DNA of 64,000 nucleotides from Candidatus Nomurabacteria bacterium. Its GTDB lineage: Bacteria > Patescibacteriota > Minisyncoccia > Phycocordibacterales > UBA5272. The position numbers were made by a program, and so were the translations under genes. The stretch covers positions 25,185 through 89,184 of the forward strand of contig JBAXSC010000002.1 of assembly GCA_037130925.1 (NCBI GenBank), given 5' to 3'. Of this stretch, positions 1 through 64,000 are shown piece by piece. A model generated the notes under the pieces. That model did no database searches and had not been told where the DNA came from. It was given only the letters and a program-made list of their open reading frames with translations. How positions within the stretch are numbered: the stretch's first letter is position 1; each line of letters begins with the position of its first letter.

Positions 1-1261
1 TACAAGCTGCTCTTATTTGAGATAAATAAGTACTATTTGCGCCAAGGTCAGAAAGATAAATAGATGATGCCATAATAGAATCTCTAGCATTCCAAGGGTT
101 AGAAGACCCTGTAGCTGCACGTATTCTAGAGGCTACAGTTTGCCATGTAGAAGGTATAAACTGTGCAGGCCCCATTGCTCCACCATACCCTCCAGCAGAT
201 GGTATAGGACAAGAAACGACTGTTTTAAGAGGATCCATACCATAAGATGACGTAATAGAAATAAATGGTGAAATATCTCTGCCTGGCTTCATAACATTTG
301 AATAAGTAGTATTTGTCTTCATGTTATATCCAGCACCTGATGTAAGATCAGAAAGATAACATTTACCAACATTTACTCCAAGAGCTGACTCTTGAGTAAG
401 AATAGCCAGAACAAATGCTGCCGGTGTACCTGTTACAGATTCTGCCGACTTAGCATAATTTAAAGCGTCGCCAAATTGTATAGCAGCTGTACTACCTCCA
501 GCAAAATTAAAGAGTGCAGCTCTAATCTGTGCAGCTTTAGTCTGTTTATCAGCTAACTGTTTTTTATAAATTGCCTCTTGTCCTTTTGTTTGTTTTAACA
601 GATCATTTTTTTGACTTTGAGCCTGAGAGATCTGATTCTGTTCTTGTGTTTGTTGGTTTTTTAAGGCAACTTGAGAATCTTTATTTTCTTGTAAACTATC
701 TTTTACTTGAGTAACTTCATCTGTTATATTTTTAACTTTTGTCACATTTTGATTAATAGCATTTTGAAGAGCTGTAATCTTATCTGCTTCAGCAAAATAA
801 TCAGATAAAGTTTTTCCATTTAAAACCAAATTAACAAAACTATTCATTCCATCAAAAGAATTCACTTTACGAAGAGCGTCAGCTAAAGCCGCCTTCTGTC
901 TTCCTAATTTACTATTTAAATCATCGAGCTGAACATTCTTATCAGATATTTGATTACTCAATGAAGAAATATTATTACTAATTTTTTTTATTTGCAATTT
1001 CTTTGTATTTATTTGTGACTGGAGAAGAGAAATATCCCTAGAAAGAGAAGCTCCTTGGGCTTGCGTTGTAGCAATGACTTGTTGTTGAGCCGCAATTTGT
1101 TTTTCCAAATCATCGAGCTGTGCTTGAAGCTGAGCTCTAGTATTTTGATCTGCAGATTGTGCAAAAGAAGTATTTATTTTTACAGAAAAAGTAAATACAA
1201 AAAAAGCCAAAATAAAAAAAGAGAGTACAAAAAATCTCTGAGAATAATTAGCAAATTTCAT
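1..1261 (-). CDS. Secreted coiled-coil protein with a C-terminal lytic-transglycosylase (SLT/MltB-like) domain. Partial: the 3' end runs off the left edge of the window.
   Basis: ATG at 1261 opens a minus-strand frame that stays open to position 2. The N-terminus MKFANYSQRFFVLSFFILAFFVFTF looks like a signal peptide or anchor. A long Q/L/K-rich heptad-like region follows. Then come AFVLAILTQESALG (catalytic E-S motif) and YGGAMGPAQFIPSTW, typical of SLT_2/MltB-like transglycosylases. The ORF is missing from the ORF track because it has no stop inside the window. Confidence 0.6.
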   Translation of the reverse strand, partial: MKFANYSQRFFVLSFFILAFFVFTFSVKINTSFAQSADQNTRAQLQAQLDDLEKQIAAQQQVIATTQAQGASLSRDISLLQSQINTKKLQIKKISNNISSLSNQISDKNVQLDDLNSKLGRQKAALADALRKVNSFDGMNSFVNLVLNGKTLSDYFAEADKITALQNAINQNVTKVKNITDEVTQVKDSLQENKDSQVALKNQQTQEQNQISQAQSQKNDLLKQTKGQEAIYKKQLADKQTKAAQIRAALFNFAGGSTAAIQFGDALNYAKSAESVTGTPAAFVLAILTQESALGVNVGKCYLSDLTSGAGYNMKTNTTYSNVMKPGRDISPFISITSSYGMDPLKTVVSCPIPSAGGYGGAMGPAQFIPSTWQTVASRIRAATGSSNPWNARDSIMASSIYLSDLGANSTYLSQIRAAC

Positions 1262-1316
1262 ATTTATATTTTAACATAGAAATTATATCTCTTTAAAAGT
1301 TCTTAACAAAAAAAAT

Positions 1317-1339
1317 AAAAAGCATTTTTAATGCTTTTT
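1317..1339 (-). terminator. Intrinsic terminator downstream of rplY
   Basis: Hairpin AAAAAGCAT/ATGCTTTTT with a 5-nt loop, flanked by A/T runs on both sides. Confidence 0.6.
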
Positions 1340-1364
1340 ATTTTTAAATTCTAGATTTTAAAGA

Positions 1365-1988
1365 TTATTCTTCAATAGCTTCATCTTCTTTCTTTCCTTT
1401 CTCCGCTACTTCAATAGTTGAAATGTCGGCTTCGATTGGCGCTGAAAGATCTTCTTCTTTTGCTACAGCAATTGAGGCAATAATTTCATCTCCATCAACA
1501 TGGTATAACTCTACACCTTTTCCAAGAACTAAATCTTGAACACGAATAACTGAATCAAGAGTTGAAAGTGCTGAGATATCTACATTAATTGAGTGAGGTA
1601 AGTTTGTCGCATCAGCCTCAACATTTAATTCATGCATAACTTTTACTAAAGTTCCTCCTAATGATTTAACAGCTTCTGACTCACCGATGAATTCAAGTGG
1701 TACATGAGCATCAATCTTTGCTCCCTTTTCAATAACATAAAAATCAACATGAATAGGAGTATTTTTAACAGCTTCGTATGCAACTTCTTGAACAAGAGCT
1801 TGTAATTTCTTTCCTTCTCCAGCCAATTCAATAACTGATGATTCTCCAGCTTCACGATAAACTTTTTTAAAATCTATAGCGTTGATAAAGATAGAAGTTG
1901 AACCAGCTTTTGCGCCATAAAAAATAGCTTTAAGCATTCCTTCTTTTTCCTCTCCTTTGTTTCTTGGTGTAAAATTAAGTGATAACAT
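1365..1988 (-). CDS. rplY: 50S ribosomal protein L25 / general stress protein Ctc
   Basis: The 207-aa translation shows the L25/Ctc pattern: LKAIFYGAKAG...IHVDFYVI...VPLEFIGESEAVK..GGTLV, with an acidic C-terminal tail. Confidence 0.85.
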   Translation of the reverse strand: MLSLNFTPRNKGEEKEGMLKAIFYGAKAGSTSIFINAIDFKKVYREAGESSVIELAGEGKKLQALVQEVAYEAVKNTPIHVDFYVIEKGAKIDAHVPLEFIGESEAVKSLGGTLVKVMHELNVEADATNLPHSINVDISALSTLDSVIRVQDLVLGKGVELYHVDGDEIIASIAVAKEEDLSAPIEADISTIEVAEKGKKEDEAIEE

Positions 1989-1993
1989 ATTTT

Positions 1994-2149
1994 TTACTTC
2001 TTAGACTCCTTAAACATGACATGCTTTCTTAATTTTTTATCAAATTTTTTAAGCTCTATCTTGCGAGTTACTTGTTTTTTATTCTTTCTTGTGTAATAAG
2101 CTTCACCTGTGGCTTTATTGGTGATCTTGATTAATTTATCTTGAGACAT
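1994..2149 (-). CDS. rpmG: 50S ribosomal protein L33
   Basis: 51-aa ORF below the track cutoff: MSQDKLIKITNKATGEAYYTRKNKKQVTRKIELKKFDKKLRKHVMFKESKK. This is a typical L33 pattern. A TTGCAA-17-TATATT promoter lies just upstream. Confidence 0.85.
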   Translation of the reverse strand: MSQDKLIKITNKATGEAYYTRKNKKQVTRKIELKKFDKKLRKHVMFKESKK

Positions 2150-2210
2150 AAATTTCTTTTAAATGATTAGCAAAATATACTATATTTTCTAAATAATTGC
2201 AAATTTTTAG

Positions 2211-3350
2211 TTAAATTAAGTATTTATTATCTTTTGTTTCTGATTTTGGTTCTGGTAAATGATCAGCATGTTTGAATTTAATTAAATTAAACCCTTTAGA
2301 ACTCATAAAATGGGCATATTGTGCATGTCCCCAACTTAATTGCATTACTTCGTCTGAATTTATAAATATAGGAATTCTTGGGTAAGACATATCAAGATTA
2401 AAATAGGTGGATACAAATTCTGGAAATTGTCCATATAAAGATCTAGAAAATCTTTCTTCTAACCAATCCACCCCTCCTTTTCTTTCAATAAAATCAGGAC
2501 TTCTATTAATAGTCATAACCCCTTTATTAATATCATTTAATTTTTTATCTATATCATATGTTTTTTTAATATATTCAGAAAATAATTTATCTTTTAATGA
2601 AAAATTAAACTTTACCTTATTAGAAAATAAATCAAGTACACCATATTCATCTGGTCTAGCAACAACATTTAAACCTTTATTGACAGCACATAAAAATACA
2701 TCTTTATTATCCCTATACTCGTGTATTTTATAGGGAGGAATTTTTTCTATAAATCTATAATTATTTTTATCTATAACAAAAAAAGTTGAACCAAATCTTT
2801 CTTGATCATAATGAGTTGCATGACTAAATAATGCATGACTTGCATCATATTCATATTCTAATTCAGCAGAAACATTTTTATCAATTAAATCTTTTGCAGA
2901 ATCTAATGAGAAAATCTTTTGTAAGAATAATTTATCTTCTACAAATTGTTTATTATATTGTCTTACATAACTCTCTGGTGCATAACCACCCATTACATGA
3001 GTTAAAAAAAGATACATATCATATTCTTCACCACTAAGTTTACTTAAAATATCTTCTTCCCATTTATAAAGTAAACTTATTCTTGTTGCTTCGTCATCAT
3101 CTTTATGTATTTCTTTATAATTTTCATAAGACTTTTTTAAAACATCTTCTTTTAGTATCATTCTCTCATATCCAATAATTCCAGTTTCTTTTTGAATATA
3201 TCCAGGATATTCAAAATTTTCTTTTGTATATTCTAAAGGAATACCATCTATTTCTATAGTATGAATTTCTTTTTTATTTTCTTTAGAATTTTCTTTTTCA
3301 GAATTTTCAGTATTTGGACTTCTTTGTAATTTAGGATCTGAATTAAGCAT
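2211..3350 (-). CDS. Hypothetical protein (379 aa) with an N-terminal PKLQRSP motif
   Basis: A long ORF in a stop-rich AT background. An extended -10 (TGATATAAT, 3375..3383) lies upstream. I recognise no family. Confidence 0.6.
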   Translation of the reverse strand: MLNSDPKLQRSPNTENSEKENSKENKKEIHTIEIDGIPLEYTKENFEYPGYIQKETGIIGYERMILKEDVLKKSYENYKEIHKDDDEATRISLLYKWEEDILSKLSGEEYDMYLFLTHVMGGYAPESYVRQYNKQFVEDKLFLQKIFSLDSAKDLIDKNVSAELEYEYDASHALFSHATHYDQERFGSTFFVIDKNNYRFIEKIPPYKIHEYRDNKDVFLCAVNKGLNVVARPDEYGVLDLFSNKVKFNFSLKDKLFSEYIKKTYDIDKKLNDINKGVMTINRSPDFIERKGGVDWLEERFSRSLYGQFPEFVSTYFNLDMSYPRIPIFINSDEVMQLSWGHAQYAHFMSSKGFNLIKFKHADHLPEPKSETKDNKYLI

Positions 3351-3511
3351 ATGTGTAAATTTATTTATAAGTAAATTATATCAAAGTTTCGTTAGAAATA
3401 AAGCATTATTAAAAAATAAAAGATTTTTATATAAATTTTGTCAATATTTATATAAAAAAGTTATATATTATAATTATATTAATTAATAATAAAATATTTA
3501 TATATAAAAAT

Positions 3512-4699
3512 ATGGAAATGATGCCTAAAATAAATCGTTCACCAGATGTTAATGATTCAAAATCTAGTAATGATCTTGAAAGTAAAGAAAAAATTAATAA
3601 TTCAGTATATGTTATTTATCGTGATAATAATCTTTACCAAACATTAATACCAAAAATAGTAGAAAATTTAGAAAAAGTTGGAAAAAAAGTTATTCAACGC
3701 TCTTTTCCTGCTGGAACACCAGAAGAAGAAATTAAAAAATATTTTGAAGATGAGAAAGTAAAAGACTCTTTAAAAAATACTGAACTTTTAAGTGATAATA
3801 CTTGTTATAAAAATTTACCAGGAGGATACGAATTTTATTCAGAAAATAATACAAAAAAAAGTTTAGGTATACTAGATGAATTGTCTAAGGAAATAATAAA
3901 AGAATCTTTAATTGGTAAACCTAGATTTGAACTTTCTGACACAGAAATGAAAGAAAAAGAAAATAAATTAGAAGTATCCTCTGAAATGAATGTCGTTAAA
4001 AATATACTTAAAAGCATTCTTGAAAAAAAAGGAGAGCCGGAACGGTTATATATTGTAGAAGATAAAATTAGTGATCATGGATTTAAAAATAAACTTTTTA
4101 ATATAACAAAACAAAATTTCCTTAAAAGTATTTTTTTTAAAGAAAAGTATGGAGAAGAATTAATAAAGATAGATAGTAATAATAGTTTATCTTGGGGAGA
4201 TAAAGAAAAAAACAAATTTAAATTATTAGAAGACGTATCAAAGTCATTTAATTCTCAAGAGTTAGAAAGATTAATAAAAAATGACATTTTGTTTAATCAG
4301 ACTGTAGAATTAGGATTTAATGAAAATGAATTAGTTAATAAAATTGAATCTGTATTAAAAGGAGAAATGGATGATAAGGAGATTATTAAAATATGGAATA
4401 AATTTATTGCAAATAAGTTGAAAGATAATATTAAAGATTTGATTAATGAAGAGAAAATAAAAATAGTTCCAAATGCTTATGATGTAGAAAAAGGAGATGA
4501 AAATTATGTACTTGTTGATGGTCATGCTAAATATGACTATACACTACAAAAACAAATCTTATCAAATAAGGTGATTATTCCAAATACTCCAACAGAATTA
4601 ATTGACTGGGCTATATCTAATGAAATTTTAGATGTAAATTTTGATATTGATGAAGTTATCAAATCAAAAATCGAAGCAGTATTTAAAAAAGAAGAATAA
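3512..4699 (+). CDS. Hypothetical protein (395 aa) with an N-terminal PKINRSP motif
   Basis: Long ORF, divergent from 2211..3350. I recognise no family. Confidence 0.6.
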   Translation: MEMMPKINRSPDVNDSKSSNDLESKEKINNSVYVIYRDNNLYQTLIPKIVENLEKVGKKVIQRSFPAGTPEEEIKKYFEDEKVKDSLKNTELLSDNTCYKNLPGGYEFYSENNTKKSLGILDELSKEIIKESLIGKPRFELSDTEMKEKENKLEVSSEMNVVKNILKSILEKKGEPERLYIVEDKISDHGFKNKLFNITKQNFLKSIFFKEKYGEELIKIDSNNSLSWGDKEKNKFKLLEDVSKSFNSQELERLIKNDILFNQTVELGFNENELVNKIESVLKGEMDDKEIIKIWNKFIANKLKDNIKDLINEEKIKIVPNAYDVEKGDENYVLVDGHAKYDYTLQKQILSNKVIIPNTPTELIDWAISNEILDVNFDIDEVIKSKIEAVFKKEE

Positions 4700-4738
4700 T
4701 TAAATATTATTAGAAACAAATAATATTTATTTACATTC

Positions 4739-6220
4739 TTAAAAATCCAATTTTTCTTCTAAATACTTTTTTAAATCGACTATTTTAATTCTTTCTTGCT
4801 CCATAGTATCTCTATCTCTGACTGTCACAGACTCATCATTAATACTGTCATAATCAAAAGTCACACAATATGGAGTTCCTATTTCATCTTGTCTTCTATA
4901 TCTTTTTCCAATTGATCCAGAAATATCAAATTCACAGAAATATCTTTTTGATAAATCTTGCCAGATCTTTCTAGTTGGTACTGATAATTCTTCTTTTTTA
5001 AATAATGGAAGAATTGCAACTTTTACAGGAGAAAGTCTTTTGTCTAATTTCAAAACTATTCTCTCTTCCCCTTCTTTAACTATTTCTTTTGTATAAGCAT
5101 TATCGATAAATGCGAGCATTGATCTCGCAACACCAGCTGATGTCTCTACGATATGAGGAATAAATCTCTCACGAGTCGCTTCATCAAAATATGATAAATC
5201 TTTTCCTGAGAATTTAGAATGTTGAGAAAGATCCCAATCACCTCTTTGGTGAATACCTTCTATTTCTTTAAATCCATCACCGAGCATTTTATATTTATAT
5301 TCTATATCGTATGCATCACTAGCATAATGAGCCAATTTCTCATGTTTATACCATTTTAGACTTTCTTCTTTAATACCGTAATTTAAATAAAAATTAAATC
5401 TATAACTTTTCCAATCTTCAAAATAAATTTGAGCGGCAGATTGGGTTTGCTCCCCTATATTTTTAGGGGAGCTGTCTGTAATCAGACTGAGGGGTTCAGC
5501 TTTTGGATTAAAAAAATACTGCATTTCCATTTGTTCGAATTCACGAGTTCTAAATACAAATTGTTTTGTCACAATTTCATTACGAAAAGCTTTTCCGATC
5601 TGTGCAATACCAAAAGGAAGCTTTGGATGAAGTGAATCTAAAGTATTTTTGTATTCCAAATAAATTCCTCCACAAGTTTCTGGTCTCAAATAGACAACAT
5701 TTTCTTCTGATAAAGCATCTGTTGGAGAGCCAAGATTACTCTTTACCATGAGTGAGAAAACTCTCGCAGGAGTCAGATCTGCTGATCCACAACTTTCACA
5801 GACAAGTTTTTTTTCTTCTCTTAATTTATCTAAATTTGTATTTATAAATTCAAGACTTGCTTTATCAGCATTAATACCAAATTTTTCAAGTACATGATCA
5901 GCTCGCATTCTGTTTTTACATTTTCTACAATCAATCTGAGGATCATTAAATCCATCAACATGACCTGAAGCCTTCCAAGTCATCGGATGCATAAATATCC
6001 CAGAATCTAGAGAGACAACATCGTCTCTTTCCTGGATCATGCTTTTCATCCAAGCATTTTTAATATTTTGTAAAAGTAAATATCCATAATGACCATAATC
6101 ATATACTCCGCCCATTCCACCATAAATCTCGCTAGAAGGAAAAACAAATCCCCTACTTTTCAAGAAAGAAATTATTTCCTGCATTAAGCCGTCTTCTTTT
6201 TTAATATTTTTTTCTGACAT
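4739..6220 (-). CDS. glyQS: Glycine--tRNA ligase (class II, dimeric GlyQS type)
   Basis: 493 aa. Contains FVFPSSEIYGG..GVYDYGHYG, MTWKASGHVDGF, FRNEI and GIHQRGDWDL, which are characteristic GlyRS blocks. Confidence 0.95.
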   Translation of the reverse strand: MSEKNIKKEDGLMQEIISFLKSRGFVFPSSEIYGGMGGVYDYGHYGYLLLQNIKNAWMKSMIQERDDVVSLDSGIFMHPMTWKASGHVDGFNDPQIDCRKCKNRMRADHVLEKFGINADKASLEFINTNLDKLREEKKLVCESCGSADLTPARVFSLMVKSNLGSPTDALSEENVVYLRPETCGGIYLEYKNTLDSLHPKLPFGIAQIGKAFRNEIVTKQFVFRTREFEQMEMQYFFNPKAEPLSLITDSSPKNIGEQTQSAAQIYFEDWKSYRFNFYLNYGIKEESLKWYKHEKLAHYASDAYDIEYKYKMLGDGFKEIEGIHQRGDWDLSQHSKFSGKDLSYFDEATRERFIPHIVETSAGVARSMLAFIDNAYTKEIVKEGEERIVLKLDKRLSPVKVAILPLFKKEELSVPTRKIWQDLSKRYFCEFDISGSIGKRYRRQDEIGTPYCVTFDYDSINDESVTVRDRDTMEQERIKIVDLKKYLEEKLDF

Positions 6221-6228
6221 GTTTTTAT

Positions 6229-6477
6229 TTAATTAAAAAGACCAGTAATAAAAGTATATACAGATCCAGCAGAATATATGATTACGAGACCAATCAGGCC
6301 CCAGAGCATATGCTTCTTACCTTTTGCAATTTCATCATCTGTACCATTATGTTTTGCTAATATAAACATAAATACTCCATATAAAAAGTATACAAAACAA
6401 GCTGCTGAAAAAGCGTATAATATAGGATTTACAATATTATCAAACAGACTACCATAAATTTTGTCTAAAGCTTGCAT
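6229..6477 (-). CDS. Small two-TM hairpin protein, TrbC/VirB2-like (T4SS-pilin-like) module (paralogue P1)
   Basis: 82 aa. Sequence FVYFLYGVFMFILAKHNGTDDEIAKGKKHMLWGLIGLVIIYSAGSVYTF shares the hairpin motif with 6582, 8273, 9630 and 10752. A TGCTATAAT promoter lies at 6501..6509. Confidence 0.6.
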   Translation of the reverse strand: MQALDKIYGSLFDNIVNPILYAFSAACFVYFLYGVFMFILAKHNGTDDEIAKGKKHMLWGLIGLVIIYSAGSVYTFITGLFN

Positions 6478-6525
6478 AATTTTATTTATTTTATAAAAAA
6501 ATTATAGCATGATAAAAATAAAAAT

Positions 6526-6553
6526 AAAATACTCAATATAAATTGAGTATTTT
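6526..6553. terminator. Intrinsic terminator (perfect 12-bp hairpin) downstream of 6582..7106
   Basis: AAAATACTCAAT-ATAA-ATTGAGTATTTT. Confidence 0.7.
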
Positions 6554-6581
6554 ATTTAAAATAATCTTTACAAATTAATTT

Positions 6582-7106
6582 TTATTGAGGAAGCTGTACT
6601 GCCTGAACAGTTACATTTGAATTAACTCCGATAGCATCACCAAAGAATGCTAAGATTCCCCATAATGCGACCATAATAAAAATAGCTAAAAGAGAAAACA
6701 TTAATCCTTTTGTGGCTGTCGCTCTTGCCGCTGGCTCATTCTTATCAAGAATCAAGTATTTAATTAAGAACCAGAAGAATGCTACTACAGCAAAACCTGT
6801 TAATATTGGAGGAAGCATTCTAACAATACCTCCTATCTGAGCCAACAAAGTTTGAATAAATGAAAGATCGGCTGTATTTTGTTGTCTAGCTACATTTTGA
6901 CCCTGTATAACTCCTCCTCCGACTGTACGAGTTCCTCCAACTGCAGTACCATTTGTAGTACCTACACCAACCCCTACTCCTACAGCAGTACCACCTACTG
7001 ATCCATTAACACTCACACTACCACCATTAACACTTACCTGTGCAGTTGCTAAACTTACAGATAAAATTAATGTTGAAATCATTAAAGCTCCGAAATATTT
7101 TTTCAT
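6582..7106 (-). CDS. Secreted Gly/Val-rich protein with a C-terminal two-TM pilin-like hairpin (paralogue P2)
   Basis: Signal peptide MKKYFGALMISTLILSVSLATAQ, followed by GVGVGVG/SVNG low-complexity sequence. Then FAVVAFFWFLIKYLILDKNEPAARATATKGLMFSLLAIFIMVALWGILAFFG. Confidence 0.6.
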   Translation of the reverse strand: MKKYFGALMISTLILSVSLATAQVSVNGGSVSVNGSVGGTAVGVGVGVGTTNGTAVGGTRTVGGGVIQGQNVARQQNTADLSFIQTLLAQIGGIVRMLPPILTGFAVVAFFWFLIKYLILDKNEPAARATATKGLMFSLLAIFIMVALWGILAFFGDAIGVNSNVTVQAVQLPQ

Positions 7107-7213
7107 ATTAATATATAAATTTTAAATAAAGTATTTTTTGTAAAGATTATCTGACTAAAATAACCATAAAATTATTATATCATTAATAAAAAAAAGGCAA
7201 ATGACTTATTCAC

Positions 7214-7242
7214 AATAAAAAATACCACCTTTTAGGTGGTAT
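7214..7242 (-). terminator. Intrinsic terminator after the small ORF 7268..7429
   Basis: On the minus strand: ATACCACCT-AAA-AGGTGGTAT followed by TTTTTTATT. Confidence 0.65.
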
Positions 7243-7267
7243 AGCATTAAAAATGCTAATTTATTTT

Positions 7268-7429
7268 TTAAAACATTTCATAGACCCATTTTAAACCTCT
7301 GATACCAGAAATAATTAATGTTCCTATAAAAACAATTCCGTCTATTAATAATAGAATGTTTGGTTTTTCTGTTTTAAAAATAACTAATACAATAAGACTT
7401 AATACTAGCAATACATAAACAATTTTCAT
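7268..7429 (-). CDS. Small membrane protein (53 aa)
   Basis: MKIVYVLLVLSLIVLVIFKTEKPNILLLIDGIVFIGTLIISGIRGLKWVYEMF. It sits between its own strong promoter (7480..7508) and a terminator (7214..7242). It is below the track length cutoff. Confidence 0.45.
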   Translation of the reverse strand: MKIVYVLLVLSLIVLVIFKTEKPNILLLIDGIVFIGTLIISGIRGLKWVYEMF

Positions 7430-7479
7430 TTTGAACGATTTAAATATTAATAATGATTTTATATTTATTTACCAAATAT

Positions 7480-7508
7480 AATATAGCATTATTTATATAA
7501 TTTGTCAA
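7480..7508 (-). promoter_or_regulatory. Sigma-70-type promoter TTGACA-17-TGCTATATT
   Basis: The minus strand reads TTGACAaattatataaataaTGCTATATT. It lies ~45 nt upstream of the 53-aa ORF. Confidence 0.6.
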
Positions 7509-7645
7509 TAGATAAATTAAATAAAAAAAAATAGCCGTTAATCGCCACATATTATATCTTTATGATATCGTCTGTGGTTAAATCACGACGATATATAAAA
7601 AATAAATATATGAAAATTAACGACTATTAAACATTTGCTAAACAA

Positions 7646-7924
7646 CTAGCTTTTCTTAAATAAAAATTTAAGAGCAAGAATTGCTAATACAAATGCATAA
7701 ACTTTGCTTGGAATTCTACTAAATATCCCCCAAACAATATTATAGCCTCTTGAAATGACGGCTGCTAATATGTTTTCAGCTCCATTGACTCCCTTATTAA
7801 TATAAGAGTCATAAAGGCCTGTGGAAATAACTAAGAAAAGGATTATTATTCCAGACACTACAAACATTGTAGCCAATCCATTTTCTTTAAGAAAATCCCA
7901 AGTACTGTCGTAAGTAGTTCTCAT
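7646..7924 (-). CDS. Small membrane protein (92 aa)
   Basis: Two or three predicted hydrophobic helices. It is tightly coupled (3-nt gap) to 7928..8155. Confidence 0.55.
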   Translation of the reverse strand: MRTTYDSTWDFLKENGLATMFVVSGIIILFLVISTGLYDSYINKGVNGAENILAAVISRGYNIVWGIFSRIPSKVYAFVLAILALKFLFKKS

Positions 7925-7927
7925 TGT

Positions 7928-8155
7928 TTAACTTTTAAATAAAGCTATTATTCCTAATGGCACAAGCAGCGCCAAAGAATAAAATATTAAAATAAAAACA
8001 ATTATAAAGGTATGGTTTCCACCAACCAGAGAACCTGCTATTGCATTTACGAATGGCTGACCGCAGAAAAAATCAATTGCCAGTCCTCCCCACACAATAG
8101 TTGTACATAATTTCGTTATAGGACCTACAGTATCCTTATCAAACGTTAAAGGCAT
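7928..8155 (-). CDS. Small membrane protein (75 aa)
   Basis: Hydrophobic helices. Preceded by the promoter plus GC-rich hairpin leader at 8156..8261. Confidence 0.55.
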   Translation of the reverse strand: MPLTFDKDTVGPITKLCTTIVWGGLAIDFFCGQPFVNAIAGSLVGGNHTFIIVFILIFYSLALLVPLGIIALFKS

Positions 8156-8182
8156 AATAAAAAAATTTATTTGTTATAACAA

Positions 8183-8222
8183 AACGTTCAAGAACCGGCT
8201 CGGCCGCGATACAAAGAACGTT
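8183..8222 (-). other. GC-rich nested hairpin in the leader or intergenic region
   Basis: AACGTTC...GAACGTT outer stem enclosing CGGC-CGA-GCCG. It is an isolated GC island in AT-rich DNA and is followed on the minus strand by TTTGTTAT. Confidence 0.5.
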
Positions 8223-8272
8223 AGATCTGAATATAGTATACACGAAACCAATTTTTTGTCAAGTCTTAAATA

Positions 8273-9625
8273 TTAATTACTTGTATCAGATATTAATACT
8301 ATATAAAGAAATGATCCGTCACTCAAATTAAACATAGCCTCTTTTATCGTTTTTTGAACAGGATAATTGTCTTTAAGAACATTTATGAAGTATCCATTTG
8401 CATCAGTTGTAGCATAATTTTTAGCTGTAACCTCATCAAGACTTTGTGAAATGTCTAAATATGATCTTGGAGTTAAAGAAGATTTAAATTCGAGATATTT
8501 AGATTTTATGTTTGAGTCTTTTTCAAACAAAGCGGTATAATTTTTTTCTTGTTGTTGCAAATAATTTACAGTATAAGAAGAAGGTATGACTGATGGAGTT
8601 GTTGGCGTCGATCCGCCTAAAGGCGTATTAGGTGTTACTGTATAATCAGTATAAGTAGTTGGAGGTGTAGCAGGAGGAGTTGTTTGTTGAGCAGAAAGAT
8701 TTGGCATAACTCCTACCCCTGATACAACTGAGTCTGGAATATACCCAGGAGCTACAGATACATCATTAGAAGGTGAAGAAGGTGCTACAGAAGAATCAAA
8801 ATCTTTTAACAATGCAACATAAACTATACTTTTATCAGCTAAAGTATATGCATGAGCTTCTTTATCTAAAATAACAGGCTCTGGAGTTGGATCTGGTAAC
8901 TGCATTTGGAAATAAGAAATAGCTGAAGAAGATGAAGTCTTTATGGCGTTAGTAAGAGTTTTATCTTGTGTAATATATAAATAAATATCATCTTGAGTAA
9001 CTTTTGCTGCGAGTCTGTCATAAGTAGCTTTTATAGTTGGATTCTGGGCAAATATAGTTTTAAATTTATTTTGCTGATCTTGCATATAATTCAAAGAAGT
9101 CGCATCTGAATTTACAACAGGAAGGACTTTATCAGGATTGGAAGTCGGAGGAGTAAAACCAGCTAATTTTGCCGCCGGATCAACAATCGGGTTTGTCTCT
9201 GGATTTTGAGAAGCTGCTTCCTTTGCAATACTAGAAGGAGTAAAAGATAATGGTTGAATTTTTATATTCCCGCCTTGTAATCCAAGAGTACTTTGAACAA
9301 AAGTAATAATACCCCAAGCCGTCACCATTACAAATAATGCTATAAGTCCCCAAAGCATAAATTCTTTTCCTTTTTCAAGACTTTTTAAATCCCCTTTATC
9401 AGCAACTCTTCCTATCAAAAACATAACAACACCATAAAAGAAAACTACAAAAGCTGCCGTCATTAAAACAGTACCTGCTGTAGTCAAAACATTATCTGTA
9501 AAACTTTGCCCTAATTTTTTAAGATTTTCTGTACCATCAGTTATTGCAAAAGTATTTACTTTTGCAATAGCTAAAAATATTATTAAAATTGACCAAGAAA
9601 TTTTTTTATAAGAATTTTTTATCAT
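8273..9625 (-). CDS. Secreted protein: N-terminal pilin-like two-TM hairpin plus a long Pro/Thr/Ser-rich extracellular region (paralogue P3)
   Basis: Signal/anchor sequence, then AAFVVFFYGVVMFLIGRVADKGDLKSLEKGKEFMLWGLIALFVMVTAWGIITF. About 330 aa with P/T/S-rich linkers follow. Confidence 0.65.
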   Translation of the reverse strand: MIKNSYKKISWSILIIFLAIAKVNTFAITDGTENLKKLGQSFTDNVLTTAGTVLMTAAFVVFFYGVVMFLIGRVADKGDLKSLEKGKEFMLWGLIALFVMVTAWGIITFVQSTLGLQGGNIKIQPLSFTPSSIAKEAASQNPETNPIVDPAAKLAGFTPPTSNPDKVLPVVNSDATSLNYMQDQQNKFKTIFAQNPTIKATYDRLAAKVTQDDIYLYITQDKTLTNAIKTSSSSAISYFQMQLPDPTPEPVILDKEAHAYTLADKSIVYVALLKDFDSSVAPSSPSNDVSVAPGYIPDSVVSGVGVMPNLSAQQTTPPATPPTTYTDYTVTPNTPLGGSTPTTPSVIPSSYTVNYLQQQEKNYTALFEKDSNIKSKYLEFKSSLTPRSYLDISQSLDEVTAKNYATTDANGYFINVLKDNYPVQKTIKEAMFNLSDGSFLYIVLISDTSN

Positions 9626-9629
9626 AATT

Positions 9630-10703
9630 TTAATTACAACTAGACGTGTCTGGACTAGACATTACAGCTCTTGTAGAAGGACCAACTATTTTATCTTCTT
9701 TTAAAGCATTTACAGATTGATAATTACTTATAGCAGTCAAAGTATTTGGACCAACTGTACCATCAACATTACTCTGATCATTACTATTTGCATAACAATT
9801 ATTATCAAGTAAAAACTGTTGTAAATATTTAACGGTATCTCCAGTAGAACCAGCAGAAATATCTTTTGCCCAAGAAGATATATGATACTTACCATCTATG
9901 TCAGTATCTGGAACAGCACTCATATATTTATATAGAAGAACAGCACGAGTAGAAGGTCCAACTTTACCATCTGAAGTTAATTTATTTTTTGTCTGAAAAT
10001 CTTTTATAGCAGTCTCTGTTTTTGATCCAAAAGATCCGTCTATTCCATCCTTATTAGCACCAGTAGTGCCAAGATCATAATTTTGATCTTTAAGACATTT
10101 TTGAAGCTGAGATACTGCAGCACCTGTCGAAGAAGTATCTAAAGTGCTTGGCCATCCATCGACGTTTGAAATAGTACAATCTGCAGCACCTGATAATTTT
10201 TTCGTAGGATCACTAAAAGGGTCTTTGGGAGTATTTGCAGCAAGTCCACCACCCGGAACATCTGAAGCTTGATTACAAGATCCATTTGTACAAATTTTTG
10301 GAAGAACCATATCAGTTGAACTTACTCCTAAAAATCCTTGAAATAGTTTTATTATTCCCCAAACAGATACAAACACAAAGAGAGCAAGCAAGCTCCAAAG
10401 CATCATTTCTTTATCTTTTTTAAGACTGTCGGCAGCATTTTGTCTGTGGTAAATAAACAAAACCATTCCCCATAAAAATACAACCAAAGCAACACCTCCT
10501 AAAAGAACAACTAAATTTTGTATTACATTTTTATTGAAATTAGTTATTAAACCACCAACTTCAGAAAAGTTTGTAACAGTCACTTTAGGTGCAACGATAG
10601 CAGCAGTTTGCGCAAAAGAAAAACTACTAATAGAAATTAAAAACAAAAAAACAAAAACAGAAATCTTTATAAAGATTGATTTAGTAAAAATATTTTTTGA
10701 CAT
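9630..10703 (-). CDS. Secreted protein: pilin-like two-TM hairpin fused to two peptidoglycan-binding (PG_binding_1-like) repeats (paralogue P4)
   Basis: Hairpin LVVFLWGMVLFIYHRQNAADSLKKDKEMMLWSLLALFVFVSVWGIIKLF. The two repeats are DGSFGSKTETAIKDFQTKNKLTSDGKVGPSTRAVL and DGTVGPNTLTAISNYQSVNALKEDKIVGPSTRAVM. A TGATATAAT promoter lies at 10731..10739. Confidence 0.7.
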   Translation of the reverse strand: MSKNIFTKSIFIKISVFVFLFLISISSFSFAQTAAIVAPKVTVTNFSEVGGLITNFNKNVIQNLVVLLGGVALVVFLWGMVLFIYHRQNAADSLKKDKEMMLWSLLALFVFVSVWGIIKLFQGFLGVSSTDMVLPKICTNGSCNQASDVPGGGLAANTPKDPFSDPTKKLSGAADCTISNVDGWPSTLDTSSTGAAVSQLQKCLKDQNYDLGTTGANKDGIDGSFGSKTETAIKDFQTKNKLTSDGKVGPSTRAVLLYKYMSAVPDTDIDGKYHISSWAKDISAGSTGDTVKYLQQFLLDNNCYANSNDQSNVDGTVGPNTLTAISNYQSVNALKEDKIVGPSTRAVMSSPDTSSCN

Positions 10704-10751
10704 AGATTAAAGTATTTTAATAATACTAAAATTATATCATACAAAAAATAT

Positions 10752-11645
10752 CTAATTTGTAGGATTTGTATTTGCAGTAACTACCTGTTCAGGAGTGGTG
10801 ACGTCTACTGATTTTTTAACATCATTAATAGTATTAAGTAAAACCATAATTATTAATTCTGCTGCAGCTGCAACAGCTATACCAATAATAACTCTTTTTG
10901 CAAATTTTTTTGCCTCGTCTAATTTTATTTGATTACCTTGCGCTAGAACAAATTTTGATCCAGCAATAACGACAGATATTGTAAGTATTGGTGCGGCAAA
11001 ATAATTAACTAAAAACTTAATAGCCAATAAAACTAATGAGCCTATAGTTTGTCCAGAAAAAAAATTAAGATAATGATTATTATTTGTGGCTAAAACTGGA
11101 ACTTCTTGAGCCATAGCATGTGGAATAATACCAAAATCATTGAAAGCAAATATTTGTTTAAAGAAATCTAAAAGTTGTGCGTTAAATCCTAATACAGTAA
11201 GAAGACCAAATAAAGCTGTAAATACAAGCATAATCATCAATAAAGCAATAGTTCCGTTTTTTATATATTTTTTTATTTTAATTAGATATTCTGGCTTGTC
11301 TCCATAATAAACATAACCGACGCCAGACACCACTAAAATTAAAACCAAAGATATAACTATCAAATATACAAAAACTTGTGCAAGTTTTGCAATAAGAGTC
11401 ACAGCTGCTTTTGGAGAACAAACTTGATTTGTCACTTTTCCTTGTTCTGTTCTACCACAATCACCTATTAACCCATTTCCATTATTACTTAAAGCATCTA
11501 TACTTTGCACAGCATTATCTGTGGCCTGAGCTGATACATGATGAGCAGATACAAAAGAATTAAAAATAAATAATAATACAGAAAGAGAGACTGAAATATT
11601 GATTATTATTTTTTTAAATAAATTATTATTGATTATTTTTTTCAT
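10752..11645 (-). CDS. Secreted polytopic protein with two tandem pilin-like hairpins (paralogue P5)
   Basis: Signal peptide ending VSAHHVSAQA. First hairpin: VFVYLIVISLVLILVVSGVGYVYYGDKPEYLIKIKKYIKNGTIALLMIMLVFTALFGLL. Second hairpin: FAAPILTISVVIAGSKFVLAQGNQIKLDEAKKFAKRVIIGIAVAAAAELIIMVLL. Confidence 0.55.
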   Translation of the reverse strand: MKKIINNNLFKKIIINISVSLSVLLFIFNSFVSAHHVSAQATDNAVQSIDALSNNGNGLIGDCGRTEQGKVTNQVCSPKAAVTLIAKLAQVFVYLIVISLVLILVVSGVGYVYYGDKPEYLIKIKKYIKNGTIALLMIMLVFTALFGLLTVLGFNAQLLDFFKQIFAFNDFGIIPHAMAQEVPVLATNNNHYLNFFSGQTIGSLVLLAIKFLVNYFAAPILTISVVIAGSKFVLAQGNQIKLDEAKKFAKRVIIGIAVAAAAELIIMVLLNTINDVKKSVDVTTPEQVVTANTNPTN

Positions 11646-11656
11646 ATTTTTATTAA

Positions 11657-13030
11657 TTAATTTTGACCATCATAAACAGCTTGTAAATTATCAGAAAAAG
11701 CTGTACTTGCTTCTACTGTACTTGCTTCACCATTATATACTTTACGTATAGCATCACGCATCAATACTTCTAAATCATTTCTATGTAAATCATAAAAACC
11801 TTTACTAATTAAAGCACTATTTCCAAAAATTTCCGCATCTTGATTATTAGATGACATCATGTTTGCGATATTCGCTTTTAAAGCAGAAATCCCTCCTGTG
11901 CGAGCTATTAAATCCTGACTAACACCATCTGTACCTGTAGCTAAATATTTCATAACTTGATAAGCCAAACTTGTTGGACTTGCGCCTGGACTCGATCTTA
12001 ACATAAATACTGTATTTAATTTTCCATAAGTACTACTTGTATTGCTTCCATCAATCTGAGGTATATATGTATAATCAAAATATAACTTTTGATTAGCTGA
12101 TTTTATATAAGCTCCCTCACTTGCATATCCAACATAAAAAGCTAAATTACCAGAGATAAACTGCTGTAAAGCGTTATCAGATTTAGCGTTCCAATTATAA
12201 GAAGTCTTTTGTGTATCAGAAAAATCTTTAGAAAAAGCTAAAGATGAATTTAATGGTGAAATACCACTCTGATTTAAACTTTGATCTACCAACACATTAT
12301 ACTTAGGAACACTTCCTCCATTACCATCTTGTACGTATGTTACTGAAACTGGAGTTTGTCCTTGCTGAATAATCATAGCCAAAAGAACGTCTGTAGCATG
12401 AGGTATATTGTCATAAGTACCAAAAGCTATAGTAGACAAAGAAACATTACCCGTAGAATCTTTTTTTGTTATTTTAGAGTCATAACTATACAAGCTACCC
12501 CAAGTCTTTGGGGGGTTAGAAAAGCCGTTACTTGATAATATGTCACGATTATAATAAAGAACTAAAGGATCTACAGATAAAGGAAGACCTAAATATCCAT
12601 AAGGCATATCAATAAGCAAAGCTGATTCGTCTATAAAATCATTTCTAAATTTTGATTCTGGTATAGTCGCAACAGTTACTGGATATAAATAAGAGATGTT
12701 AGCAAAAAGAATATCACTAGGAGCAATAACCAAATCTGGCGCAGAACCATTTGCGATAGCTTTTACTAATTTAGAATTAAAACTATCGTAAGGAACTTCT
12801 GTATAGTTCATCGCATACGATTTAGCTGTTTTATCAAAAAGATCTGTAAACTGAGCCATTGAGTCAGCTGGTATTGTACCCCAAACATTTACTGTACCTG
12901 TTAATTTTTGATTTGAAGACGAATTAAAAATCGGGATCTTACCTGAAAAACCTAATAAAGCTATAATGACTGCAAATAATGCCATTCCTAATAAAACACT
13001 TTTGAAGTTTAAAATTTTTCCGAAGTTCAT
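11657..13030 (-). CDS. Extracellular solute-binding protein (ABC-type, family-1-like), membrane anchored
   Basis: 457 aa with an N-terminal TM anchor. VNVWGTIP...YTEVPYDSFNSKLVKAIANGSAPDLVIAPSD resembles sugar/solute-binding proteins. No permease or ATPase gene is adjacent. A TGATATAAT promoter lies at 13047..13055. Confidence 0.5.
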   Translation of the reverse strand: MNFGKILNFKSVLLGMALFAVIIALLGFSGKIPIFNSSSNQKLTGTVNVWGTIPADSMAQFTDLFDKTAKSYAMNYTEVPYDSFNSKLVKAIANGSAPDLVIAPSDILFANISYLYPVTVATIPESKFRNDFIDESALLIDMPYGYLGLPLSVDPLVLYYNRDILSSNGFSNPPKTWGSLYSYDSKITKKDSTGNVSLSTIAFGTYDNIPHATDVLLAMIIQQGQTPVSVTYVQDGNGGSVPKYNVLVDQSLNQSGISPLNSSLAFSKDFSDTQKTSYNWNAKSDNALQQFISGNLAFYVGYASEGAYIKSANQKLYFDYTYIPQIDGSNTSSTYGKLNTVFMLRSSPGASPTSLAYQVMKYLATGTDGVSQDLIARTGGISALKANIANMMSSNNQDAEIFGNSALISKGFYDLHRNDLEVLMRDAIRKVYNGEASTVEASTAFSDNLQAVYDGQN

Positions 13031-13082
13031 ATATTTTATATAAAAAATTATATCATAAATATATGATCACCATTTTTATTCT

Positions 13083-13604
13083 TTATTTCTGAGCAACTAA
13101 AAAAGCATAATGATATTCTCCTGCTGGATAATGTTTTTTAATATAAAAATTATGGGTTGCTAAAATAGCTGTTATCTTTTCTTCAGGGATAACATTTACT
13201 CTTTTTGTATAAATAGCGTGATCTATTTTTTTCCAATCAACTACAAGCAAAAATCCATCTGGCTTTAAAATTCTTTTTATCTCATTTAATAAATTATTAT
13301 AATTTTCTATGTCTCCTAATACATTAGATACTATAACAACATCACAAGAAAGACTTTCTATTTGAACTTTATTTTCTATATTAGAAAGTAAAGTATCTAT
13401 ATTTATAATATTCATTTTTTCTGCTTCATGATTTATTTTTTCTAATATCTCTCTATGAATATCTACTGCATAAATTTTTCCTCTATCGCCTACTATTTTA
13501 GATGCGGCAAAAACATAAGCTCCAGATCCACAACCAAGATCAGCGACAACATCTCCTTTTCTTAGAGCTAAACTTTCTATAATTTGTACAGGAGATAAAA
13601 ACAT
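13083..13604 (-). CDS. Class I SAM-dependent methyltransferase
   Basis: Motif I VADLGCGSGAY, followed by YAVDI and a later VVIVSNVL block. Confidence 0.75.
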   Translation of the reverse strand: MFLSPVQIIESLALRKGDVVADLGCGSGAYVFAASKIVGDRGKIYAVDIHREILEKINHEAEKMNIINIDTLLSNIENKVQIESLSCDVVIVSNVLGDIENYNNLLNEIKRILKPDGFLLVVDWKKIDHAIYTKRVNVIPEEKITAILATHNFYIKKHYPAGEYHYAFLVAQK

Positions 13605-13609
13605 AATTA

Positions 13610-14212
13610 TTATTGATTAATGATAGTTGTCGTTGTCTTTTCTATTACATTATTAGTTGTTGTTCCAACACTAGAATTAGAGCTTTTTATATTTTTAGCA
13701 TGTAAGGATATATCTATACAAGAATACTGTCCAGCAGATAAAACTGTTTTTTTATTTTGAACTATATATGCAGGATCTTTTGATAAATCTAAAGGGCAGC
13801 TACAATTTGGAAAAGAAGCGTCTGCAAAATTTTGATTTAATGGACAAGCTGTATTATTTTCATAATGCCAATAATCAACTGCTGTTTTATAAATCTTAAG
13901 AGAAATAGAATAATAATTTCCTATTCTTGGATTTGGATTAACTTTATAATCATAAATATTTATCGCTTCCCATAAGACTAACAAAATAACTATTACTAAT
14001 ATAAAAGATCTAACAGACATAAATAATACATTAGGACCATCTTTTTTAAGAAGGTGACTTGGAACAGGCACATCAGAATTAGCTTCCCATAAAGCTTCAT
14101 TAATTTCTTTTTCTCTCCAACCAACAGAAAGCAAATAATCTATAATTTGCTCTTGAGGAACACCTTGAGAAGATTGTTTTTTAATATAGTCTATTAATTG
14201 ACCATTTACCAT
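13610..14212 (-). CDS. Hypothetical single-pass membrane protein with a small N-terminal helical domain
   Basis: 200 aa. The N-terminus ...QIIDYLLSVGWREKEINEAL resembles the N-terminus of 55143..56258 (LLSASGWDKEDIMEGI). A TM helix and a Cys-containing ectodomain follow. Confidence 0.55.
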   Translation of the reverse strand: MVNGQLIDYIKKQSSQGVPQEQIIDYLLSVGWREKEINEALWEANSDVPVPSHLLKKDGPNVLFMSVRSFILVIVILLVLWEAINIYDYKVNPNPRIGNYYSISLKIYKTAVDYWHYENNTACPLNQNFADASFPNCSCPLDLSKDPAYIVQNKKTVLSAGQYSCIDISLHAKNIKSSNSSVGTTTNNVIEKTTTTIINQ

Positions 14213-14283
14213 AAAATTATTATATCTATAATTTTAACACAAAAAAACTAGACAAATATTTATTTTGCCTAGTTTTGTAAAAA

Positions 14284-15054
14284 TTAAATCTTAGGAAAAT
14301 CTCCTATCATAAATCCATAGGAATAAATTAATCTTAAAATAGAAAAAGAATCTTTTATGTCCAAATTACCTTCAAAAGATGATTTGTCTCTTTTGTGTCC
14401 ATTAGAATTCGAATCTTCAGGTGACCAAAATACTATTTTTGACTTTTCTGATAAATCAATTTTTAAAATTTCACTTTTTAATTTATCAAAATAAATTTCA
14501 TATAGATATTTATATTCTGATAAATTATAATTATCAAATTCATCAAATTGATAAAATGATATTTTTGTCATTCCATTAAAATCGACAGATAAATCAATTC
14601 TAGAAAAATATCTATCAATTTCAAAAGTTGTTGTAACAGCATTTTTCCTAGCCTCTAATATTCTCTCTCTGGGAACAAACATGTGTATTGTTGAAAGCTC
14701 TCTACCAACTTCACCAAAAGTACCAATTGTCTTTTCGTATTTTACGGACTTAAACATACACTCTGGAATATGGAGACAAAAACTAATATCTAATAATTTT
14801 TCTCCTTCCAAATAACAAGAAGCATCATCTTCCAAATCTTTAAGATTAAGTTTATGTTTTATAAACAACTCTTTGATAAAAGAAAATGAAAAACAATACC
14901 ACAATGAAATAAAATCATTCTTTGGAAATAGAGATAACAGTTCATCTACAAAAGAATAAAAATTTTTAAAATACTCTCTACTGTTACCTAAGACTTCTGG
15001 GGAAATTTTGTCTTTAATTTCCCGGATTTGTTTCTTTGAAATTTCTGGAAACAT
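14284..15054 (-). CDS. Hypothetical protein (256 aa)
   Basis: The track ORF extends to 15153, but that extension overlaps the upstream gene. I moved the start to the ATG at 15054 (MFPEISKKQ...). I recognise no family. Confidence 0.5.
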   Translation of the reverse strand: MFPEISKKQIREIKDKISPEVLGNSREYFKNFYSFVDELLSLFPKNDFISLWYCFSFSFIKELFIKHKLNLKDLEDDASCYLEGEKLLDISFCLHIPECMFKSVKYEKTIGTFGEVGRELSTIHMFVPRERILEARKNAVTTTFEIDRYFSRIDLSVDFNGMTKISFYQFDEFDNYNLSEYKYLYEIYFDKLKSEILKIDLSEKSKIVFWSPEDSNSNGHKRDKSSFEGNLDIKDSFSILRLIYSYGFMIGDFPKI

Positions 15055-15085
15055 AAAATAAATTTTAATTGTTAAAAAATAATTT

Positions 15086-15406
15086 TTACTTTTCCTCTTC
15101 TCTAAAAGTAATAAGGCAAAGATCTTGCATAGAAAAGCAATCTCCACAATCATCTGTATGACACCTGCCGACTATCCTACCATCTTCTGTTAATTTTACA
15201 ACAAGAGGATTAGAACAATGAACGCAGCTCATTACTTGAGTTGGATAAGGTAAAGGTTCTGACTCGCCTTTATAACAACATCCTAATTTGCATTTAGGGC
15301 AAAAAAGTTCCCAACGTGGACCAGATTGTAAATTAGATCCACACTCTTTGCAGTAATAAATAGAATCTTCTTTAATTTCAACTCTAATAAATTTTTTCTC
15401 TTTCAT
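15086..15406 (-). CDS. Multi-zinc-ribbon protein (106 aa)
   Basis: Four Cys pairs: CKEC...CPKC...CVHC...CHTDDCGDC. Confidence 0.55.
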   Translation of the reverse strand: MKEKKFIRVEIKEDSIYYCKECGSNLQSGPRWELFCPKCKLGCCYKGESEPLPYPTQVMSCVHCSNPLVVKLTEDGRIVGRCHTDDCGDCFSMQDLCLITFREEEK

Positions 15407-15440
15407 AATTTAAATTTTTAATTGTTAAAGAATTTTAACT

Positions 15441-15488
15441 ATTGATATAGTATTAAAAATGATATATAATATCAATATGTCGTACGAC
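15441..15488 (+). promoter_or_regulatory. Promoter of the TrmB-like regulator with candidate operator palindromes
   Basis: TTGATA (15442-47), a 17-nt spacer, then TATAAT (15465-70). The 8-bp arms ATTGATAT/ATATCAAT bracket the promoter. A perfect 10-bp palindrome GTCGTACGAC sits at 15479-88, near the predicted +1. Confidence 0.55.
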
Positions 15489-15505
15489 TTTCGACAACAC
15501 TATTT

Positions 15506-16297
15506 ATGGAAAGACAAAATATTCAAAAAATAGAAACATTTCTTAAAAAACTAGGATTGTCTGAGAAAGAAATTAAAGTATATTTGTATATACTTTTTTC
15601 TGGACCCCAATACGTTACAAAAATATCTCAATCTTGCAAACTAACAAGAACAAATACTTACGATATTATAAAAAAATTGGAAGAGAAAGGTCTATCTCAT
15701 AGTCTAGGGTCTGAGTACGGGAAAAAAATAAAAGCTAACTCCCCTACAGAATTAAAAGAGCTAATTAATTCAAAAGAAAGAGAAATCAAATCTTATAAAA
15801 ATGAGCTCGAAGATATTCTAATTGGTTTAGAAAAAATAAATATAAAAGAAAATAATAATGTTTATAATGTTTCCTATTTTAAAGGAAAAGAAAATTTGAA
15901 AAAGATGCTTAATCTTTCCCTATTATCTAAAAATAAAGAAATATTTTTTGCAGGATCTGAGCTTGATATGATAAATATTTTAGGAGAGGATTTTTTAATA
16001 AATTTTCATAAAAAAAGAATAGAGAAAAAAATAAAATTATCTGCATTAAGACCAGGAAATATAAGAGGAAAAAAACCTATTTTTGTAGAAGATATAAAAA
16101 ATTTAAGAGAAGTCAGAATAAGACCAGAGAATCAAATAAGATTAAAATCTGTATTAATTATTTGGGATAATTTTATTTCTTTTTGTTCTTTTAATGAAGA
16201 AGACATGTTTGCAACTTTAATAGAAAATGAATTAATAAGTAAAACACAATTAAGTTGGTTTAATTTTATTTGGGAAAAATCTAAAAAAGTAAAATAA
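15506..16297 (+). CDS. TrmB-family transcriptional regulator (wHTH)
   Basis: The N-terminus LGLSEKEIKVYLYILFSGPQYVTKISQSCKLTRTNTYDIIKKLEEKGL is typical of the TrmB HTH. 263 aa. Confidence 0.7.
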   Translation: MERQNIQKIETFLKKLGLSEKEIKVYLYILFSGPQYVTKISQSCKLTRTNTYDIIKKLEEKGLSHSLGSEYGKKIKANSPTELKELINSKEREIKSYKNELEDILIGLEKINIKENNNVYNVSYFKGKENLKKMLNLSLLSKNKEIFFAGSELDMINILGEDFLINFHKKRIEKKIKLSALRPGNIRGKKPIFVEDIKNLREVRIRPENQIRLKSVLIIWDNFISFCSFNEEDMFATLIENELISKTQLSWFNFIWEKSKKVK

Positions 16298-16327
16298 AAA
16301 GAGCTCTTAATGAGCTCTTTTTATTTT
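16298..16327. terminator. Bidirectional intrinsic terminator between the convergent trmB-like gene and gyrA
   Basis: AAAGAGCTC-TTAAT-GAGCTCTTT followed by TTATTTT. Confidence 0.7.
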
Positions 16328-18818
16328 ATAATACCGCCAAACTTGCTACTGAGTCTCCATCACGAAGCTTCATGATACGAACTCCTTGAGTCGCTCTTCC
16401 GAGTGTTGGAATTGTTTTAACTTCTGTTTTTATAACTTGAGAATTTTTTGAAATAGCAAGCATTTCAGCATCTTCATCTATAATAACTTTCGCAACAATT
16501 AATTTTCCTGTCTTGTCTGTAATATTAACTGTCTTTATTCCAGATCCTCCACGTCCTTGAGTTTTATATTCTTCTAGGCTTGTCATTTTTCCATAACCAT
16601 TTTCTGTAGCAACTAAAAGTTTTGCTTTCTTAGAAAATTCTTTTTTAATAACATCACAAGCTGCAATATAATCATTCTTATCGAGCTTCATTCCACGTAC
16701 TCCAGCAGCTGTTCTTCCCATCTCACGAACATCATCTTCAGCGAAACGAATTGATTGACCATCAATACTTGTTAAAATAATGTCATCACCTTTTTCAACG
16801 AATAATGCAGAAAGAAGAACATCATCTTTATCTAATTTTATAGCAATCAGTCCAGATCTACGAACATCTTTAAAATCTACAGCTGAAGATTTTTTAATTG
16901 TTCCATCACGAGTGATCATAGCAAGTGATAAAGTTGTATTTTTTAATTCTTTTGGCATTGGTAAAATACTTGTAACTTTTTCATCGCTAGAAATTTGAAG
17001 ATAATTCATAATACTCTTTCCTCTTGTTGCACGTTTACCTTCTGGAATATCATACATTTTAATTTGATAAGCTTTACCTTTGTCAGTAAAAAATAATAAA
17101 TCAGAATGAGTAGAAGTTGTTAAAGAAATTGTAATAAAATCTTCTTCTTTTGTATTCATGTCCATAACACCCACACCTCCTCTTTTTTGTGTACGAAATT
17201 CATCTGGATCTGTACGTTTAATATATCCACCAGTAGTATAAATTAGCATTGCTTCTCTATCTGCAATTAAATCTTCTGGATTAAATTCTTTAGCTTTATG
17301 TTTTACAACTTTTGTTCTTCTATCATCTCCATATTTGTCTCTAATCTCTTTAAGTTCATCTTTGATGATTTGTAACATTTTCTTTTCACTTGCCAAAATT
17401 TCTTTTAACTCTGCGATTAAATCTTGTACAGCTTTTAATTCATCTTCGATCTTTTTTCTTTCAAGGCCAGCAAGTCTTTGAAGCTTCATATCTAAAATAG
17501 CCTGAGCTTGAATTGGAGTAAATTTAAATTCTTTTACAAGCGCAGCATGCGCTTCTTCAACTGATTTTGATTTACGAATTAGTTTAATAATCTCATCAAT
17601 ATGATCGAGAGCTTTTTTGAGACCTAACAATATATGCTCTCTATCTTCAGCTTTTCTAAGATCAAATTCTGTTCTTCTTTTTACAACTATTTTTCTGTGT
17701 TTAATAAATTCCTCAAGAGCTGACTTAAGATTTAAAGTCTGAGGCACGCCATCAACAAGACAAACAAGATTCACATGGAAAGTTTCTTCGAGCTGAGTAT
17801 GTCTATATAAATAATTTAAAATTTTCTGTGGCTCAACACCAGCTTTAAGATCAATGGCGACACGAATATCTTTTGTTGATTCATCACGAAGACCTTTTAT
17901 GCCTTCTATTTTCTTTTCTCTAACAAGGTCAGCGATCTTTTCTATCAAAGTTGATTTAACAACACGGAATGGGATTGATGTGATAACTATTTGATAATTA
18001 CCATTTTTTAATTCTACAATATCTGCCTCACCTCTTGTTACAATACCTCCACGACCAGTCGCATACGCATGTGCTATGTCACTTTTTCCATAAACAATTC
18101 CACCAGTTGGAAAATCAGGACCAGTAACTATCTCACAGAGATCTTCTGTTGTAGCATTTTTATTTTCTATTAAATGTGTAGTTGCATCTATTAACTCTGT
18201 TAAATTATGAGGAGGAATATTTGTTGCCATTCCCACGGCAATACCAAGAGTACCATTCAATAAAAGATTTGGAATAGCAGTAGGCAAAACTTCTGGCTCT
18301 TTTTTTGTACCATCAAAGTTTGGCTTCATGTTGATAGTATCTTTTTCAATATCTCTCATCATCTCCATTGCTAAGCGAGACATTTTTGCTTCTGTATAAC
18401 GATACGCAGCAGCACTATCTCCATCTATAGAACCAAAGTTACCTTGTCCCCAAATCATTGGATATCTGAAAGAAAAATCTTGCGCCATTTTTACCATCGC
18501 ATCATAAACAGATTGATCTCCATGTGGATGAAAACTTCCAAGCACATCTCCAACCACTGTCGCAGATTTTCTAAATCTCGCAGAAGAAGTAAGACCGTTT
18601 TGCTGCATTGAATATAAAATTCTTCTATGTACCGGCTTTAGTCCGTCTCTCGCATCAGGAAGAGCGCGATCAGTGATAACACTCATAGCATAGTTGATAT
18701 AGCTTTGCTTCATTTCAGCTGAGATATCTATATCTACAATTTTATGTTCTACGTTAACTGGAATATCTGCTTTTTCGTCTTCGTTTTTTGATGAATTTTT
18801 ATTAGATGATTTAGCCAT
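16326..18818 (-). CDS. gyrA: DNA gyrase subunit A
   Basis: 830 aa. Contains [35 protein letters not shown] (active-site Tyr) and C-terminal beta-pinwheel repeats. A TGATATAAT promoter lies at 18841..18849. Confidence 0.97.
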
Positions 18819-18888
18819 AAAGTCTTTTAATTAGACCTAAATTATATCATTTTTTAATCTCTAATTCAATTAAAATTTATAAAAAAAT

Positions 18889-18914
18889 AAGACCCTGAAT
18901 TATTTCAGGGTCTT
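18889..18914 (-). terminator. Intrinsic terminator after 18943..19350
   Basis: AAGACCCTGAA-TTAT-TTCAGGGTCTT, an 11-bp stem with a T-run on the minus strand. Confidence 0.7.
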
Positions 18915-18942
18915 CTTTCTGGCACATAACCAATAAAATCTT

Positions 18943-19350
18943 TTAAGCCACTTCAGCTTCTTGCTTTGGGACAACACGAAGATTTGTTATTGAAGGATTT
19001 TTGTCCTTCACTTCATCTTTAACAATCTCAATTTGAAGAGGATCTTCATCCTCCTCAGAATTATCTTTAGAATTATTTTCTTCTTCGAAAGAATCTTCAG
19101 TAAATAACTCTTTTAGATCATTACAATTTTTCCTAAAAGAATAATCTTGATAATTAGATCTTAAAGAGATCTTTTCTGCCTGTTTAGCATTTACCATCTT
19201 TTCATTAAATGCCAGCTTCAATTCTTTTAGAATTAATTGTAGAAAAGGACTTCCTTTTCTAGCTTGTTCTAGAAACAAATTGGTTAATGCTTCCAAATTG
19301 GCGTGGCACGATTCTATGCGCGCGCCTAACACATTTTCTCTTAAATACAT
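18943..19350 (-). CDS. Hypothetical protein (135 aa) with an acidic C-terminal half
   Basis: An ORF with its own terminator. I recognise no family. Confidence 0.45.
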   Translation of the reverse strand: MYLRENVLGARIESCHANLEALTNLFLEQARKGSPFLQLILKELKLAFNEKMVNAKQAEKISLRSNYQDYSFRKNCNDLKELFTEDSFEEENNSKDNSEEDEDPLQIEIVKDEVKDKNPSITNLRVVPKQEAEVA

Positions 19351-19432
19351 CTTAATAATTTAATTGGTTATAAATAAACGAACGAAAAACGAACTGATAT
19401 TATACACTAATAAATTTTTATTGTCAAAGATA

Positions 19433-19837
19433 TTATTTTACTGATGATGTTGAGTATTCTCTATTTGAAATAGAGAATGAAGCTGTAGTATAAATATCTT
19501 GAGTTGAAGTACTATTTTCTGGAGCTTTATTTTTTACAACAGAAACAACTTCACTAATATTGTTTTTCATTTCTGAAAATTGAGATCCTGTATCTTTAAA
19601 AAATTGAGAAAAAGAAGCAAGAGGAGAAACTACCCCATTTGAATTATTTCTTGTAGTAGTAGAATCTTGTTGACTGCCATAATTAGAAAAATTAAAAAGA
19701 TTATCTTTTAATAAAACAAATGCTATTGATAAAATAATTACAGAAAGTATTATGGAAATAGTTAAAGCAGATCTATGTCTCGTAGACTCATCACTCTTTC
19801 TCATACGATTAAGATAATTCGTTATAAAATTAGACAT
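19433..19837 (-). CDS. Hypothetical single-pass membrane protein (134 aa)
   Basis: TM helix ALTISIILSVIILSIAFVLL followed by an S/T/N-rich region. Confidence 0.5.
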   Translation of the reverse strand: MSNFITNYLNRMRKSDESTRHRSALTISIILSVIILSIAFVLLKDNLFNFSNYGSQQDSTTTRNNSNGVVSPLASFSQFFKDTGSQFSEMKNNISEVVSVVKNKAPENSTSTQDIYTTASFSISNREYSTSSVK

Positions 19838-19881
19838 AAAAATAGTATAGCTTAATAAATTAATTATACTATAAAAATCTA

Positions 19882-20529
19882 TTAGATATTAAATACTACC
19901 ACTTCCCCTTGTTTTCCTTCTATATCTTTTCTTTTAATTGTAAGTTTATCGACTTTTTCTACTTTAGAAATATCTGTACCAGATTCTTTTAAGAAAAGTT
20001 TTAATGAATTATCATCATAATCCATAGGAATAACCAACTTAGGCTCTAATTTTGTAGCTAGTTTATTTGCATCATATGCATTTAGGATTTCCTCTGTACT
20101 TGAAACAGGCACAAATAATATATCTACCTCATCTATGATTTCTTTCTGCTCAGGAGTAAGATCTTCTTTCAAACATCCAAGAAAACAAATTTTCATATTA
20201 TCGATATTCATCACATAACTCGTGTTTTGTAATTTTGTTTTTTCTTTTGATTTTTTATTTAAAGACAAATCAACAAAAGATCCGAATGCTTTTATGAAAA
20301 TATCTTGAACTTCATATTCTCCAGGAGATGAAATTACAAATGGAGTTTTATCACCAAAACCTATAAGTTCACTTCCGTTATAGTCAGGAGTGTTTGTTGT
20401 TATAAATACTACATCAGCACCATATTTGTTTGTGCTAGAATCTGAGTCTTTTGATACAGGATTAAAAGAGAAACTTAAATCCCCTAACTGAATTTTGAAG
20501 TGTTGTTTGTTGAAATGAGTGATAATCAT
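19882..20529 (-). CDS. Hypothetical protein, possibly MBL-fold-like with the metal motif lost
   Basis: 215 aa. The layout resembles UPF0173/Lactamase_B-type hydrolases (MIITHF..., GADVVFITTNTPDYNG where H-x-H-x-D-H would be expected). This is a weak recognition from memory. Confidence 0.35.
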   Translation of the reverse strand: MIITHFNKQHFKIQLGDLSFSFNPVSKDSDSSTNKYGADVVFITTNTPDYNGSELIGFGDKTPFVISSPGEYEVQDIFIKAFGSFVDLSLNKKSKEKTKLQNTSYVMNIDNMKICFLGCLKEDLTPEQKEIIDEVDILFVPVSSTEEILNAYDANKLATKLEPKLVIPMDYDDNSLKLFLKESGTDISKVEKVDKLTIKRKDIEGKQGEVVVFNI

Positions 20530-20643
20530 AAATTTATTATTAAATTGATTTTAGCATTTTTTGAAAGAAAATAAAAACTCATTTTTATTTTAAAAATAAA
20601 AAAGCCAAGTCAAAATTTGAAACGGCTTTTTTCTTTTAATTCC

Positions 20644-22593
20644 TTATTTTTTTATTTCAATTCCAAACAAAGTTAAAATCTTTTCAAATTCTTCTCTTTC
20701 AATATTTTCTTTTACCATTAATTCTTTTGTAATATATTCGAGAATATTTCTTTTTTCTTTTACAATTTTTTTTGCAGTAGCAAGACCTTCTTCACAAATC
20801 TTTTTTATTTCTTCATCTACTTTATCGGCAAGATTTTGACCAATAATATTTTTTGAATCAGATAGATTTCCATAAACAACTTTTTTCTCGTCACTCTCAA
20901 TTGCAAAATGACCGACAACTTCACTCATTCCATATTTCATCACCATATCGCGAGCAATTGATGTGACCATTTGTAAATCTCCGGAAGGACCAGTTGATAC
21001 ATCACCATAAACTTCTACTTCTGCTGCATATCCTCCATACGCCATAGCAATATCATCTATAAAAGATTTTCTTGTTAGAAGTCTTCTATCATCAAGTGGA
21101 AGCTTTAATGTGTATCCTCCAGCATTACCACGAGAGATAATGGAAATCTTATGTACAGGATCAGCGTTTTCTAAAAGAGAAGCGACGAGCGCATGACCAG
21201 CCTCATGATAAGCTGTCTTTTCTTTTTCTTTATCAGAAAGCAAATGTGTTTTTCTTTCTGGACCCATCATAACTTTTTCAATACTTCTAATAAGATCAAA
21301 TTGAGCTACAGTTTTTCTTCCTTCTCTTGCAGCAAGTATCGCTCCCTCATTCATAACAGATGCAAGATCAGCTCCAGAAAATCCAGGAGTTCTCTCAGCA
21401 ATTACTTTTAGATTTACATCTTCAGCTAAAGGTTTTTCTTTTTTGTGAACATTTAAAATGTCTTCACGGGATTCTCTGTCAGGCAAATCAATCATTACTC
21501 TTCTATCAAATCTTCCAGGTCTCAAAAGAGCTTTATCAAGTACATCTGGTCTATTTGTCGCAGCTATCACAATTAATTTTTCATTTGGCTCAAATCCATC
21601 CATCTCCACAAGGATTTGATTTAAAGTTTGTTCTCTTTCATCGTTTCCTCCTCCGAGTCCAACCCCTCTTGCTCTACCAACAGCATCTATTTCATCAATG
21701 AAAATAATTGATGGAGAATTTAATTTTGCTTCTTTAAAAAGATCACGCACACGAGATGCTCCAACTCCGACAAACATTTCTACGAATTCACTTCCAGATA
21801 AATGATAAAAAGGTACACCTGCCTCGCCTGCTACAGCTCTCGCAAGTAAAGTTTTCCCTGTTCCTGGTGCACCCATAAGTAAAAGTCCTTTTGGAATTTT
21901 TGCTCCAATATCAAGAAACTTTTTTGGACTTTTCAAAAAATCTACAACTTCTTCCAGTTCTTGTTTGGCTTCTTTTGCTCCAGCCACATCTTTAAATGTA
22001 ATTTTTTGTTTCTCGTCATTTGGGTCAATTAATTTTGCACGAGTTTGTCCAAAAGAAAGAGCTTGCATATTTGCACCTTTTACTCCACGAAGTAGCATCC
22101 AAAGCATTACTCCTAAAAATATTATAGGTAATAAAAATGGTAATACGTCAGACCAAAAATTAAATCCTGAATTATCTTCAATTTTAATATTTAGATTATT
22201 AATACTTGTTGTAGCAACTCCATAATTTTTAAGAACACTCAAAAGACTCTCGCCTGTTTCTTTTTGTGCAACAAGTAAAGTATTTGTTCCATCTTCTAGA
22301 GAAACTTTATCTCCAGAAACTAAAATATTTTTTTGAGTTGAGCTTGCAGTAGTAGAAGAATTATTTAAATTATTTTCTTGTAAATTAATTTTCTTAACTA
22401 TTTCATTCATTGTTACCGAGATTTCTTTTCTTCCTTCAGTATGATTTACATATTTATTTAAGACAATATAAAGAGATACTATTAATACAAAAAATATAAC
22501 AACATTAAATAATTGCCAAAAAATATTTTTTGGTTTCTTATTTTTATTGTCTTTTTGATCAGTTTTAACTTTTTTAATTTTGATTTTTATCAT
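20644..22593 (-). CDS. ftsH: ATP-dependent zinc metalloprotease FtsH
   Basis: 649 aa. Walker A GAPGTGKT, Walker [12 protein letters not shown] region, and zinc motif HEAGHA. Confidence 0.97.
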
Positions 22594-22634
22594 AATTTAG
22601 AATTAATTTTATATGGAGAAATATTAACACAAAT

Positions 22635-23216
22635 ATGCTAAAATTAAAACAAAATAAATTTATGAAAACAATTCCTAAAAATATAAAATTAGAAACAAAA
22701 AGACTTGTATTAAAGCCTCTTTGGAATACAAATCCTAAAACAATGCAAAAACAAGCTAACAATTTTACTATTGCTAATTTTATTGGACCTGATTTTCATC
22801 ATCCATACAAATTAAAAAATGCTACAGGATTCATACAATCATCAAAAGATAACTGGAATAAAAAAGGCAAAGAGTGGGTATTTGCTATTTTCACAAAAGA
22901 AAACAATATTTATATAGGAAATATAGGAATTAAATATGATGAAATAAATAATACAATTTCTAATTTAGGATATTGGATAGGAGAAGATTTTTGGGGAAAC
23001 GGATACATGTCAGAAGCAGTAGAAGAAATTTGTAAATATTCTTTTAAAATTTTAAAGGTTAGAAAAATAATAGCTAAAGTATTTTCACCAAATAAAGCTA
23101 GTCAAAAAGTACTAATAAAATCTGGTTTTGAAATTGAAGGAATATTAAAAAAATCACATATCTTAAAAGATAAAAAAATAGTTGATGAAATAGTATTTGG
23201 TAAATTTTCAAAATAA
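22635..23216 (+). CDS. GNAT family N-acetyltransferase (RimJ/RimL-like)
   Basis: LETKRLVLKPL..., YWIGEDFWGNGYMSEA..., and the ending pattern. The start may instead be the ATG at 22662. Confidence 0.7.
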   Translation: MLKLKQNKFMKTIPKNIKLETKRLVLKPLWNTNPKTMQKQANNFTIANFIGPDFHHPYKLKNATGFIQSSKDNWNKKGKEWVFAIFTKENNIYIGNIGIKYDEINNTISNLGYWIGEDFWGNGYMSEAVEEICKYSFKILKVRKIIAKVFSPNKASQKVLIKSGFEIEGILKKSHILKDKKIVDEIVFGKFSK

Positions 23217-23218
23217 TT

Positions 23219-23647
23219 ATGTCCTTAGTAGAAAATAAAAAACTTCATTTGAATTATGAAATCAAAGAAAGAATCGAGGCTGGTATCGAGCTTGTTGGTA
23301 ATGAAGTAAAATCAATTCGCTCTTCACAAGCTCAGATCGATGGAGCAAAAATCATAATTCGTGGTGGCGAAGCTTTTATTGTTGGAATGAATGTCTCAAC
23401 TTATCAAAATACTGAAGATAAAATTTTCGTCGCCGATCGTACTCGTAAACTTTTAATTAAAAAATCTGAAATTTTGAAACTTGCAACAGAAAGTGAAAAA
23501 GGATTAAATCTCCTCCCTGTAAAAATTTACAATTCTCACGGATTATTAAAATTAGAAATTGGGGTCTGTAAAAGAAAAAATAAACAAGATAAAAGAGAAA
23601 CTATTAAAGCAAAAGAATTTAAAAGAGAAAAGAAAAGTATTTTATAA
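23219..23647 (+). CDS. smpB: SsrA-binding protein SmpB
   Basis: 142 aa. NKKLHLNYEI.ERIEAGIELVGNEVKSIR... plus a basic C-terminal tail. Confidence 0.9.
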   Translation: MSLVENKKLHLNYEIKERIEAGIELVGNEVKSIRSSQAQIDGAKIIIRGGEAFIVGMNVSTYQNTEDKIFVADRTRKLLIKKSEILKLATESEKGLNLLPVKIYNSHGLLKLEIGVCKRKNKQDKRETIKAKEFKREKKSIL

Positions 23648-23651
23648 AGAA

Positions 23652-24227
23652 CTATTTTCTTCTGTAATAAATAACAGCAGCACATACGCCATTTGTAATA
23701 ACTAGACTTATTAAATAAAATGAAGTAGTAAAACTAAAGTATGATAAAGCTCCTAAACCTAAAAAACTTGATAGAGAGCTAAAAAAATAATTTGAAAGAG
23801 TTTCCGATTCTGGTTCTTCATAAGATTTTCTTATTGTCGGCAAAAATCCGATAAAATCTGTAACAGTTACAGCAATGACAGACCAAAATGAATCATTAAG
23901 AATAAAATAAATAAAAACTGCTATCAAAGCACCAACAAGACAAATCTTATCAAAAGTTTTTATATTATTCGTTCCATAAAAAAATGAAAGAATAAAAACA
24001 AAAAGACACAATACAGAACCTAAAGCCAGAGATATTACTCCGAACTTTGCCCCTGCGTTTAACATAGCCAAAACTCCAACAGTCTGAAGAATTGTCCATA
24101 TAAACCAGGTGTATAAATGTGGTTTTGTTTTACCTTTAAAAATATCTTTTATATATGGGACAAAACAATAAATACCTATAATAGAAGATAAGACTGTAAA
24201 TAAAATTTGATAATTTGTATTAAACAT
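23652..24227 (-). CDS. Hypothetical polytopic membrane protein (191 aa, ~6 TM)
   Basis: Hydrophobic helices throughout. No family assigned. Confidence 0.5.
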   Translation of the reverse strand: MFNTNYQILFTVLSSIIGIYCFVPYIKDIFKGKTKPHLYTWFIWTILQTVGVLAMLNAGAKFGVISLALGSVLCLFVFILSFFYGTNNIKTFDKICLVGALIAVFIYFILNDSFWSVIAVTVTDFIGFLPTIRKSYEEPESETLSNYFFSSLSSFLGLGALSYFSFTTSFYLISLVITNGVCAAVIYYRRK

Positions 24228-24271
24228 ATAACAATATTAGCATATACTTTGAAATGATATAATAAAAATAT

Positions 24272-24730
24272 ATGACAAATACTAATATAGATTTATCTTT
24301 AAATGTTGGGGAAGATGATTTAAATATAAGAGTGGCTATACTAATAAAAACAAAAAATGGATACATTTTAGAAAAAAATGAAAAATTTTCATATTATTTT
24401 TTAGTAGGAGGTAGAATAAAAATAAATGAAACCTCATCAGAGGTTACGAAAAGAGAGATAAAAGAAGAAATAGATTTAGATATTAATGAAGAAGATCTTG
24501 AATTTAAAAGTATAATAGAAAACTTTTTTACTTATGAAATTGGAAATGTAAAAACTCATGAAATATGTTTTTTGTATGAACTTAAAAAAGAATTAGAAAA
24601 TATAAATTTAAAAAATAATTTTGTTGAATATACTCTGAAAGAAATAAAAAATCTTGAAATAAGACCAACAATATTACAAAAACTTTTACTTGAAGAAAAA
24701 ATGCCGACTCATGTAATACATAAAGTGTAA
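24272..24730 (+). CDS. NUDIX hydrolase
   Basis: Nudix-box-like GGRIKINETSSEVTKREIKEEIDL. A TGATATAAT promoter lies at 24255..24263. Confidence 0.65.
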   Translation: MTNTNIDLSLNVGEDDLNIRVAILIKTKNGYILEKNEKFSYYFLVGGRIKINETSSEVTKREIKEEIDLDINEEDLEFKSIIENFFTYEIGNVKTHEICFLYELKKELENINLKNNFVEYTLKEIKNLEIRPTILQKLLLEEKMPTHVIHKV

Positions 24731-24738
24731 AATAATTT

Positions 24739-25275
24739 TTATTTTTTCCAATTTAAAAATCCTTTTACTACAAAATATTGAGAAATGACCAAAGCTGCAA
24801 AAGTTATAAATGTCCCCGTCTTCCAAAATTCTATCATCATTAAAATTTGCCCAATAGATATAAATATCCAAGTTAATCTATTTTTATTTTTCAGAAAATA
24901 AACTGATATTATGAAAGAAAGTACAGCGAAATATTCTATTGTTAATCCAAATTTATAAAATAAAAATATTAAAACTAAAAATAAAATACTGTTAGAAATA
25001 ATGTCTAATATTTTTTTGCTTTTATTTTCCCAAATATATTTTGAAAAAATAGAAACCATAGCAATCCAAAATTCATAAAAAGCAAAAGAGTATAATCCTT
25101 GTATTAGACAAATAAGAGAAACTATAATACTGTCTAAAAAGACAATATACCAATATTTACTATTATTTTTATTTTTAGAAAAAAGAAATTTCCATCCTAT
25201 ATTTGTCACAAAAGATATCGATTGAAGAATTATAAGTATAGAAGTCATAAATGTATTAATAATATCACAAAACAA
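24739..25275 (-). CDS. Polytopic membrane protein, possibly PnuC-like nicotinamide riboside transporter
   Basis: 178 aa. Helix/Trp spacing (GWKFLFSK..., GLYSFAFYEFWIAMVSIFSKYIW) is reminiscent of PnuC. The assignment is weak. Confidence 0.35.
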   Translation of the reverse strand: MFCDIINTFMTSILIILQSISFVTNIGWKFLFSKNKNNSKYWYIVFLDSIIVSLICLIQGLYSFAFYEFWIAMVSIFSKYIWENKSKKILDIISNSILFLVLIFLFYKFGLTIEYFAVLSFIISVYFLKNKNRLTWIFISIGQILMMIEFWKTGTFITFAALVISQYFVVKGFLNWKK

Positions 25276-25314
25276 AAACCACCTATTAAAGATGGTTTTT
25301 GTTTTTTAGAATTA

Positions 25315-26838
25315 TTATTCTACAAAAGTTAAAGCTTTTCCTATTTTTCCAGCACGTCCTGTTCTACCAATTCTATGAATATAATCTTCATATGTTGAAG
25401 GTAAATCATAATTTATAACATGAGAAACATTTGGAATATCAAGCCCTCTCGCAGCCACGTCAGTCGCGATTAGAACTTGAGCATTATTTTCTTTAAAAGA
25501 TTTAAGAGCAAAATTTCTTTCTCTTGGTCTTTTATCACCATGAATAGCTATGACACCATGTCCTAATTCTTTTAATTGCTTTTGAATTCTATCAACACCA
25601 GATTTTGTTTTTCCGAAAATAATAACTTTCTCAAATTCTGGATTTAAAAGTAATTCATGTAAGACATTCATTTTTTCTTTTCCGATTGTATAGATCACAT
25701 CTTGATCAATTGATTCTGCAGTATCTCTTGTTTTTACATAAATAGAAACTGGATCAACTAAATATTGTTTGATGATTCCATTCACAGTTGGAGAAACAGT
25801 CGCTGAAAAGAAAATTGTTTGATGACCTTTTGGCATTTCATTCATCAAGAATTTCATATCATCTACGAACCCCATGTCGAGCATTCTATCTGATTCATCA
25901 AGAACAATAGTATTGAATTCTTTGATATTCAAAACCCCTCTATCGATAAGATCTTTCAATCTTCCAGGTGTACCAATCACAAAATTATGATCATATTTAA
26001 AATCTTTAATTTGATTAAAGATTGGCATACCACCTACAGCACAAATACTCCACATCTTTAAACCTTTAGAGAATTTTTTAAATTCATTATCGATCTGCAC
26101 CGCAAGCTCTCTTGTTGGAGCAAGAATGATAACCATTTCTTTTCTATTTTGTAATGCTTTATTAATTAATGGAATAAGAAAAGCTGCTGTTTTTCCTGTA
26201 CCTGTATTTGCAATACCAACAAGATCTTTTCCAGCTAAAATACTTAAAACAGATTTATCTTGAATCATTGTAGGATTCAAATATCCATTTTCTAAAATAT
26301 TATTTTTTAATTTTTCATCAATATTTAAACTAGCAAAAGAATTTTCTGGAATATATGTAGTCTCAGTATTTTTTACCTCTTTAACATTTGATTTATTTAT
26401 AAATTTTGAAATGTCGTTGAAGACAGAATTTTTTCTACCTCCACCTCTTCCGCCTCCTCTACCAAATCCCCCTCTAGAACTACCAGAAGATCTTCCTCCG
26501 AATGATCTTTTTTCTCCACTACCAAATCCACCAGATCTTTCTGATCTCTCAGGTCTTCCAAAAATAGATCTTGGTTTACTTTCAGAATTACTTCCAAAAC
26601 TATTTCCATAAGATTTTTTAGGAGCACTAGTAAAGCTTGCTCTACTATCTCTAGAATCTTCTCTTTTTACACGACTACCTCCGAAGCCATAAGAATCTTT
26701 TTTAACAAATTCTCTTTTCTTTTCCCCACCGAAAGATTTACTTCTTCTATCGTCTGTTTTTCTACCACCTTCTCTTTCACCGCCATCGCGACTAAAAGAT
26801 CTACCATTACTGGCTCTACCATTTGTTTTATTAAACAT
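25315..26838 (-). CDS. DEAD-box ATP-dependent RNA helicase with a ~150-aa N-terminal Arg/Gly/Ser-rich extension
   Basis: Motifs: Q-motif region, ANTGTGKT (I), PTRELA (Ia), DESD (II variant), SAT (III), HRIGRTGRAG (VI). The N-terminus is GG(R/S)-rich: GGRSSGSSRGGFGRGGGRGGGRK. Confidence 0.9.
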   Translation of the reverse strand: MFNKTNGRASNGRSFSRDGGEREGGRKTDDRRSKSFGGEKKREFVKKDSYGFGGSRVKREDSRDSRASFTSAPKKSYGNSFGSNSESKPRSIFGRPERSERSGGFGSGEKRSFGGRSSGSSRGGFGRGGGRGGGRKNSVFNDISKFINKSNVKEVKNTETTYIPENSFASLNIDEKLKNNILENGYLNPTMIQDKSVLSILAGKDLVGIANTGTGKTAAFLIPLINKALQNRKEMVIILAPTRELAVQIDNEFKKFSKGLKMWSICAVGGMPIFNQIKDFKYDHNFVIGTPGRLKDLIDRGVLNIKEFNTIVLDESDRMLDMGFVDDMKFLMNEMPKGHQTIFFSATVSPTVNGIIKQYLVDPVSIYVKTRDTAESIDQDVIYTIGKEKMNVLHELLLNPEFEKVIIFGKTKSGVDRIQKQLKELGHGVIAIHGDKRPRERNFALKSFKENNAQVLIATDVAARGLDIPNVSHVINYDLPSTYEDYIHRIGRTGRAGKIGKALTFVE

Positions 26839-27023
26839 ATTTTATTTTAGTCCTTTAGTTTTTAAAATTTAAGCCGGACTTTGATCTCTGCCATCCTTCA
26901 AGATCATAAATAAAATGATGTTTAGAGTTTCTTCAAATTAAGAAACTTAGAATAAAGAGATAAACTTATAAAAAGAGTATAATATACTTTAAATATTTTG
27001 TCAAATGCGATTTTAATACCCTA

Positions 27024-27518
27024 TTGACAATGAATCTTAATTATTCTAATATGTATTTGGTTCAAAAATTACTAACTATTAAATTTTTAAAAATGATCAT
27101 CTACGGATTTACAATCATTCTTCTAAGACACGATAACTTATTAAATGAAAAGTTATCTAAAAAAGAAAAAGAAAATATTCTTGACTTGTCAAAACAAGTC
27201 AGAGAAAAATATTTAAAACCAGAGCATAAAGTAGAATTACTTTGCAATGTATATTCTCCATTATTTCTACCAATATATGAAGATATAAAAACCAACTGTA
27301 AAGTTCTGTTATCTTTAACACAAGAGATTGATCCTATGTATCCTAAAGCTAGCTTTAGATATATTCAGGAAAGCATCTTGTCTTTCAAAAGAGATGTTCT
27401 TATTATTTTATGTCATGAAAAATTATTTAAATTAATGCTTCATAAACATAATCACAAATCAGAATCTTATTTGAAAGCCCTTATTATTAACAGAACAGAG
27501 ATTGAAGAAATAAAATAA
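27024..27518 (+). CDS. Hypothetical protein, possibly a degenerate histidine-phosphatase-fold protein. The true start is probably downstream (ATG 27051 or 27093).
   Basis: The TTG at 27024 coincides with a TTGACA-17-TAATAT promoter. The body reads IILLRHDNL...VYSPLFLPIYED...VLIILCHEKLFKLML. A terminator follows at ~27537..27570. Confidence 0.45.
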   Translation: MTMNLNYSNMYLVQKLLTIKFLKMIIYGFTIILLRHDNLLNEKLSKKEKENILDLSKQVREKYLKPEHKVELLCNVYSPLFLPIYEDIKTNCKVLLSLTQEIDPMYPKASFRYIQESILSFKRDVLIILCHEKLFKLMLHKHNHKSESYLKALIINRTEIEEIK

Positions 27519-27656
27519 TTGCTCTTAAAATTGGTAGAAGCGACTCTATAAAATGAGCCGCTTTTTTATTTGTTAATCACTATTGACTATAGTCATAAAT
27601 TATTATAGTATTAATTCGGCAATAAATAAATTAATTAACAAACAAATTCTTTTACA

Positions 27657-28091
27657 ATGGAAGAGAACTTATCTAAAGCAAAGGAAATACTAAACAAAAG
27701 TTTCCTTTTAAACGAACAAAGTAGAATCGAAGCTTTACAGAAAGGTGAAAAAGTTATGACAAGAGAAGACATGGAATTTTTAATGTCTTTTAAAATCAAT
27801 CTTTACCCCTTCAGAAGTTTCGGCAGACTCCATGAAGTGACCAACTTCAACGATCAGGACCTAAAAGACATATTAGAAACTGAAAAGAAAAAATATTCCT
27901 TAATAGATTTTTCTGAGACTTACTTTTCTGAGGAAAATAAAAAAATATTAGAGGAAGAAAATTGTATCGTAGTCAACTTTAAAAAGCCTTTCCAAAAGTA
28001 CATAGTTTTCTTTTCAGAAGAGGCGTATATTAAATACCTGATACAACAATTCCAGGAATTAATATCTCATCTTGGTTCAGTTTTAGATTAA
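27657..28091 (+). CDS. Hypothetical protein (144 aa)
   Basis: ORF with an upstream TTGACT promoter-like sequence and a downstream hairpin terminator AAAAGATCAGAATATTCTGATCTTTTT (~28111..28140). Confidence 0.5.
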   Translation: MEENLSKAKEILNKSFLLNEQSRIEALQKGEKVMTREDMEFLMSFKINLYPFRSFGRLHEVTNFNDQDLKDILETEKKKYSLIDFSETYFSEENKKILEEENCIVVNFKKPFQKYIVFFSEEAYIKYLIQQFQELISHLGSVLD

Positions 28092-28192
28092 AACTAATTA
28101 ATCAGTTTTAAAAAGATCAGAATATTCTGATCTTTTTTTATTTGTTAATAACACTTGATAATATAAAAATAATATTGTAAAATATAACTATT

Positions 28193-28581
28193 GGGAGTGT
28201 CAGGATTCGACACCTAGTTATTTGTAAATGTGGTTTCCGATAATGAAAGTAAATCGTAAAAATCTTTCGCACACGCTGCAAACAATACAGCAAAGGCAAT
28301 CCCTTCACCATTCGTGGCGTTTGGATTCGCTCCAGTAGCCGCTTAATTTTTAAGCCGCTTTGGTGTCACCTCTCACTACATGACGTGAGAGATCTGATAA
28401 TATAGAGAACATGTGTAGAAAATTTTCTTTTTGTATTTCTGAAAATTTTTGAAATGTAAAAATACTAAGCTAAACAATTTTTCTTGTTTTATATGTTTAG
28501 ACGAAAATTAAAAAATGAGATATGAAACTAGAGTCATTTATGAGAACTATCTGCACGGGGGTTCAACTCCCCCCACTTCCA
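28193..28581 (+). ncRNA. ssrA: tmRNA (SsrA)
   Basis: The 5' end GGGAGTG pairs with the 3' end CACTTCC, giving a G3:U wobble (Ala identity), followed by discriminator A. T-arm: GGGGGTTCAACTCCCCC. The 5' end GGGAGTGTCAGGATTCGACA is typical. Tag ORF at 28275/28278..28346: (A)ANNTAKAIPSPFVAFGFAPVAA-stop. Promoter TTGATA-17-TAAAAT lies upstream. CCA is not encoded. Confidence 0.92.
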
Positions 28582-28588
28582 CAAAAGT

Positions 28589-29116
28589 ATGAAAATAAAA
28601 AATTCATTATTAATAATATTAATATCTGAAATTATAGTCTTTTCTATTATATTTTATATATTTAAAAATATCTTGTTCACATCAACTTTTGAAGCTATAT
28701 ATTTAGGATTATTAGTTTCTATATCTTCAGTTTCTATGCTCAGTTTGTCTTTTTGGTGTATTTTAAAAATATTTGAAAAACAACTAAAATATATTCAACC
28801 TGTAAATAATACTATTAAAAATAATGAAGAACTAGATAATAAAAAAACTCTTTTCAAAAGAAATTCTTTTCTTTCATTTATAACTTTTTGTATTATTGGG
28901 ATCACTTTGCTTTGTGCAGCAGTAATGATTAATGATTTTATATTATTAAATATTTTTAAAAATTCAAATTTTATAAAAATTATTATAAAAGGTAAAAATA
29001 ATACACCTGTACCTTTACATTTAATGACAGCTTTTTTTATGTCTTTATTTGAGTATAATTTTATATTAAAAAAATATATTATTCTACTTGGCAGAAAAAT
29101 TGGCTGGTCAATTTAA
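28589..29116 (+). CDS. Hypothetical polytopic membrane protein (175 aa)
   Basis: An ORF in extremely AT-rich DNA starting 8 nt after the tmRNA 3' end. Four to five hydrophobic helices. Confidence 0.45.
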   Translation: MKIKNSLLIILISEIIVFSIIFYIFKNILFTSTFEAIYLGLLVSISSVSMLSLSFWCILKIFEKQLKYIQPVNNTIKNNEELDNKKTLFKRNSFLSFITFCIIGITLLCAAVMINDFILLNIFKNSNFIKIIIKGKNNTPVPLHLMTAFFMSLFEYNFILKKYIILLGRKIGWSI

Positions 29117-29291
29117 AAAAATTACGTCTTTTTATTTTTTATCCCCTATATTATAAATAATTTTTAAGCTTATTTTATAATGGTTTATTATTATATTTTA
29201 TAAATACAAAACTCAATACTATTGACAAATAGTATATAATATGCTATATTTATATTGTTAAAAATTCATCAAAATCAAAACGTTCTTTTAT

Positions 29292-29510
29292 ATGAAAATT
29301 TCATTATCATTAGATTTAAGTAAAGTAATTAACTTTATGACAAAGCTTCTATTAGAAGCATTCGTTACTATTGCAGGTGTGGAAATTGCAAAAAGATTAG
29401 TCTTTAAATCCAAATCTGAAGTAATAACATATATTGCTTTATCTTTCATGATTTTTGTTACAATGTTATTCATTGTAAAAATTTGGAAAAATGTAGAATT
29501 TATTAAATAA
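29292..29510 (+). CDS. Small membrane protein (72 aa)
   Basis: Framed by promoter TTGACA(29222)-17-TATATT(29245) and the terminator at 29538. I prefer it to the antisense ORF 29288..29473. Confidence 0.5.
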   Translation: MKISLSLDLSKVINFMTKLLLEAFVTIAGVEIAKRLVFKSKSEVITYIALSFMIFVTMLFIVKIWKNVEFIK

Positions 29511-29537
29511 ACAATTTCTAATTTCTTCCATTTTATT

Positions 29538-29571
29538 AGAACGCTACAGATGTAGCGTTCTTTGTTTTTTT
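29538..29571 (+). terminator. Intrinsic terminator
   Basis: AGAACGCTACA-GA-TGTAGCGTTCT followed by TTGTTTTTTT. Confidence 0.75.
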
Positions 29572-29800
29572 ATATATAAATATTTAAATTCATCACCGAA
29601 TTCCCTACACCAACAATTTATACAACCAAATCAAAAAATTAAAAAAGAAAAATAAAAACAGGACCATGAACCATCTAAAAATATCAAAAGCTTTTTCCAT
29701 AATTTAAAGAAAATAAAATTGAGACTAGTATACTCAAAATTCAAAAAATCTCCAAAAAGACTTTTATTTGACTTTATGATATAATATACTCATTAAAACT

Positions 29801-30109
29801 ATGGAAAACATAAACAATTTAAATAATTCACAAGCTGCATTAGCGCAAAATAGTGGCGATAATTTACATGCAATAGCAGGGTTCGTAATTATAATTATAA
29901 TATTATTAGTCTGGAGTATGGTCTGGAAAGGATTTGCTCTATGGAAAGCTGCTAGAAATAGCAGTAAACCTTGGTTCATCATCTTATTAGTATTGAGTAC
30001 TCTAGGAATACTAGAAATACTTTATATATTCGTATTTAGTAAAATGGGTGAATCTAAAAAATGTGCATGTGGTAAAAATTCTACTTGCAAATGTAAAGAA
30101 ATTAAATAA
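29801..30109 (+). CDS. Small two-TM membrane protein with a Cys-rich C-terminal tail
   Basis: WKGFALWKAARNSSKPWFIILLVLSTLGILEILYIFVF resembles small CPR-type two-TM proteins. The tail is KKCACGKNSTCKCKEIK. A TGATATAAT promoter lies at 29777..29785. Confidence 0.55.
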   Translation: MENINNLNNSQAALAQNSGDNLHAIAGFVIIIIILLVWSMVWKGFALWKAARNSSKPWFIILLVLSTLGILEILYIFVFSKMGESKKCACGKNSTCKCKEIK

Positions 30110-30113
30110 CTAA

Positions 30114-30716
30114 ATGGCAATAAACAATAATTTTCCAAACTCATCAAATACTGGCGCGAATAATAATTCAGCAGGTACAAATCCTTTCTTCCAAAAAAGA
30201 AATTTAAATAAAGTTAGTATTAACAATCAAATACGTGCTTTTGAAATGCGTGTGATTGATCAAAATGGTAAAAATCTCGGCGTCATCAGTAAAGATGAAG
30301 CATTGAGATTAGCAAAAGAATGTGGACTAGATTTAATTGAAGTCTCTTCAACTGTAAATCCACCTATTTGTAAAATAGCTGATTACGGAAAGCACGCTTA
30401 CGAAATGAGTAAGAAGAAAAAAGAAGTAAAAGCAAAACAAGTAAACAGTGAGACAAAAAATATTCAAATGAGTGTGGAGATTGGCGAGAATGATCTAAAT
30501 GTAAAAGCAAAACGTGCTGCAGAATGGATCAAAGATGGCCACAGAGTTAAGATTGAACTTCAATTAAAAGGTCGTACAAAGTTCATGGAGGATGTATTTT
30601 TAAGAGAGAGACTTAATAGAATATTAGCGATAATCCCTTGTGAATACAAGATTGCTGAGCCAATAAAGAAAGCCGGAAACAAAGCATTTATCGTAGTACT
30701 TGAAAAAGTCAAATAA
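30114..30716 (+). CDS. infC: Translation initiation factor IF-3
   Basis: INNQIRAFEMRVIDQNGKNLGVISKDEALRLAKECGLDLIEVS...PPICKIADYGK... plus the C-domain. The N-terminal ~35 aa are low-complexity sequence. The true start may be the in-frame ATT at 30219. Confidence 0.9.
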   Translation: MAINNNFPNSSNTGANNNSAGTNPFFQKRNLNKVSINNQIRAFEMRVIDQNGKNLGVISKDEALRLAKECGLDLIEVSSTVNPPICKIADYGKHAYEMSKKKKEVKAKQVNSETKNIQMSVEIGENDLNVKAKRAAEWIKDGHRVKIELQLKGRTKFMEDVFLRERLNRILAIIPCEYKIAEPIKKAGNKAFIVVLEKVK

Positions 30717-30778
30717 TTGTGCTAAGATTTACTAACTAATCAAGGATTCTGGCACCCTGTGTCTCGAATTTTATTTTT

Positions 30779-30973
30779 ATGAAAACAAATAAATCATTAT
30801 TAAAAAGACTAAAAATCACAAAGACTGGAAAAGTTCTTGCAAGAAAGGCTGGTTTTAACCACTTTAATTCAAGACAAAGCAGAGTAAAACAGCTTGCTGG
30901 AAGAAAAATGAAGGAGTTTGTCATGACAAACAAAGCAAAAAGAAGATTTTTGCCTGGATTATTAACGAAGTAA
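30779..30973 (+). CDS. rpmI: 50S ribosomal protein L35
   Basis: MKTNKSLLKRLKITKTGKVLARKAGFNHF... Confidence 0.9.
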   Translation: MKTNKSLLKRLKITKTGKVLARKAGFNHFNSRQSRVKQLAGRKMKEFVMTNKAKRRFLPGLLTK

Positions 30974-30992
30974 TATTATATAAATTAAATAT

Positions 30993-31337
30993 ATGGCTAG
31001 AGTCAAAAGAAGTAAAATAGCAATGAAGCATCGCCGAAACGTTCTTAAAAGAGCGAAGGGTTATCAATTCGGTAGAAGTAAAAAAGAAGTTGAAGCAAAA
31101 GTTGCTTTAAGAAAGGCTGGTGCTCATGCTTTTGCACACAGAAAAGACAAGAAAAATGACATGAGAAGACTTTGGAATGTACGTATGAATGCGGCCCTAA
31201 GAGAATTAGGAACAACATACAGTAAATTCATAAATGCAGCTAAAGTTAAAAATATGATCTTAGACAGAAAAATCATGGCTGATCTAGCAGAAAATAATCC
31301 AGATGTATTTAAAAAAGTTGTTGAAACAGTAATGTAA
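30993..31337 (+). CDS. rplT: 50S ribosomal protein L20
   Basis: MARVKRSKIAMKHRRNVLKRAKGYQFGRS...AHAFAHRKDKKNDMRRLW..R.NAA.R. Confidence 0.95.
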   Translation: MARVKRSKIAMKHRRNVLKRAKGYQFGRSKKEVEAKVALRKAGAHAFAHRKDKKNDMRRLWNVRMNAALRELGTTYSKFINAAKVKNMILDRKIMADLAENNPDVFKKVVETVM

Positions 31338-31350
31338 TTCAAATATTTAA

Positions 31351-31376
31351 AAACCCGATCAATCGATCGGGTTTTT
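31351..31376. terminator. Intrinsic terminator after rplT (bidirectional, shared with the convergent gene 31387..32304)
   Basis: AAACCCGATC-AATC-GATCGGGTTT. Confidence 0.75.
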
Positions 31377-31386
31377 AAATTGATTA

Positions 31387-32304
31387 TTATTTTTCTTCCT
31401 TTAAGAAATTTGGATACTCATTTTTATAAAATTCTAAAGAGTTTTCTTTTTGCTTTATTGAAAAGTTAATCAAATTCAATAATTGCATATCATTCTCTGA
31501 ATTTTCAAGACCTTGTAAATTATCCAAATAGACCTCTTTATTACCAACAATATTACCTTCCATGTTATATACAATATCAGCTTTGATAGCTGGATCAAAT
31601 TGATACTCTCCAAGAGATTGTTCTTGTTCTGAAATTTTCTGTTTCAATGATTCTAATTCTCCCGCATGATCACCTTTTTTGTTTAAATCATTAAATTGAT
31701 CAACCATTTTTCTTAGCTCTTGAGTTCTTTGAGAAAAAATCACCTTTCCAGACTTTTCAGATCTACTAACAACTTCTTGTCCTATTGGATTTGAAGCAAT
31801 AGAATCTTTCCATTTATTTAAATCTCCTAAAAGTTTCTCTAAAGTCTTTGCACTTTTTATAATATCTTCTTTTGAACCAGCAGTTTCAGCAAGAGATTCT
31901 GCATATGTTAGATTTTCTTTTGGCTTTGATTCTGTTTTTTCTGATTTAGAAACAACCTCCTTCTCAGGAATATTCTCTTTTATTTCTTCTTTTTCAAATT
32001 CTTGCTTTTCAGAAATCTTTTGCACACTTTCTTCTTTAGGTTTTAAATCATATTTAGCGGCAAGCTCAGCCATTCTTTTTTCTTTTTCCTTTTCTGTTTT
32101 TTGTGACTCAAGATTTTCTAAATAAGCTTTATCTTTATTATCTCTATCTTCAATTCTTTGATTTTCTGATTCTTTAAATCCTTCAGTATCTCTTATTTGA
32201 TCAAAGACACCTTTTGCGGCATCTTTACCATATTTTTTAGAAATATCTTTTATATCACTTTTCATTTCGTCTCTGTTAAATTTTGGGACTGATCCTAATG
32301 TCAT
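31387..32304 (-). CDS. Hypothetical charged/coiled-coil protein (305 aa) with an N-terminal PKFNR motif
   Basis: A K/E-rich ORF. N-terminus MTLGSVPKFNRDEM. Confidence 0.5.
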   Translation of the reverse strand: MTLGSVPKFNRDEMKSDIKDISKKYGKDAAKGVFDQIRDTEGFKESENQRIEDRDNKDKAYLENLESQKTEKEKEKRMAELAAKYDLKPKEESVQKISEKQEFEKEEIKENIPEKEVVSKSEKTESKPKENLTYAESLAETAGSKEDIIKSAKTLEKLLGDLNKWKDSIASNPIGQEVVSRSEKSGKVIFSQRTQELRKMVDQFNDLNKKGDHAGELESLKQKISEQEQSLGEYQFDPAIKADIVYNMEGNIVGNKEVYLDNLQGLENSENDMQLLNLINFSIKQKENSLEFYKNEYPNFLKEEK

Positions 32305-32361
32305 ATTTTTATTTATATTCAGTTTTTATAATATTTTAATTATCTCAAACTCAAATAAAAA

Positions 32362-32390
32362 AACAACTTTACAAAATTTATAAAGTTGTT
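32362..32390. terminator. Intrinsic terminator after 32410..33189
   Basis: AACAACTTTA...TAAAGTTGTT stem. The minus strand is followed by TTTTTTTATTT. Confidence 0.65.
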
Positions 32391-32409
32391 GTTTTAATAA
32401 ACTTAAATT

Positions 32410-33189
32410 CTAACTTCTCCATGGATAAGGTTTTAATACTGAAACTATTCTTTTTGAAAAATTTGGTGTTAATACATTAAAAAATACATACCTCTCAGAA
32501 TATTCCAAAGGAAGAAGTAAAAAATTACCAGGTTTTTCTAAAAATCCTAAAGAATCCTCCATGAGACATCTGCCCTCTTCTGCTTCGCATGAAATTTTAA
32601 ACATGAGCCCTTCTCTAAAATTTGTTTTTATTAAATCAAAATCCGGAGAATTTTCTGTTCTTTTAACTAAGTCATCCATAGCAATATCAAAAGCTTGTTC
32701 AGGAATTAAAGAATCAAAATTCTCTAAAACTTCCTTATTAGCTTTTGGTCTGGACATTAAGACGTCCTCTTCCCAATTTAATAAAAGTAATTCTTTTATA
32801 CCGACACTTAAATCTTTTAACATATTTATATACTTTTTAGATATTTCTTTATCTACAATTCCCTTTTCTATAAAAGAGTCATTGAAAGTAATAAACCAAT
32901 TAAGACTTACATTGTTAGTTTTAAAAGCTTTAATTATTTTTGGAATCTGAAAATCAAAAAGATCTAATTCTGTCTTAAGAGGTTCAAATTTATTTCCTTG
33001 ATTCTTAAAACGATCTTCGAGACCTTTTGTTAAACACCATTGCGTTAAGATTTCTACAGGTTTACCATAGAGAATACATTCATCAATATAAGATTCTACC
33101 CATTCATCAATTTTTTGATTATTTTGACGAATTAGTTTTGCTTCTTGTCTCATAAAAGACATTAAATTTCTAGTTACGATCTGTTTCAT
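32410..33189 (-). CDS. Hypothetical protein (259 aa)
   Basis: The track ORF (to 33492) runs through tRNA-His. I trimmed it to the ATG at 33189, which is preceded by a strong RBS (AAAAGGAGGTCTAAAATG). I recognise no family. Confidence 0.6.
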   Translation of the reverse strand: MKQIVTRNLMSFMRQEAKLIRQNNQKIDEWVESYIDECILYGKPVEILTQWCLTKGLEDRFKNQGNKFEPLKTELDLFDFQIPKIIKAFKTNNVSLNWFITFNDSFIEKGIVDKEISKKYINMLKDLSVGIKELLLLNWEEDVLMSRPKANKEVLENFDSLIPEQAFDIAMDDLVKRTENSPDFDLIKTNFREGLMFKISCEAEEGRCLMEDSLGFLEKPGNFLLLPLEYSERYVFFNVLTPNFSKRIVSVLKPYPWRS

Positions 33190-33341
33190 TTTAGACCTCC
33201 TTTTTTGTTTTAGTTTATAATATTTTTTTAAAAGAACAATTTTAATCAACCTAATAAATTTATTAAGTCGATTAATAATATTCTCTTTTTTATTTCTTTT
33301 TTTATAACTCATATATTTCTTAAGTAAATAAATTTTACTTG

Positions 33342-33414
33342 GGTCCATGAAGGGAATCGAACCCTCAACCACTCGCTTCACAAACGAGTGCTCTACCTTT
33401 GAGCTACATGAACC
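33342..33414 (-). tRNA. tRNA-His (anticodon GTG) with genomically encoded G-1
   Basis: The minus strand reads G-GTTCATG-TA-GCTC-AAAGGTA-GAGC-A-CTCGT-TTGTGAA-GCGAG-TGGTT-GAGGG-TTCGATT-CCCTT-CATGGAC-C. This gives a full cloverleaf with G-1 opposite C73. The 3' CCA is not encoded (CAA follows). Confidence 0.9.
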
Positions 33415-33722
33415 ATACAAAGGAGGAAGGGTAAAAATGTGTTTACCCATACCTCCTAATGAACTCCCGAAAGAACGTTTTTTAAATTTCATAAAAAAAT
33501 ATTTATTAAATTAAAATAAAACCCTCCAAATAAGGAGGGGTTTATTTTTCATAAATAAAATATTTATTAAAAGTTATCAAAAACAAAACTCTCCTTATTT
33601 AAAGAAGTGATATGATGGGCAACTGTTGAGATTGTCATCAAATTATTATTTTGTTTTTGATATACAGATTTCATGTCTTTATATTTTTTGAATATATCAC
33701 ACCAGATATATAAATGCAAATT

Positions 33723-34331
33723 TTATACTTTCGCTTTCAATTCTTCTACCATGTTCACATCTCCCATTTCTCTTCTGTCTTTATTCTCTTTTACTAAAGT
33801 AATCAACTTTTCAATAAGTCTTTTAGGATTTGAATCGAAAATAACGTTAGGATTTGTACGGTTACTATTCCTTATAATATCGCGTATAACGGCGTCAGTT
33901 GGCCAAGGCCCCTCCAAAATACCAACAGGCATATTTGACTCAAAAGCCACTGTAAACTCGTGAATTGTGCCAATTCTACCACATCCGATGATCATAGCGT
34001 CAGAGCTCTTTGTAAGAACAATGTCTCTGATTGGGAAACCAAATCCAGTAAACACTATCACATCACAAGAGTCTAAAGGTAAAAGATAAAGATCTGTATG
34101 CTCTTTTTCATTTGCTGCAGGAGAAAATCCTAAAGAAAAAGGACCTTTCTCTTCTTTATATCCTTGTGTCGCAGCATGAGGGAATCCACTGGTTGCCCCT
34201 GTCGCTATCACACAATTTTGTCTCGCTATCTCACGACCAACTTCTTTTGATATATTCAAAGACTCTGGACCGCAATGTGCTACTTCTGCAGCCCCAGAAA
34301 CTGATATAACTATTTTCTTTTCATAATCCAT
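33723..34331 (-). CDS. LOG/SLOG-superfamily Rossmann-fold protein (TIGR00725-like)
   Basis: KIVISVSGAA...VGREIARQNCVIATGATSGFPHAATQGY...DAMIIGCGRIGTIHEF matches the TIGR00725/LOG pattern as I remember it. Confidence 0.55.
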   Translation of the reverse strand: MDYEKKIVISVSGAAEVAHCGPESLNISKEVGREIARQNCVIATGATSGFPHAATQGYKEEKGPFSLGFSPAANEKEHTDLYLLPLDSCDVIVFTGFGFPIRDIVLTKSSDAMIIGCGRIGTIHEFTVAFESNMPVGILEGPWPTDAVIRDIIRNSNRTNPNVIFDSNPKRLIEKLITLVKENKDRREMGDVNMVEELKAKV

Positions 34332-34364
34332 AAATGTTTTTATTTTTCTAAAATTATAACATGA

Positions 34365-35747
34365 CTAAATTTCTATATCTATAGCTTGTCCGAATTGAGG
34401 AACTTCAACTGGTAAATGATAAAATTCTACTAATCTTTGTGCTAAGAAAGTTTGAGATCTTGGCTCACCAAGAACAACAAAAGCTTTTTTAAGTGACTCA
34501 TGCATCTCAGCTGCAAATTCTTGCAATCCTGTAGAATCCTTATGTGCTGAGAATCCAGATATTTCTACAACTTCTGCATTAACTTGCACCCTCTCACCAC
34601 GAATATAAATTTCTTTCATACCATCTTGTAATTTTCTACCCATAGTCCCTGCCGCTTGATATCCTACTAATAACAAAGTACTTTTCGGATCAGGGAGATA
34701 TCTGGCTTCATGATGAACTATTCTTCCCCCATTACTCATTCCGGATCCAGCTAAAATAATTTTTGGATTTGGTGCAAAATTTATAGCTTTAGAATCTTCT
34801 GCTGTATTTGAAATCACGAGACCTGCAAAAGAAAAAATATCTTCACCTTTTTTTACAAGACTCTCAATATTTTCATTAAAATCTTTTTCATATTTTTTAT
34901 AAACTTTTGTAATATTTATTCCAAGTGGAGAATCTAAATATACAGGCACAAGTGGAATTTCTTTATGTTCAACCATTTCATTAAAAATGAAAATTAATTC
35001 TTGTGTTCTTTCAATAGAAAAAGCAGGTATCATCAATACTCCCCTTTTCGCAATAGTTTTTTTAATTGTATCTTTTAATATCTGAACTCTATCATTTACA
35101 TGATCATGATTTCTATCTCCATAAACACTTTCCATAATCAAATATGTCACACCTGGAACTTTCTCAGTATTCTTTAAAAGTGGAGATGGTGAATTACCAA
35201 GATCTCCAGTAAACATAATTCTTTCTCCTTTTATATCAAAGACGACCATACAACTTCCCAGAATATGCCCTGAATCAAAAAGAGTAACTTTTATTTCACC
35301 AATACTAGAATCTCCAGAATCGATAGAAAACGGAGCATGATATTTTAAAGTCTTCCAAAATGTCATCGCATGGTCTATATCTTCAATACTATAAATTGGA
35401 AGCAAGCCCTCCCTCTGTGCTTCTCTAGTCAAAATTCCAACAGAGTCACGCAAAACTAATTCTCCGATATCATGTGTCGCATCTGTAGAATAAATTGTCC
35501 CTTCAAATCCTTCTTTGGTTAATTTTGGAATTCTTCCAACATGATCCAAATGTCCGTGGGTAATAAAAAGAAAATCTATATTTTTAGGTGAATAAGAAAA
35601 ATTTTCTCTATTTTCATTTTCAGCAAGTTTCTCTCCTTGGAAGAGTCCACAGTCTATTAATATTTTTTTATTTCCAACTTCTAGTAAAAAATTCGATCCT
35701 GTCGCTGTACCAGCACCACCTGCAAAAGTTATTTTTATTTTAGACAT
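34365..35747 (-). CDS. MBL-fold beta-CASP family ribonuclease (CPSF/RNase J-related)
   Basis: 460 aa. ILIDCGLFQG, FITHGHLDHVGRIP (HxHxDH), later D/H motifs, and C-terminal GFSAHKD. A TGTTATAAT promoter lies at 35774..35782. Confidence 0.8.
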   Translation of the reverse strand: MSKIKITFAGGAGTATGSNFLLEVGNKKILIDCGLFQGEKLAENENRENFSYSPKNIDFLFITHGHLDHVGRIPKLTKEGFEGTIYSTDATHDIGELVLRDSVGILTREAQREGLLPIYSIEDIDHAMTFWKTLKYHAPFSIDSGDSSIGEIKVTLFDSGHILGSCMVVFDIKGERIMFTGDLGNSPSPLLKNTEKVPGVTYLIMESVYGDRNHDHVNDRVQILKDTIKKTIAKRGVLMIPAFSIERTQELIFIFNEMVEHKEIPLVPVYLDSPLGINITKVYKKYEKDFNENIESLVKKGEDIFSFAGLVISNTAEDSKAINFAPNPKIILAGSGMSNGGRIVHHEARYLPDPKSTLLLVGYQAAGTMGRKLQDGMKEIYIRGERVQVNAEVVEISGFSAHKDSTGLQEFAAEMHESLKKAFVVLGEPRSQTFLAQRLVEFYHLPVEVPQFGQAIDIEI

Positions 35748-35872
35748 AATAGATATTATAATTTTATATTCAAATTATAACATTTATAATATACATAAAT
35801 AGTTTTGAAAATTTTGTCGGGACCTTTTAGAGTTAAGAAATTTGAAAAAATATTTTTATATTTTAAATAAGG

Positions 35873-36046
35873 TAAAATAAAAACTCCACAAAATATTGTG
35901 AAGTTTTTATTAGGACACTTAATGCGTATCTACCTTTAATAAAATTATTAAAGTGGGTAGGTAACGGTCAAGCTCACAGGCATGACTACAATGCACCATG
36001 ACCCGAAAAGATACTTATGAAAGATAAATTAACATTAAGTATCCTG
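35873..36046 (-). ncRNA. Stand-alone structured small RNA of unknown class (~170 nt)
   Basis: Promoter TTGCAA (36074-79), a 16-nt spacer, then TAGAAT (36052-57). The predicted +1 falls at the first base of a 13-bp closing stem (36033-45 pairs with 35912-24). Nested helices lie inside. The terminal hairpin 35883-35904 is followed by UUUUUAUUUU. Two mismatches become G-U pairs only on the minus strand. Confidence 0.6.
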
Positions 36047-36162
36047 ATATAATTCTATTATTTCTATTATTTTTTGCAACTATTTACAAAAAATATTTTA
36101 ATAACTAAAAGACAGAATACATTTGAAAAATAAGGATGAAAAATTAAATCCTATCTGTGGAT

Positions 36163-36777
36163 TTATCCTACAAATCCATCAAGATCTAAATCGTAAAGCA
36201 TTTTTTCATTTATACTTTTCCAATTTATAATTTCTTCTTTATTAAACCAAACATTTATTTCTCTTTCAGCAGCTTCAGGACCGTCAGCAGGATCTGTACA
36301 GTGAATAAGATTTCTTACCGCACGTCCTCCATCAGTATCACAAAGCATATATGTTTCTAGACTATAATCCCCTCTGATTGTTCCTGTATCTGCAGTAGCC
36401 GGCTCAGTACTTCCTACTAATCTTTTTACAACAGCTTGAGCTTTATTTCCTTCTAACACTAAAACAACAACTGGTGAACATCTCATATATTCTACAAGAC
36501 CTCTCAAAATATCTTTTCCATATTCAAGAGCTGTTTTTTCAATAGGAAGACCTAACTCTTTTCTATTTTTAATAACATTGTTCTCGCCTTTACTTATCAT
36601 CCAAGCATCATCTTTATTATAATGTTTAAGACATAATTCCTCTGTTGGTAAAACCATTTTCATAGCAACAATTTTAAGTCCTATGTTCTCAAATTTTTTT
36701 ATTATCTCCCCCACTAGTCCACGCTGAATTGCGTCTGGCTTCAAAATAACAAATGTTTTTTCTTTTTTTGGATGCAT
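36163..36777 (-). CDS. ndk: Nucleoside-diphosphate kinase (long form with an internal insertion)
   Basis: KTFVILKPDAIQRGLVGEIIKKFE..GLKIVAMK...VVVLVLEG..AV...R.LVG.T.P..A..GTIRGDY...RNLIHCTD (active-site His). Start set to the ATG at 36777; the 26-codon upstream extension in the track is unlikely to be translated. Confidence 0.85.
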   Translation of the reverse strand: MHPKKEKTFVILKPDAIQRGLVGEIIKKFENIGLKIVAMKMVLPTEELCLKHYNKDDAWMISKGENNVIKNRKELGLPIEKTALEYGKDILRGLVEYMRCSPVVVLVLEGNKAQAVVKRLVGSTEPATADTGTIRGDYSLETYMLCDTDGGRAVRNLIHCTDPADGPEAAEREINVWFNKEEIINWKSINEKMLYDLDLDGFVG

Positions 36778-36882
36778 ATTTTTATTTATATTTAATAATT
36801 TATTAGTGACAAAATTATAGCAAATTAAGCATATTTCGTAAAATAACAAAACCACGATTTCTCGTGGTTTTGTTAAAGATTA

Positions 36883-37089
36883 TTATCTTGCTACATAAGG
36901 CATAAGCCCCATAAATCTTGCTCTCTTGATAGCGTTAGCTAGAGCGCGTTGATTTTTAGCAGATAAAGATGTTTTTCTTCTATTTAAAATTCTTCCGTGA
37001 GGATTAATAAATTTAGATAAAACATCAATACTTTTATAATCTATATTTACATTATTTTCTTTGAAATAATCTTGTTTTTTGTTTTTCAT
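36883..37089 (-). CDS. rpsR: 30S ribosomal protein S18
   Basis: ...[50 protein letters not shown]. Confidence 0.92.
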
Positions 37090-37118
37090 AATTTGTGATT
37101 ATTTAAGAACAAGTGACT

Positions 37119-37574
37119 TTAGAAAGGAATATCATCTGGATTTACTTCACTGTCTCCATAATCAATAGTATCTAACTCTTCAACTTCCTTTGTAGAAGAA
37201 GAAATAGTTGGGCCATTGTCTGAAGATGAACTTCCTCCTGATTTTGCGTCTGCTCCAAATTGGAAATTATCAGCCACAATTTCTGTACGATATTTTTTAG
37301 TACCGCTATTTTGATCATCCCAGCTTCTTGTTTGGATTCTTCCTTCAAGATAGACAGGTTTACCTTTTTTAAGCCATTGAGCGAAAACTTCTGCCAATTT
37401 ACCGAAAGCCACAATATTGTGGAATTCTGCAACATCTTTTTTAGCGCCTGAAGCGTCTTTAAAAGATCTATTAGTGGCGAGTCCGAAACTAACAACTTTA
37501 TTGCCATTTGGCATTGATTTCAAATCTGGATCACTTGTTAAATTTCCATATAACATTACTTTATTTAAATACAT
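37119..37574 (-). CDS. ssb: Single-stranded DNA-binding protein
   Basis: MYLNKVMLYGNLTSDPDLK...FHNIVAFGKLAE...GRIQTRSWDD, and a C-terminal acidic tip DDIPF. Confidence 0.93.
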   Translation of the reverse strand: MYLNKVMLYGNLTSDPDLKSMPNGNKVVSFGLATNRSFKDASGAKKDVAEFHNIVAFGKLAEVFAQWLKKGKPVYLEGRIQTRSWDDQNSGTKKYRTEIVADNFQFGADAKSGGSSSSDNGPTISSSTKEVEELDTIDYGDSEVNPDDIPF

Positions 37575-37681
37575 ATTTTTACGCTTAATTAATTTTAATT
37601 TCCAAACCTTAATATAAAGTAATTATATCATGTTTATATTTTTATAAATTTCTATAATTTTCAAACAACTTTCAGATAATA

Positions 37682-38215
37682 TTAAATATTTTCTGATTCT
37701 GTAGCTACCACTTCTTCAGTAATAACTTCTGGTGCTAGAATTTCTTCCGCAACTTCTTCTTTTGTTGTATCAATATTTACATCGATACCATCAACCACTT
37801 CTTCTCTAACAAAAGTTGAGGTAACTGTTGGATCTGATTTCATAATTGATAAATCTTTTGTAAAGACATCATTTCCTTTTTCTGCTTTCACAATAAGGAA
37901 TCTGATTACTTCTTCATCAAGCTTTAATTTCTTATCAAGCTCAGTGATTTTTGCGGGAGTTAATTCGAATTTTACCCATCCGAAATATCCTTCCTTAAAG
38001 CGAACATTCACATTGTTCACTACTCTTGTCATCTCATAGGATAACTCACGCATGTATGGAGTTTCTTCTGAAATGAAGCTTCCATCAAGAGAAGCGATGT
38101 TTTGCTTGAAAGCTTCAGCTTTTTCTAAAGCTTTGCCTTCATCAAGACGATAATCGAAAATATATGAGATTTCATATATTTGATTACCCTCCATCATGGA
38201 TTCATTTTCATTCAT
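37682..38215 (-). CDS. rpsF: 30S ribosomal protein S6 with an extended acidic C-terminus
   Basis: YEISYIF...GSFISEETPYMRELSYEM...GYFGWVKFE. It lies in the rpsF-ssb-rpsR order. A TGTGTTAGAAT promoter lies upstream (~38240). Confidence 0.8.
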   Translation of the reverse strand: MNENESMMEGNQIYEISYIFDYRLDEGKALEKAEAFKQNIASLDGSFISEETPYMRELSYEMTRVVNNVNVRFKEGYFGWVKFELTPAKITELDKKLKLDEEVIRFLIVKAEKGNDVFTKDLSIMKSDPTVTSTFVREEVVDGIDVNIDTTKEEVAEEILAPEVITEEVVATESENI

Positions 38216-38332
38216 ATTTTTATTTTTTTAAATAACTAATAAGACCTGCATTCTAACACAAATTTCAATATATTTCAAATTAAAAAAGCCACCAAAATAG
38301 GTAGCTTTTTACCTTAAAAAATCATCTATTAG

Positions 38333-38713
38333 TTACAGACCCTCTAAGTGTTTTTTCATTTTAAAAACTTCTCTTTTAATATATCCTTTTATATCTTCAG
38401 CATACATAGGATACGAACTGTTCAAGTAAAGTTCAGACTCAAAAGTCTGACCTTCCTGAATACCCTCAAAAAAGAAAGTTTCAAAATCTAAATTTGCCCA
38501 AATTTTAATTTGAACCCTTTTAGGAAATTTTAATTTTGCGCCTCTTTTCCAGATTACCATTCCGGATAATTTTAAATTATCACTAGAAAAATCTTCATAC
38601 TCAAAAAAAACGTCCTTAAATTCCTCTTTAAGAAAATTCATAAGATTTTCTGAATGTTTTTTAAAATCATCTCTAGACTTTGAAAAGTCAATAATCATTT
38701 TATTAAAGTCCAT
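38333..38713 (-). CDS. Hypothetical protein (126 aa)
   Basis: ORF followed by a minus-strand terminator (GCTACC-TATTTT-GGTGGC + T-run, 38282..38311). Confidence 0.45.
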   Translation of the reverse strand: MDFNKMIIDFSKSRDDFKKHSENLMNFLKEEFKDVFFEYEDFSSDNLKLSGMVIWKRGAKLKFPKRVQIKIWANLDFETFFFEGIQEGQTFESELYLNSSYPMYAEDIKGYIKREVFKMKKHLEGL

Positions 38714-38802
38714 TTTAAATAAATTTAAATGTTAAAAATAACGATATCAGTATTCATACTAATACTAATATATTTAAAAGTCAAACTGAAATATTTTAAT
38801 AA

Positions 38803-39339
38803 CTATTTTGTCTTTAGAATCATTTCCATTTCTGGAATCAAAACTCCACTTATTGGCATACGTTGTTTTTCTTCTGAAAATCTTTTACCCGTATCAATAA
38901 ATCCAATTTTTTTGTAAAAATTTATAGCGTTCTGATTATAAGTAACAACTTCAACTATTGTATCCTTAGACTTATCTAAAAAATCTTTTGCTTTAGACCA
39001 AAGCATACCACCTATTTTCATTCTTTGGTATTCTGGAAGAATGTATATAGCTATAAGTTTATTATGTTCATCATTCTTACTAACTCTACACAATCCAACA
39101 ACTTTATTTTCTAACTTTGCAACCAGAAAAAGTTGATTCTCTGGAAGATTTGAAAGTGTATCTATTCTTTTTTGAATATTTTCATCATCTAATCTATTTT
39201 TAAATCTTTCTTCTATATCTTCCTCTGTTATACCTATTTCTTTATTTGGATATGTGTTAAACCATGTTTTATAAAAAACTTCTTGAATACCAAAAACATC
39301 TTCTGGAATAATTGGTTTTGTAATAATTATATTTTCCAT
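38803..39339 (-). CDS. GNAT family N-acetyltransferase
   Basis: ...VVGLCRV...IAIYILPEYQRMKIGGMLW...NAINFYKKIGF. Confidence 0.75.
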   Translation of the reverse strand: MENIIITKPIIPEDVFGIQEVFYKTWFNTYPNKEIGITEEDIEERFKNRLDDENIQKRIDTLSNLPENQLFLVAKLENKVVGLCRVSKNDEHNKLIAIYILPEYQRMKIGGMLWSKAKDFLDKSKDTIVEVVTYNQNAINFYKKIGFIDTGKRFSEEKQRMPISGVLIPEMEMILKTK

Positions 39340-39354
39340 ATTATTTATTATATT

Positions 39355-40233
39355 TTATTTCAAAAATAAATTTTTAAAATTCTCTTTTAGAATATTTTTA
39401 AACTCTTCTTTATCTTCTATATTTTTAATTTCACAAATTTTGTCAAAAACATCTATCGCAAAATTTGGCTCATTTCTTTTTGCTTCTTTTCTTCTATTTT
39501 TTGGTAAAACAAATGGAGAATCTGTCTCAATATGAATTTTATTTAAAGGAATACTTTTTATCATTTCATCATAGTCGCTAGTAAAAGTACAAACTGCAGG
39601 AATGGAAACTGTAAAATCTGGTAATTCATTTAAAATAATATTCAAAACATTTTTAGTCCCAACAAAGAAATGAAAATTACCTTTTATATTTTCATAATCT
39701 TTCAAAATTTCTACAGTGTCTAAATAAGCATCTTCTTTATTTCCTTCAACTTCACTTGGACGAATATGGAGCATTAAAGGTAAATCCATATCTAAAGCCA
39801 AATCAATATGACTTTTAAAAACTGATTTCTGTTTTGTTTTTATTAATTCCAGTTCTTCTTTAGTAATTTTTCCAGATTCTAAATCTTTATAAATATAAAA
39901 ATAATCAAGACCACACTCACCTATTGCGAGACATTTTTCATTTTCTCCTAATAGTTTTAATTTTGAAAAATAATCTTTTGGATTTTCAAATGCAAATTCA
40001 AATTCTTTTTCATTATCATGAGGATGAAGTCCGATAGAGTAAAAAAGATTTTCATATTTTAAGGACATATCTTTCGCTATCTCACTTTCATTTAAATCTG
40101 TACCAATAGTGATAGTGGCTATTTTATTTTCATTCATATTCTGAATAATTCTCTCAGTATCAAAACCATAATCTTTAAAATTAAGATGTGAGTGAATATC
40201 TATGTATTCTATTTTTGATAAATCTAGAGACAT
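39355..40233 (-). CDS. TatD-family metal-dependent hydrolase
   Basis: YIDIHSHLNF (HxH), IGECGLDY, and the later MLHIR / ETDSPF blocks. Confidence 0.8.
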   Translation of the reverse strand: MSLDLSKIEYIDIHSHLNFKDYGFDTERIIQNMNENKIATITIGTDLNESEIAKDMSLKYENLFYSIGLHPHDNEKEFEFAFENPKDYFSKLKLLGENEKCLAIGECGLDYFYIYKDLESGKITKEELELIKTKQKSVFKSHIDLALDMDLPLMLHIRPSEVEGNKEDAYLDTVEILKDYENIKGNFHFFVGTKNVLNIILNELPDFTVSIPAVCTFTSDYDEMIKSIPLNKIHIETDSPFVLPKNRRKEAKRNEPNFAIDVFDKICEIKNIEDKEEFKNILKENFKNLFLK

Positions 40234-40236
40234 ATT

Positions 40237-41679
40237 CTAATCAACTCTTGGAAAGAGTGGAGATTCTGGCTTTTTATTTTCTTTTATTAATTCTTGAATT
40301 TTTAAAGAAGTCTCTGTCATCATCGGCTCAAGTGCAAGAGCTACACCGTGTAAATGTTTAAGTAAATAATAAACATCTTTTTCTGCTTCTTCTTTATCGA
40401 TTTTAATTTTTTTAAATGGCTCTTTATCTTGAATAAATTTATTTAAATCTGAAATATCTTTCCAAATATTATCCATTTGTTTACAAATATCAAAAGTCTC
40501 TAATTCTTCAACAGGACCAGTATAATATTTTGTATTTAAATCTTCTTCAGATAATTTCACTTCATAGTTTGAACTCATAGTTAAAATGCGAGAAGTTAAA
40601 TTTCCAAGTCCGTTCACAAGACCAGAATTATAAGAATCCTTAAATCTATCCATAGTAAAAGGACTATCTTCAAAACTTGAAACTTCTTTTAGTAAGAAAT
40701 ATCTTAGAGCATCTACTCCGTATTTATTTGCAATATCTCTCGGATCAACAACATTACCAAGTGTCTTAGACATTCTTATTCCTCCTTCCCCTGTGACATG
40801 ACCATTGATTACTATTTGTTTTGAATTTGGAAGATTTGCAGCCATAAGCATTGCTTGCCACATAGCAGATTGAAAACGATTATTATCTTTTCCACAATAC
40901 TGAGTAGGATTTCCATCTCTCCAATACTTATTAAAATTTTCCATATCTTCTGGCCAACCTAAAGTAGAAATATAATTTGTGAGAGCATCAAACCAAACAT
41001 ACATTACTTGATTATCATCGCCTGGTACTGAAATTCCCCATGGCATTTTTTCTTTTAATCTTGATATAGAAAAATCTTGCAAACCATTACTTACGAAATT
41101 TTTTATTTCATTAAACCTAAAATCAGGAATTACAAAATTTGGATTTTCTTTATAAAAATTTAAAAGCTTATCTTGAAATGCGGTATATTTGAAAAAATAA
41201 TTTTCTTCATCTATTAATTTTAAAGGAATACCGGGATGATCAGGACACTCTCCATTTACAAGCTCGCTTTCAGTTTTTTCATCTTCACATCCAATACAAT
41301 ATTTCGCTTGATAATTTTTTTTATAAATATATCCATTTTTTTCTACAATTTTCCAAAATTCTTGAGCTGCTTTTATATGATGCTCATCAGTTGTTCTTAT
41401 ATAATGAACGTTAGAATAAAGATTAAATATCTTAAGTTGCTCTTTAAAAGTTTCAAAACTCTTATTTACAAAATCTTCAGGAGACAGATCATTCTCTTTT
41501 GCTTTTTCATAAATTTTTACTCCATGCTCATCTGTGCCAGTATTAAAAAATACATCATAACCTAATAGTTTTTTATAGCGAACAATTGTATCTGCACGAA
41601 TAAATTCTAGAGCATGTCCAATATGAAGTGGAGCATTCACATAAGGAAGAGTTGTGGTCAAATAGAATGGTTTTTTCAT
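40237..41679 (-). CDS. metG: Methionine--tRNA ligase (short form)
   Basis: PYVNAPLHIGHA (HIGH), GTDEHG, the CPDH...C knuckle, VWFDAL, and RMSKTLGN (KMSKS). Confidence 0.95.
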   Translation of the reverse strand: MKKPFYLTTTLPYVNAPLHIGHALEFIRADTIVRYKKLLGYDVFFNTGTDEHGVKIYEKAKENDLSPEDFVNKSFETFKEQLKIFNLYSNVHYIRTTDEHHIKAAQEFWKIVEKNGYIYKKNYQAKYCIGCEDEKTESELVNGECPDHPGIPLKLIDEENYFFKYTAFQDKLLNFYKENPNFVIPDFRFNEIKNFVSNGLQDFSISRLKEKMPWGISVPGDDNQVMYVWFDALTNYISTLGWPEDMENFNKYWRDGNPTQYCGKDNNRFQSAMWQAMLMAANLPNSKQIVINGHVTGEGGIRMSKTLGNVVDPRDIANKYGVDALRYFLLKEVSSFEDSPFTMDRFKDSYNSGLVNGLGNLTSRILTMSSNYEVKLSEEDLNTKYYTGPVEELETFDICKQMDNIWKDISDLNKFIQDKEPFKKIKIDKEEAEKDVYYLLKHLHGVALALEPMMTETSLKIQELIKENKKPESPLFPRVD

Positions 41680-41711
41680 GTTTTTTAATATTATATATTC
41701 TTTATAATAAA

Positions 41712-42755
41712 CTAAATTTGATTTTCTTTCAATTTTTTAAAATCCTCCAATAATTCCATAGCAATAGTCGCTACAGGAATAGCAATCAGAGCCCCCCAGA
41801 ATCCAGCCGCCTCAACACCTATAAACAATGCGATAATTACCACAACTGTTGGTATTCCTACGAATTTACCAATAATTTTTGGATAAAGGAAATAAGAAGA
41901 AATTTGAGATACTGCAAAAATTGAAATTAAAACAGCAAAAGCCAAAGAAAAACCTCCCACATTCCAAGCAAAAAATAATGCTGGAATAGAAGCAATAGTC
42001 ACCCCTACCAAAGGCATCAGCTCACAAATAAAGGCTAAGAAAGCGATCGGTAAAGCAAAAGGTACCTGACAAACTGTTAGTATTATAAAAAATAAAATAC
42101 TAATAATAAAAGCTACAAAAACTTGTCCAAAAAACCAACCAGATATTTTTTTCTGAACACGGTCAAAAAGATCTTCTACATAATCTTCATATTTTTTAGG
42201 AGAGACTAATCTCAAAAAATTATGAACGCCTTTATCAGAAACAGAGATATAAATAGATATTACTATGGTTAAAATAAAATTCACAATAGTACTAAATAAC
42301 ATTGTAGTATTTGCAACGGAAGTATTAATAAGCCAATTATGAATATTAAATACGATAGTATTTGTATTAATATTTTTTAAAGCTTCTACTGAGTAAGAAA
42401 GAAAATTACTATACCAAAATGAAGACTCTGTATGTAAAGACTTAAAATAATTAAGAGTGTTTGGTAATTCTTGTATTGTCATACCAATATAAGAAACTAC
42501 TGCTGGTAAGAAATTATATAAAACTAAAAATAAGAAAGACAAAAATACTAAATAAAATATTACAACAGATACAACTCTCGGTATTTTTACTTTTCCTAAT
42601 AGATTTGCAAATCTATTAACAACAGAAGCTATAACTATAGCTAAAAACAATATTAATATTAGAGCTCTAAAATAATAAAGAGCGTAAAATAAAACTACTA
42701 ATAATATTATCTTTATAATTGATCTGGCTGATAACTCTATTTTCATTGGTTGCAT
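41712..42755 (-). CDS. AI-2E family transporter (PerM/UPF0118)
   Basis: Polytopic, with the typical C-terminal region ...LMPLVG...GFWGALIAIPVA. The start was moved to the ATG at 42755 because the TGATATACT promoter (42776..42784) lies inside the 5' end of the track ORF. Confidence 0.75.
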   Translation of the reverse strand: MQPMKIELSARSIIKIILLVVLFYALYYFRALILILFLAIVIASVVNRFANLLGKVKIPRVVSVVIFYLVFLSFLFLVLYNFLPAVVSYIGMTIQELPNTLNYFKSLHTESSFWYSNFLSYSVEALKNINTNTIVFNIHNWLINTSVANTTMLFSTIVNFILTIVISIYISVSDKGVHNFLRLVSPKKYEDYVEDLFDRVQKKISGWFFGQVFVAFIISILFFIILTVCQVPFALPIAFLAFICELMPLVGVTIASIPALFFAWNVGGFSLAFAVLISIFAVSQISSYFLYPKIIGKFVGIPTVVVIIALFIGVEAAGFWGALIAIPVATIAMELLEDFKKLKENQI

Positions 42756-42803
42756 ATAATTTATTTTATACAAAAAGTATATCATCAAACTAAGACAACA
42801 AAA

Positions 42804-42823
42804 AACCCACCAATTGGCGGGTT
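42804..42823 (-). terminator. Intrinsic terminator ending the ileS-recO-464aa transcription unit
   Basis: On the minus strand: AACCCGCC-AATT-GGTGGGTT plus a T-run. The G-U pair is valid only on the minus strand. Confidence 0.7.
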
Positions 42824-42837
42824 AATTTATATTTTTT

Positions 42838-44232
42838 TTAATTAGATTTTAAAGTCCAAGTTCTTTCGAGAGACATATTTTGATCATTTGAAACGTTCTT
42901 TTCTGACTTTCTTTCTCCGTGAGTAGATAGTTGAAGATGGATAGTGTTATCACCTATCATATTTCTAGCGACCTTAATTTTAAATGTAAATTTACCCGTC
43001 CCATTTGCCGGAATTTGAGAAAGATCAGCAAAAGTTGTCTTATCCCAAGTCGCCACAGATAAACTTTGATCATAAGTCCCCTGTATAGGCTCTGTATAAG
43101 TATTATCTATTCCATTACCTAATAACTTAGCAGTAAACACAACATTATCAATAGGATAATTTAAATTATTTTTATAAGTAAAATCAAGCATAAGTAAATC
43201 ATTTGGAGATACTGTAGCAGACCCTGCCGAACTATCACTAGTAATAGCGACATCTAAATATTGGCCTGAAACTAAAATATCTTTTTCTGCTTGAGAATAA
43301 ATATTATCTAAACTTAAATTAAAGTTATCATAATTTCCTAAAGTTGAAGAAGCTGATGTTGAAGAATTAGAAGAGTTTGGAGTTCCAGCAAAGAAAGAAA
43401 AATGATCTCTCACTCCAATATTTCCAGTTAATTTTCCAGAAAAAGAAATTTTATTTTCTGAATTCGCTGAAAGATTTTTAATAAGCCAAGAAGGGTTATT
43501 ATTATACAAAGCTTGAGAAGATGAAGAATAAACAAAATCTAAAGGAGGACGAACTGAAACTATTAAATTTTTAATATCTTTAGGTGTGTTATTTTTAATA
43601 GTTAAATTAAAAGTATTTAAATTGGCTTGATGAAATTCATCTAAACTATCAACTGTAATAGTTACAGGAGAACTTTTAAGTAGAATACCCACTGGATTTC
43701 CTAATTTATTGAACTCCGCGTTTGACCCTGAAATTTTATAGAAAAGTGTTGCATCAATTTCTTTCTGACTTCCCTCTTTTCCAAATAAAGTTACAGAAAC
43801 ACTTTTTTCAGAAGTATCATTTGGTAATATTTCACCAATGTCTATCTTTTGAGAAACTATATTTTTCGCACCAGAAAGATTTTCTCCAGAATCATATTGA
43901 ACTAATATATAAGCATTTATAAGTGACACTTTATTTTTATTTGAAACATTTAAAGATAAGGACCCTGGCTCACCACTAGGTAATGAATTTGATCCGTTCA
44001 TAACGAAGTCTATATTATTTGCCGAAAATACTGAAGAGCTGTGAAAGAAAGAATACAAAACAAAAGATAAAACTAAAAAGAATACCCCAGATGAAATCAA
44101 GAAAAATTTAGTTGAAAAATTCATCGATTTTTTAACTTCATCATGATAAACAAATTCTGGTAAATCTTTGTCATCCCATTTTTCTGGAATTTTATAATTT
44201 TCTTCTTTGTGAGTTTTAATATCAGCTTGCAT
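42838..44232 (-). CDS. Membrane-anchored extracellular protein with repeated beta-sandwich-like segments (464 aa)
   Basis: N-terminal cytoplasmic stretch, a TM helix (FFLISSGVFFLVLSFVLYSFF), then an S/N/T-rich ectodomain. No family assigned. Confidence 0.55.
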   Translation of the reverse strand: MQADIKTHKEENYKIPEKWDDKDLPEFVYHDEVKKSMNFSTKFFLISSGVFFLVLSFVLYSFFHSSSVFSANNIDFVMNGSNSLPSGEPGSLSLNVSNKNKVSLINAYILVQYDSGENLSGAKNIVSQKIDIGEILPNDTSEKSVSVTLFGKEGSQKEIDATLFYKISGSNAEFNKLGNPVGILLKSSPVTITVDSLDEFHQANLNTFNLTIKNNTPKDIKNLIVSVRPPLDFVYSSSSQALYNNNPSWLIKNLSANSENKISFSGKLTGNIGVRDHFSFFAGTPNSSNSSTSASSTLGNYDNFNLSLDNIYSQAEKDILVSGQYLDVAITSDSSAGSATVSPNDLLMLDFTYKNNLNYPIDNVVFTAKLLGNGIDNTYTEPIQGTYDQSLSVATWDKTTFADLSQIPANGTGKFTFKIKVARNMIGDNTIHLQLSTHGERKSEKNVSNDQNMSLERTWTLKSN

Positions 44233-44250
44233 AATGTGTGTTTTTATAAA

Positions 44251-44835
44251 TTATATCATAGTCTCTCTAAAGACACTTAAGACGTGCTTTTTGATTTCTT
44301 TTTCATTTAAAATGAAATGAGTATAGAAATCTTTTATAGAAAAACTCTTATATTCTTCAATATCTTTAACTCCAATTATAGTCGCATCCGCATATCCTGT
44401 GTCCACTAAAACTATATAATAAATTAAAATTTTAAAATTATTTATATCTAAAATTTCAATATCACCTTCTGATAAAAAGATAGATTTCATTCTATCGAAT
44501 AATTTTTTATAAGTTTTTTTTTCTTCAATAAATTTATTTACTACTTCACTTATAATTTTTTTAGCTTTTAAACTCCAAAGTTTGGACTCTGAAAAATCAG
44601 ATACCTCTTCTGCTCCAACGAGCCTCCAAACGTCTTTTCCTTTCACTAATGTCACAACAACAAAATCATCCTTTTTAATTAAAGATCTTAATTTTGCATT
44701 TATTTTTCTAATAGATTTTCCAAGTGAAAAAACAATACCGAAATCTCTTGTCCAAAGCTTATAGACAAGATCATGCTCACCTTGTTCATAAACCCTCAAA
44801 ACAAAAGCTTCAGTAGTGTACTTTTCAATAGACAT
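44251..44835 (-). CDS. recO: DNA repair protein RecO (short)
   Basis: The N-terminal OB-fold pattern TEAFVLRVYEQGEHDLVYKLWTRDFGIVFSLGKSIRK... resembles RecO. The start abuts the ileS stop. Confidence 0.55.
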   Translation of the reverse strand: MSIEKYTTEAFVLRVYEQGEHDLVYKLWTRDFGIVFSLGKSIRKINAKLRSLIKKDDFVVVTLVKGKDVWRLVGAEEVSDFSESKLWSLKAKKIISEVVNKFIEEKKTYKKLFDRMKSIFLSEGDIEILDINNFKILIYYIVLVDTGYADATIIGVKDIEEYKSFSIKDFYTHFILNEKEIKKHVLSVFRETMI

Positions 44836-44837
44836 AA

Positions 44838-47800
44838 TTATTTAACAATAACCATTTCCTCTTTTTCACTTTCTTCAAATTCAACATCAGACAATTTACA
44901 ATCTTTCATTAATTCTTCTTTGAAAGTCAAAATAAAATCTTTTCTTTCTTGATTTGTTTTTACTAAAAGAGAAACAATATCACTCGCTACTAAATTATTT
45001 TCTTTTCTTAAATCTTTTACTTTTCTTGTTAGCTCACGATATTCACCTTCTTTTTTCAATTCTTCTGTAATGTTTAAATCTAAGAATAAATTAGAAGATT
45101 CTGAATATTCAGCTTTTTCGTCTAAAATAATTTCTTTAACATTTATTTCATCTTTTAAGATTTCAAAATATTTTTCATCTAATTTTATTTTTGTAGTAAC
45201 AGAACTCAAAGGCTGACGAACAGGAAGATTATTTTTTTGACGAATCATAAGAGCCTCCGTCACGAGACTGCGAACTTCAACCATTTCTTCTAAAACTTTT
45301 TCATCAACAACTAAAAATTCTTTTGGCCAAGATTCTAAATGTACTGATTCTTTTTTGTTTAAATTTTCTTTATTTACAGACTGGTAAATTCTCTCAGCTA
45401 AAAATGGCATAAATGGTGCAATTACTTTTGAGAAATCATTTAAAACTTTATAAAGAGTAAATTCCGCAGAAACACCATCTTCACTTTTTAATCTATCACG
45501 AGATCTACGTAGCCACCATGTAGAAAGATCATCTATAAACTTATCAAAAGGTCTTGTCGCTTGATCGAGTCTATATTCATTCATGGACTTTGTCGTATTC
45601 GCTATAATCTCATTCAAACGAGTAAATATCCAATTATCAAGAGGGTTATCAAATCCTTTTAATAAATCATCATTAAAATTATGAGAAACTTCTAACATCT
45701 CATAAAAACTCAAAACATTTTCAAGTTTTGCGACTATTTTTTTATAAGTTTCTTCTACATTATTATCTGAGAAAGGAATGTTTTCAGCACACATTGCAGG
45801 AGAAGAAAGTAACGTCTGTCTAAATGCATCTGCTCCAAATTTTTCCACAACTAACATTGGAGGTGTAAAATTATTTTTACTTTTTGACATTTTTTCTCCG
45901 TCAGCAGCAAGTAGCATCCCATTTACAATTACATTTTTATAAGAAGTCTCATCAAATAATCCGACTGAAATATTTAATAAAGAATAAAACCACCCTCTAG
46001 TCTGATCAAGACCTTCAGCAATAAAGTCTGCAGGGAAAGTTTTTTCAAATAAATTTTTATTTTCAAAAGGATAATGTATTTGTCCATAAGGCATTGACCC
46101 AGACTCAAACCAGCAATCGAAAACATATTCGACTCTTGTCATTTCTTTTCCATTTTTACTTATTAATTTTACTTCGTCTATATATGGTCTGTGTAAATTA
46201 ATATTTCCTGTTTCATCTCTTGGTAAAATTTTTAAATCTAATTTTCTAACTTGTGCAAAATGCGGATAGAGTCTACTGTCATTCGATAATTCATCAGCTA
46301 TAATTTCTTCTTCTGTCATCAATTCTCCAGCTGCAAGCATCATTCTCATCGGTGCGCCATGTGTAGCTATTAATATTTTTTTACCGGAATATTTGTCTTC
46401 TAATTTAGAAAGTCCAAGCATCACTCTATTCATCACATCGCCATGACTTTCACCACCACCAATTTTAGTTTTTAATTTTAAATAATTTTTACCAAAATCA
46501 TTAAGCATTTCTTTTGGAGTTTTACCATTATATGTTCCTAAATCTATTTCATTAAAATATTCATATATTATAACTTCTTTCTCGCCAGCCATAATACCAG
46601 CAGTTTGATAAGCTCTAGGAAAAGCAGAAGATACAATCACGTCAAAATCTATTTCATTCTTTTTCTTTGAATCTTCAACTTGTGCGATACCGAGCTCAGT
46701 CAAAACATCTTTAGGATCCATCACCGTCTCTTCTATCCCTTCTACGTTATGTATAGACTCACCGTGACGCATAACATAGTATTCATTTTTAGGTTTACAA
46801 GAATTCATTTCAGCAAGCTCTTTTAAAGAGCCTATTACAACAACTTCATCCCCATCATTTTCTTTCCAAATTGGAAGAGGTGCGCCCCAATATCTACTTC
46901 TGGATACTGCCCACTCACGAGCCCCTTCGAGCCATTTTCCAAATCTTCCATCACGAATATTTTCTGGATTCCAATTTATATTTGCATTAGTAGCAAGTAA
47001 ATTATTTTTTATTTTTGGCACATCGATAAACCAAGAACTAGTAGCGTAATTTAAAAGTGGAGTATCACATCTCCAGCAAGTTGGATATGAGTGAACTAAT
47101 TTTTCTTTTGCAAAAAGCAATTTCTTTTCTGCTAAATATTTTATGATAGCAATATCTGCAGATTGATTATCTCCCGCTTTCTTTACTTTCATTCCAGCAA
47201 AATCTGTAATATCTTTTGTGAATTCACCATTCATTCCAACATGCTTTATTATTGGTAATTTCTTTTCTTTTCCCAAATTTAGATCGTCTTCACCAAATGC
47301 AGGAGCAATATGAACGACTCCAGTACCAGTATCAATAGATACGAATTCTGCATCGACAATAGTATAAATATTTTCTTTATTTTCTAATTTTGCATCGACG
47401 AAATAATTAAATACTGGTTTATATTTTTTACCAATTATTTTTTCTCCAGAAAATTCTTCTACAATTTTAAATTCTAGATTTTGTTTTTTAAATATTTCTT
47501 CAGCTCTTTCTTTTGCTACGATATAAAAATTACTATCAGAAGCCTCTACTTTTACATATTCAATTTCTTTATTTACAGCAAGAGCGACGTTTCCAGGAAG
47601 AGTCCAAGGTGTAGTAGTCCAAGCAAGAACAAAAGTATTTTCTTCGCCTTCTAATTCAAATTTTGCAGTCACAGAAATATCTGTTAGATCTTTATAATTC
47701 TGAGTTACTTCTGATTGAGCAAGAGTTGTCTCACAACGTGGACAAATATGCATACTTTTATGACCTTCAAAAACTAATCCTTTTTTAGATAATTCTTTAA

Positions 47801-48296
47801 ATACCCACCAGACTGATTCTGTATAAGTCCAATCTAGAGTTTTATAAGAATTTTCCATATCCACAAAACGTCCAAATCTAGGAATTATTTCTTTCCATTC
47901 TTTTTCATATGCAAAAACACTATCTTGCGCTTCTTTATTAAATCTATCAATACCAAAATTTTCAATTTCTTTTTTTGAATTCAAATCAAATTTTTTCTCA
48001 ATCAAATTTTCAATTGGAAGACCGTGACAATCCCAGCCCCAAACACGATGAACGTATTTACCATTCATTGTTTGATATCTCGGAATAGCATCTTTTATAG
48101 TTCCAGCCAAAAGATGACCATGATGAGGAAGTCCTGTCGCAAATGGAGGTCCATCATAAAAAGAGAAAGACTCTTTTGGTTCTTCACCTCCTGGCTTTTC
48201 TAGAGACTTTTCAAATATTTTATTCGCCTTCCAGAATTCTAAAACTTCTAATTCTTTTTCATTTATTGTTTTATTTTTGATTTGATTTGGATTCAT
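44838..48296 (-). CDS. ileS: Isoleucine--tRNA ligase (type 2) carrying an inserted histidine-phosphatase domain
   Basis: FYDGPPFATGLPHHGH (HIGH), GWDCHGLP, the editing domain, WAVSRSRYWGAPLPIW, KMSKSK. There is an extra ~190 aa at aa ~503-695 with RHGES...RAYQTA...GGES...ATHG. Confidence 0.95.
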   Translation of the reverse strand: MNPNQIKNKTINEKELEVLEFWKANKIFEKSLEKPGGEEPKESFSFYDGPPFATGLPHHGHLLAGTIKDAIPRYQTMNGKYVHRVWGWDCHGLPIENLIEKKFDLNSKKEIENFGIDRFNKEAQDSVFAYEKEWKEIIPRFGRFVDMENSYKTLDWTYTESVWWVFKELSKKGLVFEGHKSMHICPRCETTLAQSEVTQNYKDLTDISVTAKFELEGEENTFVLAWTTTPWTLPGNVALAVNKEIEYVKVEASDSNFYIVAKERAEEIFKKQNLEFKIVEEFSGEKIIGKKYKPVFNYFVDAKLENKENIYTIVDAEFVSIDTGTGVVHIAPAFGEDDLNLGKEKKLPIIKHVGMNGEFTKDITDFAGMKVKKAGDNQSADIAIIKYLAEKKLLFAKEKLVHSYPTCWRCDTPLLNYATSSWFIDVPKIKNNLLATNANINWNPENIRDGRFGKWLEGAREWAVSRSRYWGAPLPIWKENDGDEVVVIGSLKELAEMNSCKPKNEYYVMRHGESIHNVEGIEETVMDPKDVLTELGIAQVEDSKKKNEIDFDVIVSSAFPRAYQTAGIMAGEKEVIIYEYFNEIDLGTYNGKTPKEMLNDFGKNYLKLKTKIGGGESHGDVMNRVMLGLSKLEDKYSGKKILIATHGAPMRMMLAAGELMTEEEIIADELSNDSRLYPHFAQVRKLDLKILPRDETGNINLHRPYIDEVKLISKNGKEMTRVEYVFDCWFESGSMPYGQIHYPFENKNLFEKTFPADFIAEGLDQTRGWFYSLLNISVGLFDETSYKNVIVNGMLLAADGEKMSKSKNNFTPPMLVVEKFGADAFRQTLLSSPAMCAENIPFSDNNVEETYKKIVAKLENVLSFYEMLEVSHNFNDDLLKGFDNPLDNWIFTRLNEIIANTTKSMNEYRLDQATRPFDKFIDDLSTWWLRRSRDRLKSEDGVSAEFTLYKVLNDFSKVIAPFMPFLAERIYQSVNKENLNKKESVHLESWPKEFLVVDEKVLEEMVEVRSLVTEALMIRQKNNLPVRQPLSSVTTKIKLDEKYFEILKDEINVKEIILDEKAEYSESSNLFLDLNITEELKKEGEYRELTRKVKDLRKENNLVASDIVSLLVKTNQERKDFILTFKEELMKDCKLSDVEFEESEKEEMVIVK

Positions 48297-48320
48297 AGTT
48301 TTTAATTTAAATTTTGATAA

Positions 48321-48608
48321 TTACTCACCTTTGATAGCGGATTCAATATCAAATCCTTTTTTCCAAAACGGAGCTGAGCTTGATATCATAAAACAAAAAA
48401 ACTTTGCTTTTAAAAAAGAAATTTTTCTTTCACGCATTTTTTTATATACCATTCCTAAATATTCTTTCTTTGTACCTTGAAAGCATATTTTTCCATCCTT
48501 AAAACAATATGAACAGAAATTTTTATTTTCTCTGATACCATCATCTGACTTTTTTGGCATTAAACATACTACGCACTGCTCATTCTTATTACATTGTTCT
48601 TTTGTCAT
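48321..48608 (-). CDS. Zinc-ribbon domain protein (95 aa)
   Basis: MTKEQCNKNEQCVVCLMP...FCSYCFKDGK resembles the 'putative zinc ribbon' (Zn_ribbon_2-like) family. It is the first ORF after the T-box leader. Start set to the ATG at 48608. Confidence 0.6.
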   Translation of the reverse strand: MTKEQCNKNEQCVVCLMPKKSDDGIRENKNFCSYCFKDGKICFQGTKKEYLGMVYKKMRERKISFLKAKFFCFMISSSAPFWKKGFDIESAIKGE

Positions 48609-48633
48609 ATTTTTATAAATTAAATTTTGATAA

Positions 48634-48792
48634 TAAAAAATCACCCCTGACTTTCAAGGGCGATTTTTTATTTCGCGGTACCACCTTGTTCACAAAATAT
48701 TTTCATATTTTGCCTCGTTGATTGGGCTCTACTAATCTTTCGATTTTCTTCCCAAAGCTCCGGAGTGATTAGTTCCATCAATGCTTTTATAT
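48634..48792 (-). promoter_or_regulatory. T-box riboswitch leader (tRNA-Ile-responsive, transcription-termination type)
   Basis: On the minus strand the antiterminator is CAAGG-UGGUACC-GCGA-AAUAAAAAA-UCGC-CCUUG. It contains the T-box core GGUGGUACCGCG (48674-85). The competing 11-bp terminator is AUCGCCCUUGA-AAG-UCAGGGGUGAU plus U6 (48634-64). Stem III is CAAAAUAU-GAAA-AUAUUUUG. AUC triplets occur in the Stem I region (48742-44 and 48720-22). The promoter is TTGTAG-16-TGATATTAT (48797-48824). Confidence 0.85.
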
Positions 48793-48833
48793 TTCTATAA
48801 TATCATAAAAATATAAAGCTACAAAATATAATT

Positions 48834-49127
48834 TTAATTAGACATGTGTTTGAAATAGTTTTCCCATGTCTCATTATAAATCTTTTCAAATTCTTCCAGA
48901 GAAAAATCTGGTAAATTTTCTTTATTCTCTTTTAGAAAATTAAAAACTTTCTCATCTTCAGATATTTCGTTTATTTTTAATTTTAATTCTTCTGAAATAT
49001 TTGTAGAATATTTTGAACCTATTTGTTTTGCTATAACTTTAGATACTTCAACAAAAATATCTTCTGATCTTTTTTGATCAAAACCTAAATCTTTAAGTCT
49101 TTTAATTATTTCTTCTTTATTAATCAT
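48834..49127 (-). CDS. Hypothetical protein (97 aa)
   Basis: Start moved to the ATG at 49127 (MINKEEIIKRL...) to remove the overlap with 49135..49365. Confidence 0.45.
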   Translation of the reverse strand: MINKEEIIKRLKDLGFDQKRSEDIFVEVSKVIAKQIGSKYSTNISEELKLKINEISEDEKVFNFLKENKENLPDFSLEEFEKIYNETWENYFKHMSN

Positions 49128-49134
49128 AAAATTT

Positions 49135-49365
49135 TTAATTTTCTTTATTATTACCTTTATAATAATAATGAGCACCACCGATCATTGCTGCTATTAAATA
49201 AGAAGGAATATGTAATCCTAATTTTTCTAACACAACATAAGATACTAAACCTCCTCCTACAACCAAACCAATACCTTCTGCAGTATTTTTCATCCAACTC
49301 TTATGTTTGTTTTCTAATTCTATATTCTCTTTATTTTCTATTTTGTTATATTTTATAGATTCCAT
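49135..49365 (-). CDS. Small membrane protein (76 aa)
   Basis: Two hydrophobic segments with a GxxxG-like stretch (GIGLVVGGGLVSYV, LIAAMIGGAHYY). A TGATATTAT promoter lies at 49385..49393. Confidence 0.45.
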   Translation of the reverse strand: MESIKYNKIENKENIELENKHKSWMKNTAEGIGLVVGGGLVSYVVLEKLGLHIPSYLIAAMIGGAHYYYKGNNKEN

Positions 49366-49399
49366 AATAATATTTTATATAGTTATAATATCATAAATT

Positions 49400-49819
49400 C
49401 TAAAGGTCTTTCTGATGCTCGTAAACTTTTGAATACTTTGATGTTACAAATCCATGTTTTTTGTAAAAGTTTAAAGATTCTTCTGTAGCATTTAAGAAAA
49501 TCCATTTCATTCCTAATCTTTTTACTAAATCTTCAAAATGATTTAATAATTTTCTGCCATAACCAAGACTTCTTTTTTCTGGATCTGTAGCAATATGCCA
49601 AATAATACATCCTTTATGAATTAATTTTTCAGAAAGTAAAACTGAAATTAAAATATCGTCTTCAAATAATCCCAAAGCAATACATTTTTCTTTACTTTCT
49701 AAAACATCACCTACCCATCCAGGACCAGGATACTCACCATAAGCATTACGAAGAATGTCTTGTTGTAAAATTTTTAAAACATCATTTAAATTTTCTTTTT
49801 CTAAATTTTTAATTTCCAT
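49400..49819 (-). CDS. GNAT family N-acetyltransferase
   Basis: ...IWHIATDPEKRSLGYGRKLLNHFE...NFYKKHGF. Confidence 0.75.
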   Translation of the reverse strand: MEIKNLEKENLNDVLKILQQDILRNAYGEYPGPGWVGDVLESKEKCIALGLFEDDILISVLLSEKLIHKGCIIWHIATDPEKRSLGYGRKLLNHFEDLVKRLGMKWIFLNATEESLNFYKKHGFVTSKYSKVYEHQKDL

Positions 49820-49823
49820 ATTT

Positions 49824-51632
49824 TTACATTCTCTCTACTTCTTTTATTCCAATAATATTCATTCCAAATTTCAAAACTTTTGTAAATGATTTTAATAAAT
49901 ATAAATTATGTTTTGTTTTTTCTAAATTATTCTCATCAAGAATTTTTTCTTTTGCATAAAAAGTATTAAATGCTTGAGTTAATTCAAATAAATATTTAAC
50001 TATCAATTGTGGAGCAACTTCTTCAATAGCTTTTTTAGTAATAGCTTCAGATTGAATTATTTTTTTCATCAAAGGTAAAGACTCTACGCTTTCTAAATTA
50101 TTTACAGAATCATCTATTTCTATACCAGATTTTTCTATAATAGAATTCGCACGAGCATAAGTATAAAGCAAATATGGACCAGTTGCTCCATCAAAATTCA
50201 ATGAAGTATCAGGATCGAAATCAATATTTAATCCTGGCTTTGATTTTAAAACTGAAATACGAAGAGCTGAAAGAGAAATCTTTTTTAAAAGATCTACTTT
50301 TTCTTCTTCAGATAAAGCTTTTATTTTTTCTGTATTTAATTTTTCTTTTGCTTTACTTTCTGTAATCTCAAAAATATCTTCAAGCAATAAAGCATTACCT
50401 AGTCTTGTAGACATTTTCTCTCCTTTGATTGTCATTCTTCCGTGTGTCACATGAATACTTTTTTCACTTATATTTTTCCAATCTTCATTTATCTTTTTTG
50501 CAGCATCGAGCACAACTTCAAAATGAGGAATTTGTTCATGATCTGTGACAAAGAAATTATAATCAAAAGGAAAATATTCATATTTGAGCTGTAAAAGACC
50601 TAGATCTTTCGCCTCATATGTTGGATGCCCTTCACTATTTATAAATACTGATTTAATAGTCTCGTCACTCTCATTATTTTTCTTTCTCTTTGTATCGTAA
50701 ACTATTGCTCCTCCTTCGCCAACTTCAAAAACTTCTTTCTCTGACTCGAGATTCATATTTTCTTTCACTATCGCCTCACCTCTTATTCCTGCCTCTGACT
50801 CATAAATCAAATTATCAAAAGTTGAACCTAAATCCCCTACTATATTTTTAAAATAATTAACATTTACTTCTTTTGATTTTTCAAAAAGTTTATAATCTTC
50901 TGTCTCTCTATTTTTTCCAAAAAGATTTTGAGCAACTTTTAATATTTCACTTTGTTTATCTGGATTCTCATCATAAAATCTCACACCTTCTACATAGCTA
51001 TCACCTAAAATTTTTATAATATTTTCATCTTCAAATGATAAATCTTTTTTATTTTTTAAAATATAAATAGCTTTTGCAATACCAAGAGAAATATCAGATG
51101 GAAAAGAAATTGTTTTTAAATCAGCATTAGTCGCCTTCATCATTCTAACAAGAGACTCACCGATGCTATTATTCATAAACAATCCAATATTAAATGGCTT
51201 GAAAAGATTTGGGGAAGAATGCTCTACTAAGACTTTTTTATTTGTAAATTTTGTCTCAATAATTTTCAAATCAGAAACTCTTTTTACTTCTGAAGAAGTA
51301 AGATCTGACTTTAAGAAAATATTTATAAATCCATTCGGTGCAACATTTACTTCTTTTATTATTTTTGAAAACTCTTTACCTTCTTCTATATTTAAATTAA
51401 TTTCTTTTAATATTTCATCTGTAATTTCTTTCAAATTTTTACCAGTCTTTTTTACTAAAATTAAAGCAACATTTACTGAGACATCTCCGAATTTATTATT
51501 CACCTCATCTATAAATGAGACGTCAAATTTAAATTGTTCAAATCCTTCCCCTTCCAATTCAGAAGAAGATATATAGTTCAAACTACAGCAGATATTAGCT
51601 ATTTCTTTTTTAATTTGTTCAAGTAAAGTCAT
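49824..51632 (-). CDS. argS: Arginine--tRNA ligase homologue with degenerate signature motifs
   Basis: 602 aa. ArgRS blocks are present: VLVEHSSPNLFKPF..., SEGHPTYEAKDLGLL, FFVTDHEQIPHF, KMSTRLGN, and a C-terminal DALR-type anticodon-binding region. However, the HIGH-region reads PFNIGLFMNN and the 'DWGTQ' block reads SDISLG. Confidence 0.8.
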   Translation of the reverse strand: MTLLEQIKKEIANICCSLNYISSSELEGEGFEQFKFDVSFIDEVNNKFGDVSVNVALILVKKTGKNLKEITDEILKEINLNIEEGKEFSKIIKEVNVAPNGFINIFLKSDLTSSEVKRVSDLKIIETKFTNKKVLVEHSSPNLFKPFNIGLFMNNSIGESLVRMMKATNADLKTISFPSDISLGIAKAIYILKNKKDLSFEDENIIKILGDSYVEGVRFYDENPDKQSEILKVAQNLFGKNRETEDYKLFEKSKEVNVNYFKNIVGDLGSTFDNLIYESEAGIRGEAIVKENMNLESEKEVFEVGEGGAIVYDTKRKKNNESDETIKSVFINSEGHPTYEAKDLGLLQLKYEYFPFDYNFFVTDHEQIPHFEVVLDAAKKINEDWKNISEKSIHVTHGRMTIKGEKMSTRLGNALLLEDIFEITESKAKEKLNTEKIKALSEEEKVDLLKKISLSALRISVLKSKPGLNIDFDPDTSLNFDGATGPYLLYTYARANSIIEKSGIEIDDSVNNLESVESLPLMKKIIQSEAITKKAIEEVAPQLIVKYLFELTQAFNTFYAKEKILDENNLEKTKHNLYLLKSFTKVLKFGMNIIGIKEVERM

Positions 51633-51705
51633 GATTTTATTTTTTCTCTATTTTAACAGAAAAATTGGAAATAAAAAACAAGCGAATAAGAATATCCGCC
51701 TGTCA

Positions 51706-52716
51706 TTACTCTTCTTTTTGGATTAACTCGACAACTGTTTCCGCCTTTTTAAAACAATTATCCGATATCCATTTTTTGATTCTGCCTGTAGCATTGATAT
51801 AACTTAGAGCGCTGGTCATATCTTTAGTCCTTTCGATTTTAATTCTACTCAAAGTACTCCTATTCAAATCATAATTTTCTGGAGGAGGAAACATTGATGA
51901 TTGACCATCTAATTCTTGTTGTTTAGTTAAACAAAACTCTTTCGTTTTTTTAATATTATACTTATGACTTACACAATGATTAATATAAGTTTTCAGAGTT
52001 TCCTCATCATAAGCTTTATTTATCGAAACAGAGTAATCATAAAGAGTAGTGAATGCTAACAAAATAGAATAGTTTACACCTTTTTCAGTTTCCGTACCTT
52101 TCATCATTTCTTGAATAGAAATAGGTAATCTAGAAAATCTAATTGCAGAAGAAAGCCAAGAAACACTTTTACCAATATATTCTTCAGAAAACTTTTTGAG
52201 AGTCAGCTTTTCATTTTTCTTTTTAAGTTTTACCCAAAAAGATACAGCTGAATTTACAGCATCAAATTGAGAAAGCTCTTCTCTGATGATGTTTTCAGCT
52301 AATTGCCATTTTATACCCTCTTTAAAAGTTTTACCGAAAGATATTTTAGTAACATAATCTACACCCAACTCTCTGCAAGCAATCAATCTTCCTTCTCCAG
52401 CTATCAAGAAAAAATAAAAATCTTCTTCTTTTTCTTTTACAAATACTGTAAAAAAATCTGAAATTTTATAATCCATATCCCAAAGGTCATTCAATTCTTG
52501 TAAATATTTATCTGCTTCTTCTTTATTAAAAGCATAAACACTTCCAGGAGTTTCTTGTCCGCTAGATTTTATAGAATTAATAAGCTCAGAAAGATTTTCT
52601 TTTGACCTTGAAGACCTGCTTTGTTTTAATACTTGAACTAAGTGTACAGGAATTTCTACCAGGAAAGAATTTTCTTTCCTGTATTCATTTTCGGAAAGAG
52701 AAAAACTTTTAATCAT
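51706..52716 (-). CDS. ParB/Srx-fold (ParB N-terminal-like) domain protein
   Basis: ...LSELINSIKSSGQETPGSVYAF...FFLIAGEGRLIACRELGVDYV resembles the ParB N-domain GxxRxxA box. The C-terminal region is unassigned. Confidence 0.5.
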   Translation of the reverse strand: MIKSFSLSENEYRKENSFLVEIPVHLVQVLKQSRSSRSKENLSELINSIKSSGQETPGSVYAFNKEEADKYLQELNDLWDMDYKISDFFTVFVKEKEEDFYFFLIAGEGRLIACRELGVDYVTKISFGKTFKEGIKWQLAENIIREELSQFDAVNSAVSFWVKLKKKNEKLTLKKFSEEYIGKSVSWLSSAIRFSRLPISIQEMMKGTETEKGVNYSILLAFTTLYDYSVSINKAYDEETLKTYINHCVSHKYNIKKTKEFCLTKQQELDGQSSMFPPPENYDLNRSTLSRIKIERTKDMTSALSYINATGRIKKWISDNCFKKAETVVELIQKEE

Positions 52717-52820
52717 GATAAAAATTTTTAATTAATAAATAACGATACCTCTCTAATGATAATATAAATCGTAATTCAAAATCAATATTGCGGAAAAAAT
52801 GAAAAATGTTGATATAAAAT

Positions 52821-52848
52821 AAAAATCACCAATTTCTTGGTGATTTTT
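52821..52848. terminator. Intrinsic terminator after rplK
   Basis: AAAATCACCAA-TTTC-TTGGTGATTTT. Confidence 0.75.
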
Positions 52849-52858
52849 ATTTAGAAAT

Positions 52859-53284
52859 TTATTTAACTTCCAATCCCATACTTCTAGCACTTCCTTCAAT
52901 GATTTTCATTGCTTGCTCTACAGTATTTGCATTTAAATCAGCCATTTTGATTTCTGCAATTTCTCTAATTTTATCTTTAGTGATAGTTCCAGATTTTGAA
53001 ACCTTATTCTTTGCAGATCCAGATTTGATTCCAGCTCCTTCTTTTAATAAATAAGATGCTGTTGGAGTTTTGATAACATAGTCATATGTTCTATCCTCGT
53101 AAACATAAATCTTTACTGGAAGAGTTCCTTTCATATCTTTCGTAGCAGCATTGAATTTGTTGACGAAATCACCAATCTGAACACCAGCTTGTCCAAGAGC
53201 AGGTCCAAGTGGAGGAGCAGGCATAGCTTTACCAGCCTCGATCTCAACCTTTACGTATTTTAATATTTTTTTTCCTTTAGCCAT
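52859..53284 (-). CDS. rplK: 50S ribosomal protein L11
   Basis: KVEIEAGKAMPAPPLGPALGQAGVQI..F...N... Confidence 0.95.
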   Translation of the reverse strand: MAKGKKILKYVKVEIEAGKAMPAPPLGPALGQAGVQIGDFVNKFNAATKDMKGTLPVKIYVYEDRTYDYVIKTPTASYLLKEGAGIKSGSAKNKVSKSGTITKDKIREIAEIKMADLNANTVEQAMKIIEGSARSMGLEVK

Positions 53285-53352
53285 ATTTTTAATATTGATT
53301 TGTGCATTCTAGCACAGTTCTTGTAAATCTCAAAACAGAATTTTTAAATTGA

Positions 53353-53898
53353 TTACATCTTCTTAACTTGTAAAAAGTCTAACTCGAGAGGAGTCTCTCG
53401 ACCAAACATTGAAACAAGAACTTTTAATTTACCTCTAGATTTGTCGACTTCTGCAACTTTACCTTCATAATCCTTAAATGGACCATCAGTAATAGATACA
53501 ATTTCCCCTTCGACAATAGAAATATCGTGAACTGTCTCAGCATCTTTCATTCTAGAAAAGATATATTCTAATTCTTTCTTAGCAAGAGGAACAGGAGTTG
53601 TACCACTTCCTACGAATCCAGTAACACGAGGAGTATTTCTAACTTGATACCAAGAATCATCATCCACAATCATATCAACTAAAACATATCCTGGATAAAT
53701 TTTTTCCTCTACCTCCACTCTTTTAGTACCTTTAACTTTTATTTTCTTTTCAACAGGAACGATAACATCAAAAATTTTTTCCTCCAATCCTAATGAGTGA
53801 ATTCTTTGTTTTAAATTACGAAGTACAGCATTTTCATATCCACTATATGTATGCACAGCATACCAATGTCTATCCCCACCCAGTTCTTGTTTTGCCAT
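53353..53898 (-). CDS. nusG: Transcription termination/antitermination factor NusG
   Basis: HWYAVHTYSGYENAV (NGN domain) and the KOW motif GEIVSITDGPFKDYEGKV. Confidence 0.93.
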   Translation of the reverse strand: MAKQELGGDRHWYAVHTYSGYENAVLRNLKQRIHSLGLEEKIFDVIVPVEKKIKVKGTKRVEVEEKIYPGYVLVDMIVDDDSWYQVRNTPRVTGFVGSGTTPVPLAKKELEYIFSRMKDAETVHDISIVEGEIVSITDGPFKDYEGKVAEVDKSRGKLKVLVSMFGRETPLELDFLQVKKM

Positions 53899-53921
53899 AT
53901 ATTTATTTTTATTTTTTTAAA

Positions 53922-54095
53922 TTATTTAAAAAACAAAACAGCGAAAATATTGTCTAACCAAAAAAGAACTATTGCCACAAATACAGAAATAAGAATAACG
54001 AGAACAGTGTGATTAATAGTTGCTTTTTTTGTTGGCCAAACCACATGGACAAGCTCTGCTTTAACTGATTTTAAATAATTGATAATACTATTCAT
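53922..54095 (-). CDS. secE: Preprotein translocase subunit SecE (57 aa)
   Basis: MNSIINYLKSVKAELVHVVWPTKKATINHTVLVILISVFVAIVLFWLDNIFAVLFFK. It is below the track cutoff. It has the canonical position upstream of nusG and a TGTGCTAGAAT promoter upstream. Confidence 0.85.
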   Translation of the reverse strand: MNSIINYLKSVKAELVHVVWPTKKATINHTVLVILISVFVAIVLFWLDNIFAVLFFK

Positions 54096-54142
54096 AAGTT
54101 TTTTAATTAATAAATTGATTCTAGCACAAATTTTTCATTTTT

Positions 54143-54162
54143 AAAACGCCTCTCGGCGTCTT
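54143..54162 (-). terminator. Intrinsic terminator after 54215..55048
   Basis: On the minus strand: AAGACGCC-GAGA-GGCGTTTT. Confidence 0.65.
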
Positions 54163-54214
54163 AAAATTATGCTTATAATATACTCCTTTTATAAAAGGAA
54201 GTCAAATAATTTAA

Positions 54215-55048
54215 TTATCTTATTTGATAGACAATAGAAATATTAGATGTTATTTTTTGTTCACCTGACATAATACTTGCATTAGGAGCAGAAACACCTA
54301 CTGAGTCAGACATTGAAGACTTGTATACCATAGGAGAATAACCCTGATTAGAAGAATCATCAGAGTAAGAAATTATTTTTTCAATTTCTATCCCTAGAGA
54401 TTTAGATAAAGATTTCGCCTTTTCTTTTGCGTCTAAGATAGCTTTGTCGCGAGCCTCATCTTTTATTTTATTAATATCATCCACTTCTAAATTCGGACCA
54501 GAAATTTCTGTAATCTTAGCATCAGCTAACGCTGCTAAAACTTTTCCCACATTTGCGGTATCACGAACTTTTATATTAACACTTTCTGAGGCTTCATATC
54601 CTACAACTTTACTTGTACTACAAGGTATAGGAGGATAAATACTAGAACTTATACCAGGACAAGCTTGTGATCCATATTTAGGATTTACAGAATAATCTGT
54701 TGTCTTAATATCTTTATCTTCAATCCCTAAAACCTTTAACTTAGAAACAACGTTATCTACAGATACTTTAATATCACTTTGTAGCTTTTGTGTATCGTTA
54801 CTTTCATTAGAAGATCTGGCCGTAAAAGAAATAGTAGAAATATCTGGCACAGCATACACCTCTCCTGTTCCTGTAATAGTTAAAGCCCTTGGACTTGTAT
54901 AGTCGCCATAAATTTTTACAGCAGAAACAATACCAAAATAAATTGCTAAGAATAAAACTACAATAACCATTACAAATACTATTCTCTTTTTACAAACACA
55001 TTTTTCATCACCCATCATATTACAAAGTTTACATTTTCCTTGATCCAT
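54215..55048 (-). CDS. SIMPL-domain (DUF541) protein, membrane anchored, with an N-terminal Cys cluster
   Basis: LTITGTGEVYAVPDISTISF...DIKTTDYSVNPKY... matches the SIMPL pattern. N-terminus CKLCNMMGDEKCVCKK, followed by a TM helix. Confidence 0.7.
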   Translation of the reverse strand: MDQGKCKLCNMMGDEKCVCKKRIVFVMVIVVLFLAIYFGIVSAVKIYGDYTSPRALTITGTGEVYAVPDISTISFTARSSNESNDTQKLQSDIKVSVDNVVSKLKVLGIEDKDIKTTDYSVNPKYGSQACPGISSSIYPPIPCSTSKVVGYEASESVNIKVRDTANVGKVLAALADAKITEISGPNLEVDDINKIKDEARDKAILDAKEKAKSLSKSLGIEIEKIISYSDDSSNQGYSPMVYKSSMSDSVGVSAPNASIMSGEQKITSNISIVYQIR

Positions 55049-55142
55049 AGATTTTTTAAATTATTTTTATTAATAACTTAATTTTAGCATAATAAAAAAA
55101 TAAGAGTTAAAAATCTTAACCCTTATTTTTAATATATTTTTA

Positions 55143-56258
55143 TTACTTACTTATAAGCTTTAAAACGGTATCTCTATCAAGACACGGAGTTGTAGTTGCA
55201 ACATTATCAGGAAGAGACAAATCTCTGAAACAAACAAATCCTGAGCTTACAACATTTAAAATTGTAGTAGTAGAGTAAGGAACAACTGTAGAAGTATTGT
55301 CTGTATAATTTATTACAAATCCTGTAGTTGTAGCACTCACAGAAGAAACCCCTCTTCCTGTAGCTCCTTTTTGAGAAATGTACTTAATTATTGGACGTCC
55401 TGACTTTGCACTATTTTTATAACTATTTAATTGAGCTTTCAAGTCTTTTACTTCTTTTGCAAGTTCGTCAATTTGCGATCCGTTACTATTAGTATTTGTA
55501 TCTACAGGAGTTGAGGCTTGAATATTTTGATCAGCTTGAACTGAATTATCTTTTTGTGGAACACTGGAAACTATTGGATTTTGAGTGTCAGTTGAAGTCG
55601 CATCTGTTGTAGTAGAAACAGATTGATCACTAGACATTGAATTAGGATTTATTTTAATATCTTGAACATTTATATCACTGTTAGTGTTTAATACTGGCGT
55701 AGACTTATTTGTGCTAGAGTATAAGAAAAACAAACCTCCACTTAATATTAAAACCAATAAAACTATAAAAATAATTTTATCTAAATTGCTTTTTTTATTT
55801 TCATGAATAGCTACAGGAGGCATATTTGCTGTAAAAGTATTTACTGGTTCATGAGGCAAAATTTTATTTTCTGGAACAGGAGGATTTTGATTAAAATTAT
55901 TATTAATCTCTTTATTTTTATCCAAAGAAGAATCTAATTCTGGAGTTTTTTTAACATTAAAAGTATAGTTATTTTCAACTTTTTCTGTAGCCATTGAAGA
56001 CAAAACAGGATTTGAAGAAAAAGAAATACCAGGAGTTGGTGCTTGAGGTGCTGGAGCTGAGAATGTTGCAGTAGTATTTATAATAGGAGTCGCAGGCGCA
56101 ACATTGCCTCTGGTAGATTTAAAAATATGAATACCTTCCATAATGTCCTCCTTATCCCATCCACTAGCAGACAAAAGAGTCCTAAGAGAATCCTCTGTTA
56201 GGTTTTTATTTAAATTCAATATACGGTCCATTACATCCTCTATATTCTGTATAGTCAT
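55143..56258 (-). CDS. Hypothetical single-pass membrane protein (371 aa)
   Basis: N-terminal small helical domain (LLSASGWDKEDIMEGI), low-complexity linker, a TM helix (IIFIVLLVLILSGGLFFLY), then an S/T/N-rich ectodomain. Confidence 0.55.
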   Translation of the reverse strand: MTIQNIEDVMDRILNLNKNLTEDSLRTLLSASGWDKEDIMEGIHIFKSTRGNVAPATPIINTTATFSAPAPQAPTPGISFSSNPVLSSMATEKVENNYTFNVKKTPELDSSLDKNKEINNNFNQNPPVPENKILPHEPVNTFTANMPPVAIHENKKSNLDKIIFIVLLVLILSGGLFFLYSSTNKSTPVLNTNSDINVQDIKINPNSMSSDQSVSTTTDATSTDTQNPIVSSVPQKDNSVQADQNIQASTPVDTNTNSNGSQIDELAKEVKDLKAQLNSYKNSAKSGRPIIKYISQKGATGRGVSSVSATTTGFVINYTDNTSTVVPYSTTTILNVVSSGFVCFRDLSLPDNVATTTPCLDRDTVLKLISK

Positions 56259-56382
56259 ATTTAAAGCAATATTATAAATATATTATAGCCTAAAATCTTT
56301 AAATCTTCTCTTTAAATAAATAAAACTTGTGGATAACAAACTCTTTTTTCATGATAAGATTAATATATTAAAAAATAAAACT

Positions 56383-57135
56383 ATGTTTACAAAATATTTT
56401 TACCTAGTCAGACACGGAGAGACTATTTTAAATAAAGAAAAAAGAAGACAAGGATCAGAAGGAAAACTTTCAGAAAATGGAGTAAATGAAGTCGAAGAAT
56501 TAAGTAAAAGACTTTTAAATATGAATATAGACAGGATGTTCGTCTCCCCTTATGAGAGAACTCGCCAAACAGCATCTATAATAAATTCTCATTTAAATTT
56601 ACCAGAAAATAAAATAACCATTACAGAATTATTAGCTGAAAGAAAAAATCCATCAATTATAATCGGACAAAGCTATGATGATCCGGTAGCAAAATCTTTT
56701 GTGGAAATAATGGATAAAACAATTCACGATCCAGATTTGAGACTTTATGATGAAGAAAATTTTGCAGACCTCCGAGACAGATCTATCAGAGCACAAAAAT
56801 ACTTAATCAAAAACAGTAGTGCTCACACACTCTGCATTACTCATGGAATATTTTTAAAAATGTTTTTATCAACTTTACTTTATGGAAAAAATTTAACAGT
56901 AAAACAACATGCAGAAATGAATTCATATAATCCTGCTGATAATGCTGGTGTGACTCTTGTAAAATATGAGCCAATAAAAGTTTTCACCAGACCTTTTAAA
57001 AAATTTTTTAGATCATTATTAAATGATGAACAAAATAAAAATGAAGAAATTAATTTACCAGAGAAAGACTCTCCTTGGACAATTCTTGCCTACAATGACT
57101 ACACTAGAGACGGATTTCAAAAGATGCATATTTAA
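56383..57135 (+). CDS. Histidine phosphatase family protein (PGAM-like, branch 1)
   Basis: YFYLVRHGETILN...FVSPYERTRQTA...LCITHGIFLKM. Start set to the ATG at 56383; the track ORF starts at an upstream GTG. Confidence 0.8.
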   Translation: MFTKYFYLVRHGETILNKEKRRQGSEGKLSENGVNEVEELSKRLLNMNIDRMFVSPYERTRQTASIINSHLNLPENKITITELLAERKNPSIIIGQSYDDPVAKSFVEIMDKTIHDPDLRLYDEENFADLRDRSIRAQKYLIKNSSAHTLCITHGIFLKMFLSTLLYGKNLTVKQHAEMNSYNPADNAGVTLVKYEPIKVFTRPFKKFFRSLLNDEQNKNEEINLPEKDSPWTILAYNDYTRDGFQKMHI

Positions 57136-57221
57136 CACTTGCATACAAAAATATTATGTGTTAAGATATTAATTCGTTTTAGTTCTTTTATTTTATTTAT
57201 TAACTATTAAATTTTTAGCAA

Positions 57222-57404
57222 ATGGCTAAGGTTAGACAAAGTACACAAAAGTCAGCAAATGATACTGACACTCCTGTTTTAATTAAACAAAACAAAGTTG
57301 CAACATCTTGTTCGTTTTTGGAAGCCAAAACTTGTTCTTGCACAACATTGAATGGTGCAGGCTGTAAGAAAAAACAAAGAGATGGAACTTGTTTAAAAAA
57401 GTAA
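57222..57404 (+). CDS. Small basic Cys/Ser/Thr-rich peptide (60 aa)
   Basis: MAKVRQSTQKSANDTDTPVLIKQNKVATSCSFLEAKTCSCTTLNGAGCKKKQRDGTCLKK. It has its own promoter TTGCAT-17-(TGT)TAAGAT (57139..57167) and its own terminator. No obvious SD sequence. Confidence 0.45.
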   Translation: MAKVRQSTQKSANDTDTPVLIKQNKVATSCSFLEAKTCSCTTLNGAGCKKKQRDGTCLKK

Positions 57405-57425
57405 TAAAATTTAATGAAGAGAGAG

Positions 57426-57460
57426 ACGGATGATGAAAATCATCCGTTTTTTTATTTTTT
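57426..57460 (+). terminator. Intrinsic terminator of the 60-aa peptide gene
   Basis: ACGGATGAT-GAAA-ATCATCCGT followed by TTTTTTATTTTTT. Confidence 0.8.
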
Positions 57461-57590
57461 AAAATAATTGACAAAATATAACTAATATTATAGGATACAA
57501 AAGATAAAGACACCCTATCTCTAAAAGTCTTCTTAAAATAAAACTGAGATATAGGGTCTCAGTTCTTTTAAAAATTTAAAACGAAAAGAA

Positions 57591-58274
57591 ATGGAAACAA
57601 ATTCATTATCGATTTATCCACTAAGAAGACAACTTTCAATATTAGAAAGAGTCTTCAGGTTGGACATAAATCCAGCTCTCGAATTATCGTCCAAAATAGA
57701 ATTGTCTAATATCGGAAACATCTTTGCTGTTCCAAAAAGATCCGTACTAATCAAAAGTTATTTTTCTGAAATAAAAGAAGAAAAAGCTAACAAGGAATTA
57801 GTAGACTTAATCTGTTCAGAGACAGATAAAATTGATAGACAAAAATACTTTACTAGCTATACGAGCAATATAGGAGTATCGTTTATCGGTGGAAAAACAA
57901 AAAGATGTTTAGAAGAAATTGAGAAATCTCAAAAAGGCAGCATTATTTTAATTAAAACAAAGATCCTTAATAGTGAAGGTTTGTCTTCTATAGAAGCTAA
58001 TCAAAAACTTAAAAAAGATGAATTTGCTTTAGATCCTTATTCATTAGCGTGTATAATGCTAGTGAATAATTTTATGAATATCAGTGGTAAAAAATTAATC
58101 GCTTCTGGTGGTTATGTTAAAAAAGATATTTATGAAGAGAAAAAAGAAGTAATTTCGTTTAACCACAGAACAAATAAAAATAATAAAGATGCCGAGCTCT
58201 TTATTTCTACGTATTCTATAGAACCGAACCTTGCAGATGAAGAATTTTATCATCCGATTGGTTTTATTCTGTAA
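57591..58274 (+). CDS. Hypothetical protein (227 aa)
   Basis: An ORF with an upstream TTGACA promoter-like sequence and a structured leader. I recognise no family. Confidence 0.5.
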   Translation: METNSLSIYPLRRQLSILERVFRLDINPALELSSKIELSNIGNIFAVPKRSVLIKSYFSEIKEEKANKELVDLICSETDKIDRQKYFTSYTSNIGVSFIGGKTKRCLEEIEKSQKGSIILIKTKILNSEGLSSIEANQKLKKDEFALDPYSLACIMLVNNFMNISGKKLIASGGYVKKDIYEEKKEVISFNHRTNKNNKDAELFISTYSIEPNLADEEFYHPIGFIL

Positions 58275-58283
58275 ATTTTAAAA

Positions 58284-58313
58284 ACAACCGTAAGAATTAA
58301 TTCTTACGGTTGT
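58284..58313. terminator. Bidirectional intrinsic terminator (13-bp stem)
   Basis: ACAACCGTAAGAA-TTAA-TTCTTACGGTTGT. Confidence 0.8.
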
Positions 58314-58327
58314 AATTTTTTATTTTA

Positions 58328-59518
58328 TTAAAACATATTTGCCAATAAATCTACCACTTCCCTATCAAACATATTAGGTAAAATATTTTCTGTATTTAAA
58401 TCTTTCACATGATCAGCTAATGCCTCTGCTATTTTTATAAAAACAGAATTATCAACTCCTTGATATGTACCATTTAATTGTGCTGCAAGCATACCTTTCC
58501 AAAATCCAGGAAAGACAAGTGAATTATTAATCTGATTTGGAAAATCACTTCTACCTGTTGCCACAATAAATGCTCCAGCCTCTTTTGCTTCATTTGGCAT
58601 TATTTCTGGATTTGGATTTGCAAGAGCAAAGATTATAGGATCTTCAGACATAGATAAAACCATTTCTTTTGAAAGTAATCCTGACTTTGATAATCCAATA
58701 AATACATTTTTATTTTTAATAACATTTTCTAAATTTTCATTGACTGAATAATTTTCTAAATCAGCTGTACTTTTATTTAGCAAATCTTGTTTCTCTTTAT
58801 TTAAATCATTTCTGTCTTTATGAATGAGTCCCTGACTATCCATTAAGAAAATATTTGTAAATCCATAATCAATTAAAAGTCTTGCTGTTGCGACACCTGC
58901 CGCACCAACCCCAGACAAGACGATAGAAATATCTTTTTCTTTTAAAGAATTATTTTTATTTAAAAGTTTAAAAGAATTTATCATTGCTGTAAGAGCAACT
59001 GTTGCAGCTCCCCACTGATCATCATGCATGACTGGTATATCTAATTCTTTTCTGAGTCTCTCCTCTATTTCAAAACATTTTGGTGAAGAAATATCTTCTA
59101 AATTTATTCCGCCAAAAATAGGAGAAATATTTTTAATAGTCTGAATTATTTCTTCCGTATCTTGAGACTCTATACAAATAGGAAAAGCATCTACTCCTGC
59201 GAATTCTTTTAATATTGCAGCCTTACCCTCCATTACAGGAATAGCTGCCTTTGCTCCAAGATTACCAAGACCAAGTATTGCCGATCCGTCAGAAATTATA
59301 GCTACAGTATTTTTTTTAATAGTTAAAGTTTTTGCTAAATTTTTATCTTCACTTATAGCAATAGAAACTGCTCCGACTCCTGGTGAATATGATAAAGACA
59401 AATCTTCTTTTGTATTAAGAGATACTTTACTTTTTATCTCCAATTTTCCTCCTAGCTTTTTATGTAATTCTATAGACTCTTCTCCGAAACTTATTTTATT
59501 TATATTTGTTTGTGACAT
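58328..59518 (-). CDS. NAD(P)-dependent malic enzyme (short, MaeB N-domain type)
   Basis: LSLSYSPGVG..., AIISDGSAILGLGNLG..A..PVMEGKA.L.K.FAGVDA.PI, GINLEDI, GVGAAG. Confidence 0.88.
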   Translation of the reverse strand: MSQTNINKISFGEESIELHKKLGGKLEIKSKVSLNTKEDLSLSYSPGVGAVSIAISEDKNLAKTLTIKKNTVAIISDGSAILGLGNLGAKAAIPVMEGKAAILKEFAGVDAFPICIESQDTEEIIQTIKNISPIFGGINLEDISSPKCFEIEERLRKELDIPVMHDDQWGAATVALTAMINSFKLLNKNNSLKEKDISIVLSGVGAAGVATARLLIDYGFTNIFLMDSQGLIHKDRNDLNKEKQDLLNKSTADLENYSVNENLENVIKNKNVFIGLSKSGLLSKEMVLSMSEDPIIFALANPNPEIMPNEAKEAGAFIVATGRSDFPNQINNSLVFPGFWKGMLAAQLNGTYQGVDNSVFIKIAEALADHVKDLNTENILPNMFDREVVDLLANMF

Positions 59519-59559
59519 TTCTTTTATTACATTATTATCTGATTAATATTACAAAAAGA

Positions 59560-60003
59560 TTATAAATCTTTTTGATGAGTAACTTTTATACCTTCAACTT
59601 TTTTAAACCCTAAAGATTCATAGACACTAGATGCTATAGGATTATTTGTAGAAAGACGTAAGGTTGTAAAATTTTCTTTAGCTTTTTCAATAATTAAATT
59701 AAGTAAAATTTTAGACAAACCAAATCCTCTATATTGTTTAGAAATATAAATATGGCGAACTTTGCCAACTTTTTCGTCTTCAATAAAAGGATCCTTATTT
59801 AAACCTCCTATTCCAATAATTTTATTATCAATAATAATACCCCACAATTTCTCACCTATTTTAGAAAATTTATTTGTATTATTTTTCCATTCGTCTATTG
59901 TCCTTTGAACAAAATTATAATTATCTTGCGAGGTTTCATTAGCAATCTCTTGAATTTCTAAAATATTAGAATCTTTAATTTCAATTATTTCATAATTTTT
60001 CAT
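59560..60003 (-). CDS. GNAT family N-acetyltransferase
   Basis: ...VRHIYISKQYRGFGLSKILLN...YESLGF. Confidence 0.75.
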   Translation of the reverse strand: MKNYEIIEIKDSNILEIQEIANETSQDNYNFVQRTIDEWKNNTNKFSKIGEKLWGIIIDNKIIGIGGLNKDPFIEDEKVGKVRHIYISKQYRGFGLSKILLNLIIEKAKENFTTLRLSTNNPIASSVYESLGFKKVEGIKVTHQKDL

Positions 60004-60005
60004 AA

Positions 60006-60485
60006 TTAAAATAATTTCCTATCTTTTAAAATATCATCTACCAATTTTAATTCTTCCCAAATTCCAGAAATTAAATCTATTTCTTTTGCCTCATCTATAG
60101 AGACCCATTTATAATCAATAGTATCTTCATCTAATTCAACTTCTCCAGATTTATATTTTGTAAAATAACTTAAAATTAAAACTGGAATATTATCGGGTCG
60201 TATGAAAGTAATATCACAAAGATATTCAAATTTTTCTGTTTCAAGACCAATCTCTTCTAAAACTTCTCTTCTTAAACCAATTTCAGTAGCGTTGTACCAA
60301 AGCCCATCCTGATTTTTAGGAGTATTAATATAATCATCCACAGAAAGACCTCCTCCTGGAACAGTCCATTTTCCAGGAAAAGCTTTTTTATTTAAAGATC
60401 TTCTCGTAACTAAAAATTTACCTTCATCATTATAAATGATGGCAGTTGATGATATTCTGTGTAATTCTTTATCTAAAATTTCCAT
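60006..60485 (-). CDS. NUDIX hydrolase
   Basis: GGGLSVDD...EIGLRREVLEEIGLE Nudix box. Start set to the ATG at 60485 (MEILDK...). The track's TTG extension overlaps the small ORF 60490..60657. Confidence 0.75.
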   Translation of the reverse strand: MEILDKELHRISSTAIIYNDEGKFLVTRRSLNKKAFPGKWTVPGGGLSVDDYINTPKNQDGLWYNATEIGLRREVLEEIGLETEKFEYLCDITFIRPDNIPVLILSYFTKYKSGEVELDEDTIDYKWVSIDEAKEIDLISGIWEELKLVDDILKDRKLF

Positions 60486-60489
60486 AGTT

Positions 60490-60657
60490 TTAATTATTCC
60501 TGATTCTATAGGATTCCCATAGAAATACAATAAAGCTAGCTAATACAATTCCAAAAATAGACATTTTTACAAATAAAGAAACAATTAATAATATAGTCAT
60601 AAACAATAAAACCATTTGTAAAACTCTAACATTATGAAAACCTTTTTTTATATTCAT
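60490..60657 (-). CDS. Small membrane protein (55 aa)
   Basis: MNIKKGFHNVRVLQMVLLFMTILLIVSLFVKMSIFGIVLASFIVFLWESYRIRNN. A TGATATAAT promoter lies at 60664..60672. Confidence 0.35.
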   Translation of the reverse strand: MNIKKGFHNVRVLQMVLLFMTILLIVSLFVKMSIFGIVLASFIVFLWESYRIRNN

Positions 60658-60687
60658 ATTTTAATTATATCAAAGATTGATTATAAC

Positions 60688-60712
60688 TAAAAAACTCCTA
60701 TCAAATAGAAGT
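60688..60712 (-). terminator. Intrinsic terminator closing the defence-like operon
   Basis: On the minus strand: ACTTCTAT-TTG-ATAGGAGT plus TTTTTT. The U-G pair is valid only on the minus strand. Confidence 0.65.
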
Positions 60713-60818
60713 TTTTTAGTTGAAATATTCTTACTTTGTGTGCCGTAGTTGAGCAAGTTAGAAATATTTTTGAAAATAAGAATGATGCAACGATATATAT
60801 ACCCCACAGGTAGTATCA

Positions 60819-61130
60819 CTATTTAATTATACCAACTGTTGGACAAGAAATAGAACTGTTATGATATGTTGCCCAAATTTGAACCCCAATTGAAATTACA
60901 CCAACCATAACCAAAGCAAATGTTAAACACTTCATTGCATTTGCAGATTTTTCATTACTTTTCCGAAGCTCTTTATCTGCTTCTATAATATCTAAATTAT
61001 CCTTATGTTGAAGTACTCCAAGACTAGCCTTTAATTTATTATCCTCACCTGAATAATTATTTAAAATATAATTATTTATGAAATCTATAGCTTTGTTTTT
61101 TACATCATCTTTGATTTTATTTTCTTCCAT
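60819..61130 (-). CDS. Small tail-anchored membrane protein (103 aa)
   Basis: Soluble N-terminal part followed by a C-terminal TM helix (CLTFALVMVGVISIGVQIWA). It is the last gene of the operon. Confidence 0.5.
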   Translation of the reverse strand: MEENKIKDDVKNKAIDFINNYILNNYSGEDNKLKASLGVLQHKDNLDIIEADKELRKSNEKSANAMKCLTFALVMVGVISIGVQIWATYHNSSISCPTVGIIK

Positions 61131-61134
61131 ATTT

Positions 61135-61362
61135 TTATAATGTCTCTTCTATTTTCTCCTCTAATTCTTCTAATTTTTCTGTAATTTCTCTTTTTGTCTT
61201 ATTGATTTTATCATCAATAAATAAATCTAAACCCCACAATAATAGAAAGAGACCTATGATAATATCCCAATCACTTTTATCTTTTACTATCGAAACTACA
61301 AACCAAATCAAGCCAATGGAAAATATAATAAATCCCCAACCACCTAAATTATTTTTTTTCAT
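61135..61362 (-). CDS. Small two-TM membrane protein with a charged coiled C-terminus (75 aa)
   Basis: GGWGFIIFSIGLIWFVVSIV...IIIGLFLLLWGLDLFI, followed by KREITEKLEELEEKIEETL. Confidence 0.5.
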   Translation of the reverse strand: MKKNNLGGWGFIIFSIGLIWFVVSIVKDKSDWDIIIGLFLLLWGLDLFIDDKINKTKREITEKLEELEEKIEETL

Positions 61363-61428
61363 ATACTATTTATTATATTCTTATTTTTTTTGCAAAATCA
61401 ATTTCTAATAAACACTTAAAAAGTATAT

Positions 61429-61623
61429 TTATAGCTCCTCAGCTAATTCCACAGCAATATCTTCATCTAAATCTAAATCTTCCATTAGCTCTTGAGCTTT
61501 CTCCGCCACTTCTTGGTCTACATCAAAATTTGTCATTAAATTTACAATTTCTTCTTCTACAACTTCCCCTGTTTCTTGGTTTATAAATTCACCATCTTCT
61601 GTTTCTAAAATATCTTCTGACAT
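61429..61623 (-). CDS. Hyper-acidic small protein (64 aa)
   Basis: MSEDILETEDGEFINQETGEVVEEEIVNLMTNFDVDQEVAEKAQELMEDLDLDEDIAVELAEEL. Its start lies 1 nt after the stop of the nuclease gene (TAA-T-ATG). Confidence 0.55.
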   Translation of the reverse strand: MSEDILETEDGEFINQETGEVVEEEIVNLMTNFDVDQEVAEKAQELMEDLDLDEDIAVELAEEL

Positions 61624-61624
61624 A

Positions 61625-62728
61625 TTATTTTCCAGATTTTATTCTATTATCTTCTTTACAAAGCATCTGACAATTTTCAGCGACAGTTCTTCCACCATCA
61701 TGCCATGGATTTATATGGTCAGCTTCCATATCTCCAATAGAGAACTCATCTTTACATGCAGGGCAAATACCATTTTGTCGTTCGTATGCTTCACGCTTCA
61801 TGTTTGGTGTAAAAGCTCGAATAGAAAGATATCTCTCTTTTTGATTTAATACATATGGATAAATACCAGATTTCTTTGTCACATCTTCATCAATCATTAA
61901 TTTTTTTATTTCTTTTTCTAGTTTTTCAGAATCAAGTTTTTTATTATTAAATTCATTATAAAGTTCACCCCAATTAACACCAGACATTTCTTTTCTATAA
62001 TTTGGAAAAGTCTTTCGTACCCAATGAACTACATTTTGAAAATGTTGCCACAATTCATCTGCGTTTTTATCATGTTGATGTTGTGCCATATATTCTTCTA
62101 TTTGTTCATTGCTTATCCAAGACAAAGCCGTTTCTAAATATTCTTGCCTAATGGGTGATCCGGTTATTAGCTGTCCACCATCATTTGCAAGCAAATATGC
62201 TGCACAATTTGATTTACTGAATTTTAATTTGGCATCAGAAAGCCAAGAACCTGTATAAACAGCATTTCTAAGTTCTTGGTCTGTTAATTTTTCACCAGCA
62301 ATATTAATAATTTTAAACCAATCAAGTTTTTCTTTGTCGTTTCCTTCACAGTGATAAATCATCAAATCATAATTTAAAATTTGCTCTTGTTCTTCTTTTG
62401 TAAGATTATGGAACATTGCAATTCTGCCATTAAATTCAATAGAAAAATCTCCATTTACAAATTGAGCAATACTGATTGTTCGTTGTTGTCCATCAAGTAC
62501 TTCAAAATTACCATCATCTTTTTTCACCCAATACATCACGTTTAAAGGAAAACCATTTTTAACAGTTCTAATTACTTCATCTCTTTGTTTTCCACTATAC
62601 ACAAATTCTCGCTGATACTTAGGACGAATATCCAATTTGCCACCAAAAGCTGATACGCCCTCTTCCGCACTATCTTTATAATCTTTTACAACTTCTGAAA
62701 TTTTTATTTTATGTAAATCTATTTTCAT
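61625..62728 (-). CDS. DUF262 (ParB-like NTPase/nuclease) + C-terminal HNH endonuclease protein, GmrSD/type IV restriction-like
   Basis: RPKYQREFVY and LDGQQRTISI are DUF262 signatures. The C-terminus CPACKDEF...DHINPWHDGGRTVAENCQMLCKEDNRIKSGK is an HNH motif. Confidence 0.8.
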   Translation of the reverse strand: MKIDLHKIKISEVVKDYKDSAEEGVSAFGGKLDIRPKYQREFVYSGKQRDEVIRTVKNGFPLNVMYWVKKDDGNFEVLDGQQRTISIAQFVNGDFSIEFNGRIAMFHNLTKEEQEQILNYDLMIYHCEGNDKEKLDWFKIINIAGEKLTDQELRNAVYTGSWLSDAKLKFSKSNCAAYLLANDGGQLITGSPIRQEYLETALSWISNEQIEEYMAQHQHDKNADELWQHFQNVVHWVRKTFPNYRKEMSGVNWGELYNEFNNKKLDSEKLEKEIKKLMIDEDVTKKSGIYPYVLNQKERYLSIRAFTPNMKREAYERQNGICPACKDEFSIGDMEADHINPWHDGGRTVAENCQMLCKEDNRIKSGK

Positions 62729-62748
62729 ATTATTTATATTATTATAAT

Positions 62749-63222
62749 CTATATTCCTGACTTTAAAATTTCTTTTATTGGAGATTTAAAATCTTTATAC
62801 CATTTTATGCCTTTAAATTTACAAACGAGTATAAAGTAATTATCTTCCGAATCATTTTCTCTTATATATTCAATCCATTCAAATGGTATTAAGCCTAACT
62901 CAAAACTATTACCCCCACCTCTCAACTGTACAACAACACCATAATTTTGCAAAACATGATGAATTCCGCAAGCTTGTTTATAATAACTTGCGTTGTATAA
63001 ATCCGTATTATTACCATTATACTTTTTTACATCTGCTAATATTGCTTTTTTACCAAGTATTTTATTTACTTGTTCTGTTATATATATCTCATGCTCATAT
63101 TTACCTTTTGCTGATAATTTTCTTGATATACGATAACCTATTATAGCCAAAATTATGGAAACGATAACACCTAAAACAGCGACTACAAGACTACATAAAC
63201 TTAATTTTTGATCTAACGTCAT
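62749..63222 (-). CDS. Hypothetical protein with an N-terminal TM anchor (157 aa)
   Basis: LSLCSLVVAVLGVIVSIILAIIGY followed by a soluble domain. No family assigned. Confidence 0.5.
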   Translation of the reverse strand: MTLDQKLSLCSLVVAVLGVIVSIILAIIGYRISRKLSAKGKYEHEIYITEQVNKILGKKAILADVKKYNGNNTDLYNASYYKQACGIHHVLQNYGVVVQLRGGGNSFELGLIPFEWIEYIRENDSEDNYFILVCKFKGIKWYKDFKSPIKEILKSGI

Positions 63223-63226
63223 AAAG

Positions 63227-63583
63227 TTATTTTTTATATACTGCTATTACAGCAAATATTGCAGCTATGAAAGTAGCAATACCAAATACCCAGAAAAATA
63301 ATTCTTTAATTTTTTTGTAACAATAATTTTCAACAAATAAACTTCCTTCGTGGGTAATGCATATAAGTGGTTCATTTTTCCAACCAGATATATCTTCTTT
63401 TGATTCAATTAATTTTGAGCTGAATTGAAGATATTTACTATAATGCAGATCACCCAAATCATTATCTGTTATTTCCAAAATAAGTTTTACGTTTTTAACT
63501 AAATCACCTCGTTTATTGTTGTCGTAGCGAGTTTCTATTTTGTTTAAGTGGCGAAGCAGTTTGATTTCTTTTTTATTTGGCAT
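63227..63583 (-). CDS. Hypothetical tail-anchored membrane protein (118 aa)
   Basis: Soluble N-terminal domain, C-terminal TM helix FFWVFGIATFIAAIFAVIAVY. Confidence 0.5.
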   Translation of the reverse strand: MPNKKEIKLLRHLNKIETRYDNNKRGDLVKNVKLILEITDNDLGDLHYSKYLQFSSKLIESKEDISGWKNEPLICITHEGSLFVENYCYKKIKELFFWVFGIATFIAAIFAVIAVYKK

Positions 63584-63584
63584 A

Positions 63585-64000
63585 TTATTCTGGTTTTTTA
63601 TTTTTAATTAAAATACGAGCATATTTTTCTTTACTTTCGCCGTGCACTATACCTCTATGTTTATGTTCTGGATCTTTTCTTAATAATTCAACTTCAGTAG
63701 AAGTATCTCCACTATGTGTCTGACCAATTATTTCAAATTGATCTGGATTGTATTTATCTAAAAAAGTTATCGGCACTCCCATTACTTCTTTATAGTCCAT
63801 TGGAATATCGTTCACTCTATCAACATTAATCGCTTCATAATTATCATATTTTGGATATTCTTTTGGCGAATATTTTTTATAAAGTGTTAATTCATTATGA
63901 CGCTTTGTAGTATCCAGATTTGTATACCATACGATTCTACCCATACTAAAAAACTTTGTACCATTTTCAATCTTAATCCTTGATTCAGTTTCTATATCAT
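63585..64000 (-). CDS. DNA methyltransferase, C-terminal part (EcoRI-methylase-like adenine MTase family). The 5' end lies beyond the right edge of the window.
   Basis: The frame stays open upstream of the track's internal Met (…ETESRIKIENGTKFFSMGRIVWYTN…). MGVPITFLDKYNPDQFEIIG and the ending YARILIKNKK match, from memory, the C-termini of EcoRI-methylase-family (PF13651-like) enzymes. Confidence 0.5.
   Translation of the reverse strand, partial: DIETESRIKIENGTKFFSMGRIVWYTNLDTTKRHNELTLYKKYSPKEYPKYDNYEAINVDRVNDIPMDYKEVMGVPITFLDKYNPDQFEIIGQTHSGDTSTEVELLRKDPEHKHRGIVHGESKEKYARILIKNKKPE

Follow-up and report, generated by a model that had tools for sequence, protein, structure and literature searches.

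The described RNAs with which the transcript considered here may best be compared are the 6S RNAs, which plug the RNA polymerase of bacteria. That of E. coli (ssrS; RF00013) is encoded by a stand-alone sRNA gene of the abundant type and forms a rod of about 184-200 nt, in which a closing stem is followed by a large central bubble and by an apical stem with several internal loops. During the 6S rearrangement, the downstream helix unwinds and a 3′-bubble hairpin is formed and/or a collapse helix, in which the 3′ strand of the downstream helix pairs with the distal part of the 5′ bubble (PMC8876501). A truncated 6S-1 RNA of 78 nt (6S78) passes through the 6S cycle in vitro, with an affinity about 10-fold lower in the case of these laboratory truncations (PMC8876501). 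The Ms1 RNA of Actinobacteria is a 6S-related, rod-like molecule that escapes the 6S covariance models and is reported to bind RNA polymerase, in the form of the core enzyme. Ms1 is about 300 nt long. Patescibacteria (CPR) constitute a large share of bacterial diversity and have tiny genomes, with almost no described regulatory RNAs; a search of the literature on Patescibacteria, CPR, Parcubacteria and Saccharibacteria found no relevant report of a 6S or structured RNA.

The window (the whole 64-kb stretch of Candidatus Nomurabacteria DNA that was analysed) contains on its minus strand, at positions 36045..35912, a locus which, judged from its sequence and those of its homologues, is a genuine non-coding sRNA gene with its own transcription signals, conserved in the ultra-small Paceibacteria/Nomurabacteria. 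The conserved core of the RNA comprises 134 nt (nucleotide n of the RNA corresponds to window position 36046-n). Its length ranges from 125 to 134 nt across all homologues, and a value of about 170 nt is obtained only when the terminator hairpin is retained. The promoter TTGCAA-16-TAGAAT, already named in a preliminary description of this DNA, is present on the minus strand at 36079..36052 (−35 hexamer TTGCAA at 36079-36074, a 16-nt spacer, and −10 hexamer TAGAAT at 36057-36052), and transcription is predicted to start at the A at 36045. The distance between the end of the −10 hexamer and the first base of the closing helix is 6 nt, a spacing shared by all 16 homologous copies (once 7 nt). Among the homologues, a −35 sequence TTGCA(A/T) recurs together with a TAnnnT hexamer, the latter placed 6-7 nt before the first base of the RNA. 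Downstream of the core lies an intrinsic terminator (35911..35874, minus strand), AAUAAAAACUUCACAA-UAUU-UUGUGGAGUUUUUAUU followed by UU, with a predicted energy of −16.5 kcal/mol. A hairpin with a U-run occupies this place in 16 of 16 copies, its stem differing in sequence from copy to copy, which bears out the earlier view that such an element ends the RNA. The terminator of the window copy was not picked up by a consensus terminator scan, because its stem has too few G-C pairs.

Several results agree with the strand that had been assigned to the gene. The predicted fold (−58.3 kcal/mol) has a z-score relative to shuffled sequences of −8.25 for the minus and −6.15 for the plus strand, and the covariance model scores the locus at 120 bits on the minus strand versus 30.6 bits on the plus strand. 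Reading of the sequence also reveals a G-U pair in the terminator and another in P1, the helix that closes the RNA. The G+C content of the region (0.36-0.38) exceeds that of its flanks (0.15-0.20), as had been noted before. A scan of the window for ORFs found none of at least 40 aa overlapping the sRNA region, and the homologues share no conserved ORF.

Sixteen homologous copies were found in loci of related Patescibacteria, including two arranged in tandem in one of these loci (L046). The alignment comprises 15 distinct homologues, the 16th copy being that of L065, and two covariance models, R1 and R2, score the window core at 120 and 123.5 bits, respectively. Apart from the tandem pair of L046, scanning revealed a single copy in each locus, and the 64-kb window contains no further one; both L046 copies are complete and have a promoter and a terminator of their own. 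A metagenome scan with the pattern AATTTATCTTT..ATGNNNNATTG..CTNNCNAC returned 32 stretches, of which just three were true (L019, L036, and L043, identical to L006), an analogous scan of viral contigs returned 14 stretches, none matching the sRNA model, and a protein scan of a genome collection provided two useful loci.

The genes neighbouring the sRNA encode NDK, a beta-CASP MBL hydrolase and a SLOG protein. In L008, a Peripla_BP gene is inserted between ndk and the sRNA, which retains its promoter and terminator, and in five loci (L010, L046, L048, L049 and L065) DUF2238 is inserted between the sRNA and the beta-CASP gene, again with the sRNA signals retained. The beta-CASP gene was thought to have a separate promoter, and inspection of the sequences indeed identified a conserved TGnTATAAT box of its own between the sRNA terminator and the start codon. 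In two loci with DUF2238-betaCASP in a different gene order, neither the scanned upstream DNA (about 1.3 kb in L047 and 3.5 kb in L064) nor the remainder of the locus contains the sRNA.

A search of the whole 64-kb window against Rfam 15 at the gathering score yielded no 6S or 6S-Flavo match anywhere in it, and no match of the sRNA to any other family. At E≤10, queries of 451 nt and 181 nt and both L046 copies likewise gave no 6S and no SRP, and the output consisted solely of terminator-hairpin noise (snoRNA, miRNA, and the tail of DUF3800-I). Taken with the promoter and terminator present in every homologue, this accords with the earlier view that the locus is an sRNA gene in its own right, whose product is highly structured and belongs to no catalogued class. 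The hallmark of SRP RNA is helix 8, which carries a GNRA tetraloop and conserved symmetric and asymmetric loops. Bacterial SRP RNA (4.5S) was rejected on the lack of a hit at E≤10 and on the apical loop, which is YYGWGR and not GNRA. A retron msr-msd RNA, which lies between inverted repeats and directly precedes a gene for a reverse transcriptase (RT), was also rejected, as no RT is encoded among the neighbours listed above, and a type I toxin was ruled out on context and motifs.

The RNA is closed by P1, a 13-bp helix formed by AGGAUACUUAAUG (36033..36045) and CAUUAAGUGUCCU (35912..35924), the first base of which coincides with the predicted start of transcription, as the preliminary description had it. 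In the 15 aligned homologues 95.4% of the P1 cells are paired, and 10 of the 12 modelled pairs have changed on both sides. The apical arm (nt 42-91; 35955..36004, minus strand) consists of P3 (GGGU/ACCC), a 3x1 internal loop, P3a (GGUG/UACC), an internal loop with a conserved AUUG, and P3b (GUCAUGC/GCUUGAC), capped in the window RNA by the loop CUGUGA (family consensus YYGWGR). P3 and P3a are paired in 100% of the homologues, one pair of P3a being GC in eight and AU in seven of them; P3b is paired to 85.6%, with changes on both sides in all seven pairs. The arm, whose consensus reads GGGU-NAU-GAGA-UAUUG...UU-UCUC-U-ACCCAC with a YGWG loop, is the most conserved part of the sRNA in sequence, and its conservation peaks in the internal loops and the apical loop. 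A conserved AUG at nt 47 opens a 26-codon ORF in the window sRNA. Covariation strongly backs both P1 and the arm. Three helices drawn earlier in this region gave way to P3, P3a and P3b in the alignment test: GGUCA/UGACC is paired to just 74.7% and the GCAU/AUGC hairpin to just 51.7% among the homologues, and CUAC/GUAG, the base of a proposed long hairpin, has no pair in which both bases have changed and is incompatible with the invariably paired GGGU/ACCC.

Between P1 and the arm, the RNA is bistable: it has two mutually exclusive folds, both conserved and nearly isoenergetic (−37.5 kcal/mol for fold A and −37.4 kcal/mol for fold B in idealised form, for the window RNA). In fold B, segment S (AUUUAUCUUU; nt 17-26, 36020..36029, minus strand) pairs with AAAGGUAGAU (35928-35937) in a helix that stacks on P1. 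This helix, which was chosen by RNAalifold without guidance and is also part of the MFE structure, is paired to 95.3%, with changes on both sides in five of its ten pairs. The 18-nt A/U-rich strand described previously as single, of which S is the core, is thus not simply unpaired. Because S pairs with the 3′ segment, the molecule becomes a rod with a closing stem of about 23 bp, a bubble of 15 and 17 nt, and the apical arm. The 5′ side of the bubble (nt 27-41, 15 nt; 36005..36019, minus strand) was delimited in the alignment; it begins with a conserved (C/G)AUAA linker and contains segment A, GUAUCU (36014-36009). The 3′ side (35934..35954, minus strand), whose first base is a nearly invariant A, has nt 92-108 (17 nt) unpaired in fold B. 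Overall, fold B is paired to 94.5%, with changes on both sides in 27 of 37 pairs; none of 500 shuffles equalled this pairing, and slid controls reached 40-48%. Fold B is the RNAalifold consensus and the MFE structure of 13 of the 15 homologues. Members of the L048/L065 lineage have a weak S helix (8 bp, including three G-U pairs) and fold A as their MFE structure.

Fold A contains the hairpin P4, in which CUUUAAUA (35953-35946) pairs with UAUUAAAG (35941-35934; minus strand) over 8 bp, and the 6-bp helix P2, in which GUAUCU (36014-36009, minus strand) pairs with AGAUAC. P4, identified by covariation, is paired to 87.6%, with five of seven pairs changed on both sides, and P2 to 69.9%, some of its pairs also having changed on both sides. 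The whole fold is paired to 89.9% (both sides changed in 31 of 39 pairs). Hence two elements of the preliminary description were correct in part: the GUAUCU/AGAUAC helix and the 8 inner base pairs of the long hairpin are supported, together as one of two alternative states. When S was blocked, every homologue adopted the three-way junction with P2 and P4, at 0-7 kcal/mol from its own MFE. The folds compete for a shared 3′ segment, AAAGGUAGAUAC (nt 109-120; 35926..35937, minus strand), which pairs with S in fold B and is split in fold A, with AAAG in P4 and AGAUAC in P2. This segment changes together with both S and the 5′ strand of P4 (CUUU/AAAG, CUGG/CAGG, CUGC/CCAG), a three-way covariation that reflects few independent evolutionary events, in roughly three lineages. 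The search for relatives that had been advised revealed 16 copies and covariation in both folds.

We tentatively propose, at somewhat less than an even chance, that the sRNA is a miniature 6S-like decoy of RNA polymerase. Of the features of 6S RNAs, a rod-shaped fold and alternative partners for the 3′ strand of the downstream helix were found; recognition by a covariance model and a length of about 160-200 nt were not. A 6S-like identity had been suggested before and is the best available explanation, although for a different reason: the bubble is not the 18-nt strand, but would arise only when this strand pairs with the 3′ segment in fold B. In the proposed scheme the sRNA would imitate an open promoter and thereby fill the active-site cleft of the housekeeping holoenzyme. 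Fold B would be the binding state, in which (i) P1 (13 bp) and the S helix (10 bp) may serve as the "downstream duplex", (ii) the strands of 15 nt (5′) and 17 nt (3′) as the central bubble, and (iii) P3-P3a-P3b as the "upstream duplex", with the internal loops and the YGWG loop near the −35 position. Transcription of a short product RNA would begin on the 5′ strand of the bubble, probably at the U of AUAA (U29; window 36017), and the polymerase would go on to copy S; the product predicted for the window sRNA is 5′-AUGAAAGAUAAAUU. Its synthesis would open the S helix and liberate AAAGGUAGAUAC, which might then form both the 8-bp 3′-bubble hairpin of fold A (a release hairpin of the E. coli type) and the 6-bp helix with the distal 5′ bubble (a central-bubble-collapse helix of the B. 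subtilis/Aquifex type), so that the promoter mimic would collapse and the enzyme be released. Throughout this scheme, polymerase binding, product-RNA synthesis and the assignment of the active state are what we infer. The dimensions of the template side, where the bubble measures 15 nt and the conserved U lies about 2 nt away from the downstream helix, would fit an open complex.

The sRNA resembles E. coli 6S in its stand-alone gene, in its rod with a closing stem, bubble and loop-interrupted apical stem, and in the refolding of the downstream-helix 3′ strand with the 3′ bubble (a hairpin of 8 bp versus 9 bp). As a positive control, the same blocking computation applied to E. coli ssrS yielded its 9-bp release hairpin. 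The two RNAs differ in length (a core of 134 nt versus about 184-200 nt), in the A/U-rich template of the sRNA and its lack of a match to the Rfam model, and in energetics, the open-bubble state being favoured by about 10 kcal/mol in E. coli 6S, while the states of the window sRNA are almost equal in the same computation. With B. subtilis 6S-1 and Aquifex aeolicus 6S, the sRNA shares a potential collapse helix (GUAUCU/AGAUAC), enclosing the 3′-bubble hairpin and the arm in a three-way junction, and the tandem pair of L046 recalls the paralogues 6S-1 and 6S-2 of bacteria with two 6S RNAs. Unlike the Bacillus and Aquifex RNAs, it carries an extended hairpin and a collapse helix together, covering the whole freed strand, and it is much shorter and unrelated in sequence. 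The engineered 6S78 shows that a bubble between two short arms suffices for the 6S cycle in vitro, so that small size is no obstacle; the sRNA has a comparable reduced format, but it is natural and conserved, and retains its conserved apical arm. The likeness to Ms1 is one of general description.

If the sRNA is of the 6S type, it would be a natural 6S RNA of 134 nt, well under the canonical length of about 200 nt, and would define a minimal natural open-promoter mimic, in which both known release devices, the hairpin of the E. coli type and the collapse helix of the Bacillus type, are combined in one molecule. It would also mean that the 6S RNA of a whole phylum has been missed by covariance-model surveys. 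If it is not, it would still represent a well-supported new class of structured RNA with a conserved two-state switch, which is rare.

Several properties count against the 6S reading. Besides the lack of an Rfam match, the short core, the near-equal energies of the two states, the weak S helix of the L048/L065 lineage and the few independent events behind the three-way covariation, the putative hybrid with the product RNA is A/U-rich (−13 kcal/mol for a 14-mer), and the internal loops of the arm are the most conserved, so a dedicated protein or ligand site would fit too. The sRNA could accordingly belong to a new bistable class with a partner other than RNA polymerase, its arm binding a protein or small ligand that shifts the rod to the three-way junction or back, and thereby exposes or hides segments S and A. 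We consider this rather unlikely, even though the conservation maxima in the internal and apical loops are typical of specific recognition sites, near-equal state energies are expected of a sensor, and no known family matches; no partner is consistently encoded nearby, the neighbours varying by lineage, and the open-promoter dimensions of the rod and the 6S-release topology are left unexplained by such a model itself. Similarly, it is somewhat unlikely that the sRNA is a conformational-switch RNA of a hitherto unknown, Patescibacteria-specific class, and no polymerase decoy, with an arm that senses a protein or metabolite and toggles the rod and the three-way junction in the manner of a trans-acting, riboswitch-like regulator. 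A base-pairing sRNA acting in trans appears improbable. It would present a UAUCUUU seed twice, in S and in the 5′ strand of P2, one of them being free in each fold, with AAAGGUAGAU as a built-in mask; S and A nearly repeat each other in most homologues, the sequence of S is strongly conserved, and the stand-alone layout with a Rho-independent terminator is the usual one. Segment A, however, co-varies with its partner A′ and provides no fixed seed (GUAUCU, ACAUCU, ACACAUUU, UAUUUAC, GCAUC), and the elaborate conserved arm would be superfluous for seed pairing. The 10-mer complementary to S occurs 73 times in the window versus 52 expected (≤1 mismatch), a mild excess whose matches look like ordinary AAA/GAT/AAA-rich sequence, and this search is uninformative in so A/T-rich a genome.

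Returning to the genomic context, the beta-CASP gene or DUF2238 lies downstream on the same strand in all loci with the sRNA, which, together with the terminal hairpin, might suggest a leader or riboswitch controlling the beta-CASP ribonuclease gene (or DUF2238) in cis via the terminator. A riboswitch would have an expression platform with nucleotides in common with the aptamer, and a constant target gene downstream. A role of this kind in cis is highly unlikely and was rejected: the terminator, as read from the sequence, stands apart from the core and has no alternative pairing in common with it, the conserved TGnTATAAT promoter intervenes before the beta-CASP start codon, the downstream gene varies by lineage, each of the L046 tandem copies is self-contained, and L047 and L064 have DUF2238-betaCASP with no sRNA in the scanned upstream DNA. 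A chance or repeat-derived hairpin, or a gene for a small protein, is effectively refuted. The occurrence of one copy per locus, and of no other in the 64-kb window, shows that the element is not a dispersed repeat. The 26-codon ORF of the window copy does begin at a conserved AUG, but in the homologues the ORF that begins there varies in length from 3 to 46 codons, and L049 has AUA in place of the AUG; it is base pairs, not codons, that the substitutions preserve.

The small RNA encoded on the minus strand between the NDK and beta-CASP hydrolase genes is real, far above chance. Its 134-nt core (36045..35912; nucleotide n corresponds to position 36046-n) follows a sigma-70-type promoter, TTGCAA-16-TAGAAT (36079..36052, minus strand), and starts 6 bases past it with the 5′ strand (AGGAUACUUAAUG; 36045..36033) of a closing helix, P1, whose complementary 3′ strand, CAUUAAGUGUCCU, occupies 35924..35912. 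Three bases past P1 there is a terminator, comprising a 16-bp A/U-rich hairpin followed by UUUUUAUUUU (35911..35874, minus strand; -16.5 kcal/mol), which was not listed by a consensus terminator scan because its stem contains too few G-C pairs. The promoter and terminator had been predicted in the preliminary description and both are confirmed, as is the elevated G+C content (0.36-0.38 in the core vs 0.15-0.20 in the flanks). No ORF of at least 40 aa overlaps the region. Upstream of the RNA lie the NDK gene and, farther away, those of ribosomal protein S18, SSB and S6; downstream are genes for a 460-aa beta-CASP/MBL/RMMBL hydrolase and a SLOG-family protein. The NCBI record of the identical beta-CASP protein names a Candidatus Nomurabacteria MAG as its source.

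Searches anchored on the beta-CASP protein recovered the order S6-SSB-S18-NDK-RNA-betaCASP-SLOG in related genomes, and one DNA-pattern scan of metagenome contigs contributed more loci, yielding 15 distinct RNA sequences and a 16th in locus L065; identities of the linked beta-CASP proteins span 100% to 55%. The RNA keeps its position despite a gene inserted between NDK and the RNA (L008) or DUF2238 between the RNA and beta-CASP (L010, L046, L048, L049, L065). Each of the 16 copies has a TAnnnT hexamer ending 6 nt (in one case 7) upstream of the start of P1, with a hairpin and U-run directly after P1. L046 carries two divergent tandem copies (2103-2228 and 2386-2511), each with its own promoter, including a TATAAT box, and terminator, an arrangement reminiscent of 6S-1/6S-2 paralogy; an unannotated opposite-strand 324-aa gene separates them from NDK. 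In L065, S18 and NDK are separated by a gene of the ParE toxin family plus two small ORFs lacking annotation (609-869), and NDK and the RNA by another called ORF, of 315 aa. The covariance model scored 120 bits on the minus strand vs 30 bits on the reverse strand, and detected no other copy in the 64-kb window, none in two loci of different gene order (L047, L064) and none in 14 viral-contig pattern matches.

Rfam 15 at gathering score recognised only a tmRNA and one tRNA in the whole 64-kb window. At E<=10, matches of the sRNA (451- and 181-nt stretches) and of two divergent homologues were confined to terminator hairpins, with no 6S, SRP or riboswitch model among them; 6S and SRP had been singled out earlier as families to check. 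No description of a 6S RNA in Patescibacteria, or of this RNA, was found in Rfam 15 or the searched literature. The earlier proposal of an independent, structured sRNA of an uncatalogued class is supported, given the conserved signals and position and the lack of an Rfam match; its inner structure needed correction.

The 174-nt transcript folds with -58.3 kcal/mol, dinucleotide shuffles with -29 ± 3.6 (z = -8.25); -46.6 kcal/mol (z = -6.15) is reached on the opposite strand. Covariation among the homologues, which the preliminary description had proposed to test, is present in P1, P3a, P3b, the S helix, P2 and P4. P1, the 13-bp closing helix originally proposed, is 95.4% paired, with both-sided changes in 10/12 pairs. 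The apical arm consists of P3 (GGGU/ACCC; 100% paired), P3a (100%, covarying as GGUG/UACC, GAGA/UCUC and GGAA/UUCC) and P3b (85.6%, both-sided changes in 7/7 pairs), capped by a YYGWGR consensus loop, and contains the best-conserved sequence, GGGU-NAU-RRRR-UAUUG ... UU-YYYY-U-ACCCAC. Three helices of the initial model were abandoned: GGUCA/UGACC (74.7% paired), GCAU/AUGC (51.7%) and CUAC/GUAG, which shows no pair with both-sided change and competes with P3.

The remaining elements form two mutually exclusive states, both conserved. Along the RNA the order is P1-5′, S (AUUUAUCUUU), (C/G)AUAA, A (GUAUCU), the apical arm, AC, B (CUUUAAUA), a loop, B′ (UAUUAAAG), GU, A′ (AGAUAC) and P1-3′. In fold B, a rod, S pairs with B′+A′ (AAAGGUAGAU); this helix is 95.3% paired with both-sided changes in 5/10 pairs, lies within the MFE of 13/15 homologues, and is selected by RNAalifold on an unbiased MAFFT alignment. 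In fold A, a three-way junction, A:A′ forms P2 and B:B′ forms P4 (87.6% paired; both-sided changes in 5/7 pairs). P2 reaches only 69.9% in the alignment, owing to register shifts from one lineage to another; with S blocked, P2 and P4 form in every homologue, 0-7 kcal/mol from the MFE. The 6-bp helix and the inner part of the long hairpin described initially are essentially fold A, that is, one of the two states. Whole-structure pairing is 94.5% for fold B and 89.9% for fold A, values matched by 0/500 shuffles (structures slid by 1-3 columns gave 37-49%), and the idealised energies of the window RNA are -37.4 (B) and -37.5 (A) kcal/mol. Selection for both states is argued mainly from the joint variation of B′ with both partners, seen in about three lineages only: S-3′, B and B′ read CUUU, CUUU and AAAG in the window group, CUGG, CCUG and CAGG in L010 and the second L046 copy, and CUGC, CUUGG and CCAG in the first L046 copy.

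We tentatively interpret the sRNA, with slightly less than even confidence, as a miniature 6S-like RNA polymerase decoy. The closing stem of fold B (~23 bp, P1 plus the S helix), its central bubble (nt 27-41 and 92-108) and its apical arm (~15 bp broken by two internal loops) match the architecture of 6S RNA, and fold A shares the three-way topology of its release state (PMC8876501). In published 6S release, the downstream helix is opened by the synthesis of product RNA, which frees its 3′ strand to pair anew: with the 3′ bubble in a 9-bp hairpin (E. coli type) and, additionally or alternatively, with the distal 5′ bubble in a "central bubble collapse helix" (B. subtilis and Aquifex type) (PMC8876501). 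If S were the strand copied into product RNA, B:B′ would correspond to the E. coli-type hairpin and A:A′ to the collapse helix. Synthesis might start at the U conserved in the AUAA linker (nt 29; 36017), yielding 5′-AUGAAAGAUAAAUU (predicted hybrid, -13 kcal/mol); the A immediately 3′ of P3, almost invariant, could act as a -11-like base, and the apical loop would lie near the -35 position. As a control, the same computation on E. coli ssrS (100% match, annotated 6S RNA) gave the 9-bp hairpin when nt 25-44, which we take to be the product-RNA template, were blocked.

Several observations weigh against the polymerase decoy: the RNA escapes the Rfam 6S models, in its free form it is bistable with no bias to the open state, the S helix is weak in one lineage (L048/L065), and the smallest known 6S RNAs are about 50 nt longer. 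Small size does not disqualify it, since 6S-1 RNAs cut down to 78 nt still go through the whole cycle in vitro (PMC8876501). The best-conserved nucleotides, moreover, lie in the apical arm, which would equally suit a dedicated protein or ligand site. The probability that the RNA instead represents a new class of conformational-switch RNA is substantial, though well below even; a bistable sensor or RNP RNA unconnected with polymerase is about as probable.

A base-pairing sRNA acting through a seed is rather improbable, because segment A co-varies with A′ and is not fixed in sequence; a search for complements of S was uninformative. That the RNA is a cis-leader of the downstream gene is very improbable in view of its separate terminator, the variable downstream genes, the tandem copies and the beta-CASP gene's own conserved TGnTATAAT promoter. 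An ORF or artefact can be virtually dismissed: frames opened by the conserved internal AUG vary from 3 to 46 codons across homologues, which indicates that the RNA is non-coding.

The beta-CASP promoter is an extended -10 box (35774-35782, minus strand) with no obvious -35, suggesting that these organisms use promoters of the extended -10 style; it lies 20-30 nt 5′ of the start codon, implying a very short 5′ UTR, and is conserved at equivalent positions in L001, L002, L004, L006, L008, L044 and L045. The 460-aa hydrolase (region 33723-35747, minus strand) is present in all syntenic loci and almost always precedes the SLOG (LDcluster4) protein; precomputed Pfam matches on its MBL domain include Anti-Pycsar_Apyc1. 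Another beta-CASP enzyme, RNase J1 of B. subtilis, is described in one report as processing 6S RNAs (PMC10578484); the adjacency observed here may be coincidental. The NDK ORF as listed (36163-36855, minus strand) encodes 230 aa from a GTG, compared with 203-219 aa in homologous loci, and its true start is probably an internal ATG (MHPKKEK...).

A tRNA-His (GUG) gene (33341-33413, minus strand) lies inside a mechanically listed 360-aa ORF (32410..33492, minus strand), so this ORF has a spurious N-terminal part; the gene itself, without a Pfam match, must begin further downstream. The tmRNA gene (28193-28584, plus strand; Rfam 88 bits) encodes the ARAGORN-predicted tag peptide AANNTAKAIPSPFVAFGFAPVAA, and its tag-coding region contains a ~35-nt insertion relative to the Rfam consensus.

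What the first reader, a model, noticed from the sequence alone, without database searches (positions are those of the whole stretch)
46212..46790. Intact-looking histidine-phosphatase (PGAM-like) domain inserted inside isoleucyl-tRNA synthetase
The 1152-aa ileS ORF is uninterrupted and keeps both class-I signatures: PHHGH (aa 57-61) and KMSKS (aa 802-806). It also keeps the flanking type-2 IleRS blocks WAVSRSRYWGAPLPIW (aa 462-477) and NLHRPYIDEV (aa 700-709).

As far as I remember, IleRS enzymes such as the Thermus thermophilus one have only a short Cys-containing linker of a few tens of residues between those two blocks. Here there are ~190 extra residues (aa ~503-695). They read EYYVMRHGESIHN ... 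VSSAFPRAYQTA ... GGGESHGD ... ILIATHGAPMRMM.

That is the complete catalytic constellation of histidine-phosphatase branch 1: RHG, a second Arg, the Glu proton donor and the C-terminal His-Gly. The residues look conserved rather than decayed, which suggests an active phosphatase module grafted into an essential aaRS. I do not know of a described IleRS with this architecture.

A free-standing His-phosphatase paralogue lies at 56383..57135 and a degenerate one possibly at 27024..27518. The gene is also under T-box control (separate finding).
Basis: partly seen in the sequence, partly recalled or inferred. Interest (0 to 1): 0.8.

Follow-up and report, generated by a model that had tools for sequence, protein, structure and literature searches.

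The report
Phosphatase domain nested inside isoleucyl-tRNA synthetase
An essential protein-synthesis enzyme (isoleucyl-tRNA synthetase) of a tiny Patescibacteria bacterium carries an apparently working phosphatase inside its catalytic core, and the same pairing recurs across this phylum in several forms, which points to an undescribed job linked to tRNA charging.

Summary
Window 44838..48296 (-) encodes an uninterrupted 1152-aa type-2 IleRS. Pfam His_Phos_1 (E 1.3e-27) is nested between the two halves of tRNA-synt_1.

The roughly 200-aa module (aa 498-698) replaces a 6-10-residue linker in the middle of the CP3 subdomain. R510, H511, N517, R561, E583 and H646 are invariant in 120/120 relatives. 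dN/dS is 0.23 for the insert against 0.12-0.13 for the flanks. AF2 pLDDT is 90-96 over the insert.

It is not a chimera, because the 120 best database relatives from independent assemblies all carry it.

- The phosphatase occupies three different loops of Patescibacterial IleRS, in one to four copies.
- It sits at the homologous CP3 site in many ValRS.
- In one IleRS, tandem HAD phosphatases occupy site B and there is no His_Phos_1.
- In relatives with the same argS-ileS-recO synteny, it is a separate gene directly upstream of an insert-less ileS.

The proton donor is E583, not E616. ORF 27024..27518 is not a detectable phosphatase.

I conclude that this is an active phosphomonoesterase functionally coupled to class-Ia synthetases. 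The substrate is unknown. My leading guess, at low confidence, is a phosphate on the tRNA 3' end. I found no description in the literature.

The parts
44838..48296 (-). ileS: 1152-aa type-2 isoleucyl-tRNA synthetase with a nested phosphatase
   Evidence: ORF. TIGR00392 842 bits against cutoff 621. PF00133 + PF00300 + PF08264 + PF19302. Best fold matches are IleRS2 8c9d/8c8v, TM 0.72-0.80.
46806..48296 (-). IleRS aa 1-497: first Rossmann half, CP1 editing domain, CP2, CP2-3 linker WAVSRSRYWG, first part of CP3
   Evidence: Aligns to solved IleRS up to residue ~495 of human IleRS and ~493 of yeast IleRS. Domain limits from PMC7955072 and PMC7191050.
48114..48128 (-). HIGH signature (PHHGH, aa 57-61)
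   Evidence: Sequence. P57, H58 and G60 are invariant.
46203..46805 (-). Inserted histidine-phosphatase (His_Phos_1) module, aa 498-698, replacing the tip of CP3
   Evidence: PF00300 E 3.9e-29 when scanned alone. Boundaries from alignment with insert-less IleRS. pLDDT 90-96. dN/dS 0.23.
46761..46769 (-). RHG motif (R510, H511, G512); H511 is the predicted nucleophile
   Evidence: R510 and H511 invariant in 120/120, G512 92%. Aligns with RHG of PhoE 1h2e.
46614..46616 (-). R561, second phosphate-binding arginine
   Evidence: Invariant in 120/120.
46548..46550 (-). E583, predicted proton donor (NEIDLG, aligned with REIHLG of PhoE)
   Evidence: Invariant. Alignment to 1ebb/1h2e.
46359..46361 (-). 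H646 (THG), second active-site histidine
   Evidence: Invariant. Aligns with THG of PhoE.
44838..46202 (-). IleRS aa 699-1152: rest of CP3 (NLHRPYID), second Rossmann half, KMSKS, anticodon-binding and DUF5915 C-terminal domains
45879..45893 (-). KMSKS signature (aa 802-806)
   Evidence: Sequence. K802, S804, K805 and S806 are invariant.
48653..48790 (-). T-box-like leader upstream of the ileS operon (sub-threshold)
   Evidence: RF00230, 48 bits, E 3.9e-9, gathering score 93. Not reported at the gathering threshold.

Best explanation
The gene encodes a working type-2 IleRS. The tip of its CP3 subdomain is a short zinc-knuckle linker in insert-less relatives. Here it has been replaced by a complete, catalytically competent branch-1 histidine phosphatase domain: nucleophile H511, phosphate clamps R510/R561/H646, N517, and proton donor E583.

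This is one state of a conserved partnership between this phosphatase lineage and the class-Ia synthetases IleRS and ValRS in Patescibacteria. The phosphatase is either a separate gene directly upstream of ileS (overlapping it in L011/L012), or it is nested in one of three surface loops around the catalytic core.

Shown:
- the architecture
- conservation of the catalytic residues
- purifying selection
- recurrence and the split/fused states

Inferred:
- The module is an active phosphomonoesterase (about 0.8).
- It acts in cis on something handled by the synthetase, rather than on an unrelated metabolite (about 0.6).

My specific, low-confidence commitment (about 0.2) concerns the substrate. 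I propose a 3'(2')-terminal phosphate or pyrophosphate on the tRNA acceptor end. Such an end is left by tRNases or by toxin pyrophosphorylation and blocks charging. The phosphatase would heal the end while the tRNA is held by the synthetase.
For: Architecture and integrity:
- His_Phos_1 is nested in tRNA-synt_1. ileS scores above its curated cutoff.
- Boundaries are clean.
- AF2 gives mean pLDDT 86, and 90-96 in the insert.

Conservation:
- R510, H511, N517, R561, E583, E616, R624 and H646 are invariant in 120/120 relatives.
- dN/dS is 0.23 in the insert against 0.12-0.13 in the flanks.
- Nearly all copies in other lineages keep the same residues.

Functional coupling:
- All 120 best IleRS hits carry the domain.
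- Copies sit at three distinct loops in the combinations A, B, C, AA, AC, BC and ABC. Copies group by site.
- About half of the retrieved Patescibacterial ValRS carry it, mostly at the homologous site.
- P0338 has two intact HAD phosphatases in site B and no His_Phos_1. This suggests that phosphatase chemistry itself is what is selected.
- Three of four informative free-standing relatives of the insert lie directly upstream of an insert-less ileS. In the two loci that extend far enough downstream (L009, L011/L012) the window's ileS-recO synteny is shared, and L011/L012 also show argS upstream.

For a nucleotide or tRNA-end substrate:
- The insertion is about 30 residues after the WxxSRxRYWG CP2-3 linker, which lines the tRNA 3'-end/reveromycin pocket (PMC7955072).
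- The domain keeps the cap helix (aa 594-606) that small-substrate members such as PhoE also have (alignment).
- Sister IleRS also carry P-loop AAA_33/Zeta-type kinase domains. AAA_33-type kinase plus phosphatase is the end-healing pair of T4 Pnkp (my own knowledge).
- The ileS-adjacent free-standing phosphatases are very basic, +23 to +28 net charge.
Against: - No activity or substrate was tested.
- I could not obtain model coordinates, so the distance from H511 to the synthetic site or the A76 pocket is unknown.
- To my knowledge, no histidine-phosphatase family member is known to act on RNA 3' ends.
- The embedded domains are mildly acidic, about -2 per 100 aa.
- The basic charge of the free-standing copies is partly a genome-wide lysine bias. 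Neighbouring non-RNA proteins reach +9 to +11 per 100 aa.
- A minority of ValRS copies have lost the proton donor and the second His (RHGNRSERN, RHGNRAERN), so catalysis is not universally retained.
- At least one 1.02-Mb contig encodes IleRS and ValRS that both lack the domain.
- The same IleRS loops also accept GNAT, DUF559 and Ser-hydrolase domains. The loops may therefore simply tolerate passengers.
Confidence: 0.5

Rival explanations
1. Passenger enzyme. The phosphatase is an ordinary housekeeping phosphatase with a metabolic substrate unrelated to aminoacylation. In these tiny, compact genomes it was first co-transcribed with ileS. It was later captured into permissive surface loops, and IleRS serves only as an expression and stability scaffold.
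For: The same loops accept unrelated enzymes: GNAT, DUF559, Ser hydrolase, kinases. All equivalog models (PspA, CobC, dPGM, SixA) score far below their cutoffs, so no specific function is indicated. The insert evolves faster than the core: 50% against 70-78% mean pairwise identity. A genome with neither IleRS nor ValRS carrying it exists.
Against: The domain is captured at three loops of IleRS and at the homologous loop of ValRS. Tandem HAD phosphatases occupy an IleRS loop in a protein without His_Phos_1. The operon adjacency is tight and recurrent. These are hard to explain without a functional link to class-Ia synthetases.
Confidence: 0.25
2. Target-site immunity. The nested enzymes (phosphatase, HAD, GNAT, Ser hydrolase, kinase) are detoxifying modules placed on the target enzyme. 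They would inactivate aminoacyl-adenylate mimics or other phosphorylated inhibitors of IleRS/ValRS, by analogy with the MccE (GNAT), MccF (Ser peptidase) and MccH (phosphoramidase) immunity enzymes for microcin C.
For: The repertoire of nested domains matches the classes of small-molecule-modifying resistance enzymes. IleRS is a frequent antibiotic target: mupirocin, SB-203207/8 and reveromycin appear in the papers listed. The domain has the cap typical of small-substrate members.
Against: No known inhibitor is a phosphomonoester substrate for a histidine phosphatase. DUF559 nuclease and deaminase domains do not fit this idea. Presence across whole classes looks more like housekeeping than arms-race variation.
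Confidence: 0.1
3. Regulatory module. The domain dephosphorylates the synthetase itself (for example a phosphorylated KMSKS-loop serine, as HipA/HipT-type kinases produce on GltX/TrpS) or a partner protein. Alternatively, it acts as a non-turnover phospho-ligand sensor that allosterically tunes IleRS.
For: Sites B and C flank the KMSKS loop. Some sister proteins carry both a kinase and a phosphatase. Some ValRS copies keep the phosphate-binding residues but lose the proton donor and second His, which is compatible with binding without turnover. The superfamily includes protein phosphatases such as SixA, PGAM5 and Sts (my own knowledge).
Against: The domain has the cap region of small-substrate enzymes rather than the minimal SixA-like form. 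The full catalytic set is invariant in the window's family. No IleRS-directed kinase is known.
Confidence: 0.1
4. Artefact or selfish insertion: a chimeric assembly, an intein-like or mobile element, or a decaying relic with no function.
For: CPR genomes are known for insertions in essential genes (my own knowledge). DUF559 and a Y1 transposase hit occur in some sister IleRS.
Against: There is an identical protein in an NCBI MAG on a 159-kb contig, and 119 further relatives from independent assemblies carry the same architecture. The reading frame is uninterrupted. There are no intein/Hint Pfam hits. The catalytic residues are invariant and dN/dS is 0.23. GC content is unremarkable across the junctions.
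Confidence: 0.02

Closest known systems
Type-2 (eukaryote-like, mupirocin-resistant class) IleRS, e.g. Priestia megaterium IleRS2 (8c8v/8c9d) and Thermus thermophilus IleRS (1ile)
   Same: Same enzyme family and fold: TIGR00392 above cutoff, TM 0.72-0.88. HIGH, KMSKS, the CP1 editing motifs and the DUF5915 C-terminal domain are present.
   Different: None of the solved IleRS has anything at this point of CP3 beyond a short linker. T. thermophilus has a zinc motif in CP3 (PMC7191050). Here the flanking cysteines are lost and a 200-aa enzyme is inserted. The MupA/MupB models score 719 against a cutoff of 1900, so it is not one of those.
PhoE / PspA / CobC-type small broad-specificity histidine phosphatases (1h2e, 4ij5, 6nru)
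   Same: Same superfamily branch and same catalytic residues. Size is similar, about 190-200 aa, including the cap region.
   Different: Only about 25-30% identical. All curated equivalog cutoffs are missed by a wide margin, for example PspA at 59-63 bits against 350. It is embedded in another enzyme rather than free-standing.
NCBIfam NF040702 'ileS_w_GNAT' (IleRS containing an N-acetyltransferase domain)
   Same: This is a curated precedent for an IleRS with a foreign catalytic domain. In Gracilibacteria-type IleRS the GNAT occupies site B, often together with a His_Phos_1 at site C.
   Different: The window protein has no GNAT and scores 283 against a cutoff of 1999. Its insert is a phosphatase at site A. 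I found no paper describing either architecture.
Bifunctional RNase H / acid phosphatase (Rv2228c type, NCBIfam PRK07238) and PFK-2/FBPase-2
   Same: These are histidine-phosphatase domains fused to another enzyme. PRK07238 is the second-best NCBIfam phosphatase hit, at 57-61 bits. The kinase-plus-His_Phos pairing seen in P0339 and P0354 recalls PFK-2/FBPase-2 (my own knowledge).
   Different: Those are end-to-end fusions, not insertions into a catalytic core. The partner enzymes are unrelated to aaRS. The score is far below the cutoff of 326.
Lineage-specific insertion modules of class-Ia aaRS (CP1 editing domain, leucine-specific domain of LeuRS)
   Same: An autonomous domain is inserted in a loop of the Rossmann-fold catalytic domain. 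By my own recollection, site B corresponds roughly to where the LeuRS leucine-specific domain sits.
   Different: Those modules act on the aminoacyl moiety or tRNA and are not phosphatases. No phosphoryl-transfer chemistry is known in any aaRS accessory domain.

Membership tests
Histidine phosphatase superfamily, branch 1 (PF00300) | Significant match to the family profile above the curated threshold | tested here: met
   97.2 bits in the whole protein and 102.1 bits for the insert alone, against a gathering score of 21.7.
Histidine phosphatase superfamily, branch 1 (PF00300) | RHG motif with nucleophilic His, second Arg, Glu proton donor, C-terminal His | tested here: met
   R510, H511, R561, E583 and H646 align with the PhoE catalytic residues and are invariant in 120/120 relatives.
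Histidine phosphatase superfamily, branch 1 (PF00300) | Alpha/beta fold forming an autonomous domain | tested here: inconclusive
   AF2 gives pLDDT 90-96 and an alternating strand/helix pattern over aa 505-686. I did not run a fold search on the insert alone, and I had no coordinates.
Histidine phosphatase superfamily, branch 1 (PF00300) | Phosphomonoesterase or mutase activity via a phospho-histidine intermediate | not testable with these tools
   Requires an enzyme assay.
Specific phosphatase equivalogs (PspA, CobC, dPGM, SixA, GpmB) | Score above NCBIfam's curated equivalog cutoff | tested here: not met
   Best are PspA 63.4 against 350, dPGM_arch 59.3 against 225, CobC 58.4 against 162.9, and SixA 21.2 against 74.5.
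Isoleucyl-tRNA synthetase, type 2 | ileS equivalog score above cutoff; HIGH and KMSKS signatures; type-2 C-terminal domain | tested here: met
   TIGR00392 842 against 621. PHHGH and KMSKS are present and conserved. DUF5915 is present. Best folds are IleRS2.
Isoleucyl-tRNA synthetase, type 2 | Aminoacylation and editing activity | not testable with these tools
   Only the sequence motifs (TTTPWT, GTGVVHIAPAFG in CP1) can be read.
MupA/MupB acquired mupirocin-resistance IleRS | Score above the NCBIfam exception-model cutoff | tested here: not met
   719 bits against a cutoff of 1900 for both.
ileS_w_GNAT (NF040702) | IleRS with a nested GNAT domain; score above cutoff | tested here: not met
   282.9 against 1999. 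No GNAT Pfam hit in the protein.
Intein / homing element | Hint or intein splicing domains, or a homing endonuclease, within the insert | tested here: not met
   The only Pfam family in the insert is His_Phos_1. The junction sequences (…CKPKNEYY… and …PRDETGNINLHRP…) show no His-Asn followed by Cys, Ser or Thr at the downstream junction.
T-box regulated gene | RF00230 match at or above the gathering score upstream of the gene | tested here: inconclusive
   48 bits, E 3.9e-9, gathering score 93, at 48653..48790 (-). A 107-aa ORF lies between it and ileS.

The most novel reading that the evidence does not exclude
Patescibacterial IleRS and ValRS contain, or are operon-coupled to, a dedicated phosphatase that removes a blocking phosphate or pyrophosphate from the tRNA 3' end (or another phosphorylated aminoacylation ligand) while the tRNA is bound. 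This would be a new 'repair-before-charging' quality-control activity built into aminoacyl-tRNA synthetases. The other nested domains (kinase, HAD, GNAT, hydrolase) would form a wider toolkit of tRNA-end or ligand-processing modules mounted on the synthetase.
Probability: 0.2. Interest if true: 0.9.

Novelty: new variant of a known kind. Interest (0 to 1): 0.72.

Why it matters
Aminoacyl-tRNA synthetases are among the best-studied enzymes, and their accessory domains (editing, tRNA-binding, signalling) are well catalogued. As far as I could find, a conserved, catalytically intact phosphatase inside the catalytic core is not among them.

Four lines of evidence together make a strong comparative-genomic argument for a functional link between phosphoryl hydrolysis and tRNA charging:
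- recurrence at three loops of IleRS
- parallel insertion in ValRS
- a non-homologous HAD phosphatase in the same loop of one IleRS that lacks His_Phos_1
- a split-gene state directly upstream of ileS

No current model of aminoacylation includes such a link. It concerns a whole phylum of ultra-small, host-dependent bacteria with minimal gene sets, where retained domains are unlikely to be idle.

The question is directly testable with one recombinant protein. The protein could also provide a natural scaffold showing which aaRS loops tolerate whole-enzyme insertions.

Tried and rejected
- **Chimeric assembly:** rejected. An identical protein sits on a 159-kb NCBI contig, and all 119 further top hits share the architecture.
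- **Intein or mobile element:** rejected. There are no Hint or endonuclease hits and no splice-junction residues.
- **Ordinary CP insertion common to IleRS:** rejected. Solved IleRS and insert-less Patescibacterial IleRS have only a 6-10-residue linker here.
- **Origin from the window's free-standing phosphatase at 56329..57135:** rejected as a close source. It is 26% identical, and its nearest neighbours are other free-standing proteins.
- **Degenerate phosphatase at 27024..27518:** no Pfam hit.
- **Monophyly of all embedded copies:** unresolved. Distances are near saturation (about 0.7), only site C forms a clean clade, and free-standing sequences intersperse.
- **Window GNAT gene (49400..49819) as the split counterpart of IleRS-nested GNATs:** only generic GNAT-core similarity, 26% over 68 aa.
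- **Ser_hydrolase gene beside insert-less ileS in L006 as counterpart of the nested one in P0328:** not significant.
- **Basic charge of ileS-adjacent phosphatases as proof of RNA binding:** weakened by genome-wide lysine richness.
- **Strictly complementary IleRS/ValRS distribution:** rejected. All four combinations occur on single contigs.
- **AFDB fold search for named organisms:** the library was unavailable.
- **Cluster look-up of multi-copy variants:** gave no source names.
- **Context of P0141 and P0151:** contigs too short to show context.
Full report
**1. Observation**

The window carries one uninterrupted 1152-aa ORF at 44838..48296 on the minus strand. The finding's coordinates, 46212..46790, translate exactly to aa 503-695.

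Pfam places His_Phos_1 (PF00300) at aa 507-657, with 97 bits and E 1.3e-27 against a gathering score of 21.7. It lies between two stretches of tRNA-synt_1 and is followed by Anticodon_1 and DUF5915. NCBIfam's ileS equivalog TIGR00392 scores 842 bits against a cutoff of 621, again in two stretches.

Base composition shows no discontinuity at the junctions.

**2. Anatomy of the insert**

Boundaries:
- Alignment to solved IleRS brackets the extra segment tightly. Human IleRS residues 495 and 498 align with query residues 501 and 700. The first matched stretches of yeast 7d5c and T. thermophilus 1ile end at the same point, at query residues 499 and 502.
- Aligned with insert-less Patescibacterial IleRS, the module (aa ~498-698) replaces a 6-10-residue linker between a GS.EEL helix and DLHRPYID.
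- Published domain limits are CP3 = yeast IleRS 459-526 (PMC7955072) and C. albicans IleRS 473-534 (PMC7191050). These put the insertion in the middle of the CP3 subdomain.
- The insertion is about 30 residues after the WxxSRxRYWG CP2-3 linker, which lines the pocket for the tRNA 3' end and reveromycin.
- T. thermophilus CP3 carries a zinc motif. The insert-less relatives have CxxC pairs on both sides of the insertion point. The window protein has lost those cysteines.

Catalytic residues:
- Alignment to the PhoE phosphatase (1ebb/1h2e) gives R510-H511 as the RHG nucleophile motif, E583 (NEIDLG) as the proton donor, and H646 (THG) as the second histidine.

Structure:
- An AF2 model built on 107 relatives has mean pLDDT 86 and 90-96 across the insert. 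It shows the alternating strand/helix pattern and the cap helix expected of the fold.
- Its best solved-structure matches are type-2 IleRS (8c9d, 8c8v; TM 0.72-0.80). None of them has this domain.

**3. Selection**

- In 120 relatives of 54-80% identity, R510, H511, N517, R561, E583, G587, E616, R624 and H646 are invariant.
- The insert is less conserved overall than the catalytic core: mean pairwise identity 0.50 against 0.70-0.78. This is similar to the anticodon-binding domain (0.55) and higher than the C-terminal domain (0.42).
- Against the 80%-identical orthologue in L005, dN/dS is 0.23 in the insert and 0.12-0.13 in the flanks. dS is about 0.9 and therefore near saturation.
- This is the pattern of a functional domain, not a decaying passenger.

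**4. Spread**

- The identical protein exists in an NCBI 'Candidatus Nomurabacteria' MAG on a 159-kb contig.
- All 120 best hits carry PF00300. They come from NCBI, JGI, ENA and Logan assemblies and are labelled Nomurabacteria, Paceibacterota, Parcubacteria, Pacebacteria and Gracilibacteria.
- That excludes a chimeric assembly.
- Four species-representative genomes labelled Saccharibacteria, Paceibacterota and Patescibacteria have the same site-A architecture at 35-50% identity.

**5. A wider phenomenon**

An exhaustive search with the insert alone returned many long proteins. All 14 that I scanned are IleRS.

Insertion sites. Mapping the copies against IleRS motifs shows three distinct sites:
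- Site A lies between WxxSRxRYWG and DCWFESG. This is CP3, the window's site.
- Site B lies between DCWFESG and DQTRGWF.
- Site C lies after KMSKS and before the anticodon-binding domain.
- The combinations seen are A, B, C, AA, AC, BC and ABC, with up to four copies in one protein.
- Nearly all copies keep the catalytic set.
- Copies are closest to copies at the same site in other proteins: A to A in 72/82, B to B in 13/18, C to C in 63/64. Each site therefore has its own lineage. The deep branching order is unresolved.

Other nested domains. In Gracilibacteria, Peregrinibacteria and Peribacteria-type IleRS, the same loops also hold:
- GNAT, which NCBI has curated as 'ileS_w_GNAT'
- DUF559
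- a Ser hydrolase
- P-loop AAA_33/Zeta-type kinases
- in P0338, two tandem HAD phosphatases with intact DxD motifs and no His_Phos_1

ValRS:
- A genome whose IleRS lacks the insert encodes a ValRS with His_Phos_1 inserted right after WCISRQIWWGHQIPVWY, the homologous CP3 site.
- About half of the retrieved Patescibacterial ValRS have it.
- A minority of those have lost the proton donor and second His.
- Matching contig lengths shows genomes with the domain in both enzymes, in either one alone, or in neither.

**6. Split-gene state**

The free-standing proteins most similar to the insert were traced to their contigs:
- P0126 (190 aa) ends one base before an insert-less 972-aa type-2 ileS, which is followed by recO and a DUF7619 protein.
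- P0130 (193 aa) lies between argS and a 938-aa insert-less ileS, overlapping it by 10 nt, with recO and DUF7619 downstream.
- P0146 is followed 34 nt later by an IleRS N-terminus.
- P0131 is not next to ileS.
- Two further contigs were too short to tell.

The window has the same argS ... ileS - recO - DUF11 order. Fused and split states thus occur at the same locus in related organisms. This is a classical indicator of functional association.

**7. Mechanism**

What is shown:
- An intact catalytic constellation under purifying selection.
- Physical or transcriptional linkage to IleRS/ValRS that has arisen repeatedly.
- Occupation of an IleRS loop by a non-homologous phosphatase.

What I infer:
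- The module is an active phosphomonoesterase (about 0.8).
- It serves the synthetase's own chemistry rather than an unrelated pathway (about 0.6).

The substrate is unknown. All curated phosphatase equivalogs are missed by wide margins. The presence of the cap region argues for a small or terminal-nucleotide substrate rather than a phosphoprotein.

My leading specific guess (about 0.2) is a blocking 3'(2')-phosphate or pyrophosphate on the tRNA acceptor end. The reasons are:
- the insertion's sequence proximity to the 3'-end pocket
- the co-occurrence in sister proteins of Pnkp-like kinase and HAD modules (plus my own knowledge of T4 Pnkp)
- the generality across IleRS and ValRS
- the strongly basic free-standing versions

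The weaknesses are real:
- No family precedent for RNA ends.
- The embedded copies are acidic.
- The basic charge is partly explained by lysine-rich proteomes.
- I had no coordinates with which to measure geometry.

Rivals are a passenger housekeeping phosphatase (0.25), a detoxifying or immunity module against adenylate-mimic inhibitors (0.1), a regulatory phosphatase or sensor (0.1), and an artefact or selfish element (0.02).

**8. Comparison with the known, and novelty**

- The host enzyme is a bona fide type-2 IleRS.
- The insert is a bona fide branch-1 histidine phosphatase, but not a member of any characterised subfamily.
- The nearest precedents are NCBI's 'ileS_w_GNAT' model, end-to-end fusions such as RNase H/acid phosphatase and PFK-2/FBPase-2, and the native insertion modules of class-Ia synthetases.
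- Seven full-text searches found no paper linking IleRS or ValRS to a histidine-phosphatase or phosphoglycerate-mutase-like domain. The library does not cover subscription journals.
- The sequences are public and auto-annotated, mostly as 'class I tRNA ligase family protein'.
- I therefore rate it a new variant of a known kind: an aaRS with an accessory catalytic domain, apparently undescribed, and of high interest to aaRS specialists.

**9. Limits**

- No enzymology was possible, and there was no access to model coordinates.
- The genome-wide taxonomic census was limited by a poorly chosen single-sequence scan and an unavailable AFDB library.
- LeuRS and MetRS were not surveyed. The window's own MetRS and ArgRS have no such domain.
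- Whether the organism has a second ileS cannot be told from 64 kb.

Noticed in passing
window 48653..48790 (-): T-box-like leader, RF00230 at 48 bits, E 3.9e-9, well below the gathering score of 93 and only 138 nt long. A 107-aa ORF (48321..48644, weak Zn_ribbon_2 hit) lies between it and ileS. Either that ORF is part of the regulated operon or it is spurious.
   Followed up: partly
window 49400..49819 (-): A 139-aa GNAT acetyltransferase gene sits directly after argS and upstream of ileS, in the argS-ileS interval that holds the free-standing phosphatase gene in L011/L012. GNAT is also the other domain nested in IleRS of Gracilibacteria. Similarity to a nested GNAT (P0289) is only generic: 26% over 68 aa.
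   Followed up: partly
window 56329..57135 (+): Free-standing 268-aa His_Phos_1 protein (E 1.6e-26) with a ~50-aa C-terminal extension. It is only 26% identical to the IleRS insert and is not its close paralogue.
   Followed up: yes
window 27024..27518 (+): The ORF proposed as a degenerate phosphatase has no Pfam match at E<=0.001.
   Followed up: yes
window 46740..46880 and 46150..46200 (-), aa ~478-484 and ~711-717: The CxxC pairs that flank the CP3 insertion point in insert-less relatives (a likely zinc knuckle, as in T. thermophilus IleRS) are absent in the window protein (KENDGDE / LISKNGK).
   Followed up: partly
L007 13319..15204 (and L008 9725..11610): A ValRS of 1337 aa has His_Phos_1 inserted at the homologous CP3 site. 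About half of the Patescibacterial ValRS retrieved carry it. Some have lost the proton-donor Glu and second His.
   Followed up: partly
proteins P0338, P0289, P0290, P0328, P0339, P0354, P0330, P0360 (relatives, not in the window): Gracilibacteria/Peregrinibacteria IleRS carry further nested domains: tandem HAD phosphatases, GNAT, DUF559 (Vsr-like nuclease, once inside CP1), Ser hydrolase, AAA_33/Zeta-toxin-like kinase, a MafB19-type deaminase hit and a Y1 transposase hit. Proteins reach 1859 aa.
   Followed up: partly
L009 6001..6573, L011 5001..5582, L014 552..1160: The free-standing phosphatases encoded immediately upstream of insert-less ileS are extremely basic (net +23, +28, +25 in ~190-200 aa). 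The non-adjacent relative P0131 is acidic (-6). The host genomes are lysine-rich overall.
   Followed up: partly
window 28193..28584 (+) and 33342..33413 (-): tmRNA (88 bits) and one tRNA gene are the only Rfam matches at gathering threshold in the window.
   Followed up: no
window 61625..62728 (-): A 367-aa protein with GmrSD_N and HNH endonuclease domains, which is a type IV restriction-like defence gene.
   Followed up: no
L006 9332..9841 (-): Next to an insert-less ileS (P0340, 1.02-Mb contig) lies a 169-aa gene with a weak Ser_hydrolase/PGAP1 hit, on the opposite strand. It has no significant similarity to the Ser hydrolase nested in P0328.
   Followed up: yes
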